The notes beneath the pieces were generated by a model. It saw only the letters and a list, made by a program, of their open reading frames with translations, searched no databases and was not told the DNA's origin. A stretch of 61,959 nt of DNA, the filler included. It is 5 parts of 5 records of this genome, joined end to end, with 100 filler letters (N's around TTAATTAATTAA, not from the genome) between each part and the next. Parts side by side here need not be neighbours in the genome. Positions count along the whole stretch, not along the records: positions 1 to 16,830 come from SRR22947727_6018; 4 more parts are not named here. One strand, 5' to 3'. Within the stretch, counting starts at the first letter, position 1. The number at the start of each line of letters is the position of its first letter. This document shows, one piece after another, positions 1 through 61,959 of the stretch. Position numbers and translations under genes: made by a program.

Positions 1-30
1 TCGTCGGTTCGATCCCGTCTGGCTCCACCA
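1..30 (+). tRNA. tRNA-Ala, 3' part only (truncated by window edge)
   Basis: TCGTCGGTTCGATCCCGTCTGGCTCCACCA = T-arm (GGTTCGATCC), Ala-type acceptor 3' strand and encoded CCA; anticodon lies outside the window. Confidence 0.85.
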
Positions 31-255
31 AATCACTTTGAAATTTCACTACAGTTGACATCTGCCATGGCAGGGTGCAGCGATTAGTCTGCTGTGCTAT
101 GCTGATTTTGGGACATTAGCCATTGGATGGTGCCTCAATCGAGCCGGTAAAATCATGCAAAGGATTTGCCTTCAACAACGCTTTCAATTACTTCATTTTT
201 TGGTACACTAAGTTAGCGTTCATAATTCAAAATTGTCACAATATGGGAGATTGCT

Positions 256-960
256 ATGCAACTGGATATGAAACAGTCCGACGACTCCTATTCGATGGCC
301 GCAAAAGAGCGGATGGCTATTGAGTTAGACGGGTTAGTTTGGCGTCTTAATGAAGTTGGATCTGCGCTTGCCACTCTTAATATTTTTCGACGCGCTGATA
401 TCGAGATCGAAGGCAAAAAACGCCGGCTAAACGATTTTGCCCAAGTTGATCTTGGCCCGGATCCGATGGCGGGTACATTTAAAGTTATTATTCATAACCC
501 AGTTGCTATTCCGGGTGCCGTTGCTGTTCTCAAAGAGAATAAGTTTATCAATATTGATATGAGCTCGAAGCGGGAGTTGAAAGTTGTTAAGCCAAGGTTA
601 ACGGCACAACAGGAAGATGATTTGGAAACTGAAGTAAAGCGGGTTACTAAATCGTCACTCTCCAAGCTGGCATCGATTAAATCGGACGCTTTACAACGAG
701 TTCAGGCAGCAATTAAAGCTGAATACATAGAGCCAGCAGAATCTAAGAAAGCGACATTACAACTTGATGATTTGATCCGTCAGGCTGGTACGCATGCCAG
801 TATTCTGGGGCTGATTAGACGCAAACAATTAATCGGTGGTGGTTTGACCTTTGATGGACCAGAAGAAGAAGCCCTATACAAGCGGATTAATGACCGGGCT
901 TATAAAGACGTATGGCAAGACATGCTGTTGCCAAAAGTTGGAGAAGACGACGATGATTAG
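256..960 (+). CDS. Divergent ribosome recycling factor (RRF/Frr)-like protein with C-terminal extension
   Basis: SD GGGAG upstream of ATG. By-eye colinear match to RRF: AAKERM~[19 protein letters not shown]~[29 protein letters not shown]~[22 protein letters not shown]~NVRRDA. Signature motifs are degenerate. Confidence 0.7.
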   Translation: [234 protein letters not shown]

Positions 961-969
961 TAGCACCTT

Positions 970-1206
970 TTGACTGATGATAGCGCTGATCCCGCCGCGC
1001 CAGTTGCGATGACCGCCACAAAGTGTGGTGCGCCAGAACCGCAATCAGTGCCAGCGTTTGAAAAAAACTACCGTCAAAAAGCGATCAAAAGCCTTCTTGC
1101 TACTGCCGATCAAACGGTTGATGACAAGCTTGCAACAGTTAAAACCGCGCATCATGTGGATAAAGACCGGTTTCAAAGCGCCTTTCGCAGCCTGATGGGG
1201 AAATAA
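970..1206 (+). CDS. Small hypothetical protein (alternative ATG at 1009)
   Basis: ORF begins 9 nt after the upstream stop and ends just before a terminator; no family recognised. Confidence 0.5.
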   Translation: MTDDSADPAAPVAMTATKCGAPEPQSVPAFEKNYRQKAIKSLLATADQTVDDKLATVKTAHHVDKDRFQSAFRSLMGK

Positions 1207-1234
1207 CACGCCCGAGGCCATAGATCATCACCAT

Positions 1235-1267
1235 AAAAAAGCGGGCCTTTTATGACCCGCTTTTGTT
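1235..1267. terminator. Bidirectional intrinsic terminator
   Basis: AAAAAAGCGGG-ccttttatga-CCCGCTTTTGTT between convergent genes. Confidence 0.8.
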
Positions 1268-1298
1268 ATTTGGATGTTTTAAGGTCGGCTTTGAGCCG

Positions 1299-1733
1299 TT
1301 AAGCAGCCTTAACCAGCTTTTTTGGATTGGCATTGATGCTAATCTGTTTTGGCCGGTCGGCTTCGGGCACCTCGCGATGTAAAAACACCGTCAAAATGCC
1401 ATCGACAAGCTGGGCGTCATCGACTTTCATATATTCGGCAAGCCGGAACATTTTGGAAAATCCACGCTTGGCAATACCCTGATGGATATAATTGCCGCGC
1501 TCTTCGGCTTTATTGGCCTCGATTGTCAAAATGCCCTTTTCGGTCTGGATGGTGATTTCATCACTGCTGAAACCGGCAAGTGCCAGTTCTATCCGGTAAT
1601 GCTCTTCATCATCTTTGGCGATATTATAGGCCGGATAGTTTGATTCTTTCCGGTCTGACAATGCGTTCAACTCGTCAAACAATGAGTCAAACCCAACAAA
1701 CTGGCGTGCCATGGGGTTGGTAAAAAACGTCAT
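1299..1733 (-). CDS. ibpA: Small heat-shock protein, Hsp20/IbpA family
   Basis: VGFDSLF, NYPAYNI, IELALAGF, YIHQGIAKRGF, LVDGILTV, PKQISI motifs; second ATG (1733) is correctly spaced from AGGAG. Confidence 0.95.
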   Translation of the reverse strand: MTFFTNPMARQFVGFDSLFDELNALSDRKESNYPAYNIAKDDEEHYRIELALAGFSSDEITIQTEKGILTIEANKAEERGNYIHQGIAKRGFSKMFRLAEYMKVDDAQLVDGILTVFLHREVPEADRPKQISINANPKKLVKAA

Positions 1734-1739
1734 ATTCAT

Positions 1740-1826
1740 CTCCTTTTAAAAGCGAGTTATCTGCCATCTCCTGTTCAGCAAGACAGCAGCTTTGGTAAAA
1801 ATCGTGACCCGTAACGGCGTCACGTT
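1740..1826 (-). promoter_or_regulatory. ROSE-like RNA thermometer in ibpA 5' UTR
   Basis: Three hairpins on the minus strand; the last, CUCGCUUUU-AAAAGGAG, has U(U/C)GCU pairing with the SD as in ROSE elements. Confidence 0.7.
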
Positions 1827-1830
1827 CTCG

Positions 1831-1858
1831 ATGTAGGAATTGCAAATTTGATTTCAAG
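1831..1858 (-). promoter_or_regulatory. RpoH (sigma32)-type promoter of ibpA
   Basis: CTTGAA-N15-CCTACAT on minus strand, matching the alphaproteobacterial RpoH consensus. Confidence 0.75.
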
Positions 1859-1863
1859 CCCTG

Positions 1864-2444
1864 CTAGATGCGCGTGCAAAACAATTTTTTCACCTGCCAT
1901 TCGGTGCGGCTGATTCGGGCATTGTTCAACGTGCCTTCAATGGCAATTTGAAATTGATTTAGCCGCCATCTGGCATTGGGGGTGAGGCCGGTATTTTGTT
2001 TGGCAATCAAGATCAGGGCGAGGGCTTTTTCCAGATCGCGTTTGATGCCTTTCCCATTTGCCATCATCACCGCTAGATTATATTGCGCGGCGACATGATG
2101 CCGTGCGGCGGCCAGGCGATAAAATGCGCTGCCAGCCCTAAATCCTTTTGCACACAGCGGCCTTTTTCATAAGATACCCCAAGGTGAAACAACGCCCCTT
2201 CATGCTCCTCATAAGCGGCCATGGTAAACCAGATATTAGCCTTGGCATTGTTAGTTGCAGCATTTTGGCTTTGATCTTTTAACAGCTTCAGACCGGTCAT
2301 ATAGTGCATCTGCGCTTTGCTACGATCGTCGGCTTGAAGCTTGCCAGCGCTCGCATGCACAAGCAGGATCAGACCAATCGTCAAAATCAGCACCATTTTG
2401 CAACGGGTCTCGAACTGGCTGAGGATTGAAATTGGAGAGGTCAT
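1864..2444 (-). pseudogene. Sel1-like repeat protein with N-terminal hydrophobic segment, split by a frameshift
   Basis: ALFHLGVSYEKGRCVQKDLGLAAHF continues as YRLAAARHHVAAQYNLAVMMANGKGIKRDLEKA if one T is added to the T4 run (2121-2124); strong SD AAGGAGG. Confidence 0.75.
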
Positions 2445-2784
2445 TTGAAACGCCTCCTTTAACGAGCCACTGGAGCGACAGCGTCGCAGACCGGCAGGTG
2501 AACCTCTTCCTTGCTTTTACCAATAGAGATAAACAATTTAGAAACTGTTAATGCAGTGCGTTTTTTGACAGAAATTGTTATCATGCTTTTGCTGTTCCAT
2601 CTCTTGACAATCTTTGGTGTTTCGCCTAAACCACAGTCCGGTCCGTAGACGGCGCGACTTTGTTAGCTGCTACGCATCAGGCATCAATTATTAGCGGTTG
2701 AAACGATCACCATATCGACCGGTCGCAAAATCTGGCGCAGCGCTGGTCAATCAGCACCGTTAGATCATTAGAAAGAGCAAGAAA

Positions 2785-2970
2785 ATGGCTGTTCCAAAGA
2801 GTAAGATCACCAAGTCCAAGCGCAACATGCGGCGTGCGCATGACGCATTGTCTTCTGATGCCTATGTTGAAGACAAGGTCACAGGTGAATTGCATCGCCC
2901 GCATCATATTGACCTTAAAACCGGTATGTATCGTGGCAAGCAAGTCCTGAAGGTTAAAGAGCGTATCTAG
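2785..2970 (+). CDS. rpmF: 50S ribosomal protein L32 (cysteine-free form)
   Basis: [19 protein letters not shown]...[10 protein letters not shown]...GMYRGKQV. Confidence 0.97.
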
Positions 2971-3048
2971 TTATAGCTGCGCCTTGCTTTATAGGGCGCG
3001 CTCAATTCCGGCTTGAACTCTGGCATTGCTGACAGGCATCATCACTTT

Positions 3049-3378
3049 ATGAACGATAAAAGCGCAAAATTTGGCATTGGTGCGATTGTACGTCATCGCG
3101 TCTATCCGTTCCGTGGCGTCGTTGTTGATGTTGATCCTGAATTCGACAATACCGATGAATGGTACGAAGCCATTCCGGCCGAAGTGCGTCCCGATAAAGA
3201 ACAGCCCTTCTATCATCTCCTCGCGGAAAATTCGGACAGCTATTACACTGCCTATGTAAGCCAACAGAATTTGCTTCCGGACGGTGAAAATGGCCCGGTT
3301 AGCCATCCTGACGTTGATGATATGTTTGACGGGCTTGATGGCGAACGCTATGTGCTTCACCCAGAGGCATTTAATTAG
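3049..3378 (+). CDS. hspQ: Heat shock protein HspQ (YccV family)
   Basis: AKFGIGAIVRHRVYPFRGVVVDVDPEF...QPFYHLLAEN...AYVSQQNL. Confidence 0.93.
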   Translation: MNDKSAKFGIGAIVRHRVYPFRGVVVDVDPEFDNTDEWYEAIPAEVRPDKEQPFYHLLAENSDSYYTAYVSQQNLLPDGENGPVSHPDVDDMFDGLDGERYVLHPEAFN

Positions 3379-3440
3379 GCTTTTGCCCTAACGACAATCT
3401 GCCCTATTGGCAGGGGGTTCGTTTGTTGTTTTTCTCTCGA

Positions 3441-3462
3441 CCGGCAATTTGCCGGCTTTTTA
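3441..3462 (+). terminator. Putative intrinsic terminator after hspQ
   Basis: CCGGCA-att-TGCCGG followed by CTTTTTA. Confidence 0.45.
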
Positions 3463-3540
3463 TTGGAATTTTGGTCTTTTTTTTTCAAAAATCTGCCGCC
3501 CTTTGCCTTGAAAAAACGCGCGGGGCATTCTATTTAAGGG

Positions 3541-3567
3541 TAATCAGGACTAAATTGGTCTTGATTA
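3541..3567. promoter_or_regulatory. IscR/Rrf2-type operator upstream of SUF operon
   Basis: TAATCAGGAC-N7-GTCTTGATTA inverted repeat (GAC-N7-GTC core, one mismatch). Confidence 0.6.
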
Positions 3568-3659
3568 TGATAATAATTCGCAAAAACGCCGGTTTAAAAA
3601 GGGTTTTTCGCTTTTTGAAATGACCGGCTTGATAGGATAGCCAGGACAGATAGGTTGAT

Positions 3660-4190
3660 ATGCTTCGCTTAAACCGGATGACCGATTATGCCATTGTTGT
3701 GCTTGGTGCGCTTGCGCATCGGCATGGCGATGTTTTGGCAACGGCGCATCTGGCTGAATTAACCGGATTGGCACAGCCAACCGTGGCGAAAGTATCGAAA
3801 ATTCTTTTGGCCGCAGATTTGGTTGAAACCCAGCGCGGGGTGCGTGGTGGCTATCGGCTGACCAAAGCACCAGCGGCGATCTCGCTTGTTGATATTGTCG
3901 AAGCAATAGAAGGCCCGATTGCGGTGACTGATTGCGTTGATGGAGCGCAAGACCCATGCGCGGTTAGCAATTGCTGTTTTATGAGCAGCCATTGGAAACA
4001 TGTCAATCTTGCCATTCGCAATGCCCTGAATGATGTCAGCCTTGAAGATTTAACTGATCCGGCGCGATTGTTTCCCTTGCCGGTATCACCGTCAATAACC
4101 GAAGACGACAGTCAGTTTCCCGGCAATAGTCGGCATGACGTTACTATAAAGAGGAACCAGCCTTATGGTCGCAACGCAAGAAACCATTGA
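3660..4190 (+). CDS. SUF system Fe-S cluster assembly regulator, Rrf2/IscR family
   Basis: [29 protein letters not shown], and Cys cluster C..C..CC..H. Confidence 0.92.
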
Positions 4191-5619
4191 CACGCTTGAA
4201 GAAGCAACCGGTAAGTATAAATATGGGTTTGTGACCGATATTGAATCAGACAAGGCACCCAAAGGTCTGAACGAGGATATTATCCGTTTTATTTCAGCCA
4301 AGAAGGATGAGCCACAATGGATGCTTGATTGGCGCTTGAAAGCATTTGCAACATGGCAAAAAATGGAATCACCTGATTGGGCCAAACTGGATATCGAACC
4401 GATTGATTATCAGGATATCCATTATTACTCAGCGCCAAAAAGCGGTGAGGGACCAGCGTCACTGGATGAAGTTGATCCGGAATTGCTGAAAACCTATGCC
4501 AAGCTCGGTATTCCGCTCGATGAGCAAAAGATTCTTGCTGGTGTTGTTGCGGTTGATGCGGTTTTTGACTCCGTGTCGGTTGCCACTACATTCCGCGGAG
4601 AATTGGCCAAGGTCGGAGTAATTTTCTGCCCGATTTCCGAGGCTATACGTGACTATCCTGATTTGGTGAAGAAATATATAGGCGCGGTTGTGCCGGTTGC
4701 CGATAATTACTTCTCGGCTTTGAATTCGGCTGTCTTTACCGACGGATCATTCGTCTATATTCCAAAGGGGGTTCGCTGCCCGATGGAATTATCAACCTAT
4801 TTCCGCATTAATGAGGCTAATACAGGTCAGTTTGAACGGACTTTGATCATTGCCGAAGATGAAGCCTACGTCAGTTATCTAGAAGGCTGTACGGCACCGC
4901 AACGCGATGAAAACCAGCTTCATGCTGCCGTTGTTGAACTGGTGGCGATGGATGATGCCGAAATCAAATATTCAACCGTGCAGAACTGGTATCCGGGTGA
5001 TGAAAACGGCCTTGGCGGCATTTATAATTTTGTGACCAAGCGCGGCGCATGCCGTGGTGATCGCTCCAAAATCTCATGGACACAGGTTGAAACCGGATCA
5101 GCGATCACTTGGAAATACCCATCATGCATTCTGCAAGGCAAAGACTCGGTTGGTGAGTTTTATTCGGTTGCGCTGACCAATAATTTTCAACAAGCCGATA
5201 CCGGCACGAAAATGATTCATATTGGCGAAGGCAGCCGTTCAACGATCATTTCGAAAGGTATTTCGGCAGGCCGGTCGCAAAATTGCTATCGCGGTCTTGT
5301 TCGCATTCAACCCGGCGCTGAAAATGCGCGTAATTTCACCCAATGTGATTCGCTTCTTGTTGGCGATAAATGTGGGGCGCATACGGTTCCCTATATCGTT
5401 TCGCGCAACCCAACTGCCAAAATTGAACATGAGGCCACCACCTCGCGCATTTCCGAAGACCAGCTTTTTTATTGTCAGCAGCGGGGCATCTCAACTGAAG
5501 ATTCTGTGTCGCTGATCGTCAATGGATTTTGCAAGGAAGTGATGAAAGAACTGCCAATGGAATTTGCGGTGGAAGCCCAAAAGCTTATTGGCATCAGCCT
5601 TGAAGGTTCGGTTGGCTAG
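4165..5619 (+). CDS. sufB: Fe-S cluster assembly protein SufB
   Basis: [55 protein letters not shown]. Confidence 0.98.
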
Positions 5620-5660
5620 AACCAAACCAAAAAATAACTAGATATAATTGGAAAAGACTT

Positions 5661-6416
5661 ATGGCACCTTTACTTGAAATTAGAGACCTCCACGCCTCGG
5701 TTGGTGATACACCAATCCTGAAAGGCATTAACTTAACTATCAATGCTGGCGAAATTCACGCCATCATGGGGCCGAATGGATCGGGCAAAAGCACCATGTC
5801 CTATGTGCTTGCTGGCCGTGACGGCTATGAGGTCACGGGCGGTGATATTCTAATGAATGGCGTTTCGATGTTGGAAATGGAATCAGATGAACGCGCCCTT
5901 GCTGGCATGTTTCTGGCTTTTCAATATCCGGTAGAATTACCGGGTGTTGGCGGCATGAGCTTTTTGCGCGCCGCGGTTAATGCCCGCCGGATCGAAGCTG
6001 GCGAAGATGAAATCGACCAGCTGGAATTTGTAAAGCTGGTTCGTGCCAAGGCAAAACATCTCAGCATCAATGACGATATGCTCAAGCGGGCGGTGAATGT
6101 TGGCTTTTCTGGTGGCGAGAAGAAACGCTATGAGATTTTGCAAATGGCACTTCTCGAACCGGTTCTTTCAGTTCTTGATGAAACCGACTCAGGGCTTGAT
6201 GTTGACGCATTGAAAATTGTCTCTGACGGCGTGAATCTTTTGCGTGATCCAGCCCGAAGCATGCTTGTGATCACCCATTACCAGCGTTTGCTGAACCATA
6301 TTGTGCCTGACTATGTTCATATTTTGGCTGGTGGCAAAATCCGCCGCACTGGCGGCAAAGAACTTGCACTTGAAGTAGAGGAGTCGGGTTATGTCGGCAT
6401 CGACGATGCAGCCTAA
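5661..6416 (+). CDS. sufC: Fe-S cluster assembly ATPase SufC
   Basis: [44 protein letters not shown]. Confidence 0.98.
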
Positions 6417-7641
6417 TTTAGACCACCTCGCCGGATTGACCGGCGTTCGGGCAGGGGCGTTAACGCGCTGGCAAGAAACAGGCTGGCCACATAGCCGGGT
6501 TGAACAATGGCGGTTTACCCGCTTGGCGAGTGTTGAAAAAATGGATCTTCGTCCAGCTTCGGCTGTTGCAGCGGCGGGAACCGCAGCCATTTCGGCTGAA
6601 TTGCCAGAGAATGCCGTGGTTTTGTCCTTTAGCAATGGTGTTTTGGACGTTGCCGGTATTGCCGCTTTGCCCGATGGCGTAACCGCCAGCTTGTTGAGCG
6701 AGAATGACACGGCTCTTGCTGCGCTTGCCGCATCGGTGCCAGCGTCGCATCCGATTAGCGACCTGTCGTTGGCCGTGATGACAAGCGGCCTGCATTTAGA
6801 GATTGCGGGCAAGGTTGATGTGCCGATCATTTTGGCCTTTACTGGTGATAATAATGGGGTGTCCTCGCATCCGGTTGTGTCCATCAAGCTTGCTGATGGC
6901 GCTTCGGCGGTTCTGGCTGAATGGCATCAATCGGCTGTTGGTTTGTCAGCGCCATTGATGGCAATCGAGGTTGGTGACAAGGCGCGTCTTGATTATGCCA
7001 AGGTACAGCATGACTCAGCGCAAAGCGCACACCTGGCGGCAACTGGCTTAACGCTTGGTGAAGGTTCGGTTTTCGAGGGGTTCCAGATTTCCGTTGGCGG
7101 TCAATTGGCGCGCCTTGAAACACACATCACTTTGTTGGGTGAAAATGCTGACTGCACCTTATCGGCAATCTATCTTGGTCGAGCCAATCAGCACCATGAT
7201 ATCACTACCAATATGAACCATGCCAAAGGGCATTGCCTGTCAAATCAGATTATCCGCGGGGTTCTTGATGATTCGGCGCGTGGTGTGTTTCAGGGCAAGG
7301 TGCATGTTGCACCAGATGCACAAAAGACCGATGGCCAGCAGATGAGCCGTGCCTTGCTTTTGTCGCGCAAAGCCGAAGCCGACGCCAAGCCCGAATTGGA
7401 AATCTATGCGGATGATGTTTTGTGCGCGCATGGGGCAACGGTTGGCGAGCTCGATGAAACCCAGCTTTTCTATCTGACAAGCCGCGGTATTGATCGGGAT
7501 ACGGCGCGTGGAATGTTGATCTCGGCATTTCTCGATGATGCCATTGACAGTATCAGCCACCCCGCTTTGGCAGGCATGTTGCGGCCGGTGACGACTGCAT
7601 GGATGACAGCATCAAACCTCTCTGAAACCGGAGATAAATAA
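6391..7641 (+). CDS. sufD: Fe-S cluster assembly protein SufD
   Basis: [53 protein letters not shown]. Confidence 0.96.
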
Positions 7642-8906
7642 TGGATGCAAATGCCGCAGATACCAGCATGACTACCAATATGACTGGCGGATATGATATC
7701 GAAAAAATCCGGTCTGATTTTCCAATCTTGTCGCGTAAAATTCATGGCAAGCCATTGGTTTATCTTGATTCTGCGGCATCGGCGCAAAAACCAAAAGTGG
7801 TGATTGATGCGTTGGTTTCGGCCTATTGCGATACATATTCAAATGTCCATCGTGGCTTGCATTTCCTGTCTGAGGCGTCAACCGATGCCTATGAGGCGGT
7901 GCGCGGCAAGGTTGCGCATTTCATTGGCGCAAAATCAGGTGATGAAATTGTGCTGACCGCTGGTGCAACAATGGCGTTGAACATGATTGCACAATGCTGG
8001 GCCTTGCCAAAATTAAAGGCAGGGGACGAAATTTTGATTAGCATTGCCGAACATCACGCGAATATCGTGCCGTGGCAAATGGTGGCCGAAAAAACCGGTG
8101 CGGTTCTTCGTGCCTTTCCGGTTGATGAAGACGGCAGTTTCAACATGACGGCCTTTACCGACATGATCACAGCCCGAACCAAAATTGTGTCAGTACCGCA
8201 TGTCTCAAATGTGCTTGGCACCGTTTTTCCGGTTGCAGAAATGGCCAAGATCGCGCATGACGCCAATGCGCTTATGGTTGTTGATGGTTGTCAGGGCGTT
8301 GTTCATATGCCGGTTGATGTTCAGGCCTTGGACGCTGATTTCTATGTCTTTTCGGCGCATAAGCTCTATGGGCCGAATGGTGTTGGCATTCTGTGGGGCA
8401 AGGCTGAAATTCTAGACGAATTACCGCCATTTTTGGGTGGCGGCGATATGATTGACCGTGTGACCATCGAAAAATCTACCTATGCTTTGCCGCCGCATCG
8501 CTTTGAGGCGGGAACACCGGCCATTGCCGAAACCATTGCCCTTGGGGCGGCGGTTGATTATGTGCAATCGATTGGCATGGAGGCTATTCGGTCGCATGAA
8601 CAAGATATTCTGTCCTATGCGCATCAGCGGCTTTTGGCGGTTGATGGCTTGCGCCTGATTGGTACGGCCGTCGGAAAATCGGGTGTTGTATCCTTTACGA
8701 TGGATTGTGCCCACCCGCATGATATTTCAACAATCATTGATAATGATGGTGTGGCCATTCGTGCTGGCCATCATTGCGCCCAGCCCTTGATGGATTTCTA
8801 TGATCTTCCATCAACCGCGCGGGCATCGGTCGGCATCTATACCACGCGTGAAGAATTTGACGTTTTGGCAATTTCGCTGGAAAAAGTGAACCGGATTTTC
8901 GCATAG
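7641..8906 (+). CDS. sufS: Cysteine desulfurase SufS
   Basis: LVYLDSAASAQKP, NVHRG, SAHKLYGP, RFEAGTP, RAGHHCAQPLM. Confidence 0.97.
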   Translation: MDANAADTSMTTNMTGGYDIEKIRSDFPILSRKIHGKPLVYLDSAASAQKPKVVIDALVSAYCDTYSNVHRGLHFLSEASTDAYEAVRGKVAHFIGAKSGDEIVLTAGATMALNMIAQCWALPKLKAGDEILISIAEHHANIVPWQMVAEKTGAVLRAFPVDEDGSFNMTAFTDMITARTKIVSVPHVSNVLGTVFPVAEMAKIAHDANALMVVDGCQGVVHMPVDVQALDADFYVFSAHKLYGPNGVGILWGKAEILDELPPFLGGGDMIDRVTIEKSTYALPPHRFEAGTPAIAETIALGAAVDYVQSIGMEAIRSHEQDILSYAHQRLLAVDGLRLIGTAVGKSGVVSFTMDCAHPHDISTIIDNDGVAIRAGHHCAQPLMDFYDLPSTARASVGIYTTREEFDVLAISLEKVNRIFA

Positions 8907-8913
8907 GGGCGGG

Positions 8914-9375
8914 GTGATGACACAAGATCACAAAACCAAAACAGCCGCGCCAGATGATGCCGGTCTTGACAATGACGGTCCGGCTCTTGATGGTCCGGGT
9001 CTTGCCGATTTTCTGCCTGATACCAGTAATGGCTATATTGCCAAGGCTGGCGCTGCGCTCGAAAATCCGGCTGGACAGGCGGATCCGGTGGCCGTTGAGG
9101 ATGCGCTGAAATCGGTTCATGACCCGGAAATTCCGGTTAATATTTACGATCTTGGTCTGATCTATGATGTTGAACGGCGGCAAAATGGTGATGTTTATGT
9201 TACCATGTCATTGACGGCACCCGGCTGTCCGGTTGCTGGTGAAATGCCAGGGCAGGTGGCGCGGGCATTGGCTGCGGTTGACGGCGTTGGCGAAGTTTCG
9301 GTCGAATTGGTCTGGAGCCCGCCTTGGACGCCCGAGCGTATGAGTGATGATGCACGCCTTGCTTTGGATTTTTAA
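8914..9375 (+). CDS. SUF system protein, DUF59/SufT family
   Basis: VHDPEIPVNIYDLGLIY, MSLTAPGCP, VWSPPWTPERMSDDARL. Confidence 0.93.
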   Translation: MMTQDHKTKTAAPDDAGLDNDGPALDGPGLADFLPDTSNGYIAKAGAALENPAGQADPVAVEDALKSVHDPEIPVNIYDLGLIYDVERRQNGDVYVTMSLTAPGCPVAGEMPGQVARALAAVDGVGEVSVELVWSPPWTPERMSDDARLALDF

Positions 9376-9418
9376 ATGAGCGGTTCGCAAAAGACCGGCT
9401 ATTTGGAGCTTAAAAACC

Positions 9419-9775
9419 ATGTTTGACCCAACAAAACCAATTGTCACCTTGACCGAAGCTGCGACCGGCCATGTTCATCGTTTGATGGCGCGGGCTGACA
9501 ATGATGTGATTGGTCTTCGTGTCGGGGTAAAAACGGCTGGCTGTTCGGGCATGCAATATGATGTTCAATTTGCCACCGAGCAAAAGCCATTTGAAGATAA
9601 AATCGAACAGGACGGTGTGACCTTATTTATTGACCCAACCGCCGTGATGTTTTTGATTGGCTCGCAAATGGATTGGCAGGAAGATAAGTTTTCCGCCAAA
9701 TTTGTTTTCAGTAATCCCAATGAAATTGCCCGCTGTGGCTGTGGTGAAAGCTTTTCAGTTGCAACACCATCCTAA
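9419..9775 (+). CDS. sufA: A-type Fe-S carrier (SufA/IscA)
   Basis: GCSGMQY and NPN...CGCGESF. Confidence 0.92.
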   Translation: MFDPTKPIVTLTEAATGHVHRLMARADNDVIGLRVGVKTAGCSGMQYDVQFATEQKPFEDKIEQDGVTLFIDPTAVMFLIGSQMDWQEDKFSAKFVFSNPNEIARCGCGESFSVATPS

Positions 9776-9808
9776 ACCCTAGCGCGTTTTAACGATTGTA
9801 AGGCAGCT

Positions 9809-11638
9809 ATGGCTTCGTCCAATTTACGCAAAACGGGGTCGCTTCTTCGTGCGCTGATGCATTACACCGCCCCGCGTGGTGATAATAAAATCCGTGTGCG
9901 GATTGGTGCTGCCTTTGCCTGTCTTGTTGCGGCGAAAAGCTCGAACATGGTCACTCCGCTTTTGTATGGGGCGGCGGTTGATCTGGTGAATGGCGATTCT
10001 GGCTTTGCCATGTCGGCTTTGATGTTTCTTGTTGGTGGCTATGCGTTGGCGCGGCTTGGCCAGCAGGTGTTTAGCGAGGCCAAACAATATCTTTTTGCCA
10101 AGGTGGCACAACGCGCTGTTCGTGGCGCGGCATTGAACGCCTTTCGCTATCTTCATAAATTATCGCTTCAATTCCACATGGATCGCCAAACTGGCGGCAT
10201 GACCCGTGCGATTGATCGCGGTGCCAAGGGGATTGAATTTCTACTGACGATCGCCTTTTTCGAGGTTTTGCCGCTTTTTGTCGAAGTGGCGTTTGTCAGC
10301 ATGATCATGTGGCATTTATTTGGTGGGTTTTACGCGGGTGTTACCTTTTTAACCGTTGCGGCCTATGTCTATTTCACCATTCGCGTCACCGAATGGCGGA
10401 TCAGGTTTCGCCGTGAAATGAACACGGCTGATGAAGCCGCTGCAACCCGCGCAGTTGATTCCTTGCTGAATTACGAAACTGTCAAATATTTCAATGCTGA
10501 AGATGTTGAGGCAGCGCGCTATGATTCGGCGATGGCCGATTATGAGGTAATGGCGGTTCGGTCAAGCACATCGCTGTCAGTCGTTAATATTGGGCAGGGA
10601 ACCATCATTGCATTTGGCCTAATGGCGGTTATGGCAATGGCGGGTGCTGATATTCAAAAGGGCAATTTGACCGTTGGCGATTTTGTTGCGGTGAATACCT
10701 ATCTTTTGCAGCTTTATCTGCCGCTTAATTTCCTTGGCTGGGTGTATCGTGAATTGCGCCAAGCGCTTGTTGATATGGAACGGATGTTTGGCTTGCTTGA
10801 TGAAGAACCGGGCATTGCCGACAAGCCAGCGGCAAAACCGATCAAGATTGATGGTGGCGAGCTGATTTTTGACAATGTGCATTTTGCCTATGGTGACCGA
10901 CCAATTTTAAAAGGCGTCAGCTTTACCGTTAGGCCCGGTAAACGTGTTGCGATTGTCGGGCCAAGCGGGTCGGGAAAAACCACCATTTCACGGCTATTAT
11001 TCCGGTTTTATGATCCGGTATCGGGCGCGGTTCGTCTTGATGGGCAGGATCTTCGCGATGTAACGCAGGCCAGCGTTCGTGCGGCCATTGGTGTGGTGCC
11101 ACAAGATACGGTGATGTTCAATTCAACGATTGGCTATAATATTGGCTATGGGCGCAATGGTGCGAGCCAAAACGATATTGCCGCAGCGTCAAAAATGGCC
11201 TCGATTGACCAATTCATTGCTGGTTTGCCTGATGGCTATGACACGATGGTTGGGGAACGCGGACTGAAATTATCCGGCGGTGAAAAACAGCGTGTTGCGA
11301 TTGCGCGCGCCATTTTGAAAAAACCGTCAATCTTTTTGTTTGATGAGGCAACCTCGGCATTGGATAGCCGCACTGAAAAAGAAATCCAGCATGCGCTTGA
11401 TACTGTGTCGAAAAGTCAAACCACCTTGGTAATTGCGCATCGGCTATCGACAATTGTGAATGCTGATGAAATTATCGTCCTTGCCGAAGGCGAAATTATC
11501 GAGCGCGGAACCCATCGCCAGCTTTTGTCGCAAAAAGGGTTATATGCGCAAATGTGGGAACGCCAATCATCAGGGTTTCACGATGATGAACTGCCATCTA
11601 ACATCATGCATGACAAAGCCGGTTTGCAGGGGGTTTAG
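9809..11638 (+). CDS. ABCB-type exporter, Atm1/HMT1 family
   Basis: DRQTGGMTRAIDRG, DSLLNYETVKYFN, PLNFLGWVYRE, Walker A GPSGSGKT, GERGLKLSGGEKQR. Confidence 0.92.
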   Translation: MASSNLRKTGSLLRALMHYTAPRGDNKIRVRIGAAFACLVAAKSSNMVTPLLYGAAVDLVNGDSGFAMSALMFLVGGYALARLGQQVFSEAKQYLFAKVAQRAVRGAALNAFRYLHKLSLQFHMDRQTGGMTRAIDRGAKGIEFLLTIAFFEVLPLFVEVAFVSMIMWHLFGGFYAGVTFLTVAAYVYFTIRVTEWRIRFRREMNTADEAAATRAVDSLLNYETVKYFNAEDVEAARYDSAMADYEVMAVRSSTSLSVVNIGQGTIIAFGLMAVMAMAGADIQKGNLTVGDFVAVNTYLLQLYLPLNFLGWVYRELRQALVDMERMFGLLDEEPGIADKPAAKPIKIDGGELIFDNVHFAYGDRPILKGVSFTVRPGKRVAIVGPSGSGKTTISRLLFRFYDPVSGAVRLDGQDLRDVTQASVRAAIGVVPQDTVMFNSTIGYNIGYGRNGASQNDIAAASKMASIDQFIAGLPDGYDTMVGERGLKLSGGEKQRVAIARAILKKPSIFLFDEATSALDSRTEKEIQHALDTVSKSQTTLVIAHRLSTIVNADEIIVLAEGEIIERGTHRQLLSQKGLYAQMWERQSSGFHDDELPSNIMHDKAGLQGV

Positions 11639-11643
11639 CCATA

Positions 11644-12666
11644 ATGTTTGATTGGGCGCGTTCGGCGGGTTTGCCAATGCTTGGTGGCCATGACTTTTAT
11701 GTCTATCATCGTGATGCGTCGGTTCGGGCGCATTTCTGGCCAGCCGGTCAGGCCGCGCGGGATCTGGATGAAAAATATGTTGTTCAAGCCACTGCGCCTG
11801 CCCCGTCAAACGCGCATAAAACCATTGTCATCCTTCCCGGATTTACCGAATTTTGCGAAAAATACAGTGCCGAAGTCCTGCATTTCCATGAAAAGGGCTA
11901 TCACGTTTTGATCATTGATTGGCCCGGACAAGGTCAGTCAGGCCATTTTGGCCGACATCCGCTTGCGGTTCATTGTACCGATTTTGATCATCACCTATCG
12001 GCGCTTGATGCGGTGATTTCGGCTGTTGGTCTGGATGGGCATGAACTCGTGCTTTTTGGCCATTCGATGGGCGGGCATTTTGCGCTCCGCTATGCCGCAT
12101 GGCGCCCCTATAAGGTCGCGGCGGTAATCTTGTCGGCACCAATGATGGCTCCGCCAGTCATGCCGGTCTGGCTAATTAGGCTAACCAGCTACGTTCTTGG
12201 TAGTCTTGGTCTTGCCCGATCGCACCCCCCATTTCACCGCGTATTGTCTTTGGACTGGGTGCGGCATTACCGGCCGGAAAATGTGCTGACGCGATATCCA
12301 AAAGGATATGAGGATCAATTTGTTTGGTTCGATGATGCGCCCGAATTGCGCCGCAGCGGGCCAACCATTGGCTGGGTTAGCGCGGCCTATCACTCTTGTG
12401 CGCTTTATACGTTAAATCCCGACTGGTTAGCCGCGCTTGATTTGCCGGTTCTGGCTTTTGTGGCTGGTGATGAGCGTGTTGTCTTTGCGCCAGCAACCGA
12501 TAGCAGTCTTTCCCATATCAGAAATCTTGAGCGTATTGTCTTTGATGGTGCGCGGCATGAATTAACCCGCGAATTGCCCGAAGTAACCGACGCTTTATGG
12601 CATCATGTTGATCTTTTTTTAGCGCGGCTTGACACCGCCTATAGCTATGAGATTGACGATAATTAG
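11644..12666 (+). CDS. Alpha/beta hydrolase, lysophospholipase L2 (PldB)-like
   Basis: PGFTEFCEKY, DWPGQGQS, GHSMGG nucleophile elbow, GARHEL. Confidence 0.88.
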   Translation: MFDWARSAGLPMLGGHDFYVYHRDASVRAHFWPAGQAARDLDEKYVVQATAPAPSNAHKTIVILPGFTEFCEKYSAEVLHFHEKGYHVLIIDWPGQGQSGHFGRHPLAVHCTDFDHHLSALDAVISAVGLDGHELVLFGHSMGGHFALRYAAWRPYKVAAVILSAPMMAPPVMPVWLIRLTSYVLGSLGLARSHPPFHRVLSLDWVRHYRPENVLTRYPKGYEDQFVWFDDAPELRRSGPTIGWVSAAYHSCALYTLNPDWLAALDLPVLAFVAGDERVVFAPATDSSLSHIRNLERIVFDGARHELTRELPEVTDALWHHVDLFLARLDTAYSYEIDDN

Positions 12667-13036
12667 CCGGTTTTTTCAGTGCTATTAGCGTTTTCGCCGC
12701 CGTTGGGGCCGAAAAACATCACCCATGTCGACATTGTGTCGCCGAAATCGGTAAAGCGATGCGGCAGGCCGGTTGGCACAAACAAGAAATCACCTGGGCT
12801 AAATGATATATTTTCATCACCATTTCGAAGTTTTCATGACCTTCGATGATGACATAGCATTCGTCGCGATCATGCGGTTTTTGATGATCGGTTGTCATGG
12901 GTTGATACACTTCGACAACAAGGCTGCCATGCGTGAATTAGATGCTGAATGGCGTGGTGTTTTCGCCGCAGCTGGCCTGTTTCAGGCTAAGCGCGCGCCT
13001 TGCCTGCGTCACGTCAAGATGCTTTGCCTTTGTCAT
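12663..13036 (-). pseudogene. Cupin-domain pseudogene (one nonsense codon plus one frameshift)
   Basis: Manual translation: MTKAKHL...PFSI*FTHGSLVVEVYQP...QKPHDRDECYVIIEG, frameshift near 12820-12826, then GDENISFSPGDFLFVPTGLPHRFTDF...TWVMFFGPNGGE; both cupin metal motifs present. Confidence 0.8.
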
Positions 13037-13136
13037 GACCATCACCATGCTTTGAAAAACTGCATGGGTAGGATATCAAAAGCGTCTTAAAATTTGATTA
13101 AATTTGCATCATATTTTGGCTCAAGACCATCACGGC

Positions 13137-13901
13137 TCAGGTTAGGAATTGTTCTCTTGTGGCGCGCTCGGACAGCGAAAAGCCCGGATCATATAAAAGC
13201 TTAAGCGTAATATCATTGGCCTGTTCAACAGCAACGCGGGTCACATGCCGAATTTCGGCGCTATCAGCGCTGGCGCTTACAGGACGGAATTCATGTTCAA
13301 GAACATCAAGGATCACTTTTGATACATCGGGCAATAATGCACCCCGCCAGCGCCGTGGCCGAAAAGCCGAAATTGGCGTTAGCGCCATTAACCCGCCGCC
13401 AAGCGGGATGACCGGACCTTGTGCTGATAAATTATAAGCAGTTGATCCTGCTGGGGTTGCAACAAGAATACCGTCACAAACAAGGCATTCCATTTGCTGT
13501 TTATCATTCACCGAAATGGCGATATGCGCCGCATTATGCGTTTGCCGTAATAATGACACTTCATTGATTGCCAATGCGTCATGCGTGCTGCCATCGCGTG
13601 CGGTTGCGGTCATCCGCAACGGATGCAAAGGAGCGGTTTCGGCAGCGGCAACCCGATCAGGCAAATCATCATTTTCGTAATTATTCATCAAAAACCCAAG
13701 CCGCCCGCAATTCATGCCAAAAACAGGCAAGCCATATGACAATGAATCCTGCAACACATGCAACATATGCCCATCACCGCCCAGCGCAACAATATGGGTC
13801 GCGTCCTCGATTTTGGTCTGACCATAAAGTCCGGTCAACTGCGTAAGGCGAAGTTTGGCCTCATCATGTTCAGAAGCGCTAAAATGGAGTTTCATGACCA
13901 C
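13137..13901 (-). CDS. nadK: NAD kinase
   Basis: ALGGDG, GRLGFLMN, AINEVSL, DGILVATPAGSTAYNLSA. Confidence 0.95.
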   Translation of the reverse strand: MVMKLHFSASEHDEAKLRLTQLTGLYGQTKIEDATHIVALGGDGHMLHVLQDSLSYGLPVFGMNCGRLGFLMNNYENDDLPDRVAAAETAPLHPLRMTATARDGSTHDALAINEVSLLRQTHNAAHIAISVNDKQQMECLVCDGILVATPAGSTAYNLSAQGPVIPLGGGLMALTPISAFRPRRWRGALLPDVSKVILDVLEHEFRPVSASADSAEIRHVTRVAVEQANDITLKLLYDPGFSLSERATREQFLT

Positions 13902-14018
13902 CTGCTATCATAGGACCAATGGTTGGGATAATCTTAATGCATGGCTTATCATAGAGTTTTTGCCGCTCAAAGGCAAAACCACTTGCCAATTGGCACTGAT
14001 ATCGGCCATCTTCACCGA

Positions 14019-14900
14019 ATGAGCAATTCCCCATTTCTAATTCAGCCAAATCCAGATACCCCCGGCCTGTCACAGCCAGTTGAGGGGGTCAATGAAACCG
14101 GTCAGCCAGTTACCTTGCCCGTGGTGACGGAAAAACCCATCACCTTGTTTTTGAACCGCCAAGAAATTGTGACCTCAATGACGCTTGGTGACTGGGTGCC
14201 GGAACTGGCCGTTGGCTATTTCTTGAACCAGAACATGCTTCAGCGCGATGATGAAATCACCGGCATTGATGTTGATGATGATCTTGGCGTGGTGATTGTG
14301 CGCACTGCGCGCGAAACCGATTTTGAAGCCAAGATGAAACGGAAAATCCGCACTAGCGGCTGTGCTGAAGGCACCGCCTATGGCGATATGATGGAACGGT
14401 TTGACGATATCGCGCTTGATAGGGATGCCCGTTTCAATGCCAGTTGGCTAATCGAACTGTCAAAAGCAATCAATACCGCGCCAAGCCTTTATTTAAGTGC
14501 TGGTGCCATTCATGGCTGTGTGCTGTGCCAGAAAAATCGGCCGCTTGTCTATATGGAAGATATCGGGCGGCATAATGCGGTTGATAAGATTGCTGGCTGG
14601 ATGTTTTTGAATAACGCATCACCGCATGACAAGGTGTTTTACACGACCGGACGGCTGACCACGGAAATGGTGATCAAAACCGTGCAAATGCAGATTCCGG
14701 TTTTGGTGTCGCGCTCGGGCTTTACCGCTGCGGCGGTTGATCTGGCACGGCAGGCGGGATTGACGCTGATTGGCCGCGCAAAGGGCAAAAGATTCATCGC
14801 TTTATCGGGCATTGAACGGATCATTTTTGACAGTGGTGATGCGGCTGATGTGGCCGACAGCCCATCACGTCAACGCGCCGCCCAGCAGGATGAACGCTAA
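14019..14900 (+). CDS. fdhD: Formate dehydrogenase accessory sulfurtransferase FdhD
   Basis: RTSGCAEG, GAIHGC, EDIGRHNAVDK, TGRLTTEMVIK, AVDLARQAGLTLIG; start placed at ATG 14019. Confidence 0.92.
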   Translation: MSNSPFLIQPNPDTPGLSQPVEGVNETGQPVTLPVVTEKPITLFLNRQEIVTSMTLGDWVPELAVGYFLNQNMLQRDDEITGIDVDDDLGVVIVRTARETDFEAKMKRKIRTSGCAEGTAYGDMMERFDDIALDRDARFNASWLIELSKAINTAPSLYLSAGAIHGCVLCQKNRPLVYMEDIGRHNAVDKIAGWMFLNNASPHDKVFYTTGRLTTEMVIKTVQMQIPVLVSRSGFTAAAVDLARQAGLTLIGRAKGKRFIALSGIERIIFDSGDAADVADSPSRQRAAQQDER

Positions 14901-15520
14901 TGACCCGAAAATCAGCAATCATATTGCTTGCCGGTGGGCAGGCGCGGCGCATGGGTGGCGGCGATAAAAACCTGATTGAATTGGCCGGTAAACCGGTTTT
15001 GCGCCATGTTCTTGACCGTGTTGATTTTGCCAACCGGCCGATCATGCTGAACGCAAATGGTGATCCGGCGCGCTATGCCGATTTTGGCTTGCCGGTTTGC
15101 GCTGATGTGATTGACGGTTATGCAGGGCCATTGGCGGGCATTTTGACCGGCCTTGAATGGGTCGCGGCAAATCAGGCTGTTTGCACCCATATGGTCAGCC
15201 TTGCCACCGACGCGCCTTTTTTGCCAATTGATTTGATTGCGCGGCTTGAATCGGCGCTTGATGATGGGGCTGATATTGCTCAGGCCATGTCATATACGCG
15301 CCGCCATCCGGTCTTTGCCATCTGGCCGGTGGCGCTGGCTGGTACGCTTCGCGAGGCGGTAATTGATGACGGATTACGCAAAATTGATGATTTTACCGCG
15401 CGCTATCATTGCGTGACGGTTGAATTTGCGGGAACGCCCGATCCTTTTATGAATTTAAACCGGCCTGATGATTTTGATCTGGCGATTGAATTTTTGGCCA
15501 AGCCATCGCAAGATGGGTAA
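14900..15520 (+). CDS. mobA: Molybdenum cofactor guanylyltransferase
   Basis: LAGGQARRMGGGDK, GPLAGILTGL, DAPFLP, FMNLNRPDD. Confidence 0.94.
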   Translation: MTRKSAIILLAGGQARRMGGGDKNLIELAGKPVLRHVLDRVDFANRPIMLNANGDPARYADFGLPVCADVIDGYAGPLAGILTGLEWVAANQAVCTHMVSLATDAPFLPIDLIARLESALDDGADIAQAMSYTRRHPVFAIWPVALAGTLREAVIDDGLRKIDDFTARYHCVTVEFAGTPDPFMNLNRPDDFDLAIEFLAKPSQDG

Positions 15521-15614
15521 CGCATCATAAAACTGACGCTGATCTGGCTTTTCGTCTCAAAACCGGTTATTAGACTGCTGTTCGACCTGTCAGGGCAAGA
15601 GGAGCCGCACGCGC

Positions 15615-16556
15615 ATGACCAATCAGGTAATTGCATCGGCAAAAACATTATTTTCTGCTTATCGCGAAGCCTTGACAGGCCTTGAGGCCGGTCTTGGGTT
15701 GGATTTTTCCAAAACCGTTGATTTAATGAAGGCCAGCACTGGCCATGTTGTTGTTTGTGGCATGGGGAAATCGGGCATTATTGGCCGAAAAATTTCAGCA
15801 ACATTGGCATCAACAGGAACACCATCATTGTTTTTGCATCCAGCCGAGGCCATTCATGGCGATCTTGGCATGGTGCGCCGCGGCGATATTGTGCTGTTGA
15901 TATCCAATTCGGGCAGTACCGAAGAAATTGTGCGGCTGTTGCCGGCGTTCAAAAGACTGAATGCACGATTGATTGCGATGACTGGTAATTCGTTAAGCAT
16001 CATTGCAACAAGTGCCGAAATCAGCCTTGATATCTCGGTTGATCGCGAAGCTTGCCCGTTGAATCTGGCACCGACAACATCCAGTCTAAATTCGCTTGTT
16101 CTTGGTGATGCGATTGCTGTTGCCCTGATGGAGGCGCGCGGCTTTCAAGAAAGCGACTTTGCCAACACCCATCCGGGCGGTGCGCTTGGTCGCCGGTTAT
16201 TGACGCGTGTTCGTGATAAGATGCGATCCCAGAACCTGCCTTTTGTCGATGCAACGGCGTCGGTTCAAGATGCGCTGTTGGTGATGACTGAAGGCCGTCT
16301 TGGGCTTGCATTGGTTGGCAGCCGTGAAAAATTATCCGGCGTGATCACCGATGGCGATTTACGCCGCTTGCTGGTCAATGGTGCCGATTTGAAAAGCACC
16401 AAGGTTTGTGATGTCGCCAGCTCAGTGCCATTAACGATTAGCCCTGAAGAGATGATGGGGGCGGCTGAGGCAAAAATGCTGGAATCGAGGGTGCAATGTC
16501 TTGTGGTGATTGCCGAGACTGGCCATGTCGATGGTGTGATCCAGATTTATGAATAG
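15615..16556 (+). CDS. kdsD: KpsF/GutQ family arabinose-5-phosphate isomerase (SIS + CBS)
   Basis: GMGKSG, STGTPS, EAIHGDLG, EACPLNLAPTTS, HPGGALG, ITDGDLRR. Confidence 0.92.
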   Translation: MTNQVIASAKTLFSAYREALTGLEAGLGLDFSKTVDLMKASTGHVVVCGMGKSGIIGRKISATLASTGTPSLFLHPAEAIHGDLGMVRRGDIVLLISNSGSTEEIVRLLPAFKRLNARLIAMTGNSLSIIATSAEISLDISVDREACPLNLAPTTSSLNSLVLGDAIAVALMEARGFQESDFANTHPGGALGRRLLTRVRDKMRSQNLPFVDATASVQDALLVMTEGRLGLALVGSREKLSGVITDGDLRRLLVNGADLKSTKVCDVASSVPLTISPEEMMGAAEAKMLESRVQCLVVIAETGHVDGVIQIYE

Positions 16557-16642
16557 GCATTTAGGCCGTTTTTCACGGTGATATCATCCGGTTTTAATCC
16601 AATTTTTTTCTACTAGCCTTTGTTTTTGGGCGGATAAATATT

Positions 16643-16830
16643 ATGAAGCTCGACGCCTTTGACTATAGCCTTCCCGCTGAAAAAATTGCCACAAAACCGG
16701 CTGATCCACGCGAATCTGCCCTTTTGCTTGACCTGTCAGGTGTTGGCATTACCGACCGCCATATTGGCGATATGCCAGCATTGCTTCGTGCGGATGATGT
16801 TTTGATTGTCAATAATACCCAAGTGATTCC
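16643..16830 (+). CDS. queA: S-adenosylmethionine:tRNA ribosyltransferase-isomerase, N-terminal fragment
   Basis: MKLDAFDYSLPAEKIATKPADPRES...DVLIVNNTQVI; truncated at contig end. Confidence 0.88.
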
Positions 16831-16930
16831 NNNNNNNNNNNNNNNNNNNNNNNNNNNNNNNNNNNNNNNNNNNNTTAATTAATTAANNNNNNNNNNNNNN
16901 NNNNNNNNNNNNNNNNNNNNNNNNNNNNNN
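16831..16930. other. Artificial contig spacer
   Basis: 44 N + TTAATTAATTAA (stops in all frames) + 44 N. Confidence 0.99.
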
Positions 16931-17344
16931 GGGGGGGGGCAAGACCGAGAACGGCTCATTGATGCCGTGCTCAGTGAAACCATCACAGCGATTTCAGTTC
17001 ATGCGGTGTCGCTCGATGACGAGGACATGCTGTTGCCCCCAGATCAGCGACCTCCAGGGCTCTGCGGCCATCACCTGGTTCTCCCCACTCTTTGGGATGC
17101 CCTCGTTCGGAAACGGAACACGTCAGTGGAACAACTCTGGCAGGCCTTGAGTTTTGGCCCATCGGCTCTAATCGATCAACCACCGGAAGAATTACGCCGC
17201 GGCAGTCGACGCTGGCTCCTCTTTGATCCCAACCATGAATGGACCGTCCGCCGGGACGACCCCCAAGCTCCCCGGGGGGCCAACATGCCGTACCTCGGTC
17301 AAGCGATGAAAGGACGCGTGATCGCCTGCGGACTTAATCGCTGA
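16931..17344 (+). CDS. Dihydroorotase-like protein, C-terminal fragment (non-catalytic PyrC'-type)
   Basis: ITAISVHA, PPGLCG, LWQALSFGPS, WLLFDP..W, ANMPYLGQAMKGRV. Confidence 0.75.
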   Translation, partial: GGGQDRERLIDAVLSETITAISVHAVSLDDEDMLLPPDQRPPGLCGHHLVLPTLWDALVRKRNTSVEQLWQALSFGPSALIDQPPEELRRGSRRWLLFDPNHEWTVRRDDPQAPRGANMPYLGQAMKGRVIACGLNR

Positions 17345-18026
17345 GGGGGCCAATACGAGCCGGAGGCCAGAACCGAAACACCGCCCGCCCAATGATTTGA
17401 TCATCGGGAAGGAAGGGTCCACCTGGCCAACGGCGGGCGTCCTGACTGTTCCTTCGGTTATCGCCAAGAACCACCACCTTGCCCTTCGGAACTGATGCAT
17501 AAAGCCCCTTGCAACCGGGCATCCCGCTATCGGTGATGCAGTAATTAGAGACGTAGGACTCCTCAAAACGCTTGCCGTTAATCGATACCTGCCCTTGAGC
17601 ATTCACCTCGATGACATCACCAGGCACGCCAACGACACGCTTAATCCATGCTTCGCACTCTGGATAACGCTGCAAAAGAACCCGATCGACGACCCAGCTC
17701 ACCCCTGGGAAGGTGACTAATCCACACTTCAAGGGATCCGGGCGGCCGGCATCTAACATCCAAACCGGGTCAAATGCCGTCGGTGAATTGAACACAACGA
17801 TGTCGCCTCGGCGGGGCGGCTTTGCTTTGTAGGAAAGCTTTTCAACGATCAATTTGTCGCCGACCTGCAGGCCTGGAAGCATCGATCCCGATGGGATGTA
17901 CCGCGCCTCAAAGGCAAACTGCCGAATCAGAAGATAAATGGAAACAGTGAATAGGAATGGAGCCCAGAACTCCCATATGGCACTGACTTTGCTTGACACA
18001 CCCGAAGGGTCTTTCTCCGCGTTCAA
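17334..18026 (-). CDS. lepB: Signal peptidase I
   Basis: ARYIPSGSMLPGLQVGDKL, IKRVVGVPGD, LGDNRRNSQDAR, IIGRA; start approximate (TTG). Confidence 0.93.
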   Translation of the reverse strand: MNAEKDPSGVSSKVSAIWEFWAPFLFTVSIYLLIRQFAFEARYIPSGSMLPGLQVGDKLIVEKLSYKAKPPRRGDIVVFNSPTAFDPVWMLDAGRPDPLKCGLVTFPGVSWVVDRVLLQRYPECEAWIKRVVGVPGDVIEVNAQGQVSINGKRFEESYVSNYCITDSGMPGCKGLYASVPKGKVVVLGDNRRNSQDARRWPGGPFLPDDQIIGRAVFRFWPPARIGPLSD

Positions 18027-18077
18027 TGTGGGCAAGCTCGATCTTTGCGCCCACGATAGGAGCAGCGTGCATCCGAC

Positions 18078-19580
18078 ATGATCCGTCCCCGATGGCAAGG
18101 ACTGAGGCCGCAGCAAAACGCTGTGGCATGGCGTCGATGGGACCGAATGGTGGCGATCATCGCCACCTTGAATTTGGCTTGGGTGCTCGTGGATCTGAGC
18201 TACATCCCCCTCCGAAATTTTTGGTTGCAGCGCAACTTATATCCGGTTCCATCCCTTCCCCTGGTGGTTCCCCTTCCCTGGCTTCCCGATATCACCCCCG
18301 TTTTAGATCCACTGAAAGGGATTCGGCCTCACCGCGAAACCCAGGCTTATCTCGATGGCTTCAAACGCCTCGACCAGGCACTCCAAACCGACAGCAGCCT
18401 GGAATCCACCATCACGCTGCTGAAGCAACAACAACAGCTGACGGAGAACCTCATCAGCTCTCAACGGTTGTTGAGTTCCAGTAACGCGTCAGCCCTCGAC
18501 CAACTAAAAAACCGCCTGCGAGCTCGGACCGGCTTGAACTCAGCGCAACAGTCGGCCGACTTACTGCTCAGTGAAGGCCACATCAATCAGAGCGGATGGA
18601 CTCGCGAACGCCAATTTTGGAACCAACAAATCCTTCCCCTGGTTGAAATCAACTATTGGAGAAGCATTGACGAAAACGGTCGACCAACGGACTTGAGTTG
18701 GCGCGTTGACGCTCCGTTTCAGCTGCTTTTTCTACTAGACATCGTTCTTCGCTGTCTTCGGCTGAAGTCGCGATACCCAGCGATTCGCTGGCGGGATGCG
18801 GTTCTACGGCGATGGATCGACCTCCCACTGTTGCTTCCCTTCGCCCGTTGGATGCGCCTTGTTCCTGTCACTGAGCGACTGTCCAGGACTGGTCTCATCC
18901 AACTGGAACCGCTTCGTGCGGTGATTAGCCGCGGCGTTGTGGCCCTCTTGGCCGTAGAGCTCTTCGAAGTGATCACCATTCGCGTGGTGGATACCTTTCA
19001 ACAGCTCATTCGATCGCCTCAGCTACCCGAGCGGGTGCGCAGCCTCTGCAGCCATCAAACCAGCAACGCAAACGAGGATCGGGAACTGCTCGAGTTACTC
19101 AGACTTTGGCTTCCGCTGTTGTTAACCAAAGTGGGACCTGCCTTACGACCGCAGCTGGTGGCTTTGATCGGACATTTACTCCAACAAAGCCTGAGTCGGA
19201 GCGTGATGCCTGAACCACTGCGTCGTGTGGCAGCGCTTCAATCCGCCGAAGCCGAATTCAGCCGACAGCTGGCAACGGGGGTGGTGGATTCCGTGTTGGA
19301 TGTGTCTCGAGGGGCCGGCAACCGGATTGGTCAACGGGATCAAGTGCTGGAAACTCTCGGAACTGATGCCCTCGACCGTCTCTGGGAAGAACTGGCCGTG
19401 ATTTTGGAACAAGGACCCGTTTTGGAGCGAAGCCAAGACCTACTCACATCTTTTTTAGAGGAGCTCAAACGTTCAGGATTCCGCCAATTCAGCGATCAAG
19501 ATGATGTTGACGCTCTGATCAGTGAATTGGACGGACTGAATTTCAGTCCTGCAGACCGGACGCCCAAACCTCCGGCTTGA
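18078..19580 (+). CDS. Hypothetical cyanobacterial-type membrane protein
   Basis: 500-aa ORF with hydrophobic N-terminal segments; no function recognised. Confidence 0.8.
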   Translation: MIRPRWQGLRPQQNAVAWRRWDRMVAIIATLNLAWVLVDLSYIPLRNFWLQRNLYPVPSLPLVVPLPWLPDITPVLDPLKGIRPHRETQAYLDGFKRLDQALQTDSSLESTITLLKQQQQLTENLISSQRLLSSSNASALDQLKNRLRARTGLNSAQQSADLLLSEGHINQSGWTRERQFWNQQILPLVEINYWRSIDENGRPTDLSWRVDAPFQLLFLLDIVLRCLRLKSRYPAIRWRDAVLRRWIDLPLLLPFARWMRLVPVTERLSRTGLIQLEPLRAVISRGVVALLAVELFEVITIRVVDTFQQLIRSPQLPERVRSLCSHQTSNANEDRELLELLRLWLPLLLTKVGPALRPQLVALIGHLLQQSLSRSVMPEPLRRVAALQSAEAEFSRQLATGVVDSVLDVSRGAGNRIGQRDQVLETLGTDALDRLWEELAVILEQGPVLERSQDLLTSFLEELKRSGFRQFSDQDDVDALISELDGLNFSPADRTPKPPA

Positions 19581-19905
19581 AACCAACCAGAAAAGACCCA
19601 TCCGACCGTTTCACAAACGGTCGCTTGATCAACTTTCCATCCTTTGCCAGTGACGCGAGGGCTTCCGAGTCCGACATGGCTTTCACCACAGCTGAACCAA
19701 GGGCGCGATAGCTCTGACCGCTGGTGTTGAACAACAGCTTTCGATCGCCCAAAAAGGCGAATGCAGCGTCGAGATCGTTTCGAGAAGGAGGATTTTCCAC
19801 GATGTCGTGCACATCGTGGGCAATTCCTTGATCCGTGAGCCAAGCCAAGGCCTTTCGGCAAGTGCTGCAGCGGTTGTAGCTGTAAACCTGAAGCGGTTCA
19901 GCCAA
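19543..19905 (-). CDS. ArsC/Spx/MgsR family protein
   Basis: YNRCSTCRKA, LFNTSGQSYR, LIKRPF. Confidence 0.9.
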   Translation of the reverse strand: MAEPLQVYSYNRCSTCRKALAWLTDQGIAHDVHDIVENPPSRNDLDAAFAFLGDRKLLFNTSGQSYRALGSAVVKAMSDSEALASLAKDGKLIKRPFVKRSDGSFLVGFKPEVWASGLQD

Positions 19906-19907
19906 AA

Positions 19908-20297
19908 TCAGCGGCCAAACAACGACTTAATGGCACCAACAAGGCTGTTCGAACCGCGACCCACTCCCTCTTCAGGCTTGGTGCGAACCGTGATGTCACC
20001 AAACACGGTTGTGCGGCAGCTGAGGCGGAAATTAGCCGGACGATCGGCGAGGTAAACCTCTTCGACGTCGCTGCGGGGAGACAGGTTGTCTTGGCCCTCC
20101 ACCACTTCCATGACACAGGTGCCGCACTGGCCAACACCGCTGCAATTGTTGAGGTTATTGAGGCTCTTGTAGGGATTAATTCCAGCGTCCAAGGACGCCC
20201 TACGGAGATTTGCACCCTCAATGCACCCAACCTGTTCTCCTTCCTGCTCAAATCGGATGGTGGGCACGGGTTCTGCTGGATCTCTAGTGCGCACCAA
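19908..20297 (-). CDS. 2Fe-2S ferredoxin
   Basis: NCSGVGQCGTC...RLSC; start may be the internal GTG. Confidence 0.9.
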   Translation of the reverse strand: MVRTRDPAEPVPTIRFEQEGEQVGCIEGANLRRASLDAGINPYKSLNNLNNCSGVGQCGTCVMEVVEGQDNLSPRSDVEEVYLADRPANFRLSCRTTVFGDITVRTKPEEGVGRGSNSLVGAIKSLFGR

Positions 20298-20337
20298 CTT
20301 ACAAGCATCTGGCCATCAAGAGGGGACCAATTACAGA

Positions 20338-20847
20338 TCAATTCGCGGCCTTAATGCAGGAGTCGAGTAATGGCTGCACTGCATGGACATCCCGCCAACC
20401 GCTAATCGTCACGACTCGTCCATCCAAATTGCGGTAAGTGCGGAAAAATTCAGCGACGTCTTCGAGCCGTGATGCGCCGATCTGACGAATGCTGTTGATC
20501 GAGGCTTGTCGTGGGTCGGCTTCTGGCACGCAGAGGATTTTGCCGTCGTAGGCACCGTGATCATTCATATCCAGCAGCCCGATGGGGCGGGCCCGAATCA
20601 AACATCCCGCAAAGGTTGGTTCGGCCATGATCACCATGGCGTCGAGGGGAGAGCCGTCCTCCGCCAAGGTATTTGGGATAAATCCGTAATCGAATGGGTA
20701 TCGCACTGATGCGTGCAAGACCCGATCCAGAACCATCACTCCGGATTCGGCAGAATATTCATACTTGTTGCGACTTCCCGCGGGAATTTCAACGAGAAGG
20801 TTGATCAACCCTGGTGAGGGAGACGGGGGCAGATGGCGGAGATCCAT
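20338..20847 (-). CDS. ppa: Inorganic pyrophosphatase
   Basis: [44 protein letters not shown]. Confidence 0.95.
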
Positions 20848-21049
20848 GACGATCCAAGGTGGTGGGGATCAGTCGTGATGGCGAAATCGAACGATCGGTG
20901 ATGACAGCAGCCAGTGGCGCTCCGAGACTGAAACAAGCGATCAACAACCCTGTTATCGCAGTGATTTGTGCACTCGGACTGAACGGTTCATCAGAGTCTG
21001 CGGCAGGGATGCCGTCGTCACCGGAGGGGAATAATGGGTCTGAAGCCAT
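20789..21049 (-). CDS. Small hypothetical membrane protein
   Basis: One hydrophobic helix ([20 protein letters not shown]); 3' end overlaps ppa start. Confidence 0.55.
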
Positions 21050-21124
21050 GGAATAGGAGGCTGCAGAGCAGCATCCACAACTCATCGTTGAGAGATGTTG
21101 CCCAGTCTGTCATCGATTGCGTCG

Positions 21125-21592
21125 TTACGCAGCAGGACGGTCTTGACGATCGCGTCGCGCGGCCAGGTCGGATGGTGCTTCCTCTCCTGAGCCCTCAAGA
21201 TGAGCCCGAATCCCTCTGAGCTCCTCAAGAATCGCTCCCAGCATTTGTTGCGTGGCTGTTGAGGGGGAGTTCAAAACCTCAACCGTGACCTCCTTGATCC
21301 GAAGAACATCCTTAGCAAAACGAGCAACCTCGTTGGGATGGAAATAAAGAGGATCTTTTTGATCGCTCCGATACTCGGGATTGAGCTTGCGAGGGTTAAA
21401 AGGAGGGTTGAGATTTCGGGGGTCTGTATTGGTGTAGCGATACACCGACGCCCGGGAACGATTCAAAGACTTCTGAACGTCATCAATGCCAACAAGAGCA
21501 TCAGATTGCGCGGAGACGATGGGGGTTTCCATCGAGATATCAACTGATTGTTGAACTTGTGAGGCCACACTTTCAACAGATCGAGGAAACAT
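21125..21592 (-). CDS. Cyanobacterial HTH-type protein (often labelled resolvase)
   Basis: GIDDVQKSLNRSRASVYRY HTH-like motif and FHPNEVARFAK. Confidence 0.75.
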   Translation of the reverse strand: MFPRSVESVASQVQQSVDISMETPIVSAQSDALVGIDDVQKSLNRSRASVYRYTNTDPRNLNPPFNPRKLNPEYRSDQKDPLYFHPNEVARFAKDVLRIKEVTVEVLNSPSTATQQMLGAILEELRGIRAHLEGSGEEAPSDLAARRDRQDRPAA

Positions 21593-21738
21593 TGAGGTCC
21601 GCGGGATATTGCTTGATGGCTCGGACGGTAGCAGTTGAGACTCAGGTCGTACAGGGGTATCCAAGAGAAACGGACACTTCCGGCAGCGGCACCAGATCAA
21701 GCCGGTGATAGCTTCCAAAACTCTTTGAACTCTTTCCC

Positions 21739-23535
21739 ATGCGCGTCTCCCGCCTGTTGCTGGTGACGCTCCGGGATGTGCCAGCAGAAGCAGAGATTGC
21801 CTCACACCAATTGCTCTTACGCGGGGGATACATCCGCAGGATTGGGTCAGGTATCTATGGATACCTTCCGTTGATGTGGAAAGTGATCCAACGGATTACT
21901 GCCATTGTTCGAGACGAACTCAACACCGCCGGGGCCCAAGAAACTCTCCTTCCTCAGCTACATCCCGCTGAACTATGGCAACGCAGTGGCCGATGGCAGG
22001 GCTACACCGCCGGAGAGGGGATCATGTTTCACCTTGAAGACCGACAGGGGAGAGAACTGGGACTAGGGCCAACCCACGAAGAAGTGGTGACCAGTCTCGC
22101 TGGGGAGCTGTTGCAGTCCTACAAACAGCTGCCGGTGAATCTGTACCAAGTCCAAACCAAATTTCGGGATGAAATTCGCCCCCGTTTTGGGCTCATGCGT
22201 GGGCGCGAATTCATCATGAAAGACGCCTACTCGTTTCATGCCAACGAGGCCGATCTCCAGAACACCTACCTGGAGATGGATCAGGCCTATCGACGCATTT
22301 TTGAACGCTGTGGATTGGCAGCGGTTCCCGTTGATGCCGATAGCGGTGCGATCGGGGGCGCTGCCTCTCAAGAGTTCATGGTCACCGCCGATGCAGGCGA
22401 AGACCTGATCTTGTTGAGCGACGACGGCACCTATGCCGCCAACCAAGAAAAGGCCATCTCGACTCCTTCCAAGGCGATCCCCCTCGAAGGGGCCTCACTC
22501 GAAGGGACCTCAATGGAGCTGATCAGCACTCCAGATGAGACCAGCATCGACGTGCTTTGCCGCTCCCATGGCTGGCATCAAAGCCAACTCATCAAAGTTT
22601 TACTGTTCATTGCCCGCTTGGACGACGGCACTGAACAGCCCCTCCTCATCAGCCTGCGAGGGGATCAAGACCTCAACGAGGTGAAACTGATCAATGCGGT
22701 GGGGCGCTTAAAAGGACAAGTGGTCTTGGACTGCCGTCCAATCCAGGCTGAAGACCTGAACAAACAGGGGATTGACACCATTCCCCTCGGCTTTATCGGA
22801 CCAGATCTAGACGATGGCGTGCTGCGCTCAGCACGCAGTTGGACGAAACAATTTCTGCGTTGCACCGACAGCACAGCCGCAGCCATGGATCGCATGGTCT
22901 GTGGGGCAAATCAACCCGATCAGCACCGCCTCTATGCCACGTGGGCCGATCTCGGTGGAGCACCCAAAAGCCTTGACCTGCGCAAGGCCAGAGCCGGTGA
23001 AGCCTGTGTTCACAATCCCGAGGCTCATCTCATCGAAAAGAGAGGCATCGAGGTGGGACACATTTTTCAACTGGGACGAAAGTATTCCGAAGCCATGGAC
23101 AGCCGCTTCACCAACGAAGCCGGCAAGACCGAACACTTTTGGATGGGCTGCTACGGCATTGGAATTTCACGGTTAGCCCAAGCAGCCGTTGAACAACACC
23201 ACGACGACGCTGGCATCTGCTGGCCCGCCGCGATTGCCCCCTATGAAGCGATTGTTGTGGTGGCCAACATGCAGGATCAAACCCAGGCCGAACTGGGCGA
23301 GTCTCTTTACAAGCAATTGCTTGCTGCTGGGGTGGATGCTCTATTCGATGACCGCAAGGAACGGGCTGGCGTGAAGTTCAAAGATGCCGATCTCATCGGT
23401 ATTCCCTGGCGCGTTGTTGTCGGTCGTGATGCAAGCGACGGGGTCGTTGAGCTGGTCGAGCGTGCCAACCGTGCGGTGCAGAAGTTGCCCCATGCAGATG
23501 CTCTGAAAGAGCTCATCCACACACTGCGCCCTTAA
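21739..23535 (+). CDS. proS: Proline--tRNA ligase
   Basis: SHQLLLRGG, LGPTHEE, FRDEIRPRFGLMRGREF, GIEVGHIFQLG, MGCYGIG. Confidence 0.98.
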   Translation: MRVSRLLLVTLRDVPAEAEIASHQLLLRGGYIRRIGSGIYGYLPLMWKVIQRITAIVRDELNTAGAQETLLPQLHPAELWQRSGRWQGYTAGEGIMFHLEDRQGRELGLGPTHEEVVTSLAGELLQSYKQLPVNLYQVQTKFRDEIRPRFGLMRGREFIMKDAYSFHANEADLQNTYLEMDQAYRRIFERCGLAAVPVDADSGAIGGAASQEFMVTADAGEDLILLSDDGTYAANQEKAISTPSKAIPLEGASLEGTSMELISTPDETSIDVLCRSHGWHQSQLIKVLLFIARLDDGTEQPLLISLRGDQDLNEVKLINAVGRLKGQVVLDCRPIQAEDLNKQGIDTIPLGFIGPDLDDGVLRSARSWTKQFLRCTDSTAAAMDRMVCGANQPDQHRLYATWADLGGAPKSLDLRKARAGEACVHNPEAHLIEKRGIEVGHIFQLGRKYSEAMDSRFTNEAGKTEHFWMGCYGIGISRLAQAAVEQHHDDAGICWPAAIAPYEAIVVVANMQDQTQAELGESLYKQLLAAGVDALFDDRKERAGVKFKDADLIGIPWRVVVGRDASDGVVELVERANRAVQKLPHADALKELIHTLRP

Positions 23536-23559
23536 AGTTCGACAACTTTCAACAGTGTC

Positions 23560-23985
23560 ATGCTCTCAGCACTGGCTCGCTTGTTCAAACCCCTGTCGCG
23601 GGCAGCTGTCGCCCTGGGATTGGGTCTGTGTTTGCTGCTAACCGCTTGCAGTGGCGACCCAGATGCTCGCCTGACAGGCAACTACGCCGATGACACGATC
23701 TCGGTGGCTCAGACGATTCTCGAGGTGATCGATATCCCCCAGGACGATCCCAGCCATGCACAAGCGGAGAGCGATGCACGCTCGTTGATTACCGACTACG
23801 TGTCGCGTTATCGCCCCCAGCCGCGCGTGAACGGTCTGAGCTCCTTCACAACGATGCAAACGGCCCTTAACTCCCTCGCTGGCCATTACGCCAATTATGC
23901 GAATCGCCCCCTGCCAGAGGCTTTGCATGATCGTCTTGCCAAGGAATTGAACAAGGCTCAAAAGGCAGTTGTTCGCGGAACCTGA
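23560..23985 (+). CDS. psb27: Photosystem II assembly lipoprotein Psb27
   Basis: Lipobox LLTAC, LTGNYADDT, SFTTMQTALNSLAGHY. Confidence 0.93.
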   Translation: MLSALARLFKPLSRAAVALGLGLCLLLTACSGDPDARLTGNYADDTISVAQTILEVIDIPQDDPSHAQAESDARSLITDYVSRYRPQPRVNGLSSFTTMQTALNSLAGHYANYANRPLPEALHDRLAKELNKAQKAVVRGT

Positions 23986-24070
23986 TCCCACAAAAGACAA
24001 CAACTTTTGACGTAGGGACACTGGATCTGAAATACTCGCGGATTGTGCAGATCTGCGGCTTCGGGCCGCC

Positions 24071-25390
24071 GTGTCCTTGGCCAATGTTGTCGTCATCGGC
24101 GCTCAATGGGGTGACGAAGGAAAAGGAAAGATCACTGATCTCCTGAGCCGCTCCGCCGATGTGGTGGTGCGATATCAGGGAGGGGTGAACGCAGGGCACA
24201 CGATCGTCGTCGACGGACGTGTGCTCAAACTTCATCTCATTCCCTCCGGAATCCTGTACCCAGACACCATCTGTCTGATCGGACCTGGAACGGTGGTGGA
24301 CCCCAAGGTGATGCTTGGCGAGTTGGACATGCTGCTCGCGAATGACATCGATATTTCAGGGCTTCGACTGGCCTCGTCGGCCCACGTGACCATGCCGTAC
24401 CACCGCCTGCTTGATCTGGCGATGGAAAAACAGCGCGGTGACCGCCGAATCGGCACCACGGGGCGAGGCATTGGCCCCACCTACGCCGACAAATCACAGC
24501 GCAGCGGGATCCGTGTCATCGATCTGCTGGATGAGCAGCGACTCCGCAACCGACTGGAAGGCCCACTCACTGAAAAAAATGAGCTCCTAGAGAAGATTTA
24601 CGGCATCGAACCCCTCGATGGAGAAGCCGTCATCCAGGAATACCTGGGGTACGGCCAGCGGCTCTCCAAACACGTTGTGGATTGCACGCGCGCCATTCAC
24701 AGCGCAGCAAAAGCTCGTAAAAATATTTTGTTTGAAGGTGCCCAGGGCACGTTGTTGGACCTCGACCACGGCACATACCCGTACGTCACATCGTCCAATC
24801 CGGTTTCGGGCGGAGCTTGCATTGGAGCGGGCGTCGGCCCCACCCTGATCGACCGTGTCATTGGTGTCGCCAAGGCCTATACGACCCGTGTGGGCGAAGG
24901 ACCTTTTCCGACTGAACTCAGCGGCAGCCTGAATGACCAGCTCACCGAGCGGGGGGGGGAATTCGGCACCACCACCGGTCGCCGGCGCCGCTGCGGTTGG
25001 TTCGATGGTGTCATCGGCCGTTATGCCGTTCAAGTGAACGGTCTCGATTGTCTAGCGATCACCAAGCTCGATGTACTCGACGAAATGGATGAGATTCAGG
25101 TGTGCGTGGCCTATGAACTCGACGGTGAACGAATCGAGTACTTCCCAAGCAGCTCCGATGATTTCGCCCGCTGCAAACCCATTTTTGAAACGATGAAGGG
25201 TTGGCAATGCTCCACGGAAGAGTGCCGAAAGCTTGAGGATCTGCCGAAAGCTGCGATGGACTACCTGCGCTTTCTCGCTGATCTCATGGAGGTCCCGATC
25301 GCCATCGTGTCCCTTGGGGCGAGCCGAGACCAAACAATTGTCGTGGAAGATCCGATCCATGGTCCAAAGCGAGCCCTCCTAAGCGCTTAA
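24071..25390 (+). CDS. purA: Adenylosuccinate synthetase
   Basis: [50 protein letters not shown]. Confidence 0.98.
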
Positions 25391-25430
25391 CGGCTGACCG
25401 CCATACTTCGGAGCGACAAGCGCTCTGGTC

Positions 25431-26444
25431 ATGGCCTCCGACGTCCGATTTTCCAAAACTTGCAGTCTTGATGTCGTCGGCATCGGCAATGCCATCGTTG
25501 ATGTGCTTGTTCAAACCGACGACGCGTTTCTGACGCAGCACAGCTTGCAAAAAGGCGGCATGGCGCTCATTGATGAACAACAGGCAGAAGCCCTGTACAC
25601 AGCCAGTGGCCCTGGGCTGGAGACCTCCGGTGGATCGGTCGCCAACACGATGGTGGGAATCGCCCAACTGGGAGGCCGAGCCGGCTTCATCGGACGCGTT
25701 AAAGACGATCAACTGGGGGGCATTTTTAGCCACGACATTCGGGCCGTCGGCGCTCGCTTTGACACTCCAGCCGCCACCACTGGTGCCACAACGGCCCGTT
25801 GCCTCATCTACGTCACCCCTGACGCAGAGCGGACGATGTGCACCTTTCTTGGAGCCTCAACGCAGCTCGAACCGGACGATCTCGATCTCTCGATGGTGAG
25901 CGACACCAAAGTCCTCTACCTCGAGGGTTATCTCTGGGATAGTCCCGCAGCGAAGCGCGCCTTTATCGCAGCAGCGGAGGCATGCCGTGCTGCCAATGGA
26001 CAGGTGGCCTTGTCCCTCTCCGATGGCTTTTGCGTGGATCGTCACCGTGACAGCTTTCTCGACCTCGTGAATGGTCATGTCGATGTGCTGTTCGCGAACG
26101 AAGTTGAAATCAAGTCGCTGTATCAAACCGACGACTTCGATGCAGCCCTAGAGAGCGTGCGCGGCAGTTGCAGCGTGATCGCGATCACCCGCGGCAGTCA
26201 GGGTTCTGTCGTCATGAGCGGCGACCAACGCTGGGACATTGGAATCGTGGGTCTCGGAGAGCTCATCGACACCACCGGTGCCGGAGACCTTTATGCCGGT
26301 GGCTTCCTGCACGGCTACACCCAAGGGGAGTCCCTGGAGCGCTGCGGCAAGCTCGGCGCCATTTGTGCGGGGCAGATCGTGACGCAATTGGGAGCTCGCC
26401 CTCAGGTTTCGCTCCAAGACCTGGTCAGCACCCATCTGAGCTGA
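25431..26444 (+). CDS. PfkB family carbohydrate/adenosine kinase
   Basis: GNAIVD, GGSVANT, ERTMCTFLGA, DTTGAGDLYAGGFL. Confidence 0.92.
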   Translation: MASDVRFSKTCSLDVVGIGNAIVDVLVQTDDAFLTQHSLQKGGMALIDEQQAEALYTASGPGLETSGGSVANTMVGIAQLGGRAGFIGRVKDDQLGGIFSHDIRAVGARFDTPAATTGATTARCLIYVTPDAERTMCTFLGASTQLEPDDLDLSMVSDTKVLYLEGYLWDSPAAKRAFIAAAEACRAANGQVALSLSDGFCVDRHRDSFLDLVNGHVDVLFANEVEIKSLYQTDDFDAALESVRGSCSVIAITRGSQGSVVMSGDQRWDIGIVGLGELIDTTGAGDLYAGGFLHGYTQGESLERCGKLGAICAGQIVTQLGARPQVSLQDLVSTHLS

Positions 26445-26757
26445 GAAGCTCCATCGCCCAGCGTCCATAGGCCGGTGAAGCCGTCGCCGGCCAACACAAC
26501 CACTCGGGGGTGTCGTAGCTGTGCAACTCCCCAAGCACTTGCTGAAGCCTCTCGAGGCGATCAGCCGTGGTTTTCATCAAAAGTTGCACCTCACCATCCA
26601 TCTGGATCTCGCCCTCCCAGTGATAGAGAGCTTCGGTGGTTTGCAGGCTCACACAGGCCACAAGCCGACGTTCGAGAAGCGAACGGGCTAATGCTTTAGC
26701 TCGCTGGGCATCACCCTCTGTGGTGAGTACCAACATCAAAGAATTCGACTCAGCCAT
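26425..26757 (-). CDS. cutA: Divalent-cation tolerance protein CutA
   Basis: LLERRLVACV, YHWEG, HSYDTPE. Confidence 0.92.
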   Translation of the reverse strand: MAESNSLMLVLTTEGDAQRAKALARSLLERRLVACVSLQTTEALYHWEGEIQMDGEVQLLMKTTADRLERLQQVLGELHSYDTPEWLCWPATASPAYGRWAMELLSSDGC

Positions 26758-27544
26758 GGTCGACCCATTTCAGAAAGGCGGCTTCCCCAACAACAGTGTC
26801 CACACCTGATGGTGAAGGTGGTCGTCTGAGCAGCAACAAGGTCAACCGCTGCTCTTCCGCAATCCGACGCCATAGACGTTCTGTCATGCCACCGGACTGA
26901 CGGCAGACCACTGCTGTAATTCCCCAGCGCCGGCACAACGCCCGCTCAACTTGGCCAGGTGGTTCCCCCTGCGACGGTCGCACCACCGCCAGGTGATCAG
27001 GGGGCAATCCAGCAGCCAAAGCCGAACGCAAACCCAACCGCGTGGGCATGGCACGGGCAAACAGATCACCCCCTGCCAAGCGAGCCGAAGCCGCGATCCC
27101 AGCGAGATGACGTCCACCAACGGCTAACAACAGTCGCTGCCCTGAGAGGGCCATCCTTGATAAATCTGCACCAGATTGGAGCAGATGGGTCACAGCATGG
27201 CCCTCCTCCCACGGGCGCTCAAACCGCAACAGCGGTTGCTGCGCGGCTAAGCACGCCTCAGCCAAGTCGTGGCTGATCTTGGTTGCGAATGGGTGGGTGG
27301 CATCCACCACCCAGTGGAGCTTTGCTTGACGCTTCAGTTCTTCCGCGATTCCCCGCACACCCCCGAGGGCACCAATGGCCATGCTCTCCACCGCCAACCC
27401 CCTGTAAGCCTCCACTGCCGCAGGGCTCACAACACTCACCCTCACCCGCCAATTGCGCTGAAGCAGAGCACTGGTTAGGCGTGGACCATCGCCGGTTCCG
27501 GCCAGCAACCAGACACGAGGCTGGTCAAGAGGAGGGTCGTGCAT
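26750..27544 (-). CDS. cobK: Precorrin-6A/cobalt-precorrin-6A reductase
   Basis: WLLAGTGDG, VVDATHPFA, LRFERP, RQSGG. Confidence 0.88.
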   Translation of the reverse strand: MHDPPLDQPRVWLLAGTGDGPRLTSALLQRNWRVRVSVVSPAAVEAYRGLAVESMAIGALGGVRGIAEELKRQAKLHWVVDATHPFATKISHDLAEACLAAQQPLLRFERPWEEGHAVTHLLQSGADLSRMALSGQRLLLAVGGRHLAGIAASARLAGGDLFARAMPTRLGLRSALAAGLPPDHLAVVRPSQGEPPGQVERALCRRWGITAVVCRQSGGMTERLWRRIAEEQRLTLLLLRRPPSPSGVDTVVGEAAFLKWVDHG

Positions 27545-27573
27545 CAGGATGTGCGCCGAAGACAGAAGCAGCC

Positions 27574-28077
27574 ATGAACCATTGCGTGCTCGAGGTCGAG
27601 GTGATCGACGCGCCGACGGTTCGATACACCCAAGACAATCAGACCCCCATTGCCGAGATGTCGGTGCGATTCGATCCGCTGCGCGATGGAGATCCTCCAA
27701 GCGAATTGAAGGTGGTGGGCTGGGGCAACCTGGCTCAGGAGTTGCAAAATCGCGTTCAGGTGGGCCAACGGCTTTTGATTGAAGGGCGTCTGCGCATGAA
27801 CACCGTTCCGCGCGGCGATGGCATGAAGGAAAAACGTGCCGAGTTCACTCTGGCCCGCCTACATCCGGTCGGTGCGTCCCCCACCACTTCATCAACGGCC
27901 ACGTCATCAACAGTCAATTCATCAACCCAAGGATCGCCGACGCCTAGTGGTTCGGCCCGACCTGAGCGCCCGATCCCCAAAGCTGCGCCCGCTGCTACTC
28001 CACAACGGAGCGAACCTGAACCAGCGAGCTGGAATGCGGCTCCGCTTGTGCCCGATACGGACGACATTCCCTTCTAA
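27574..28077 (+). CDS. ssb: Single-stranded DNA-binding protein (cyanobacterial paralogue)
   Basis: OB fold (RYTQDN, VVGWGNLA, IEGRL), low-complexity linker, C-terminal DDIPF. Confidence 0.9.
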   Translation: MNHCVLEVEVIDAPTVRYTQDNQTPIAEMSVRFDPLRDGDPPSELKVVGWGNLAQELQNRVQVGQRLLIEGRLRMNTVPRGDGMKEKRAEFTLARLHPVGASPTTSSTATSSTVNSSTQGSPTPSGSARPERPIPKAAPAATPQRSEPEPASWNAAPLVPDTDDIPF

Positions 28078-28083
28078 AGCCCT

Positions 28084-28332
28084 TCAGCGACTGGCGTCTT
28101 CATGAAGTTCCGTGGCTCGAATAATCATTTGTCCCAACTCCCGTTCCAGGGCGGCTAAATCAAGTCGTAGATCAGGCCAACGGCCACCATCAATTTGTTG
28201 CAGCAACCAACTGCGATCCCCATCCAATTGTTGGAGGAGTTCCTGTATCTCAGATGACGGGGACTGGGACACGGATACGGAGTCTTTAATGAGGTCCCAT
28301 CCTGGTCGCCAGCCAGTCACAATGGCGACCAC
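28084..28332 (-). CDS. Hypothetical protein
   Basis: LDGDRSWLLQQIDGGRWPDLRLDLAALERELGQ helical protein; start uncertain. Confidence 0.7.
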   Translation of the reverse strand: MVAIVTGWRPGWDLIKDSVSVSQSPSSEIQELLQQLDGDRSWLLQQIDGGRWPDLRLDLAALERELGQMIIRATELHEDASR

Positions 28333-28335
28333 CCA

Positions 28336-28887
28336 GTGGCATCCATGAAGGATTACTTCTCCCCAGGCAGCTTGATTACGGTCGCCGGTGGTGCGCTCAC
28401 AGTGGTTGGTGCCATCGCATACACGACAGGCAGCGCCAATCTCAGCCTGCCGACGATTTTCTATGGAATTCCAATTTTGCTTGGGGGATTGGCGCTGAAA
28501 TCTTCCGAATTACCTCCAGCCATGAGGATCACCCCGGTGGAAGCCCTTCGGAGTCAGCGAGAGGCAGCCGATCCAGAACTTGGAAAATTAGTGAACGACG
28601 TCACACGGTGGCGCTACGGGCAAAAAGCACATCTCGAATCATCCCTGGAGGCCCTCAAGCTGTGGGACGACGACAACCCCCCTCAACTTGAGGAGATTGA
28701 AGAACTCGACACCCAAGACGGGTACGGCCTTCGGATGCGCTTTCAATTGGGAGCGGTTTCCCTTGAACGCTGGACTGAACGGGAGGCGCGATTGGGCCGT
28801 TTCTTCGCAAAAGGACTGCGGGCTGAAATCAAAGATCTCGGGGGTGACCAATTAGATCTCTTGCTATTGCCTGTTCAGGCCACCTAG
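28336..28887 (+). CDS. DUF2854-like cyanobacterial membrane protein
   Basis: FYGIPILLGGLALKSSEL, DVTRWRYGQKAHLESSL. Confidence 0.8.
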   Translation: MASMKDYFSPGSLITVAGGALTVVGAIAYTTGSANLSLPTIFYGIPILLGGLALKSSELPPAMRITPVEALRSQREAADPELGKLVNDVTRWRYGQKAHLESSLEALKLWDDDNPPQLEEIEELDTQDGYGLRMRFQLGAVSLERWTEREARLGRFFAKGLRAEIKDLGGDQLDLLLLPVQAT

Positions 28888-29796
28888 TTGATGAATGATC
28901 TAAGCCATAGCGCAAATGACGCCCTACGCGTCTCTGTGCTGAGTGAGGCCCTGCCCTACATCCAGCGCTTCGCAGGACGTCGGATCGTGATCAAGTACGG
29001 CGGTGCTGCCATGGCCCACGCCGAACTGCGGGCTGCTGTTTTTCGCGACATCGCTCTTCTCGCTTGTGTCGGCGTTCAACCAGTCGTGGTTCATGGTGGT
29101 GGACCTGAAATTAATCAGTGGCTGAAACGGCTTCAAATCCCGGCGGAATTTCGAGACGGCTTACGCGTCACAGACGCCGACACCATGGATGTGGTGGAGA
29201 TGGTGTTAGTGGGTCGCGTGAATAAGCAAATCGTGAATGGGTTGAACCAATTGGGCGCGCGGGCCGTAGGCCTCAGTGGGAGCGATGGCGGCTTGGTGGA
29301 GGCCCGTCCATGGGGTGACGGCAGCCATGGGCTGGTGGGAGATGTGGCCCGTATCAACCCCGATGTTCTGGAGCCATTGCTCAACAAGGGGTACGTACCC
29401 GTGATTTCAAGTGTGGCAGCAACGCCGAGCGATGGCCGAGCCCACAACATCAATGCCGACACTGTGGCGGGAGAACTAGCCGCATCTCTCCAAGCAGAAA
29501 AACTGATCCTGCTCACCGACACCCCTGGAATTCTTCGGGATCGGGATGATCCTGAATCGTTAATTCGCAAGCTCCGTTTGTCGGAAGCGCGTCAGCTCAT
29601 CGAAGACGAGGTGGTTGCTGGAGGAATGACGCCGAAGACAGAGTGCTGCATTCGGGCCTTAGCCCAAGGGGTCGCTGCCGCCCACATCCTGGACGGACGT
29701 GTTCCCCATGCCCTGTTGCTGGAAGTTTTTACCGATGCGGGGATCGGAACCATGGTTGTGGGCCGCGAAAACCATTCCAGCGAGGCAGACAACTAG
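28888..29796 (+). CDS. argB: Acetylglutamate kinase
   Basis: [40 protein letters not shown]. Confidence 0.97.
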
Positions 29797-29820
29797 TCAG
29801 GCTTGAACGAACAACGGCAA

Positions 29821-29994
29821 CTAAACGTCAGCGTCGCTGTTCTGCTTTTGCTCAACCTGCTCCGAACTGAGCGTGTTGCCTTCACCGCTTCGAGCGCAGC
29901 CACCGGCCACGGCCATGTTCGAAAACGCCGCAAGCACCATCAGAGCAATCACAACGGTGCCGCCAAAAAAGGCGATGTTTGGATGACGCTTCAT
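29821..29994 (-). CDS. Small putative secreted protein (57 aa, below ORF-track cutoff)
   Basis: Manual translation MKRHPNIAFFGGTVVIALMVLAAFSNMAVA-GGCARSGEGNTLSSEQVEQKQNSDADV; n/h/c signal peptide ending AVA. Confidence 0.55.
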   Translation of the reverse strand: MKRHPNIAFFGGTVVIALMVLAAFSNMAVAGGCARSGEGNTLSSEQVEQKQNSDADV

Positions 29995-30230
29995 CGAGTT
30001 AAGCCATTCAGGATTGAAAAGCTATCGAGATCTGACCTTCCAACGTGGGCATCCACTGGCCTCAGGGGCCCAAGCTGGCAGCTCCCCGTGAGGTGGTCGA
30101 TCGCGATCTTTGACACAACCCAACTCCTCCATGCCAAACCAAGCGGTCCATAAACTGCTCTAAAACCTGGCTTAAAGGCGATGCTCGCCGACCGAGAAAG
30201 TCACGGGGGCTGTTACCTGCGGAACAAAGC

Positions 30231-31292
30231 GTGACAAGTGAACGACCGCCCCTCAATCTCCGTGCCATTGATGCCCACTTGGAGCGTGGGGACTATGGCC
30301 AAGCCCTAGAGCTGCTCACCCCCCTGGCAGACGTGCACCCGATCTCAACACCAGAGGGGTCAGAGGTGCGTTTCCTAATGATCACCTCCTGGATGGGTCA
30401 AGGGCAGGATGAGCAGGCCTTGACCATGGCTCGCGCTTTGAGCCGGAGCGGTGAAGTGGACAAGCGCCAACAAGCCAAACAGCTGGTCGCCATTCTCGAT
30501 GCCCCCAGCCTCGAGCGTCCAGACAGCTGGACCATGCAACTGCCTGCACTTGAGGTCACCGCAACAGGTGGGTCTCCTCCAGCCGTGAGTAGCCAACGCC
30601 GCTCCAGAAAACCAAAACCTCCACCGCCACCGCCCACCGGTCCCACACGGGCTCCAGCCGTTGGATTTGCCGTCGTCGTGATCGCCGTGCTGGCCGGCCT
30701 CACCCTTTTACTGAGCGGATGCGTTCGGATTGATGCCGATGTGGAACTCACCGGGCCAGACCGCATGGAACTCATTTGGCAGGTGCAGAGCATCAATGAC
30801 CAGCCGATGCCATGGCAGACAAAATTTGAACAAAATTTGAAACGCGAGTTACCTCAACTCCAGATCGAGCATCCAAGTCCAGGCCGTCAACGCATCACCC
30901 CTGGAGTTCAATCGTCACGCGACTTGAACCTGCTGTTGCGAACCATGGTGACCCTGGCTGGACGGAGCGCTGGGGTTGAGCCGCTACCGCCGCCGGAGTT
31001 CAACCTCGTGGAACGGAATTGGCTGGTCGGAGTCGAACAACACCTTCGCCTCAATCTCGATCTCCGTCATCTCCCCGACATCCCAGGGCTAGAGGTCAAT
31101 CTGCGGCTCGACCATGGCCAGCTTCAGCACACCATCCACAGCGGTGAGCAAGTCGAGCTCGAACAATCCAGCTGGCGGTGGAGCCCCCTTGGTCTCGGCA
31201 GCTTGTTGATTCTGGTGTTGATGGGCTGCAGCCTTCTATTACAAGGTGTTCGCCGCAAGTTGGGTTTCGGATTCCCCGAACTTCCCGCCTAA
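30231..31292 (+). CDS. DUF3153-like protein with TPR-like N-terminus and Pro-rich linker
   Basis: ERGDYGQAL, KPKPPPPPPTGPT, LLLSGCVRID, C-terminal TM helix. Confidence 0.75.
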   Translation: MTSERPPLNLRAIDAHLERGDYGQALELLTPLADVHPISTPEGSEVRFLMITSWMGQGQDEQALTMARALSRSGEVDKRQQAKQLVAILDAPSLERPDSWTMQLPALEVTATGGSPPAVSSQRRSRKPKPPPPPPTGPTRAPAVGFAVVVIAVLAGLTLLLSGCVRIDADVELTGPDRMELIWQVQSINDQPMPWQTKFEQNLKRELPQLQIEHPSPGRQRITPGVQSSRDLNLLLRTMVTLAGRSAGVEPLPPPEFNLVERNWLVGVEQHLRLNLDLRHLPDIPGLEVNLRLDHGQLQHTIHSGEQVELEQSSWRWSPLGLGSLLILVLMGCSLLLQGVRRKLGFGFPELPA

Positions 31293-32294
31293 TCAAAGCT
31301 GCTGTGGATCCGGGTCGACAGAGAGTGCAACGCCGCGGGGCAATGCCTCCCAAAGCGCCTGACCCGGCGGGAGAGGTAGGGCAGAGCCCACCGGGCCATG
31401 CAAAAGAAGTTGCCAACGACTTCGACCAGCGACTCGCGCGACCGGAGCAGGTGCCGGCCCCAACAACCACCAATTTTGCTTTTGACAGAGGGGCTTCAGA
31501 CGTTCCGCAAGAACCGATGCAGCGGTGGCTGTCGCGCTGGCTGATTCTCCAGACAAGCGCAACAAACAAGCGCGACTAAAGGGGACCAGGCCCGCCTCGC
31601 GGCGCAGCTCAATCTCTTGAGCCAAAAACAGTTCATATCGGCCATCCACCAGGTGTTGAATCACTGGATGCTCCGGGGAGTAGGTCTGAACCAACACCTG
31701 CCCTGGCTTCTCCCCTCGGCCGGCACGGCCTGCTAACTGAAGAAGCAGTTGAAGGGCCTGTTCTCCAGCACGAAGATCGGGACGATGCAGCAGTCCATCG
31801 GCAGCCAAAACGGCCGCCAAGGTGACCCGAGGCAAGTCCATACCCTTGGCGAGCATCTGCGTTCCAATCAGCACATCTGCCTCGCCAGACGCAAAACGAT
31901 CCAACAAGCGGCGATGTCCATCGCGCCCACCGGTGGAATCACGATCGAACCTCAGTAATCGCAGGCCTTCCAGCTCTTCAGCGAGGAGCTCCAACACCCG
32001 CTGCGTCCCAGCACCGAACGGCTTGAATGCTGTTGATCCACAGTGGCTGCAACGGGTCTCCATCGATTCACGGTGATCACACCAATGGCATCGCAACCAC
32101 TGCTTTCCCCCCTGACCTCGGTGGACCGTTAGAGCCACGTCGCAGTGCGGACACTGAACCACTTCTCCACAACTGCGACAGCCAAGGAACGGGCTATAGC
32201 CCCGTCGCGGAACGAGCACCACGGCCTGCTCACCCTGCTCAGGAAGCGCCGCCAGACGCTCCATCAAAGGGCGACTCACCAATCGCTTATGACC
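31293..32294 (-). CDS. priA: Primosomal protein N', C-terminal part
   Basis: RRGYS, four CxxC, GTQMLAKGMDLPRV, QLAGRAGR, VQTYSPEHP, LGPAPAP, VDPDP. Confidence 0.96.
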   Translation of the reverse strand, partial: GHKRLVSRPLMERLAALPEQGEQAVVLVPRRGYSPFLGCRSCGEVVQCPHCDVALTVHRGQGGKQWLRCHWCDHRESMETRCSHCGSTAFKPFGAGTQRVLELLAEELEGLRLLRFDRDSTGGRDGHRRLLDRFASGEADVLIGTQMLAKGMDLPRVTLAAVLAADGLLHRPDLRAGEQALQLLLQLAGRAGRGEKPGQVLVQTYSPEHPVIQHLVDGRYELFLAQEIELRREAGLVPFSRACLLRLSGESASATATAASVLAERLKPLCQKQNWWLLGPAPAPVARVAGRSRWQLLLHGPVGSALPLPPGQALWEALPRGVALSVDPDPQQL

Positions 32295-32394
32295 NNNNNN
32301 NNNNNNNNNNNNNNNNNNNNNNNNNNNNNNNNNNNNNNTTAATTAATTAANNNNNNNNNNNNNNNNNNNNNNNNNNNNNNNNNNNNNNNNNNNN
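32295..32394. other. Artificial contig spacer
   Basis: 44 N + TTAATTAATTAA + 44 N. Confidence 0.99.
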
Positions 32395-33098
32395 GGAAAA
32401 TCATTGTCGAACTGGCGCGCCAACATGCGTGGGACGAAATGATCGCCCGCAAAGCTGCGGGCGCTTGCGGTTGTCACAACTTGGGTCAAGGCCTCGGTTG
32501 AAAGACCGCCAGCAACAGCCAGCGGTAATACCTCGCATAGCGCGACAATATTGATATCATAGATGATGTTATTGACCGCTTTCATCATTTGGCCAGCGCC
32601 GCTTTCGCCGCAATAGACGATAAATTCGCCCATGGTATCAAGTTGGGGCTTGGCGCGATCAAACAAGAGTCTGCTACCGCCAAACATCAAGGTCAATGTG
32701 CCATCTGTGGCACGAAAGGGAAGGCCCGAAATCGGGCAATCAGCATAGACAATGCCGCGGCCTGCCAATTGATCATGGATGGCAATGGCCTCAAGACGGT
32801 CAATTGTTGAGGTGTCGATAATGGCAAGATCGCCTTGTGCTGATTCGGCAATACCACCAGCGCCGAAAATCACCTCATTCACCTCTTTGGCAGATGGAAG
32901 GCATAGGAATATGAGATGACAATTTGCCGCCAGATTACCAAGCGTGCTGGCGATGATGATATCATCGCCATCCAGCCGATCAGTGGCGGCTGGTACTGCG
33001 TCATAGGCGTAAAATGGTGCGGCAATTTTTGCCAGATTATTGGCCATGCCAAGCCCCATTTGGCCGAGGCCAATAAACCCAATACCGCTATTACGCAT
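32395..33098 (-). CDS. NAD(P)-dependent oxidoreductase, 3-hydroxyisobutyrate dehydrogenase family (3' truncated)
   Basis: GFIGLGQMG, DTSTI, DCPISG, GTLTLMFGG, MKAVNN. Confidence 0.9.
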
Positions 33099-33405
33099 CG
33101 CATTTTATCCCTTAAATAGATGATCGGTGGCGGTACCGAGATGAAACCGCCACCGAACAGTCTATACAGAAATTTTACCTTGTATATATGACGACTTATT
33201 TGTGATGGCGTATTTTTGGTAGCCGATATATGGCGACAGTTGTCAGCGCGGCCATTCTGCATTAGCGTTCTCATTCAGCATAATTTTGCTGGCCTAATCT
33301 TGCTTGGCATTGTTTTGCGATGGGTGTTGTTTTGCGATGGGCATTGTCTTACGGCAAGATCGACGGCTAGCATCCCACAAATATATTTGGTTAAGGACCT
33401 TTTAA

Positions 33406-34485
33406 ATGGCTCAGCGTGAAATTCCATTTTTGTTTATGCGTGGCGGCACATCGCGCGGCCCTTATTTTAATGCGGCTGATTTGCCATCTGATCGTGATGC
33501 GATTGCCAAAATCCTGCTTCAGGCGGTTGGTGCGGGTCATCCATTGAATATTGATGGTATTGGTGGCGGCAATGCTGTGACCAACAAGGTTGCGATGCTG
33601 TCACGATCTGCCGATGATGCGGCTGATATTGATTATTTCTTTGCGCAGGTTTCGGTGTTGGAACAGCTTGTCGATTTCAAACCAACCTGCGGTAATATTC
33701 TATCGGGTGTTGGCCCAGCGGCGATTGAAATGGGGCTTATGCCAGCCAGTGATCCAGTTACCGAAGTGCGGATCAAGCTTGTTAATACAGGCGCATTGGT
33801 CGTGGCAAGGGTGCAAACGCCGGGTGGGATTGTGTGCTATGATGGCGATACCGCGATTGATGGCGTGCCTGGAACCGCCGCGCGGATTGACCTTCAATTC
33901 ATGGATGTTGTTGGTGCGGCCACTGGAAAATTGCTGCCAACGGGTAATCTTCGCGATCAATTTGACGATATTGAAGTGACCTGTATGGATGTGGCGATGC
34001 CAACCGTTACCGCGCGCGCCGATACTTTTGGCCTTTCCGGCCATGAAACCGTCCAAGAATTGCAGGCGGACAAAAATTTCATGGCGCGGATGGAGCGCGT
34101 CAGATTGGCAGCGGGTTCAGCAATGGGCATGGGCGATGTCAGCCAATCGGTAACGCCAAAATTTGCCATTTTTGCACCGGCAAAGGCAGGGGGTACGATT
34201 GCCGCACGCTATTTTATGCCGTGGGAACCACATCCGACAATGGCGGTAACGGGCGCGCAATGCCTTGCCTCATGCGCCATGACACCTGGCAGTATCGCCG
34301 ATGGTTTGTTGACGCGGCCAACAACCACTCCGGCAACCGTGACGATCGAACATCCGTCAGGCATGATTGATGTTGTTGTTGATTATAATACAGGCGGTAA
34401 TGGCTTTGATCTGAATTCTGCTGGTCTGGTGCGAACCGCACGCAAACTGGCATCGGGAAATCTGTTCGTATCTGACGAGGGTTAA
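33406..34485 (+). CDS. 4-oxalomesaconate tautomerase-like (PrpF family)
   Basis: MRGGTSRGPYF, IDGIGGG, CGNILSGVGP, IDGVPGT, IEHPSG, VRTARKL. Confidence 0.88.
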   Translation: MAQREIPFLFMRGGTSRGPYFNAADLPSDRDAIAKILLQAVGAGHPLNIDGIGGGNAVTNKVAMLSRSADDAADIDYFFAQVSVLEQLVDFKPTCGNILSGVGPAAIEMGLMPASDPVTEVRIKLVNTGALVVARVQTPGGIVCYDGDTAIDGVPGTAARIDLQFMDVVGAATGKLLPTGNLRDQFDDIEVTCMDVAMPTVTARADTFGLSGHETVQELQADKNFMARMERVRLAAGSAMGMGDVSQSVTPKFAIFAPAKAGGTIAARYFMPWEPHPTMAVTGAQCLASCAMTPGSIADGLLTRPTTTPATVTIEHPSGMIDVVVDYNTGGNGFDLNSAGLVRTARKLASGNLFVSDEG

Positions 34486-34527
34486 ACAGAGTTGAAATGC
34501 CAAATCGGTAATTTCTGCCGAGTAATG

Positions 34528-34564
34528 ACAGCGGTGACAGCAATGGCTTCACCGCTGTTTTTTT
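34528..34564 (+). terminator. Intrinsic terminator
   Basis: ACAGCGGTGA...TCACCGCTGT followed by a T-run, between convergent genes. Confidence 0.8.
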
Positions 34565-34566
34565 GA

Positions 34567-36210
34567 CTAGCCCTTTTTGGTTTTGCCAAACCGCCGCCAC
34601 ATTACAAAGCTGCTAACCGCGATAGCCGCAAACGCCAGCGTGGTCCGCAAGAGGCCACCCATCATGAATAGTGGTAACGATATGCTGAGCAGCACCAGAG
34701 GCGAAAAGAACCGTTCGAGCAGTGAGCCTGTATCCCGATGCTTTTGGTAAATCGGAAAGACCATCGAGAATATCGCAATAATCGCAAAGAATAATGACCA
34801 AGGCCGCAAGAAGAAGAGCATAGGGTCGGAATCAATCGCCAAAGCTCGCGCCAAATTCAGCTCGGCGATATTGCCAAGAACAACACCAAGGATCATTGGT
34901 GCCAGCGGGAACCCAAACTGGCGCATTATGAAACCCAAAATACCAAAGAAGAATAATGTCCAGATATCTTCAATTGAATTATGGAGAGCAAAGACGCCAA
35001 TTGTTGCAAAGGTTAAAATAACAGTTGCCAGAATATAAGTCTTGATCCGTGTTACGAGGACAAAAACCCTAAGAACACCCGACTGCATTCCAATCATAAT
35101 GAAGCTTGCCAGGAAGAAGGCTATATATATGGAATAGGCAAGTGCCGGCTCGTCTTTTATGAAGGTTGGCCCCGGCACAATATCATGCATGAGTAAAGCA
35201 CCAAGCATGATTGCAGCCGTGATATCACCCGGAATGCCAAGCGCCATAAGTGGGGTCAAGGCGCCACCTTCAACAGCGTTATTTGACGCCTCAGGCGCAA
35301 TGATACCGCGGGGATCCCCTTTACCAAATTTCGAGTCATCTTTGGCGGCTTTTTTGGCCTGATCATAAGCAAGGATATTGGCAATAGAGCCGCCCGCGCC
35401 AGGAAGAATCCCTGTAAACATTCCAATTAATGCTGAACGGATTACAACGGTCCAGTTTCTGAACAAAATTCCGATTGCGCGGCGATGTTCGATTTTGACT
35501 TTAACTTGTTTCCTGTCACTAAGTGCGTTCCGGGCGGTAACGGGATTGCGCAAATCAGACAGAAGCTGGGAAAAGGCAAACAATCCAATCAGCACTGCAA
35601 TAAAGTCAAACCCGGTCAAAAGATAATCGGAGCCAAAGTCAAACCGGCCAACGCCAACAGCGTCATCCTCACCAACGGTACGGATAAATAAACCGGCGGC
35701 ACCGGCGATAAGCCCTTTGACCAGATGTTCACCAGCAAGTGATGCCGTCACGGTTAAGGCAAACATGACAAGCATGAAAAAATCCCACGGTTGGAATTCC
35801 AGCCCGACCATCGCAAGCTGGGGCGCAAATAACACCAGCAATATAGCCGATATAATGCCGCCACAAAAAGAAGACCAGACGCCAATGCCAAGGGCGAGGC
35901 CAGGCTCACCAGCACGCGCCATTGGAAAGCCGTCAAAGGTTGTTGCCACTGAAGATGGTGTTCCCGGTATGCCAGTTAAGATGCCCGACATAAGACCGCC
36001 AGACAAACCGCCAACCAAAACCGAAATCATCGTCGCAAGCCCTTGTGCGGGCGGCATTGAAAAAGTAAAAGGCAGCGTCAAAACGATCGCCATTGCAATG
36101 GTAAAGCCCGGAATCGAGCCTGCCATCAACCCTGCACCAACACCGATGACCATATAAGTCAAAGTTACTGGGTCGATGATATTCAGCAGTGCTTCGAGAA
36201 AAATATCCAT
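34567..36210 (-). CDS. tctA: Tripartite tricarboxylate transporter permease TctA
   Basis: IPGTPSSVATTFDGFPMA, GILPGAG, APEASNNA, LGIPG, APMILGVVLG. Confidence 0.94.
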   Translation of the reverse strand: MDIFLEALLNIIDPVTLTYMVIGVGAGLMAGSIPGFTIAMAIVLTLPFTFSMPPAQGLATMISVLVGGLSGGLMSGILTGIPGTPSSVATTFDGFPMARAGEPGLALGIGVWSSFCGGIISAILLVLFAPQLAMVGLEFQPWDFFMLVMFALTVTASLAGEHLVKGLIAGAAGLFIRTVGEDDAVGVGRFDFGSDYLLTGFDFIAVLIGLFAFSQLLSDLRNPVTARNALSDRKQVKVKIEHRRAIGILFRNWTVVIRSALIGMFTGILPGAGGSIANILAYDQAKKAAKDDSKFGKGDPRGIIAPEASNNAVEGGALTPLMALGIPGDITAAIMLGALLMHDIVPGPTFIKDEPALAYSIYIAFFLASFIMIGMQSGVLRVFVLVTRIKTYILATVILTFATIGVFALHNSIEDIWTLFFFGILGFIMRQFGFPLAPMILGVVLGNIAELNLARALAIDSDPMLFFLRPWSLFFAIIAIFSMVFPIYQKHRDTGSLLERFFSPLVLLSISLPLFMMGGLLRTTLAFAAIAVSSFVMWRRFGKTKKG

Positions 36211-36217
36211 TTGAGGT

Positions 36218-36697
36218 TTAAAATCCCGTCAAAGATCCGCGTGGCAAAAATACTTCCAGCACATGTGTAAAGAGAATCCACATGCCGCCAGACGCACCTA
36301 AGGCGATTACCAGATGTGTTAAAATTGCATTCCAGCCGCCAAGAACGGTCAGCAGGATGAAGCTAAATAAAATGTTACCAACTAACATGCCCAAATAGGG
36401 AAGCGCCAGCAGGTACAATGCAAAAATCGAAAAGACAGCAATCACGTTTCGCCAATATAAAACAAACTCCTTAAGCGTCTTTTTTGGCACAGGAGAAATG
36501 TCTTTCTGCGACGTGCTGAAGGATTGGATGAGGTAAATAACGCTCAAGCCGCCAATGATGACGATGATTAGCCTTGGCCAAGCCGCAGGTGATAAAACAC
36601 CATAGTCAGGCTCTCGTATCTCAAAACTGGCAAGCATAAGACCACCGCTTGCCAATATTAGACATAGAGCTACTAAGCTATCCCGATTGAATGACAT
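36218..36697 (-). CDS. tctB: Tripartite tricarboxylate transporter TctB
   Basis: Multi-TM protein, SPAAWP, LPYLG, C-terminal LPRG; lies between tctC and tctA. Confidence 0.88.
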   Translation of the reverse strand: MSFNRDSLVALCLILASGGLMLASFEIREPDYGVLSPAAWPRLIIVIIGGLSVIYLIQSFSTSQKDISPVPKKTLKEFVLYWRNVIAVFSIFALYLLALPYLGMLVGNILFSFILLTVLGGWNAILTHLVIALGASGGMWILFTHVLEVFLPRGSLTGF

Positions 36698-36734
36698 GTT
36701 TGAACCGCATGATTTAGAAAAGAAAGTAAAGCGC

Positions 36735-36759
36735 GGCTGGCAACCTGCGGTTGCCAGCC
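36735..36759 (-). terminator. Intra-operon hairpin after tctC
   Basis: Perfect 11-bp stem GGCTGGCAACC-N3-GGTTGCCAGCC, followed by a U-rich tract on minus strand. Confidence 0.65.
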
Positions 36760-36803
36760 AATATACAGTTGTTAAGCAGGCTATGTATTTTTAGCCGCTT
36801 TTC

Positions 36804-37784
36804 TTATTTTTTATACATGCCAATTTCGATGGCTACAGCCTCATAAGCGTCGTATAGATCTTTGGAATAGGCGGTAAATTCCGCAGGGCCCTGATAGCGA
36901 AGGCCGGTGCCTTTCGCCGCCATGGCTTTTTGCAAGCTCGGATTGTCAACAGCTTGTTTGATAATACCAGCCCACATATCGATAACCTCTTTTGGCGTGC
37001 CTTTTGGCGCCATAATACCACGCTCAAGTGCGAAACTCATATTTATGCCGCGCTCTTTTAGAGTAGGTGTGTTTGGCAGTTTGGGGTCACGATCATCATT
37101 TGCAATTGCCAAAGCTTTAATTGTGCCTGCCTCCAGATGCTTTAAGCCTGACGCAACGTTTACGGCTCCTAATGTGATTGCACCTGACAGAAGTGCGTTC
37201 ATGCGCTCAGCAGTTCCATCATATGGTACAAGTTTTAATTTTGCGCCGGTCGCTTTTTGAAGTAACAGCCAGATGAAATGTGATGTTGAGCCAAAGGTTG
37301 CGCCTGCAGTTACCTGACCAGGGTTGGCCTTTGCATATGAAACCATTTCTTCAATTGAATTAAACGGAGCATCTCCAGCAGCACCGATGATGTCCGGTGT
37401 GATCGTAACATTTGCAACCGCGTCGAAGCCATTATAATGGAAATCGATCCGGCCATTCAAAAAGCTGGTGATCGCTGACTGGTGAATGGCAAATAGGGTA
37501 CAGCCATCGGGTGCAGCTTTGGCTGCCTGCTTGGCGCCTTTGTTGCCGCCTTGACCCGGAACTGTTACCACCTTCAAATTATAAGGCGTGTCCATTTCGC
37601 TAATGGTTTTTTCAACCAGTGCATAAAGAACCTGTGTGCCACCTCCGGGCTTCCAAGGCACTATCAATTGAGCTGTTTCACAAGGAAGCTTTGGAACAGA
37701 ATGGGATCCAGCCTGTGCAACAGATGACGCCATCATGACGCTGGCAGCCACGGCTCCGAGAATTGAAAGTCTTGAGTTCAGCAT
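36804..37784 (-). CDS. tctC: Tripartite tricarboxylate transporter substrate-binding protein TctC (Bug)
   Basis: Signal peptide, IVPWKPGGGT, PDGCTL, VPYDG, PTLKERG, APKGTP. Confidence 0.93.
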   Translation of the reverse strand: MLNSRLSILGAVAASVMMASSVAQAGSHSVPKLPCETAQLIVPWKPGGGTQVLYALVEKTISEMDTPYNLKVVTVPGQGGNKGAKQAAKAAPDGCTLFAIHQSAITSFLNGRIDFHYNGFDAVANVTITPDIIGAAGDAPFNSIEEMVSYAKANPGQVTAGATFGSTSHFIWLLLQKATGAKLKLVPYDGTAERMNALLSGAITLGAVNVASGLKHLEAGTIKALAIANDDRDPKLPNTPTLKERGINMSFALERGIMAPKGTPKEVIDMWAGIIKQAVDNPSLQKAMAAKGTGLRYQGPAEFTAYSKDLYDAYEAVAIEIGMYKK

Positions 37785-37965
37785 AGTAAGATTACTCCCT
37801 CTTGCTTGGTTTAAGCGACAACATGTCAATGAAAATAGGCGCCGCGTTAGATATGTTTTTATTAATTAAGGTTGCAAAGGTTCGCCGCACCGAGTCAATA
37901 TAAATCTGTCAAATAATCTTGTTTTTGATCGTTAAATGCTCTGCCAAACGCTTTAGGAAAAATAT

Positions 37966-38769
37966 ATGCTATCTGTAGGAATTATTGGCCTTGGTACCAT
38001 TGGCAATGTTGTTGCAAAGGCGCTTGATGAGGGCATTAACGGCATGTCGCTGGTGGCAATTGCGTCTGGCCGACGCGACAAGGCACTTGCCAGCATTGCC
38101 AGCCTGTCATCACCGGTTGAATTGATGTCAATTGACGAGGTGGCAGCTTGCTGTGATGTGATTGTTGATTGCGCGCCAAAGTCGGTGTTTCGCGATGTTG
38201 CCATTGCGGCGTTTTCGCGGGGGCGCATTCTGGTGACGGTAAGCGGTGCTGGCATTCTTGCGAATGAAGATATCGAAGATATGGCACGCGAAAATGGTGG
38301 CCAGCTAGTTCTTGCAACCGGCGCATTGCTGGGGCTTGATGCGGTTCGTGCTGCGGCTGAGGGCAAAATCCATTCGGTGCGCATGATTACCCGCAAACCG
38401 CCAAATGCGCTAAAAGATGCGCCGCATATCATCGACAATAATATCAGCCTTGATCGGCTGAATGGCGCCATTCAAGTTTTCAAAGGCAGCGCGCGTGAAG
38501 GAGCCAAGGCGTTTCCAGCCAATGTCAATGTGGCGGCGGCTTTGGGGCTTGCCGGTATTGGCGCTGATGCAACCGAGCTTGAAGTTTGGGCCGACCCGCA
38601 TCTTGACCGCAATACACATTCGATTGAAGTCGATGCCGATAGTGCAAAATTCACATTGCAGATTCAAAATGTGCAATCTGAGAGCAATCCGGGAACCGGC
38701 AAGATTACCGCGTTAAGCGTGATCGCCTGTTTGCGGGGTATGACCGCACCGATGAAAATTGGCAGTTAG
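37966..38769 (+). CDS. nadX: L-aspartate dehydrogenase-like protein (NadX family)
   Basis: GLGTIG, GALLGLD, TRKPP, FKGSAREGAKAFPANVNVAA, ADP..RNTH. Confidence 0.88.
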   Translation: MLSVGIIGLGTIGNVVAKALDEGINGMSLVAIASGRRDKALASIASLSSPVELMSIDEVAACCDVIVDCAPKSVFRDVAIAAFSRGRILVTVSGAGILANEDIEDMARENGGQLVLATGALLGLDAVRAAAEGKIHSVRMITRKPPNALKDAPHIIDNNISLDRLNGAIQVFKGSAREGAKAFPANVNVAAALGLAGIGADATELEVWADPHLDRNTHSIEVDADSAKFTLQIQNVQSESNPGTGKITALSVIACLRGMTAPMKIGS

Positions 38770-38835
38770 GCAGTTTGGATAAGCCGATGATAACAATCTC
38801 AATTCAACAACTGAAATGTTTAAAGGAGCGATGAA

Positions 38836-39693
38836 ATGCGACTAGTTGCATTTGAACAGGCAGATGGGCCACATATTGGCGTTGTCACTGAGCGGGGCGT
38901 TGTTGATTTGTCGCGTCTTGACCCCGCTGCACCGCGCGATCTTGGCGCGGTGATAAAGGCAGGTCAGCTTGATCAGATTGCCGCGCTTATGGCCAAGGCT
39001 GGTGATGCAATCCATCATCAGATCGAGGATATCACCATCGGACTGCCAGTTGCAAAGCCGGGCAAAATCTTATGCCTTGGGTTGAATTACATGGATCATA
39101 TTGCCGAAGGGCCGTTCGACAAACAGCCCTTTCCGGCGATTTTTATGCGCAGTGCCACGTCGCTTGTCGCGGCCAATCAGCCAATCATTGCTCCGGCGGT
39201 TTCCGAAACGCTTGATTATGAGGCCGAATTGGCAGTGATTATTGGCAAGGAATGCAAAAACCTGACCGAAGATAACGCGCTTGATGTCATTGCTGGCTAC
39301 AGCTGTTTTAATGATGGGTCGGTTCGTGAATTTCAGCGGCATACGATTCAATGGACGATGGGCAAAAATTTTGACAAGACCGGCCCGTTTGGCCCCATCA
39401 TGGTTACGCCGGACGAATTGCCAAAAGCGGCAACAGGTTTGAAAATCGAATGTCGGTTAAATGGTCAAACTGTGCAATCAAGCACAACGGATATGATGAT
39501 TTTTCCGGTCATTGAAACCCTTGTCTATATTACTCAGGCCTTCACGCTTGAGCCGGGTGATCTTGTTATCATGGGAACTCCGTCAGGTGTTGGCCATGGG
39601 CGCAAGCCGCCTCTTTGGATGAAAGATGGTGATATTGTTGAAATCGAGATTGAAGGCATTGGCATTCTTGCCAATCCGATCAAGGCCGAGTGA
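38836..39693 (+). CDS. Fumarylacetoacetate hydrolase family protein
   Basis: CLGLNYMDH, DYEAELAVIIG, FNDGSVR, GKNFD..GPFGP, PGDLVIMGTPSGVG. Confidence 0.94.
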   Translation: MRLVAFEQADGPHIGVVTERGVVDLSRLDPAAPRDLGAVIKAGQLDQIAALMAKAGDAIHHQIEDITIGLPVAKPGKILCLGLNYMDHIAEGPFDKQPFPAIFMRSATSLVAANQPIIAPAVSETLDYEAELAVIIGKECKNLTEDNALDVIAGYSCFNDGSVREFQRHTIQWTMGKNFDKTGPFGPIMVTPDELPKAATGLKIECRLNGQTVQSSTTDMMIFPVIETLVYITQAFTLEPGDLVIMGTPSGVGHGRKPPLWMKDGDIVEIEIEGIGILANPIKAE

Positions 39694-39989
39694 TATTAGC
39701 CGCGTCTTTCGGGTTTCATCAAAAATATATTTAGATTTTTGTCAGTGGTTGCATATCAATCAGTCAAAAAGTCAATCAGTCAAAAAAAATGCGCTGACTT
39801 CAGGTTTGATAAAATATAAATCTGTGAAGCTGGCATTTTGAGCGCATTTTACCCTTTCGCAGGAATCTGCCCCCCTAAAAGTGGCGGTGTGCAGCGGCAT
39901 GCGACCGGCAAACGGTTCGGTTTGCATTGAAATTTTTGGTCTGTCACGGTAAAATAAAATACGAATTTTTTTATTGGAGACTCCCCCAC

Positions 39990-40793
39990 ATGACCCCCCT
40001 AAATTTACTGATTCTTGGCGCATCATATGGATCGTTGCTGGCTACCAAAATTGTTTTGGCTGGTCATAACGCAAAGATGATCTGCCTTCCTGTCGAAGCC
40101 GATCTTTTCAATGCCGAAGGTGCGATTATCCGCACACCAGTAAAAGGCCGTGAAGGCCTTGTTGAAATCCGCACAAGTGGACTGGCTGGCAAATTGTCGG
40201 CTGGCGGCCCCGCCGATTGTGATCCGGCAGATTTTGATCTTGTTGTTCTTGCCATGCAGGAGCCACAATATTCATCACCTGGTGTTCGTGATTTGCTGCA
40301 AGCGGTGGCAAAATCTGGCGTGCCATGCATGTCGATCATGAATATGCCACCACTTAGCTTTATGAAGCGTCTTCCCAATATGGATGTTGAGTCCTTGCGT
40401 GTCTGTTACGCTGAATCAACGGTCTGGGATGCGTTTGATTCAGAAAAATTCACCCTATGCAGCCCTGACCCGCAGGCGTTCCGTCCACCTGAGGAAAACC
40501 TCAATGTCTTGCAGGTTCGCCTGCCAACCAATTTCAAGGCAGCCGCGTTTCACCATGAGCAGGATAACGCCATGCTTCGCCGCCTTCAGGCCGATATTGA
40601 GGCGGTTCGTTTTACCACTGATGACGGCGCTGAGATCGAATTGCCAGTCAAACTAAAGGTACATGACTCAGTATTTGTGCCATTGGCAAAATGGGCAATG
40701 CTTGTCGCGGGAAATTACCGCTGTGTTCAAAAAGAAGAAATGCGCCCAATTCAGGATGCGGTTCATCATGACCTTGAGCAGTCGCGCGAAATC
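39990..40793 (+). CDS. Uncharacterised Rossmann-fold protein, ketopantoate-reductase-like (3' truncated)
   Basis: ILGASYG nucleotide-binding start, LAMQEPQY, SIMNMPP; SD GGAG upstream. Confidence 0.7.
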
Positions 40794-40893
40794 NNNNNNN
40801 NNNNNNNNNNNNNNNNNNNNNNNNNNNNNNNNNNNNNTTAATTAATTAANNNNNNNNNNNNNNNNNNNNNNNNNNNNNNNNNNNNNNNNNNNN
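40794..40893. other. Artificial contig spacer
   Basis: 44 N + TTAATTAATTAA + 44 N. Confidence 0.99.
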
Positions 40894-41886
40894 CTCGATG
40901 ATCGGCAGACCCGTCATCGAGCCACCGCCCATTTCGTCGGAGAGCTTCGCGCAGCGCTCCAAGAGGCGGCTGTGCAGGTAAAAGACGTCACCGGGGTAGG
41001 CCTCGCGGCCTGGGGGACGGCGCAGGAGCAGGGACACGGCGCGATACGCCTCTGCCTGCTTGGACAGGTCGTCGAAGACGATCAGCACGTGCTTGCCGCC
41101 GTACATCCAGTGCTGGCCGATGGCCGATCCGGTGTACGGGGCCAGGTACTTGAAGCCCGCAGGGTCTGATGCGGGCGCGGCCACGATGGTCGTGTACTCC
41201 ATCGCGCCATATTCCTCAAGCGCCCCCTTGACGGACGCGATCGTCGAACCCTTCTGCCCGATCGCCACGTAGATGCAGCGAACCTGCTTGCTCGGGTCTC
41301 CTGACTTCCAATTCTCGCGCTGGTTCAAAATCGTGTCCAGACATACGGCGGTCTTGCCAGTCTGGCGGTCGCCGATGACGAGCTGACGCTGTCCGCGACC
41401 GATCGCCGTCATCGCGTCGATCGCTTTGATTCCGGTCAGCATCGGCTCTTTCACGGGCTGACGCTGGACGACCGTGGGGGCCTGAACCTCCAGGGCGCGG
41501 CGATCTTCGGCTTCGATGGCACCCAGCCCGTCGATCGGGCTGCCCAGCGGATCGACAACACGTCCAAGGAAGGCGTCGCCCACCGGGACGGAGAGGACTT
41601 CGCCGGTGCGCCGCACAGGCTGCCCTTCTTCGATGTGCGCACCGTCGCCGAGGAGCACCACACCGATCTCTCGAACATCGAGGTTCAGTGCGACACCGAG
41701 CAGACCTCCCTCGAACTCCAGCAACTCGTTGGTCATCGCCGAGTGGAGGCCTTCGACGCGTGCAATGCCATCGCCGATCTCCGTGACGCGACCAACTTCT
41801 TCTCGGGCGGTGGACGGCGAGTACGCCGCGACGTTCCGCTCGATCGCATCCCGGATCTCTTCCGGCCGGATCGTCAGCTCCGTCAT
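40894..41886 (-). CDS. atpA: F1 ATP synthase subunit alpha (3' truncated)
   Basis: [48 protein letters not shown]. Confidence 0.98.
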
Positions 41887-41954
41887 GGTGTCCTGCTTTC
41901 CTTCGTCGGGCCCGCGGTGCGGGCGGTGTGTGGGGTCTCGTGGTTGTTGTTGGG

Positions 41955-42764
41955 TCAGCCCAAGACTGCTCTGCGGGCCTGTTCGAGTCGCGATGCGACG
42001 GTGCCGTCGATGACCTCGTCGCCGATCGTCACCATCACTCCGCCAAGCATGGCGGGGTCGACGGAGACGTTGAGCCGTACCGTCCGGCCCTTCAATGAGG
42101 ACAACGCCGCCGCGAGACGACGGGATTGCTCCTCGGTGAGGGGGGCCGCTACCCGCACCTCGGCCACCACCCGCTCGCGCTGCCGGGCAGCGAGTTCGCA
42201 CAGGGTGTCGATCGCGGCGTCTAGTCGTTGACCGTGCAAACGACCGACAGTCGACTCCAACACCCCGCGGGTTGCCGCGGTGGCCCTGTCGGACAGAAGG
42301 TCGCGCACGATGGCGGCCTTTGTCTGGGGCGACTGCGCCGGATCACCCAGTGCCATCTGCAATTCCGCGGAGGCGTCGATCGCCCGGCCGAACCGGAAGA
42401 TCTCCTCTTCGGTGTCATCAAGTGTGCCGTTGCCCTCCGCGACCGTGAAGGCCGCCTGCGCAGCGAGCTGCTCGAGGGCGATCACCAGATCGATGTCGTC
42501 GGACCACCGATGATCCACGGCATCCGCCACGACTTCGAGGGTCAGAGCCGAGACCTGATTGGCCAAGATGTCCCTGATCAAGGACTCCCGAACAGACGCT
42601 GGCTGCCCGGAATCGGCCAGCGTCGAGCGAAGTTGCGCGTTGTCGTCCAGCAGCGCCGCCACGGCGAAGACCTGCGCGGACAACTCATCGAAGCCCGGCG
42701 CTTGCCGGCGGGCATCGAGAGCGGCCGAACAGGCGGCGAGGGATTCGCGGCTGGAACCGAGCAT
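41955..42764 (-). CDS. atpH: ATP synthase subunit delta (long actinobacterial form)
   Basis: [28 protein letters not shown]. Confidence 0.93.
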
Positions 42765-43309
42765 CAGTTGGAAGCCTGCCTTTCGAGGTCGTCGAGGAAG
42801 GCATCGACGGTCGAGCGAACGCGCGCGTCGTCAGTCAAAGACTCCCCGACGACCTTGCTGGCAAGTTCGACGGACAACTCCCCCACCTGTCGGGTGAGCG
42901 TGCTCATCGCCTGGGCTCGATCGGCAGCCATCTGTGCTTCCGCCGCAGCGGTGACCTGGGCGGCCGCATGTCGTGCCTCGTTCTTGGCTTCCTCCACCAT
43001 CGACGAGCGGTCGGCCTGGGCTTGGGTTCGGATGGCCGAGGCTTCCTCACGTGCCGATGCGAGCTGCTCCTTGTACTCCTCGAGTACACGGCTGGCTTCC
43101 GCCTGGGCTTCCTCAGCACGCTGCAGGCCACCCTCGATAGCGTCTGCACGCTCGTCGAGTGTCGCCTTGATCTTAGGCAACGCGAATTTGCCGAGAGCGC
43201 CGAAGACGATCAGGAACGCGATCAGGCCGATGATCAACTCATCGACCGGAACGGCGAGAACGCTTGGCATCTCCTCGCTTGCGGCGCTGACTGCTGCCAC
43301 AACCTTCAT
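42764..43309 (-). CDS. atpF: ATP synthase subunit b
   Basis: TM helix then LPKIKATLDERADAIEGGL coiled coil, ELASKVVGESL. Confidence 0.94.
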   Translation of the reverse strand: MKVVAAVSAASEEMPSVLAVPVDELIIGLIAFLIVFGALGKFALPKIKATLDERADAIEGGLQRAEEAQAEASRVLEEYKEQLASAREEASAIRTQAQADRSSMVEEAKNEARHAAAQVTAAAEAQMAADRAQAMSTLTRQVGELSVELASKVVGESLTDDARVRSTVDAFLDDLERQASN

Positions 43310-43401
43310 TGCCGTAACCTCTCTGGTCAGTGGTCGGGGGGACGTGTGTTCGTCATGGACCTGTGCGTTGCACGCCTATGGCCGGCGCACAACGCAGTCG
43401 A

Positions 43402-43692
<291 letters not shown>

Positions 43693-43716
43693 TCAGTTGT
43701 GTGCGGGCACTGGCCA

Positions 43717-44568
43717 TCAGTGCTCCGCGTGCAGCGCGCTCCCTATGTAGACGGCAGCGAGCAGCGTGAAGATGTAGGCCTGCAAGGCCTGGATGAAAGC
43801 TTCGAATCCGGTCAGTGCGACGGTGACAACGAAGGACGCAACGGAGCCGACAATTCCGATGACGCTCGCGCTAATCAGATAGAAGGCCGCGATGCTGAAC
43901 GTCGCGAGCAGTAGATGGCCCGCGAACATGTTCGCGAAGAGTCGAACCGCATGCGTGAACGGCCGCACGAGGATGTTGGAGATCAACTCGATCGGGGCCA
44001 ACAAGATGTACATGGGCTTGGGGACTCCCGGCGGGAACATCATGTTGGTGAAGAACTTGATCGGACCCTGCTTGATCATGCCCAGCGGGACCCAGGTGAA
44101 GTACACGATGAGGGCGAAGGCCACCGGAATCGCGAAGATCGATGTCGCCGGCAACTGTGCGCCGGGCAGGATCCCGAAGAAGTTCAAGATCCATACGAAG
44201 AAGAAGAAACTGAACAGGAAGGGGACGAACTTTTCACCTCCATGCCCAATGGTCTCTTTGGCGATTCCGTCGCGAACGAACACGTACCCAACCTCGCCGA
44301 TGTTCTGGGCGCCGCGTGGAACCAGCTTGGGCTTGCGGAACGCATACGTGAAGAAACCGACGACGGCGACAACGCCGAGCAGCAGCAGCACCGTAACTTT
44401 CGAGAAGCCGAATTCCAGGCTCGCCAACTGAAGCGTGAAGATGTCCTCGAAAACGAAGATCTCGGCACCCGGAGCCGGGAAGCCGCATCCGGACATCAGA
44501 TGACAGTCGGGACCACCCGCCGCGGACACGCTCGTGGGAGCAGACACGGAAACGACCTCAGCGAACAC
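43717..44568 (-). CDS. atpB: ATP synthase subunit a
   Basis: PIELIS, RPFTHAVRLFANMFAGH, LQAYIFTLL. Confidence 0.97.
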   Translation of the reverse strand: MFAEVVSVSAPTSVSAAGGPDCHLMSGCGFPAPGAEIFVFEDIFTLQLASLEFGFSKVTVLLLLGVVAVVGFFTYAFRKPKLVPRGAQNIGEVGYVFVRDGIAKETIGHGGEKFVPFLFSFFFFVWILNFFGILPGAQLPATSIFAIPVAFALIVYFTWVPLGMIKQGPIKFFTNMMFPPGVPKPMYILLAPIELISNILVRPFTHAVRLFANMFAGHLLLATFSIAAFYLISASVIGIVGSVASFVVTVALTGFEAFIQALQAYIFTLLAAVYIGSALHAEH

Positions 44569-44580
44569 TCAGGCCCTCCA

Positions 44581-44961
44581 TCACGTTCGACCCTCCTGGT
44601 CTGCATCCACGTTCGTTGCTTCCATCGGCGACACCGCCTGTGGCGGTGTTTCCTCGCGCGCTCGGTGATCGAGACCACGGCCCTGACGCACCGCCTCTTC
44701 GCGAGCCAGACCCGTGAAGATTAGGTAGTACGACAGTCCCAGCCCGACGAAGGCACCGATGGCAATAAGCACCGGTCGGTTCCCCCACCACAAAGAGATC
44801 AACCAGCCGATCCCGGCGTACAGCACGATGCCGGCTATCAGTCGACTGGAGATCGTCCAAGCGGCGTTGTCCATTGCCGGGGAAGAGTGCGCACCTGTTG
44901 GTGAGGACGACGTCGGATTTGAACGCTGACGCGCACGGTACCAGGGGGCAGCACCCGTCAT
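44581..44961 (-). CDS. AtpZ/AtpI family membrane protein
   Basis: AWTISSRLIAGIVLYAGIGWLI two-TM pattern; ATGA overlap with upstream gene. Confidence 0.75.
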   Translation of the reverse strand: MTGAAPWYRARQRSNPTSSSPTGAHSSPAMDNAAWTISSRLIAGIVLYAGIGWLISLWWGNRPVLIAIGAFVGLGLSYYLIFTGLAREEAVRQGRGLDHRAREETPPQAVSPMEATNVDADQEGRT

Positions 44962-45404
44962 GACCCGGCCTCCGGGTCCACGTAAAGGACCTTCGTGCGA
45001 GCGAAAACCCATACTTCGGCCACGGTCCAGGCGAGCGTGCACGCGACGATCGTTGCGGCGAAAACGCGGGTGTCGAACGCGGTGGTGTCGGCGAAGGCGA
45101 TGATGAGAACGAACAGAACCCCGATCTTCACGAGATAGATCGTCAGGGCGACGGTCATGGCCATCTGGGGGTTGCTCTTGAGAATCGAACCCAGCACGAA
45201 TTGCCCAACGCTGAAAAAGACCAGAACTAAAACCGTGGCGAACACGCCGCCGAGGGCACCGCTGGCTCCGCTGCTGGCCGCTCCAATGGCGATTCCCGCG
45301 ACACCCACGAGGGCTGTGGTCAACCCTGCGCGTTTCAGGACCAACGCATCAACGCTCGGAGAGTCACTGGTGGCGCGCGGCGGGGCGCTTGCGTCATCTG
45401 TCAT
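44958..45404 (-). CDS. ATP synthase protein I-like membrane protein
   Basis: Four TM helices, YLVKIG, TKVLYVDP; first gene of atp operon. Confidence 0.75.
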   Translation of the reverse strand: MTDDASAPPRATSDSPSVDALVLKRAGLTTALVGVAGIAIGAASSGASGALGGVFATVLVLVFFSVGQFVLGSILKSNPQMAMTVALTIYLVKIGVLFVLIIAFADTTAFDTRVFAATIVACTLAWTVAEVWVFARTKVLYVDPEAGS

Positions 45405-45596
45405 AAAGTCGTGACCATTGTCTTAATATCCACATCCGGCAGGGTGGTTGTCCGCCAGGACAATTGATCTCAGACGCTATCGCACCTGCCGCGAGGTTTC
45501 ACCCCAAGAGTAGTTGCTCAAGGGCCCCGGCGCGTGGTCTTCGTCACCATCGTTGTCGCGGTGTTCGTCTCGCACCACCGATCCACGAGCGTCTCC

Positions 45597-46760
45597 TCAG
45601 CCCAAAGACGAATCCCGACCGTCGGCGGCACGCAACGGTCGAACATCGGCCTCAGTTTGTTCATAGCTCCCCTGGGCACCCATGGACTTCGACGGGCGCC
45701 GCACCAGCCACAACAACGCTGCCAGCCCCACGATGAATCCTCCGGCTGCGTACGGCCATGGCACGAAGGCCACAGCGACGGCGGTGCCGGCGACGAGTCC
45801 CGTCCAGGCGTACATCAGCAGGACGGCCCGGCCCTGCGAGTGCCCCATTTCCAGGAGTCGGTGGTGAAGGTGCTGCTTGTCCGGTGCGAAGGGGTTTCGC
45901 CCGGCTCTGGTTCGGCGAATGACGGCCAAGAGAAGGTCGACCAGCGGGATCGCCATCACGGCGACGGGCAGCGCGATGGGAAGCAGGGTGGGCAGAAGGG
46001 CTCCGGTGGTCAGAGCGCTCGGATCGATCTGCCCGGAGAGCGTGATGGTTCCAGCGGCCAGCAGCAGCCCGAGGAGCATCGACCCGGTGTCCCCCATGAA
46101 GATGCGCGCGGGGGTGTAGTTGTGGGGAAGAAATCCCACCGTCATTCCGACCAGCAGGACGCTCACCAGCGTTGCCAGGGTGGCACGATCGAGGCCGGAT
46201 TCCACGCTGAGCAAGTACGCGTATCCGAAGAAGGCCCCGGCCGCTACCAGCACGATTCCGGCGGCAAGACCGTCGAGGCCGTCAACGAAGTTGATGGCAT
46301 TGATGCTGATAACGACGATCAACACGGTGAACAGCACGCTGGTCAACGGGTCGAGGACGAAGGTGCCCCCAATGGGCAACCAGATGATCGCGATCCCTTG
46401 AAAGGCCATCACACCGGCGGCGAGCACCTGCCCGGCAAGTTTGGTGGGTGCATCCAGTCCCCACTTATCATCGACGACTCCCAGCGCAACGATGATCGCA
46501 ACACCGGACAGCAGCGCGAGAGGTGTTCGACCACTGTCGAAAACAGCGCTCATCATCGGGAGTTTGCTGGCGAGGATTCCTCCGGCGAGCAGTCCCCCGA
46601 CCATCGCCAGACCACCGAGCAGCGGCGTGGGGGTGTCGTGAACGTCGCGGTCCCGCACCGGCGCCATTACTTTCCACTTCTTGGCGAACTCTCTCGCCAC
46701 CGGCGTCAGCAGGTACGTGACCGCAGCAGCGGCCACCAGGCACAGGATGTATTCCCGCAC
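45597..46760 (-). CDS. wecA: Undecaprenyl-phosphate GlcNAc-1-phosphate transferase (WecA/Rfe)
   Basis: RDVH..PTPLLGG, GVVDD, NAINFVDGLDGLA, IFMGDTGS, DKQHLHHRL. Confidence 0.92.
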   Translation of the reverse strand: MREYILCLVAAAAVTYLLTPVAREFAKKWKVMAPVRDRDVHDTPTPLLGGLAMVGGLLAGGILASKLPMMSAVFDSGRTPLALLSGVAIIVALGVVDDKWGLDAPTKLAGQVLAAGVMAFQGIAIIWLPIGGTFVLDPLTSVLFTVLIVVISINAINFVDGLDGLAAGIVLVAAGAFFGYAYLLSVESGLDRATLATLVSVLLVGMTVGFLPHNYTPARIFMGDTGSMLLGLLLAAGTITLSGQIDPSALTTGALLPTLLPIALPVAVMAIPLVDLLLAVIRRTRAGRNPFAPDKQHLHHRLLEMGHSQGRAVLLMYAWTGLVAGTAVAVAFVPWPYAAGGFIVGLAALLWLVRRPSKSMGAQGSYEQTEADVRPLRAADGRDSSLG

Positions 46761-46765
46761 GCGCC

Positions 46766-48058
46766 CTAGTCCGTCGTTCTTTGATCTCGCGGATAGGCGG
46801 GATGGCGTTCGACGAGTTTGCCGACTTCGACGGAAATATCTGCTGCCGCTGAGCCATCAGCATCGGTCACCGCGCGGTGAATCAGGTCGGCGATCTCGCG
46901 CATGTCGTTCTCCAGCATGCCCTGCGTGGTCACCGACGGCGTTCCCACGCGGATACCTGAGCCCACTGACGGAGGCCGCGGATCGTAGGGAATCGCGTTC
47001 TTGTTGAGCGTGATGCGCGCGGCGTCGCACCGAGTCTCCGCATCGGCGCCGGTAACGCCGATTGACTGCAGGTCGATGAGGGCCAGGTGGGTATCCGTTC
47101 CTCCGCTGGTCGGCCGCATTCCGTGCTCGGCAAGCCCCTCGCAGAGCGTCTGCGCGTTGCGAATTACCTGGGAGGCGTATTGCTGGTACTCCGGCGTTGC
47201 AGCCTCACGCAGGGCAACAGCCTTGGCGGCGACCCCGTGCATAAGAGGTCCACCCTGCATCATCGGGAACACGGCCTTGTCCACGGCCTTCGCGTGCTCG
47301 GCCTTGCACAGCATCATGCCGCCACGCGGGCCGCGCAGAACCTTGTGCGTAGTGAACGTGACGACATCGGCGTACGGAACCGGACTCGGGATCGCCTTGC
47401 CGGCGACCAGCCCGATGAAGTGGGCTGCGTCCACCATCAAGATCGCTCCGACCTCGTCCGCGATGGCGCGGAACGCGGCAAAGTCGACGAGTCGGGGGTA
47501 GGCGGTCGCCCCGCAGATGATCATCGTGGGCCGGTGCTCGAGGGCCAGTTTCCGGACCTGGTCGTAGTCGATCATCTCGGTGTCCTCGCGCACCCCGTAG
47601 GAGACGACGTTGAACCACTTGCCGGAGAAGTTAACCGGAGAACCGTGCGTGAGGTGCCCACCGTGCGACAGGCTCATCGCCAAGACGGTGTCCCCGGGCA
47701 TGGTGAACGCCCCGTAGGCGGCGATGTTGGCGCTGGCACCGCTATGCGGCTGCAGGTTGGCGTGCTCGGCACCGAATAGCTCTTTCGCCCGCGCGATGCC
47801 GATCTCCTCGGCGGAATCGACCTCCGAGCAACCGCCGTAGTAGCGCCGCCCCGGATAGCCCTCGGCGTACTTGTTGCTCAGCGTGGATCCGAGGGCGGCC
47901 AGCACCGCAGGCGACGTGAAATTCTCGCTTGCGATCAACTGCAGCCCCCCACGCAGACGCTCGAGTTCCCCGAGGATGATCGACGCGATCTGCGGGTCTT
48001 CGGACTGCAGAGCACCGAAGTCCGGTCCCCAGAACACGTCCTGATCCGATGACGTCAT
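46766..48058 (-). CDS. glyA: Serine hydroxymethyltransferase
   Basis: LIASEN, NKYAEGYPGRRYYGG, GGHLTHG, TTHKVLRGPRGG, QGGP. Confidence 0.98.
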   Translation of the reverse strand: MTSSDQDVFWGPDFGALQSEDPQIASIILGELERLRGGLQLIASENFTSPAVLAALGSTLSNKYAEGYPGRRYYGGCSEVDSAEEIGIARAKELFGAEHANLQPHSGASANIAAYGAFTMPGDTVLAMSLSHGGHLTHGSPVNFSGKWFNVVSYGVREDTEMIDYDQVRKLALEHRPTMIICGATAYPRLVDFAAFRAIADEVGAILMVDAAHFIGLVAGKAIPSPVPYADVVTFTTHKVLRGPRGGMMLCKAEHAKAVDKAVFPMMQGGPLMHGVAAKAVALREAATPEYQQYASQVIRNAQTLCEGLAEHGMRPTSGGTDTHLALIDLQSIGVTGADAETRCDAARITLNKNAIPYDPRPPSVGSGIRVGTPSVTTQGMLENDMREIADLIHRAVTDADGSAAADISVEVGKLVERHPAYPRDQRTTD

Positions 48059-48060
48059 CG

Positions 48061-48819
48061 CTACTCCTGATCGCTTGCCGGTGCGGGTGGTGCCTCCGCC
48101 ACCGGGTCTAACGGCGATTGCTCCACTGCCGTCACTGTATCCCCGGTTCCCCGCTCGAGCCTGCCCAACACCTCCTGGACCCGCTCGGCGGCGACGGCTC
48201 CTTCTCGGGCAATGGACACCTCGGTGAATCGCGCGTCAACGATGGTGCTGGACAGTTCTGGGTCTTCCTGGGAGGACCACGACCGTTCTCCGAGGGCTCC
48301 GACATCGCACGCACCGGAGACGTCGTCGCCGAGCGCTTCGAGTGCTTCCTCGATGGTGCGCGGTGCGTCTCCTCCGGCGATGGTGGCTGTGCTCGCTGCA
48401 ATCGGTCCGAGTCGAGCACACACGGCGAGGGTGAACGGATGAAGGGGCATGCGCACCGCTAGCGGCGCACGCTTCGGGTGATCCCACGCCAGCGTCGGCT
48501 GAGGCGGCAACAACACCGTCAGCAAGCCGGGCCAGAAGGCCTCCATGAGTTTCTTCGCGACCCGCGGGACTCGTGCCGCTACGCCGGAGACCACCACGGG
48601 CGAGGCCACCAGTAAGCCCAAAGGGGTTGACTCGGGCACCATCTTCGCCCGCCGGAGCAACGCCGTCCCGCGCAGAGAAAAGGCATCGGCGGCAACGACG
48701 TAGCTGTTCTCGGTCGGCAAGATGACCAAACCACCGCGCCGCATGGCGGCCACGGCACCACGGACGGCAGTTTCCCTGTTGGCTCCGTCGGCGCACTCCC
48801 ATAACTGACCGGCGCTCAT
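48061..48819 (-). CDS. Sua5/YrdC/TsaC family protein with degenerate active-site motifs
   Basis: LVILPT, ADAF, FWPGLLT, AVRMPLHP, SSTIVD, REGA; syntenic prmC-tsaC position. Confidence 0.85.
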   Translation of the reverse strand: MSAGQLWECADGANRETAVRGAVAAMRRGGLVILPTENSYVVAADAFSLRGTALLRRAKMVPESTPLGLLVASPVVVSGVAARVPRVAKKLMEAFWPGLLTVLLPPQPTLAWDHPKRAPLAVRMPLHPFTLAVCARLGPIAASTATIAGGDAPRTIEEALEALGDDVSGACDVGALGERSWSSQEDPELSSTIVDARFTEVSIAREGAVAAERVQEVLGRLERGTGDTVTAVEQSPLDPVAEAPPAPASDQE

Positions 48820-48855
48820 CGAAGACCTGTCATCGGATTTCCTCGCTCGCCGTGA

Positions 48856-49869
48856 TCAGAATTCGGCTCTGGTGGCAAGGGTAAAGCGTGGCAGTCCGGC
48901 CAGATCCCGTCTGTCTGTCACGCCCGTGAAAACACTGGTGCCGGGAAGCCCGGGGATGTGCGTTGCCATGTCCTCATCCAAAACGGTCTGGCGAAGGATC
49001 TGCAGAACTCCTCCGGCGGGGCCGTCTGGCCCTTGCGTATCGGCGTGCTCAATCGCCAACAAGCCACCCGATCGAAGGAGAACCGCCGCTGTTCGCGCGA
49101 TGCCTCGCACCACGTCCAAACCATCGGCGCCCGAGTACAGCGCCACCGCCGGGTCGTGATCGCGCACCTCGATCTCGCGCGGAACCATCGCATCAGGGAT
49201 GTAGGGAGGATTCACGCACACCACATCAACGGCGCCCGCCAGGTGACCGAGGGGCTGACCGGGCGACGCCACTTCCGTGGCGTCCGCTGCTACGACCTCC
49301 AGCGAGGACCCACCAGCGGCCGCCGCGGCTCGGTACTCCTCGATGTTGCGCTCGGTCCACTCCAGCGCGGCTTCATCTCGTTCGACGAGGAACACCGTGG
49401 ACCCGGGGGCTTCCAGAGCGAGGGAGAGTCCTATGACTCCGCTTCCCGCGCACAGATCGACGGCCGTTCCGCCCTCCGCGTCACGTAACGCACGAACTCC
49501 GGCCTCGGCGATCAATTCGGTCTCCGGCCGTGGGAGGAACACGCCGGGTCCCACCGACACCTCGAGCCGACGAAAAGCAGCCCGCCCGGTGATGTGCTGC
49601 AGGGGAACACGCGTCAAGCGTCGGGCCACTGCCTTTTCGAATTGCACGCGCTGCGACGCTGGAGGCTCGTCATGCAGGAAGAGTCGACTGCGCGGAACGT
49701 CGAGCACCCACGCCATCAGCCACGCGGCATCGGCTTGCGGAGACGGAACCCCTGCACCGGCGAGTCGGCGTTCCGCGTCGTAGAGAAGATCGCGAACCGT
49801 CTGCCGGCCACCGTCGGTGGAGTAACCACCAGACTCGACGTCGTCGAAGCGGGGGGAATCGTCGCCCAT
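48856..49869 (-). CDS. prmC: Release factor glutamine methyltransferase
   Basis: PLQHITG, GVFLPRPETE, DLCAGSG, NPPY, ALYSGADGLD. Confidence 0.94.
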   Translation of the reverse strand: MGDDSPRFDDVESGGYSTDGGRQTVRDLLYDAERRLAGAGVPSPQADAAWLMAWVLDVPRSRLFLHDEPPASQRVQFEKAVARRLTRVPLQHITGRAAFRRLEVSVGPGVFLPRPETELIAEAGVRALRDAEGGTAVDLCAGSGVIGLSLALEAPGSTVFLVERDEAALEWTERNIEEYRAAAAAGGSSLEVVAADATEVASPGQPLGHLAGAVDVVCVNPPYIPDAMVPREIEVRDHDPAVALYSGADGLDVVRGIARTAAVLLRSGGLLAIEHADTQGPDGPAGGVLQILRQTVLDEDMATHIPGLPGTSVFTGVTDRRDLAGLPRFTLATRAEF

Positions 49870-49884
49870 GGCTGATCCGTCCCC

Positions 49885-50970
49885 TCAGGCCGATGACTCA
49901 GGTGATCCCGACAGTCGGGACTCCCGATCCGCCTGAGTGCACGCGTCCACGATGGCGTCCAAGTCACCATCGAGAACCTGGTCGAGGTTGTGGGCCTTGA
50001 AGCCCACGCGATGATCGCTGATCCGATTCTCTGGAAAGTTGTAGGTGCGGATGCGCTCACTTCTGTCCACGGTGCGGATCTGACTGCGTCGCGCGTCCGA
50101 CGCTTCCTGCGCCGCCTGCTCCTCCGCGATGGCCAGCAGTCGGGCGCGCAGAATGCGAAGCGCCTGCTCGCGGTTCTGCAGCTGGCTCTTCTCGTTCTGG
50201 CAGGACACGACGACGCCCGTGGGAACGTGAGTGATGCGCACCGCTGAGTCGGTGGTGTTCACGCTCTGCCCACCAGGACCGGAGGATCGGTACACGTCGA
50301 TGCGCAGATCGTTCGGGTCGATGGTCACGTCGACGTCCTCGGCCTCCGGCAAAACGAGCACGCCGGCCGCCGACGTGTGAATTCGACCCTGGGATTCGGT
50401 GACGGGCACTCGCTGGACTCGATGAACGCCACCTTCGAATTTCAGTCGCGCGAAGGGGGCTTCTCCCGGCTCAAGGACGCCCTTGGCCTTCACTGCGAGG
50501 GAAGCGTCCTTGTAGCCGCCAAGGTCGGATTCGACCGCGTCGATGACCTCGGTCGCCCAGCCGCGCCGTTCGGCGTAGCGCAGATACATACGCAGTAGGT
50601 CTCCGGCGAACAGGGCTGATTCCTCACCGCCTTCACCGGCCTTCACTTCGACGATGACGTCTTTGTCGTCCATGGGATCCCGGGGAATGAGGAGCTCACG
50701 AAGCCGTTCTGCCGCGCGCTCTTCTCGTCCCGCCAGACTCGCTGCCTCGTCGGAGAAGGTGTCATCTCCCAACTCCGACAGCTCAACGGCGGCGAGGTGG
50801 TCCTCGTGCAGAGCGCGCCATTCCCGATAGACGGCAACCACCGGACGCAATTGCGCATACCGGCGGCCGAGTTTGCGAGCCGCGGCCTGGTCTGCGTGGA
50901 TAGACGGGTCGGCGAGTTCGGTCTCGACCTCGTCGAGTTCGCGTGCGAGGTCCTCGCAACTGTCAAACAC
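49885..50970 (-). CDS. prfA: Peptide chain release factor 1
   Basis: [16 protein letters not shown] (PxT), [14 protein letters not shown]. Confidence 0.98.
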
Positions 50971-51018
50971 GCCTTCGCCCTCCTGCCTGAGGTGGCTGCC
51001 GGGCAGTCCACAAGAAAT

Positions 51019-51084
51019 CGGGCGCCGGTCGGGGATCGACCGCGCGACGGGGGAGACACGCGGCCGATCCCGGGCCGGCGCCCG
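51019..51084 (-). terminator. Long GC-rich hairpin (terminator) after rpmE
   Basis: 26-nt arms, 23/26 Watson-Crick complementary, followed by AUUUCUU on minus strand. Confidence 0.75.
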
Positions 51085-51093
51085 GGAGCAGTG

Positions 51094-51318
51094 CTAGTTC
51101 GATCCTGAGCCGGGACCCTTCCCGTAGCGGGTTTCGAACTTCGCTACGCGACCACCCGTATCGAGAATCTTCTGCTTTCCAGTGTAGAACGGATGGCACT
51201 GGGAACACACGTCTGCGTGAATGACGCCGTTCTTCGCGGTGCTCCGCGTCGTGAAGGTGCTCCCGCAGGTGCACGTCACCGCCGTCTCGACGTACTCCGG
51301 GTGGATATCAGCTTTCAC
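51094..51318 (-). CDS. rpmE: 50S ribosomal protein L31 (Zn-binding form)
   Basis: [31 protein letters not shown]. Confidence 0.97.
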
Positions 51319-51342
51319 TTCGTCACGTCCTCTATGTAGGTG

Positions 51343-51388
51343 TCCGGGTCGTCGGCCACCCTCGGGGGGTGAGGCGACGGGAACCGGA
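51343..51388 (-). ncRNA. Putative actinobacterial L31 ribosomal-protein leader
   Basis: Minus strand UCCGGUUCCCGUCG...CGACGACCCGGA hairpin in rpmE 5' UTR, just downstream of an extended -10 TGGCATACT; resembles the described L31-Actinobacteria leader (from memory). Confidence 0.55.
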
Positions 51389-51414
51389 GCACGAAAAGTA
51401 TGCCACGGACGGGG

Positions 51415-52674
51415 TCACTCTTCCTCTGTGGACCCCTGGACTGCTGGAGTGGTCTTTTGGACCTGAAGCAGGAAGTCGTAGTTGTTGTCGTTTTCGCGCA
51501 GTTTGCCGAGCAGCAACTCGATGGATTGCTGCTGATCAAGCGCGTGCAGAACCCGACGCAGCTTCCATACGATCTTGAGCTCGTCGCTGGACATGAGCAA
51601 CTCCTCCTTGCGGGTGCCGGACGCGTCCACGTCCACCGCAGGGAAAACACGCTTGTCCGCGAGTCGGCGGTCGAGCTTCAATTCCATGTTGCCCGTTCCC
51701 TTGAACTCTTCGAAGATCACCTCGTCCATCCGCGACCCGGTCTCCACCAGAGCCGTGGCAAGGATTGTCAGTGAGCCACCGTTCTCGATGTTGCGGGCAG
51801 CACCGAAGAACTTCTTGGGCGGATACAGCGCTGTGGAGTCGACTCCACCGGACAGGATGCGTCCAGACGCTGGCGCCGCGAGGTTGTAGGCACGGCCGAG
51901 TCGGGTCATCGAGTCGAGAAGAACGACGACGTCGTGACCGAGTTCCACCAGACGCTTGGCGCGCTCGATCGACAGTTCGCTGATGATCGTGTGGTCTTCT
52001 GCGGGGCGGTCGAAGGTAGAGGCGATAACCTCACCCTTGACCGAACGTTGCATGTCGGTCACCTCCTCCGGGCGCTCGTCGACGAGGACGACCATCAGGT
52101 GAACCTCAGGGTTGTTCTCGGAGATGGCGTTCGCGATGGCCTGGAGCACCATCGTCTTGCCGGCCTTGGGCGGAGACACGATGAGTCCGCGCTGCCCCTT
52201 ACCGATCGGGGCGACGAGGTCGATAACTCGTGTCGTCAAATTCTGCGGTGTCGTCTCCAGTCGCAACCGGTCCTGTGGATACAGCGGGGTCAACTTCGAG
52301 AAATCGGGGCGTTCTTTCGCAGCATCGAAGTCTCCCCCATTGATCGTTTCCACGCTTACCAGCGGGTTGAACTTCTCCTGCCGTTCACCGTCGCGGGGTT
52401 GACGCACCTGACCGGTGATCGCATCTCCCTTGCGCAAGCCGTACTTGCGCACCAACGAAAGCGAGACGTACACGTCGTTGGGGCCCGGAAGGTAGCCACC
52501 GGTACGGACGAAAGCGTAGTTTTCCAGGACGTCGATGATGCCCGCCACCGGTAACAGGACATCGTCCTCGGTGACGACCGGTTCGCCCTCACCGTAGCCA
52601 CCCTTGCGGTCGCGACGATCCCGATATCGATCCCGACCCCGACGCCGGCGGCGCCCGCCGTCGTCTCGGTCGTT
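51415..52674 (-). CDS. rho: Transcription termination factor Rho (5' truncated)
   Basis: R/D-rich N-terminal insertion, [45 protein letters not shown]. Confidence 0.98.
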
Positions 52675-52774
52675 NNNNNNNNNNNNNNNNNNNNNNNNNN
52701 NNNNNNNNNNNNNNNNNNTTAATTAATTAANNNNNNNNNNNNNNNNNNNNNNNNNNNNNNNNNNNNNNNNNNNN
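52675..52774. other. Artificial contig spacer
   Basis: 44 N + TTAATTAATTAA + 44 N. Confidence 0.99.
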
Positions 52775-52775
52775 T

Positions 52776-53030
52776 ACGGCGCCCCAAGCCACCTTCGGCC
52801 TGCCCTTGGCAGATATTATCGATGTGGCGGCGGAGAGAATGCGCCTTGAAAAAAGCATGGGGAAATTGGCGAAAGAACTCGGCGGCCTTCGCGGGCGTTT
52901 GAACAACCCCAAATTCGCCGCCTCCGCCCCCCCAGAGGTCTTGGCCGAAACACGCGCCAATCTCGAAGCCCGTGAAGAGGAAGAGGCTAAACTCTCTATA
53001 GCATTGGCAAGATTGCAAGAAATCGGATAG
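52776..53030 (+). CDS. valS: Valine--tRNA ligase, C-terminal coiled coil (fragment)
   Basis: [18 protein letters not shown]...[15 protein letters not shown]. Confidence 0.9.
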
Positions 53031-53065
53031 GCTGCGCAGAGATCTTTTTACCTGGAGACCGTGCC

Positions 53066-54175
53066 ATGTCACATAATGCGCTCACCGCCTTGGCCAAATC
53101 CTTGCCAGCCAGCGTCCCCTTTGTCGGACCAGAAACCCAAGAGAGGGCCTTGGGCCGGGCTTTCTCGGCCAGGCTGGGCGCCAATGAAAGCCAATTTGGC
53201 CCCTCGCCCCGTTCAATCGAGGCGATGGCACAAGCGGCGCAGGAGGTTTGGCAATATGGCGACCCGGAAAATCATGATCTGAAACAAGCGCTGGCCGCGC
53301 ATCACAACATTGATCCGGGCCATATCACCCTCGGCGAAGGCATTGACGGTCTCTTATTGACCTTGACCCGCCTGACCGTTGCATCTGGAGATGCCATCCT
53401 CACCTCCCACGGGGCCTATCCGACGTTTAATTATCATGCCGCCGGCAATGGCGGCACCCTGCATATGGTGCCATATCTGGATGATCACGAAGACCCCCGG
53501 GGCCTTGCCGAGCAGGCCCGCCTATTGGGCGCGAAACTGGTCTATTTCGCCAATCCTGACAATCCAATGGGCAGCTGGCACAGCGCTGATACTGTGCAAG
53601 AATTGATTGATAATTTACCCAAGTCTAGCCTCTTGGTGCTCGATGAAGCCTATATTGAATTGGCGCCAAACGGCACTGCGCCCGACTTGCGGCCCGAAAC
53701 AGACAATGTGATCCGTCTGCGGACCTTTTCCAAAGCCTATGGGATGGCGGGAGCGCGCGTGGGCTATGCCATTGGGCCAAAATCGCTGATCTCTGCCTTC
53801 GACAAACTGCGCAATCATTTCGGCCTGTCGCGAATTTCGCAGGCCGGAGCCTTGGCGGCCCTCAAAGACCAGGCCTATGTGGACGGCATCAAGCAAAAAG
53901 TGGCGAAAAGCCGCGAGACCCTCGCGCAGATTGCCCAAGACAATGGCCTCATTGCCCTGCCCTCAGCCACAAATTTCGTCACGATAGATTGCGGCAGAGA
54001 TGGCGATTTTGCCCGCTCAGTTCTCGAGCAGATGATCGCACGCGCTTTGTTTATCCGCATGCCTTTCGTGGCACCGATGAACCGTTGCATTCGCATCTCT
54101 TGCGGCGATGAAGCGGCGATGGATTTGGTTGCAAAAGCCTTGCCCGAAGCCCTGAAAGCCGCAAGATCGGCCTAG
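53066..54175 (+). CDS. PLP-dependent aminotransferase, HisC-like
   Basis: LGANES, ANPDNPMG, LDEAY, RTFSKAYGMAGARVGY, CIRIS. Confidence 0.9.
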   Translation: MSHNALTALAKSLPASVPFVGPETQERALGRAFSARLGANESQFGPSPRSIEAMAQAAQEVWQYGDPENHDLKQALAAHHNIDPGHITLGEGIDGLLLTLTRLTVASGDAILTSHGAYPTFNYHAAGNGGTLHMVPYLDDHEDPRGLAEQARLLGAKLVYFANPDNPMGSWHSADTVQELIDNLPKSSLLVLDEAYIELAPNGTAPDLRPETDNVIRLRTFSKAYGMAGARVGYAIGPKSLISAFDKLRNHFGLSRISQAGALAALKDQAYVDGIKQKVAKSRETLAQIAQDNGLIALPSATNFVTIDCGRDGDFARSVLEQMIARALFIRMPFVAPMNRCIRISCGDEAAMDLVAKALPEALKAARSA

Positions 54176-54176
54176 G

Positions 54177-55382
54177 CTAGCCGCGGGTCGCCTCTGCCAG
54201 CACACGCGCCGCGGCCTCCAATCCCCCCTTACCATGGGGAATATCTAAGGCCATCATGCCCGATTGGATGGCGCCAAGCGTTCCCATGATCATCTGCGCA
54301 TTGACATGCCCCATATGCCCAATGCGGAAAAACCCATCCGCATTCGGATCGTCATCTGTGGCCATATTCAACCCTATGCCCAGCGTCAGCCCGGCCTGAT
54401 GCTCTGTCCAGCGGCGCAAATTCAGCCCATTGGGCGCCTCAATCGAAAGCGCCGTGACAGCGTGGCTGCGCAGAGCCGGATCGGCGATATTCATCGCCAA
54501 TGGCCCGCCTTTACCCCAAGCGTCGCAAGCCGCCCAAACCGCCCGCGCAATCGCCTCATGCCGCGCCCAGACATGACGTAATTCTTCCTCGAGAATCATA
54601 TCCAAAGCCTCCCGCAACCCCAGCAAATGCTGCGTTGGCGCAGTGCCGCAGAAATATTGATAAAAATATTCGGGATTTATGCGCGCATTCCAGTCCCAAT
54701 ATGAACTCACCCGGGTCATCGCATTGCGTGCCGCGGCAGCCTTATCAGAGAAAAACACAAAGGAAATGCCCGGCGGGGTCATCAGGCCTTTTTGACAGGC
54801 TGTGACCATGAGATCGACGCCCCATTCATCCATTAAAAACTTATCGCAGCCCAGGCTGGCGATACAATCCACCATGAGCAAAGCCCCATGCCCCGCGGCA
54901 TCCAAACTGCGCCGCAGAGCGGCAATATCGTTGAGCACAGAGGTCGATGTGTCCACCTGGACCGCCATCACAGCTTTGATGCGGCCAGAGCGATCGGCGG
55001 CAAGATGGGCCTCGACCTGCGCCAAGTCAATCGTCGCGCGATTGCCAAAATCCAAGGTTTCCACCGTGACCCCAAGCGCGCGGGCCATTTCGCCCCAGCC
55101 TTCGCAAAACCGTCCGGTTGCCAAGACCAAGACCGTATCGCCAGCGGCCAACACATTAGAGACAGCGGCCTCCCAAGCACCATGGCCATTGGCGATATAG
55201 ATTGCCGCCTGCCCGGACGTGCTGGCCAGATGTTTCAGATCGGGAATCAAACTATGGGTCAGCTCAATCAATCCGCCCTCATAGATATTTGGGCAGGGTT
55301 GATGCATCGCGCGCAAAACACGCTCGGGCATGACCGAAGGGCCCGGGATGGCGAGATAGGAGCGGCCTTGGGACAGTGACAT
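54177..55382 (-). CDS. Class V aminotransferase (serine/alanine--glyoxylate type)
   Basis: IPGPS, NGHGAWEA, VDTSTS, VDCIASLG, QKGLMTPPG, FRIGHMG. Confidence 0.9.
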   Translation of the reverse strand: MSLSQGRSYLAIPGPSVMPERVLRAMHQPCPNIYEGGLIELTHSLIPDLKHLASTSGQAAIYIANGHGAWEAAVSNVLAAGDTVLVLATGRFCEGWGEMARALGVTVETLDFGNRATIDLAQVEAHLAADRSGRIKAVMAVQVDTSTSVLNDIAALRRSLDAAGHGALLMVDCIASLGCDKFLMDEWGVDLMVTACQKGLMTPPGISFVFFSDKAAAARNAMTRVSSYWDWNARINPEYFYQYFCGTAPTQHLLGLREALDMILEEELRHVWARHEAIARAVWAACDAWGKGGPLAMNIADPALRSHAVTALSIEAPNGLNLRRWTEHQAGLTLGIGLNMATDDDPNADGFFRIGHMGHVNAQMIMGTLGAIQSGMMALDIPHGKGGLEAAARVLAEATRG

Positions 55383-55485
55383 ATAATTTCACCTCGATTA
55401 TGATGGCTTATCGGTATTCGCGGTTTACTGCCGCGTCAAGCTGCCGTCCCTTGCAGCAACTCAAACAAAGCACTAACAGGCGCCC

Positions 55486-57255
55486 ATGGACATGAAATCA
55501 TCTTCCCCAAAAGACATAAAGCAAGGCGCCTTGTTCCTTTGGCTCTGGCGCGAATATCTGCGACGCCATATGTGGGTCTTGGCGATTATCGTCGTGTTGA
55601 TGATGATCGAAGGCAGCATGGTGGGCGGGCTTGCATGGATGATGCAGCCTCTATTTGACGGGGTCTTCGCTGGCGGCAGCAAAAGCCAACTGTGGTTGGT
55701 GGGCGGTATTGTCTTGGGTTTATTTTTGATCCGAGGCGTGCTCTCCGTCGTACATCGAGTGCTCATGACGAAAATTGCCAAGCAATCCGTAGCCGATTTG
55801 CAAAATGATTTGCTGCGCCACTTGCTGCACTTAGATCTCAGCTTTTTCTCCCGCTATGCACCGGGATATTTGATGGAGCGGGTCAACGGCGATGTGCAGG
55901 CGGTGGCGGGAATATGGGCGCTTTTGGTGCGCGGCGCGGCCCGCGATCTCATCGGGCTGATATCGCTTTTTGCGGTCATGCTCTCAATAGATTGGTTCTG
56001 GACCTTTGCGGCATTGATCGGCGCGCCCTTGCTATTGTTCCCTTCGCTTGTCGCGCAACGCTACACGCGCAAACAGGCCGTGAAAGCCCGAGAAGTCGCC
56101 GGCACTATGGCCACGCGCCTCAATGAAGCTTTCCACGGCGTGGGAACGATTAAGCTCAATGGTTTGGAGCGCTACTACACCGACCGCTATCGTGCCCTAA
56201 CGAAACGGCAGATTGAAGTAGAGATCAAAACTCTCTTTGGCACGGCCGTAATCCCCTCACTGGTGGATGTGATGAGTGGCATCGGTTTTGCCTGCGTAAT
56301 CATTTACGGCGGCTATGAAATCATCAGCGGTGCCAAAACGGTCGGGCAATTCATGGCCTTCTTCAGCGCATTAGGATTGGCATTTGAACCGCTGCGCCGC
56401 TTGGCCGGCATCTCTGGGCTGATCAATGCTGCCTCTGTATCCATCCAAAGAATGCGAGATATTTTCAACCATCAGCCAACGCTGCTCGGCCCGGATCATC
56501 CAAAACCCGTTCAGCCCTTTGGCGATATTGAGTTCAAGAACGTCAGTTTAGAGTTTGGCGAAACGCCCGTGCTGCGCGACGTCTCCTTCCGCGCGCCTGC
56601 TGGGAAAACCACTGCAATTGTCGGGGCCTCAGGCGCGGGCAAGACAACGATTTTCAATGCGCTCACCCGGCTTTACGCCCATAGCGCGGGTGAGATCACA
56701 ATCTCCGGCCTTGCAAATACAGACATCGATCCCAGCGCCCTTCGGGCCTGTATCTCAGTGGTGTCGCAAGACAGCCTGCTGTTTGATGAAACCCTTGGGG
56801 AAAACATCATACTTGATGCGCACGAAATCGATCCATCGAAACTCAATGAGGTGATCTCAGCAGCACATGTTGCCGATTTCCTGCCCAGTTTGGCCCAAGG
56901 CATGGACACCGAAGTTGGGCCACGCGGCACAAATCTGTCCGGCGGGCAGCGTCAACGAGTCGCCATCGCGCGCGCGCTTCTGCGCGATACGCCCATTTTA
57001 CTGTTGGATGAGGCCACCTCAGCGCTTGACACCCAATCAGAAGTTCTTGTGCAAGACGCATTAGAAAAACTCTCCGCAAACCGCACCACTTTGGTCATCG
57101 CCCACCGCCTGTCGACCATTGTCTCTGCCGATCATATCATCGTTATGGACAAAGGCCGGGTGATTGAGCGCGGCACCCATGCAGAGCTGATTGCGGCTGG
57201 TGGACATTATTCGGACCTCTGCCGCTTGCAATTTGATCACTCGGAGAGCCAGTAG
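55486..57255 (+). CDS. MsbA-like ABC transporter ATP-binding/permease
   Basis: TM domain + GASGAGKT, VSQD, LSGGQRQR, LDEATSALD, IAHRLST. Confidence 0.9.
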   Translation: MDMKSSSPKDIKQGALFLWLWREYLRRHMWVLAIIVVLMMIEGSMVGGLAWMMQPLFDGVFAGGSKSQLWLVGGIVLGLFLIRGVLSVVHRVLMTKIAKQSVADLQNDLLRHLLHLDLSFFSRYAPGYLMERVNGDVQAVAGIWALLVRGAARDLIGLISLFAVMLSIDWFWTFAALIGAPLLLFPSLVAQRYTRKQAVKAREVAGTMATRLNEAFHGVGTIKLNGLERYYTDRYRALTKRQIEVEIKTLFGTAVIPSLVDVMSGIGFACVIIYGGYEIISGAKTVGQFMAFFSALGLAFEPLRRLAGISGLINAASVSIQRMRDIFNHQPTLLGPDHPKPVQPFGDIEFKNVSLEFGETPVLRDVSFRAPAGKTTAIVGASGAGKTTIFNALTRLYAHSAGEITISGLANTDIDPSALRACISVVSQDSLLFDETLGENIILDAHEIDPSKLNEVISAAHVADFLPSLAQGMDTEVGPRGTNLSGGQRQRVAIARALLRDTPILLLDEATSALDTQSEVLVQDALEKLSANRTTLVIAHRLSTIVSADHIIVMDKGRVIERGTHAELIAAGGHYSDLCRLQFDHSESQ

Positions 57256-57310
57256 GGCCGGCGGCGGCGGCGTCTTTTATCTGGCGCAATGCAGGAGGTG
57301 AAGGCCTTTG

Positions 57311-57988
57311 CTACGGCTTGCGATACCGCCGCGCTAAATCGTCGGGATTGGCACCCAAGACATATCGCAACAAAAGGCCAAGGTTCTTCGCCCCACGGCG
57401 CAACCACCCCTGCTGCTGATATTTGTCGGCGCGCGTGAAGGCATGGGCTGGCAGTCGGTGGATTTTCCCCTTTAAGGCCCGCACCAGCGCCACATCTTCC
57501 ATCAGCGGCTGATCTGGATAGCCTCCCGACCGGTCATAATCACTCCGGCGCAGGACGAGCCCCTGATCCCCGTAAGGAAGACCGAAAAGGTCACTGCGCA
57601 AATTCGCCCAAGCTGCCACCCATCGGGCCGCAAAACCTCTGGCACGGAAGGCCAGTGAAAAACACAAAGGGCCTTGCTGCATAGCGGCTTTTACCTGCGC
57701 GGCCCAGCCCTCCTGCAAGATCGTATCCGCATGCAAGACCATCACCCATGCGCCGCGCGTGGCCGCCACCCCGCGGCGCAATTGCCCGCCGCGCGAGGCG
57801 GCACCGGTCACAATCTCCGCGCCCCAGGCCAAGGCGATAGCACCGCTGGCATCTGTCGATCCACCATCGGAGACAACCACCTCACAGATCAATCCAGCAT
57901 CCAATCCCTCCATCAACGACAAAAGGGTCGCCGGCAGGCTGTTGGCAGAATTAAGCGTTGGGATAACAACGGAAATCGGTGCAGACAT
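57311..57988 (-). CDS. GT2 glycosyltransferase, TIGR04283-like
   Basis: SVVIPTLN, SDGGSTD, LHADT, LPYGDQGL, PLMEDV. Confidence 0.85.
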   Translation of the reverse strand: MSAPISVVIPTLNSANSLPATLLSLMEGLDAGLICEVVVSDGGSTDASGAIALAWGAEIVTGAASRGGQLRRGVAATRGAWVMVLHADTILQEGWAAQVKAAMQQGPLCFSLAFRARGFAARWVAAWANLRSDLFGLPYGDQGLVLRRSDYDRSGGYPDQPLMEDVALVRALKGKIHRLPAHAFTRADKYQQQGWLRRGAKNLGLLLRYVLGANPDDLARRYRKP

Positions 57989-58048
57989 GAGGCCTCTGGC
58001 TTTGCGGTCAAAACAGCTTATATGGAAAGCACAGACAAAGGAATACCC

Positions 58049-58780
58049 ATGGCACAGCCCGAACAGCCCCGCAGCATTCTTCAAGTCACCGGTGCTGACC
58101 GGACCTTCTTTTTGCAAAATCTTGTGACCAATGACGTCTCCGCACCCGGATTGCATTACACCGCGTTGTTGACACCACAGGGCAAATATCTTGCAGATTT
58201 CTTCGTGTTGCAGCGGCCAGATGATCTGCTCATCGACGTGGCCACAGAGATTTGCTCCGGCCTTAACATGCGCCTCAATATGTACCGCCTGCGCGCAGAT
58301 GTTCAAATTGCCGAAGTGAATATCGACCTATGCTGCGGATTGGGCACCCTCCCGCCGGATGGATTTGCCGATCCGCGTGATCCCAATTTGGGCTGGCGCG
58401 CCTACGGGCGGCAAGAGGCAGGTGTCATCGATTGGCCAGCCTTGCGCGTGGCGCATATCATTCCTGAAACCGGAATAGAGCTAACTCCAGACCGCTTTAT
58501 CCTAGAAATGGATTTCGAGCGTCTCAACGGGGTGGATTTCAAAAAAGGCTGCTATGTCGGACAAGAAATCGTTGCGCGCATGAAACATAAAACCGAGCTC
58601 CGCAAAGGCCTGCGGCAAGTGAAGATCTCAGGATCAGCACCGATTGGCACTGCCATTCTTGCCAATGAAAAACCCGCCGGCGTGTTATATACACAGCAGG
58701 GCGGGCTTGCATTGGCCTACCTGCGCTTTGATCGCATCGCCCCTGAGATGGTAGCGGGCTTTGCGATCATCACCCCTTAG
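58049..58780 (+). CDS. ygfZ: Folate-binding Fe-S maturation protein YgfZ
   Basis: [24 protein letters not shown] signature. Confidence 0.93.
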
Positions 58781-59340
58781 GCCCGTTCTGTGTATTCCAT
58801 CGAAATCGTGTCTACGATGATCAACTCATCCTGCCCCACGAAGGGCGGCACCATAACTTTCAATCCATTGTCTAAAACAGCAGGCTTAAAGGAATTGGCC
58901 GCAGTTTGACCTTTGACCACAGGCTCTGTCTCAACGATTTTGCACGTCACCTTTTGCGGCAGTGTGGCATGAAGCGCTTCGGCCTCATGATATTCAATCT
59001 GGACGGTCATCCCGTCTTGTAAAAACGGACGGCGATCACCAAGCAGCTCCGCCGGCAGCTCGATTTGGTCATAGGTTTCCATATCCATAAACACCAACAT
59101 GCCGTCATTTTCGTACAAAAACTGCTGATCCTTTTGCTCCAAACGTACCTTTTCCACTTTGTCAGCGGAGCGGAATCGCTCGTTTAATTTCGATCCATTG
59201 CGCAGATTGCGCATCTCAACCTGAGCAAAAGCCCCGCCTTTTCCGGGCTTTACGTGATCGACCTTCACTGCGCTCCAGAGGCCGCCATTGTGCTCAAGCA
59301 CATTGCCGATTCGTATTTCATTTCCGTTAATCTTTGGCAT
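58777..59340 (-). CDS. efp: Elongation factor P
   Basis: [36 protein letters not shown]. Confidence 0.97.
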
Positions 59341-59556
59341 GTATTAAGACCTTGAGTAAAAGGTTGAATTTGATTTAACACCGCCTATATCGAAGCGAGG
59401 GTGCGGTTTCAAGCCACGACTGAGGCCGCGGTTGGAAGCTAAGCTATGCGTTAGGTGCATGGCAGATATTCCGAAAGAGACCACCCGAATCGTTTTCGAT
59501 GCTGCATAAGGAACGCAGATCGAAAAGTTCAAGAGTAAGAATTAAAAGGACACGAG

Positions 59557-59868
59557 ATGAAAGATTTCGTCGACGGAAACGCCTTTAACAACGAACAGGG
59601 TAACCGTGCCCGCAAACTCTTTGCTGCCGTTGTCTTGGCTGCATTAGATGACGCGATTGCGGACGATAAGAAATATGGCAACGGACCTGAGCAGATTGCA
59701 CGTTGGGCCCGCTCTCGCGATGGGCGCGAAGTGCTCTCCTGCGCCGGCATTGATCCCAACGAACGTGTGGTCTCTGGCCTCATGGATTTCGTCGGAAAAG
59801 GCATCCGCACCTCCGTGGCTCTGAGCCGCGAAGAGAGCGAGCGCCGCCAGCAGGCAGAAGCTGCATAA
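59557..59868 (+). CDS. Small Rhodobacteraceae-type protein (DUF6280-like, from memory)
   Basis: SD AAGGA, RARKLFAAVVLAALDDAI, own terminator. Confidence 0.75.
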   Translation: MKDFVDGNAFNNEQGNRARKLFAAVVLAALDDAIADDKKYGNGPEQIARWARSRDGREVLSCAGIDPNERVVSGLMDFVGKGIRTSVALSREESERRQQAEAA

Positions 59869-59892
59869 AACCACTTAAGGGTTTTGACCGCC

Positions 59893-59916
59893 AACGCGCC
59901 CACAGGGGCGCGTTTT
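59893..59916 (+). terminator. Intrinsic terminator
   Basis: AACGCGCCC-acag-GGGCGCGTTTT. Confidence 0.75.
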
Positions 59917-60065
59917 GCGTTTCGGCGATCATAGTGCCGAAAAAGGCAAAAAATGCCGCATTTAAATGGCCCATGCTCAAACCGCTGCCTATGCTTAGAG
60001 CATGTTAGAACCGCCAAAGCAGTATCCATTTTGGCCGAACATGCTCAGGCCCCAGGGAGAGCCGT

Positions 60066-61523
60066 ATGACCAAAGCGATTATGATACAGGGCGCCGGATC
60101 TAATGTCGGAAAATCCATCTTAGTGGCAGGGATCTGCCGCGCCTTGGTCAAGCGCGGCCATCACCCGGCGCCGTTCAAGCCGCAAAATATGTCCAACAAT
60201 GCCGCTGTCACCGTTGACGGTGGCGAGATTGGCCGCGCGCAGGCGCTGCAAGCCCTTGCCTGCGGACGGCCCGCCATCGTCGATATGAACCCGGTGCTGT
60301 TAAAACCCGAGTCCGAGATTGGGGCGCAGGTGGTGGTTCAAGGCCAAAGGCTCACCACTGTTAAAGCCCGAGACTATGCAGCACTCAAACCCACTTTAAT
60401 GCCACGGGTGCTCGACTCCTTTCACCGCCTGGCCAAAAGCGCAGATTTTGTCGTCATAGAGGGGGCCGGAAGCCCGGCTGAAATCAACCTGCGCTCCGGG
60501 GATATTGCCAATATGGGTTTCGCAGAGGCCGCCGATGTTCCAGTGATCTTGATTGGTGACATTGACCGTGGTGGGGTGATTGCACAAATGGTCGGAACCC
60601 ATGCGGTTCTGCCGACCCAAGATCGCAACAGGATCACGGGTTTTGCAATCAATAAGTTTCGAGGGGATGTGTCACTCTTTGATGAGGGCATGACCGCCAT
60701 TGCCGAGCATACCGGATGGGCGTCACTCGGCGTATTGCCATGGTTTGCCGAGGCCTGGAAACTGCCGGCCGAAGATGTGATGGATATTGCAACACGGGCC
60801 GGTGGCGCCATCAAAATCGCTGTGCCGCGTTTGGCGCGTATCTCCAATTTCGATGATCTCGACCCATTGGTTGCCGAGCCCAATGTGACCGTCGAAATCA
60901 TTGAACAGGGTCAGCCATTGCCGGGTGACGCATCACTCGTGATCCTGCCCGGCAGCAAATCCACCATCAGTGATCTGGAAAGCTTCCGTGCCAATGGCTG
61001 GGATATTGATCTGCAGGCGCATCACCGTCGCGGCGGTCAAATCATCGGCATTTGTGGCGGTTATCAAATGCTGGGGCGCAAAGTACATGACCCAGACGGA
61101 ATAGAAGGCGCGCCGCGCTCCATCGATGGGTTGGGCTATTTGAATATTGAAACCACAATGAGTCCCAAGAAAAACCTATCCTTGACCGAAGCGCATAGCG
61201 CCGAAACCAACACACCCGTGCGCGGCTATGAGATTCACCTCGGCCAGAGCAGCGGAGCGGATTGCCAAAACCCATGGCTCAAGCTCGCAAATCGGCATGA
61301 GGGAGCGATTTCTGCTGATGGTCAGGTGCGCGGCTGTTATTTGCACGGTCTTTTTGCCTCTGATGGCTTTCGATCAGAGGTCTTGACCATGCTCGGCACC
61401 CAATCGCAGCTCACCTCCTATGATGCGGCTGTGGAGGATACTTTGGATCAACTTGCCGCCTTTATCGAGCAGCATCTCAATGTCGATGCTCTGATCGCTT
61501 TAGCAAGACCCGTCGCGCCTTAG
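60066..61523 (+). CDS. cobQ: Cobyric acid synthase
   Basis: MIQGAGSNVGKS, PFKPQNMSNN, EGAGSPAEINL, ISNFDD, GICGGYQMLG, YLHGLF. Confidence 0.97.
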   Translation: MTKAIMIQGAGSNVGKSILVAGICRALVKRGHHPAPFKPQNMSNNAAVTVDGGEIGRAQALQALACGRPAIVDMNPVLLKPESEIGAQVVVQGQRLTTVKARDYAALKPTLMPRVLDSFHRLAKSADFVVIEGAGSPAEINLRSGDIANMGFAEAADVPVILIGDIDRGGVIAQMVGTHAVLPTQDRNRITGFAINKFRGDVSLFDEGMTAIAEHTGWASLGVLPWFAEAWKLPAEDVMDIATRAGGAIKIAVPRLARISNFDDLDPLVAEPNVTVEIIEQGQPLPGDASLVILPGSKSTISDLESFRANGWDIDLQAHHRRGGQIIGICGGYQMLGRKVHDPDGIEGAPRSIDGLGYLNIETTMSPKKNLSLTEAHSAETNTPVRGYEIHLGQSSGADCQNPWLKLANRHEGAISADGQVRGCYLHGLFASDGFRSEVLTMLGTQSQLTSYDAAVEDTLDQLAAFIEQHLNVDALIALARPVAP

Positions 61524-61556
61524 GCGCCGCAGCGCGTGACGCGGTTTAAGCCAATG

Positions 61557-61904
61557 TCACGGATCACGATCATGAATCATAGTTCGAACAGCGCTCGACA
61601 CTTCGTCGCGCATAGGACCGGCCAGGGCGCGGCGGAGGTTGGCAATGACCTCCAAATATTCGGGGTCATGTGACAGCGGCGCAGCGGGTTTGGGCGGCTC
61701 TTGCTCCGCTTGATCCGCGCTGGCACCATCAGCGCGTGTCAGCACCATAGGCTCCAAGGACGGCGTCACCACCCGCTGGCTGGCTTGCAACACCAAAGGA
61801 GCGACCGCCCCGGAGCCCTCATCCGGGACAGCGGCATCCGAAATTAACCTGCGCACGGACAGAACCAAAGCGTCTGGCATAGGATAGTCGTCCTTACGGG
61901 TCAC
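61557..61904 (-). CDS. Hypothetical protein with PopZ-like architecture
   Basis: SD AGGAGG before GTG; N-terminal VLSVRRLISD helix, P/E/A-rich linker, amphipathic C-terminal helices. Confidence 0.6.
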   Translation of the reverse strand: MTRKDDYPMPDALVLSVRRLISDAAVPDEGSGAVAPLVLQASQRVVTPSLEPMVLTRADGASADQAEQEPPKPAAPLSHDPEYLEVIANLRRALAGPMRDEVSSAVRTMIHDRDP

Positions 61905-61959
61905 AGCACCTCCTGTTCACCAGGGCTTGCCCATAACAGGCTCAGCAGCCCGGTTCAAT

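Follow-up and report, generated by a model that had tools for sequence, protein, structure and literature searches.

A strongly diverged ribosome recycling factor paralogue of marine Alphaproteobacteria with a possible link to flagellar motility

The locus

Close to the start of the window (the whole stretch of 61,959 nucleotides analysed here, joining parts of five records) lies a gene of 234 codons whose product resembles the ribosome recycling factor (RRF, Frr). The sequence-only reading from which this work set out had described an open reading frame of this length with a good Shine-Dalgarno sequence and an extra C-terminal tail of about 40 residues ending in EDDDD, placed after a tRNA and near ibpA, rpmF and hspQ, and all of this is borne out by the features mapped below.

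1..30, + strand: 3' end of tRNA-Ala(UGC), truncated at the first base of the window, upstream of the paralogue; bases identical in kin
245..250, + strand: Shine-Dalgarno-like GGGAGA, six bases 5' of the ATG at 256, read directly
256..960, + strand: coding sequence of the 234-residue RRF-fold paralogue; stop codon TAG at 958-960
283..294, + strand: D-S-Y-S motif, residues 10-13, at the opening of helix 1, from family conservation
394..591, + strand: domain II, residues 47-112, alpha/beta, inserted between helices 1 and 2; strands and helix in the AF2 model
592..603, + strand: hinge P-R-L-T, residues 113-116, the equivalent of canonical P-D-L-S in hhalign
604..717, + strand: helix 2, residues 117-154, carrying the former rRNA-contact block Q119 E120 ... 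A139 S140 I141 K142 S143 D144
721..735, + strand: tip loop E-Y-I-E-P, residues 156-160, joining helices 2 and 3; second family signature
736..834, + strand: helix 3 of the three-helix bundle, residues 161-193 (160-193 in the AF2 model), aligned with the last helix of canonical Frr
835..957, + strand: C-terminal extension, residues 194-234 (41 residues), beyond the RRF match and absent from canonical RRF
958..963, + strand: two consecutive in-frame stops, TAG TAG; the stop of kin is a lone TAG (L001) or TAA (L014, L015)
970..1206, + strand: 78-residue open reading frame in the reading frame of the paralogue, 2-3 codons past its stop; 303 close homologues
1299-1739, - strand: Hsp20 gene (ibpA)
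2785-2970: L32 gene (rpmF)
3013-3378: YccV/HspQ-like gene

The start codon at 256 is supported by the homologues, which share the N-terminus M-x-L-x-[ML]-K-x-S-D-D-S-Y-S, and no signal peptide or membrane segment is visible in the protein sequence. Helix 1 spans residues 11-46 in the AF2 model. The C-terminal extension contains G-G-G-x-x-F, an E-E pair, two short helices (202-212 and 214-222, modelled at pLDDT 51-77) and the acidic tail EDDDD, which is limited to a close group of homologues; G194, at its beginning, is conserved in 77% of 22 family representatives.

The upstream tRNA-Ala(tgc) is complete in the kin loci L001, L014 and L015 (ARAGORN; Rfam tRNA 65.9 bits). A two-piece tmRNA was considered at this position and rejected, as kin carry a plain tRNA-Ala; the weak tmRNA match, 15.6 bits against a cut-off of 47, arises because the end of tmRNA resembles tRNA-Ala. 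The spacer at 31-255 is unconserved within the genus and gives no other Rfam match, so that a conserved 5' leader or a small RNA was likewise discarded there. Scans for sigma-70 promoters and terminators gave results at or below chance, and no sigma-54 site was found upstream on the + strand (49 window-wide, with 44 expected). Contigs of four metatranscriptome libraries cover the paralogue, although contigs cannot prove transcription; depth in library X4 is 92-413 over the gene versus 5-10 at 1810-2000, a contrast that X18 does not show.

The 78-residue reading frame is specific to the genus, is in frame in four of four genus loci and is conserved over its C-terminal 45 residues, with no match in Pfam or NCBIfam; stray automatic names aside, its 303 homologues are all unnamed or 'hypothetical'. 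It may be co-transcribed with the paralogue, and one RNA-library contig covers 505-1101, which does not in itself prove a single transcript. Complex prediction for the two proteins gave a median of 0.31, against a mark of 0.34 and controls at 0.00. Programmed readthrough from the paralogue into this frame is unlikely, because the stop is TAA in two of the four loci and is doubled in the window.

An RRF fold retained at great evolutionary distance

Every test applied (Pfam, TIGR00496, phmmer, hhalign and Foldseek) aligns the protein colinearly with RRF, which upholds an alignment that had originally been made by eye. Pfam PF01765 aligns residues 35-176 with profile positions 9-147 of 164 (E 2.4e-5) at 24.7 bits, below its cut-off of 29.7, where the canonical frr of kin scores 204-221 bits; TIGR00496 aligns residues 18-171 with positions 2-152 of 176 at 18.6 bits, far below its cut-off of 149.1. 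A phmmer search of the PDB with the window protein returned 1eh1 at E 0.13. Profile against profile, hhalign, applied to 24 family members and eight canonical Frr proteins of kin, gives a probability of 95% and E 4e-8 over 164 columns at 14% identity. Structure prediction agrees with the profiles. The AF2 model of the window protein (pLDDT 78.5) yields 26 Foldseek matches at E<=0.001, the best at 6.4e-9 and with TM up to 0.77 by target; all those listed are RRFs, and about 185 of the 234 residues superpose. That canonical Frr of kin, used as a tblastn query, leaves the paralogue undetected at E<10 speaks to the extent of divergence and to nothing more.

Positions 256-960 thus encode a cytoplasmic 234-residue protein that is a true, if strongly diverged, RRF paralogue, and one that keeps the RRF architecture, with its bundle of three helices, the alpha/beta domain inserted into it and the P-x-L-T hinge.

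Loss of the ribosome contacts and gain of family signatures

What the fold has preserved, the sequence has largely rewritten. In the phmmer and hhalign alignments, canonical L-R-A-G-R-A is matched by V-G-S-A-L-A, canonical E-E-R-R-K-D by A-Q-Q-E-D-D and canonical R-N-I-R-R-D by A-S-I-K-S-D, and the earlier readings of RTGRA as GSALA and of RNVRR as ASIKS hold in these computed alignments. The eight Frr proteins of kin share 13 invariant arginines, and by the hhalign map nine of these are replaced in the paralogue (R11, R28, R31, R63, R109, R110, R129, R133 and R153 in canonical numbering), with a reversal of charge at R110, now E120; R12, R83, R99 and R132 survive as R or K. Canonical R12, R83, R132 and D134 correspond to R19, K93, K142 and D144 of the paralogue, and position 142 is lysine in 21 of the 24 aligned members of the family. 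The counterpart of canonical P103 is P113, proline in 18 of 24 family rows, and the hinge P-R-L-T has the lowest entropy after the tip loop.

The highest conservation falls on sites specific to the family, D-S-Y-S and E-Y-I-E-P, and not on the canonical contact residues. D-S-Y-S is the most conserved motif (Y12 100%, S13 91%, S11 82% and D10 68% across 22 representatives), and bundle topology suggests that in the modelled fold it would sit at the tip of the helical bundle. The tip loop, whose family signature reads E-Y-I-[ED]-P, is the region of lowest mean entropy (1.32 bits; E156 95%, I158 82%, Y157 68% across the same representatives). Domain II is the least conserved region, at a mean of 2.52 bits, yet R56 (86%) and D60 (91%) are well conserved within it. 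Newly conserved basic residues appear at R56, R129, R148 and K/R188-189. Overall charge and pI do not discriminate, as canonical copies and paralogues overlap in both.

These features bear on the possibility, which we consider rather unlikely, that the protein is a ribosome-directed regulator, which would still dock, as a tRNA-shaped mimic, in the intersubunit space or that of the tRNA but could not split ribosomes. It might oppose recycling or work in the manner of a hibernation factor, act as a decoy for the single EF-G, or exert specialised control over translation. Most translation-factor paralogues (PrfH, ArfB, EfpL, BipA, Tet(M)) have kept the ribosome as their target. The whole hinged two-domain shape is retained in the model, the P-x-L-T hinge is conserved, D144 is kept, and the hinged shape, K142, R19, K93 and the new basic residues, several of them conserved family-wide, might equally fit a binder of ribosomes or RNA. 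Such a regulator is harder to reconcile with the nine lost arginines, with a contact whose charge is reversed, and with a pattern in which D-S-Y-S and E-Y-I-E-P, not the canonical contacts, are the sites most strictly held.

Paralogy, distribution and selection

The sequence-only reading had called for a separate canonical frr in related genomes, and one is present: canonical frr and paralogue coexist in eight of the nine genomes of the window gene's genus and in all four carriers outside the family (G069, G254, G384 and G452). In kin the canonical gene sits in pyrH-frr-uppS with LRAGRA and RN[IV]RRD intact, while the window gene lies outside such a cluster and follows tRNA-Ala. This coexistence sustains the proposal of a neofunctionalised RRF-fold paralogue distinct from the organism's own frr. 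The ninth genome of the genus, G001, shows the paralogue only; it is 94% complete and in 200 contigs.

Could the protein nonetheless be a fast-evolving but working recycling factor, that is, a second, redundant or condition-specific RRF? The modelled RRF fold, the automatic JGI name ('ribosome recycling factor') and the lone copy in G001 would agree with this. Against it stand the incompleteness and fragmentation of G001 beside eight genus genomes that have canonical frr, scores under the Pfam and NCBIfam cut-offs, the disappearance of the signature arginines, and a gene not found in 26 of 61 relatives. We therefore regard a working RRF as highly improbable; the window protein very probably does not recycle ribosomes.

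Distribution was drawn from 401 class-level genomes together with 61 and 55 family-level genomes; the class tally includes G101, whose match is at the level of canonical frr only and supports no claim. Within the family to which the genus belongs the paralogue is an accessory gene, present in 35 of 61 genomes and intact in all 35. The window protein has 178 homologues at E<=1e-3, and a profile of 17 close members retrieves 53 representatives, none of them a canonical RRF, at the same threshold among 1.84 billion. A tree built from 33 paralogues and eight canonical kin separates the two groups with an SH-aLRT of 100. The named members of the family are uncultured, mostly marine Alphaproteobacteria. 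A phage or viral origin was rejected: tblastn found no match in 50,697 phage records, and none was found in viral contigs.

The gene is evidently maintained. The ratio dN/dS is 0.034 (dS 0.107), and 0.037-0.046 for near-saturated pairs, which shows strong purifying selection within the genus; between genera the gene evolves fast. A decaying, functionless duplicate would account for the 14% identity to canonical RRF, but it is scarcely credible given a dN/dS of 0.03-0.05, 95 columns that do not vary across 17 homologues as distant as 57% identity, integrity in every carrier and, as weak evidence, the coverage by contigs of four RNA libraries.

A search of the full-text literature, with subscription journals outside its scope, found no published description of the family, in keeping with the earlier suggestion of an undescribed system. 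To judge from these comparisons, this would be a small, undescribed family carrying its own signatures, D-S-Y-S and E-Y-I-E-P.

A recurrent slot in the flagellar cluster

In genus g3 (L047, L048) and in family f10 (L056 from G069, L024 from G254) the family gene occupies one fixed place in a flagellar cluster, between a gene of 262 codons and motB, in the order fliOPQR-flhB, four unnamed genes, family gene, motB-motA; MotA, MotB_plug and OmpA domains were confirmed in this cluster. The same cluster occurs with the slot empty in g1 (the window gene's genus), g5 and f123, and no gene remnant was found in the empty slot of g1 and g5. MotA of g3 is 72% identical to that of f10 and 79-81% identical to that of g1, g5 or f123, which speaks against the cluster having passed recently between g3 and f10. 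The flagellar-cluster protein of g3 and the window protein share 30.8% identity over 224 residues (E 8e-32), and the former groups with the clade of the latter (SH-aLRT 90).

The paralogue also tends to occur where flagellar genes occur. Across the 61 family genomes, 30 have both paralogue and FliP, 5 the paralogue only, 12 FliP only and 14 neither (odds ratio 7.0, Fisher p 0.0017, uncorrected for phylogeny). The 5 genomes in which the paralogue stands without FliP are incomplete or fragmented assemblies, and their genera do otherwise possess FliP. The paralogue is missing from all 12 genomes of the four FliP-negative genera, and FliP is present in all four carriers outside the family. Absence of the paralogue from 12 FliP-positive genomes, among them all three of genus g4, indicates that it is not a core flagellar part. 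Co-occurrence amounts to few independent contrasts, namely the four non-flagellated genera, and could reflect general lifestyle or genome content.

For the window gene itself the connection is more distant. No flagellar gene lies in the 62-kb window and no protein of the flagellar cluster matches it, so that the gene itself stands outside the flagellar cluster, which counts against a motility reading. G016, which belongs to the same genus, has an empty slot and carries the paralogue 1.8 Mb from fliP. Co-occurrence at the level of genera aside, the flagellar link depends on relatives that are only 26-31% identical to the window protein. FliP is present in six of nine genomes of the genus, which suggests that the source strain may be flagellated; the nearest genome, G001 (94% complete, 200 contigs), shows none.

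A photoreceptor fusion and other neighbourhoods

In three of the four genomes of genus g5, and in one metagenomic representative, a second family copy is fused to a BLUF domain that lies C-terminal to the RRF-like part. These proteins of 409-415 residues score as RRF (E 3e-11 and 7.5e-8) and as BLUF (E 1e-23 and 2.9e-24). Aligned with the photoactivated cyclase 4yus they keep the Y, Q and W..M positions, so the BLUF domain is apparently intact as far as its sequence indicates; the AF2 model of the fusion, built on an alignment of four sequences, was poor (pLDDT 46.8). No BLUF domain (PF04940) was found in the window protein, in the window or in the genomes G001, G003 and G016 of genus g1, and a search with alignment A2 found no fused forms of 717-2045 residues.

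Most carriers hold the gene in unrelated neighbourhoods (g5, g7, g8, g11, g13 and the second f10 copy), and these differ among genera. In three genomes, a cryptochrome/photolyase-like gene with the FAD_binding_7 domain only is found about 1 kb from the second f10 copy, and a J-domain protein is also encoded nearby; a cNMP-binding protein is encoded about 1.1 kb from the g7 copies; and in the window gene's genus iscR-suf is near the paralogue in addition to ibpA and hspQ. The neighbourhood is conserved at the fixed motB slot in two distant lineages and varies between genera elsewhere.

Such variety invites the reading that the protein is a general signalling output or adaptor, for example a light- or stress-related interaction scaffold, tied to neither flagellum nor ribosome, for which the flagellar slot in two lineages would be one of several uses. 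The g5 fusion, the cryptochrome/photolyase-like and J-domain neighbours, the cNMP-binding protein, the nearness of ibpA, hspQ and iscR-suf in the window gene's genus and the shifting neighbourhoods all speak for it. These contexts are, however, lineage-specific and may be due to chance, three genomes of the window gene's genus hold no BLUF domain at all, and the confinement of the family to genera with flagellar genes, as well as the recurrence of the slot in two families, would be left unexplained. We consider this reading clearly unlikely.

Translation genes, for their part, are absent beside the paralogue in every lineage, except for rpmF at 1.8 kb in the window gene's genus only. No second EF-G was found in complete genomes, which have at most one EFG_IV match each, apart from G021 with two. 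The want of a translation neighbourhood and of a partner EF-G paralogue, together with the accessory and patchy occurrence of the gene, weighs further against the ribosome-directed regulator, and the hibernation, anti-recycling and EF-G decoy roles offered by the sequence-only reading gain no support from the findings. Translational control of flagellar mRNAs, a possible form of such a regulator, would suit the gene contexts too. Of the three guesses then made, a non-ribosomal adaptor fits best, in view of the motB-side slot in relatives and the BLUF fusion.

Comparison with known systems

Bacterial Frr/RRF (PF01765, TIGR00496; 1eh1, 1is1, 1ek8, 6vud, 4gfq) has the same two-domain fold, the same order of elements and a hinge P-x-L-[TS]. 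The paralogue differs in its 14% identity, in the loss of both signature blocks and in its 41 extra C-terminal residues; and whereas Frr is near-universal and usually sits in pyrH-frr-uppS, the paralogue is accessory (35/61) and placed at another locus. An extension is found in organellar RRFs as well, at the N-terminus there and at the C-terminus in the window protein. Human mitochondrial RRF (6nu2/7l08) and chloroplast RRF (6eri) combine the RRF fold with extensions and are matched by Foldseek at E 1e-6 to 2e-4, but these are orthologous recycling factors, seen bound to the ribosome in the same structures, while the window paralogue is without the contact arginines.

The BLUF domain of the g5 fusion matches photoreceptors (OaPAC 4yus, bPAC 5m27, BlrP1 BLUF-EAL, AppA) at E 4e-13 to 3e-5, and the RRF-like part takes the place of their output domain. 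It differs in that BLUF stands C-terminal to its partner domain, and the window protein has no BLUF. No paper treating BLUF together with ribosome recycling factor or RRF was found in the full-text literature.

On the flagellar side, MotF and FliL of Rhodobacter/Cereibacter sphaeroides and Sinorhizobium are accessory stator and motor proteins of Alphaproteobacteria (PMC7277832); like the family gene, theirs are restricted to certain lineages and found beside motAB. The 245-residue neighbour in the cluster resembles MotF (24 kDa; PMC7277832) in size, and the start of its sequence has, by eye, a putative transmembrane stretch to match. MotF and FliL are membrane proteins with periplasmic domains, unlike the RRF-like protein, which has no visible signal peptide or membrane segment.

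A proposed role and its significance

Given that carriers are confined to genera with flagellar genes, that one fixed cluster slot beside motB recurs in two distant lineages, and that the g5 fusion follows the usual wiring of a sensory input to an output module, the family as a whole would, by a modest balance of probability, work in connection with flagellar motility, as an adaptor or a regulator, and not in translation. For the window protein itself the same role is somewhat less secure, and we put it at just short of an even prospect. It looks as if the old shape of a translation factor has been put to a different use.

A mechanism may be sketched, speculatively, from the distribution of conserved sites. 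The RRF scaffold would serve as a rigid rod that displays at its far tip a family-specific patch composed of D-S-Y-S, at the opening of helix 1, and the E-Y-I-E-P loop. Through this patch it would bind either a partner protein of the motor, stator or export gate or a factor that governs flagellar gene expression, and domain II with the C-terminal extension would supply a hinged second contact. In the window gene's genus the gene would have moved from the flagellar cluster to the tRNA-Ala/ibpA locus and gained the small in-frame reading frame downstream. In its boldest form, an ancient frr duplicate would have become a cytoplasmic part of the flagellar motor or export apparatus, or a regulator of it, acting through the tip patch and, in some marine SAR116-type Puniceispirillaceae, put under direct blue-light control by the fused BLUF domain, a proposal that is doubtful as a whole. 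If true, a fold from translation would have become a brake, clutch or assembly factor of the flagellum that light can control; a variant would be a translational controller dedicated to the flagellum that still visits the ribosome.

RRF is generally taken to be a translation factor with one purpose and one gene copy. In the full-text literature, subscription journals lying outside the scope, neither a family of bacterial RRF paralogues nor an RRF-BLUF fusion was found described, nor was any RRF-like gene within a flagellar cluster. Should the family act at the flagellum, it would be a clear case of the reuse of a translation-factor fold in another machine, and a new accessory part in the flagella of abundant marine bacteria. 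Should it act on the ribosome, it would represent a new class of ligand for the recycling site. The BLUF-fused relative would offer a natural light switch for probing either function, and the question is experimentally accessible because a cultured member of the genus, strain LSUCC0744 by its NCBI name, carries an 82%-identical copy.

A diverged relative of ribosome recycling factor

The sequence-only reading had described an open reading frame with a good Shine-Dalgarno sequence and by-eye colinearity with ribosome recycling factor (RRF). Both points were borne out, the colinearity in all similarity tests and over both domains, with weak scores.

256-960 (+): RRF-like coding sequence, a 234-aa ORF, read as real
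six bases ahead of its ATG (+): GGGAGA, Shine-Dalgarno-like

Pfam RRF matched residues 35-176 of the window protein (E 2.4e-5, 24.7 bits; cut-off 29.7 bits), TIGR00496 scored 18.6 bits against a cut-off of 149.1, and a phmmer search of PDB sequences reached 1eh1 at E 0.13. The AlphaFold2 model, built from 17 homologues (mean pLDDT 78.5), predicts a helix at residues 11-46, an alpha/beta unit at 48-111, helices at 117-154 and 160-193, and two further short helices at 202-222. A Foldseek comparison of this model with the PDB, a check named beforehand, gave 26 matches at E<=0.001, and all those listed are RRFs of bacterial, mitochondrial or chloroplast type; the best has E 6.4e-9, with TM, normalised by target, of at most 0.77. 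The substitutions proposed for the RTGRA and RNVRR motifs are present in real alignments, which also confirm the extra C-terminal tail. Frr, the genuine recycling factor, is the nearest known family, yet of the four features defining it that could be tested the window protein lacks three.

Coexistence with canonical frr in kin

Source names of close homologues point to Alphaproteobacteria and, within them, Puniceispirillaceae, a family in which 53 of 61 genomes carry a canonical frr (204-221 bits). A separate canonical gene in kin had been proposed as a check and was found: the two genes occur together in 8/9 genomes of the window's genus (g1), the ninth (G001; 94% complete, 200 contigs) showing the diverged copy only, and both are also present in four carriers outside the family. 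The canonical gene of kin sits in pyrH-frr-uppS with LRAGRA and RN[IV]RRD intact; no canonical frr lies within the 62-kb window. One relative's genome, G038, shows two canonical copies (C62:14835-15314, 204 bits; C51:1245-1727, 202 bits), and given its 3% estimated contamination the second may be a binning artefact.

Profile-profile comparison of 24 RRF-like family members with 8 canonical kin gave a probability of 95% (E about 1e-8 to 4e-8) over 164 columns at 14% identity. Thirteen arginines never vary in the canonical set; the window protein has other residues at nine of them (R11, R28, R31, R63, R109, R110, R129, R133 and R153), and is still basic at R12, R83, R99 and R132 (canonical numbering). 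Within g1, dN/dS of the RRF-like gene is 0.034 at dS 0.107 and 0.037-0.046 for near-saturated pairs. The gene is under constraint, yet it is not the recycling factor, and its product very probably does not recycle ribosomes. A working second RRF is disfavoured and highly improbable; a decaying duplicate, set beside the dN/dS values, is more improbable still.

A mostly marine family with its own signatures

Among 1.84 billion representatives, a profile of 17 close homologues found no more than 53 proteins with E<=1e-3. Some 25 of them are full length (212-268 aa) and one has 409 aa; no canonical RRF appeared at that threshold. Named members come from 'Alphaproteobacteria bacterium' assemblies and from Tara Oceans sequences, with one further record that is probably mis-binned; they are annotated 'hypothetical protein' or, automatically, 'ribosome recycling factor'. 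Most of the sequencing runs containing the locus are seawater or marine metagenomes. When 33 paralogues were placed in one tree with 8 canonical kin (partial rows P0148 and P0167 omitted), a long branch with SH-aLRT 100 separated the two; several deep paralogue subclades do not follow genera, some rows are long-branched and the basal forks are unresolved. The family profile found the gene in 35/61 family genomes (33/55 at >=90% completeness) and in 8/13 genera. Across 401 class-wide genomes, a tally that takes in the unpublished genome G101, it occurred outside the window's family in two other families only, f10 and f123, the remaining matches being canonical frr at 36-67 bits.

The sites best conserved over 22 representatives are family-specific: D-S-Y-S at residues 10-13 (Y12 100%), the E-Y-I-E-P loop at 156-160 (E156 95%), the hinge from P113 to T116, and K142, R148, R56 and D60. 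Helix 1 runs out to domain II and helix 2 runs back from it, so that the start of the one and the end of the other should come together at the far bundle tip; on this topology D-S-Y-S and E-Y-I-E-P should form one patch there. The protein is a new variant within a known fold family, and its function is probably other than recycling. The literature matches listed, from a search of main texts, held no report of a bacterial RRF paralogue; the sole match for RRF-like proteins with bacteria concerns mitochondria, and a search for ribosome recycling factor in SAR116 found none.

A slot in the flagellar cluster

ORFs of 23 fetched neighbourhoods were clustered, and one flagellar order proved common to g1, genus g3, the sister genus g5, f10 and f123, with MotA, MotB_plug and OmpA domains confirmed.

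first part: fliO-P-Q-R, flhB, 82-aa membrane protein, 90-aa Cys-rich protein
continued: 245-aa coiled-coil membrane protein, 262-aa protein, slot
end: motB, motA, Lcl_C protein, rpoN
four unnamed genes, flhB to motB, in fetched loci: L048 3814-5958; L047 6721-8858; L056 4051-5979; L060 9614-11757

The four unnamed genes, in five lineages, match no Pfam or NCBIfam family. MotF is a 24 kDa protein (PMC7277832), and the sole link to it is the similar size of the 245-aa neighbour, whose putative matching transmembrane stretch was judged only by eye; the RRF-like protein itself, by comparison, looks soluble.

In two g3 genomes the slot holds the RRF-like gene, on the same strand as motA-motB and downstream of them, and in f10 (G069 and G254, of two genera) it holds the gene 34 bases after a 256-aa gene, again on the same strand. 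The slot measures 345-360 bp in g1 and g5, where no remnant of the RRF-like gene was found, and 9 bp in f123. For MotA, identity is 72% in the g3-f10 comparison and 79-81% when g3 is set against other lineages, and the g3 and f10 RRF-like proteins (26%) are about as alike as their 262-aa neighbours (29%); from these identities the common position looks old, with no recent transfer. Compared with the window protein, the RRF-like protein of g3 is 30.8% identical across 224 residues (E 8e-32), and the two fall in one clade (SH-aLRT 90).

FliP and the paralogue tend to occur together in the 61 family genomes (both in 30, paralogue only in 5, FliP only in 12, neither in 14), with an odds ratio of 7.0 and a Fisher p of 0.0017, phylogeny being ignored. 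The five paralogue-only genomes (G001, G025, G034, G043, G059) are fragmented or incomplete and belong to genera otherwise FliP-positive; no carrier occurs in the four FliP-less genera (12 genomes), and FliP is present in 4/4 carriers outside the family. The literature matches listed for RRF together with motB and the flagellum were omics papers.

Sensory contexts and the function of the protein

In g5, three of four genomes carry, beside a stand-alone copy, a protein of 413-415 aa in which a BLUF domain makes up the C-terminal half (Pfam BLUF E 2.9e-24, RRF E 7.5e-8); the 409-aa metagenomic representative gave BLUF E 1e-23 and RRF E 3e-11.

L017 4066-5313 (-); L042 846-2087 (-); L043 1444-2688 (+): RRF-BLUF fusion with Lys/Ala-rich tail
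L054 5989-8526; L055 5989-8833; L025 3-2048: region of the second f10 RRF-like paralogue

The fusion's BLUF, the sole one in the complete g5 genome, matches the photoactivated cyclase 4yus at E 3.7e-13 and conserves the Y, Q and W..M positions, which we take to be the photocycle residues. Three g1 genomes searched contain no BLUF domain, and no literature was found joining BLUF with RRF. Weaker, lineage-specific contexts are a cNMP-binding protein gene at about 1.1 kb from the copies in g7, another genus, and, for the second copy in three genomes of the small-genome family f10, a cryptochrome/photolyase-like gene about 1 kb away (FAD_binding_7 its only domain), with a J-domain protein and also a full photolyase close by. 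A signalling adaptor tied to neither flagellum nor ribosome is, on balance, rather unlikely.

The reading we lean towards, tentatively and with slightly less than even confidence, is an adaptor or a regulator connected with flagellar motility, in which the RRF rod would present the tip patch and the BLUF domain would supply sensory input in some kin. The evidence for it is associative, drawn from relatives about 30% identical, with only a few independent phylogenetic contrasts behind it, and its main weakness is that the window's own gene sits outside the flagellar cluster. A ribosome-directed regulator is unlikely, if somewhat less so than the free-standing adaptor: were flagellar mRNAs under the protein's control, this reading would fit the flagellar contexts too, but the neighbourhoods fetched contain no translation genes except rpmF in g1 only, and each complete genome has one EF-G. 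The earlier interpretation, a neofunctionalised RRF-fold protein with ribosome-directed roles or a non-ribosomal adaptor suggested, was partly supported: the diverged paralogue rather than orthologue stood, the adaptor fits best, and the ribosome-directed roles found no support in these neighbourhoods.

The window locus

The neighbours are as first described: the 3' end of tRNA-Ala(UGC) at 1-30, then Hsp20, L32 and YccV/HspQ. The order conserved within g1 is tRNA-Ala, RRF-like gene, small ORF, then opposite-strand ibpA, followed by a Sel1 gene, rpmF, hspQ and iscR-sufBC.

970-1206 (+): conserved small ORF, 78 aa, in frame with the RRF-like gene

This ORF has 303 close homologues and belongs to no known family. 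It lies in the frame of the RRF-like gene in 4/4 g1 loci, after 1-2 stops and 1-3 sense codons: tandem TAG TAG and two sense codons in the window (958-1206), a single TAG or TAA elsewhere. TAA serves as the stop in two of the four loci, so the layout is read as probable coupling through termination and reinitiation rather than as readthrough. The spacer ahead of the RRF-like gene lacks conservation within g1, and scans around the gene revealed no outstanding promoter, RNA family or terminator. The gene is covered by contigs from four metatranscriptome libraries, which is compatible with expression without proving it.

In two metatranscriptome libraries from seawater, the summed contig depth is 10^3 to 3x10^4 over the convergent Hsp20/IbpA gene (1299-1739, -), compared with tens to hundreds for the RRF-like gene. 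The Sel1-repeat gene (1864-2444, -) appears split between frames into ORFs of 123 aa and 68 aa, its counterpart in another g1 genome being a single 220-aa ORF (L014 3105-3767); the split may reflect a frameshift, pseudogenisation or an error of assembly. Elsewhere, 17978-17993 (+) is a perfect sigma-54 consensus, TGGCAC-N5-TTGCW, the sole zero-mismatch match in the window.
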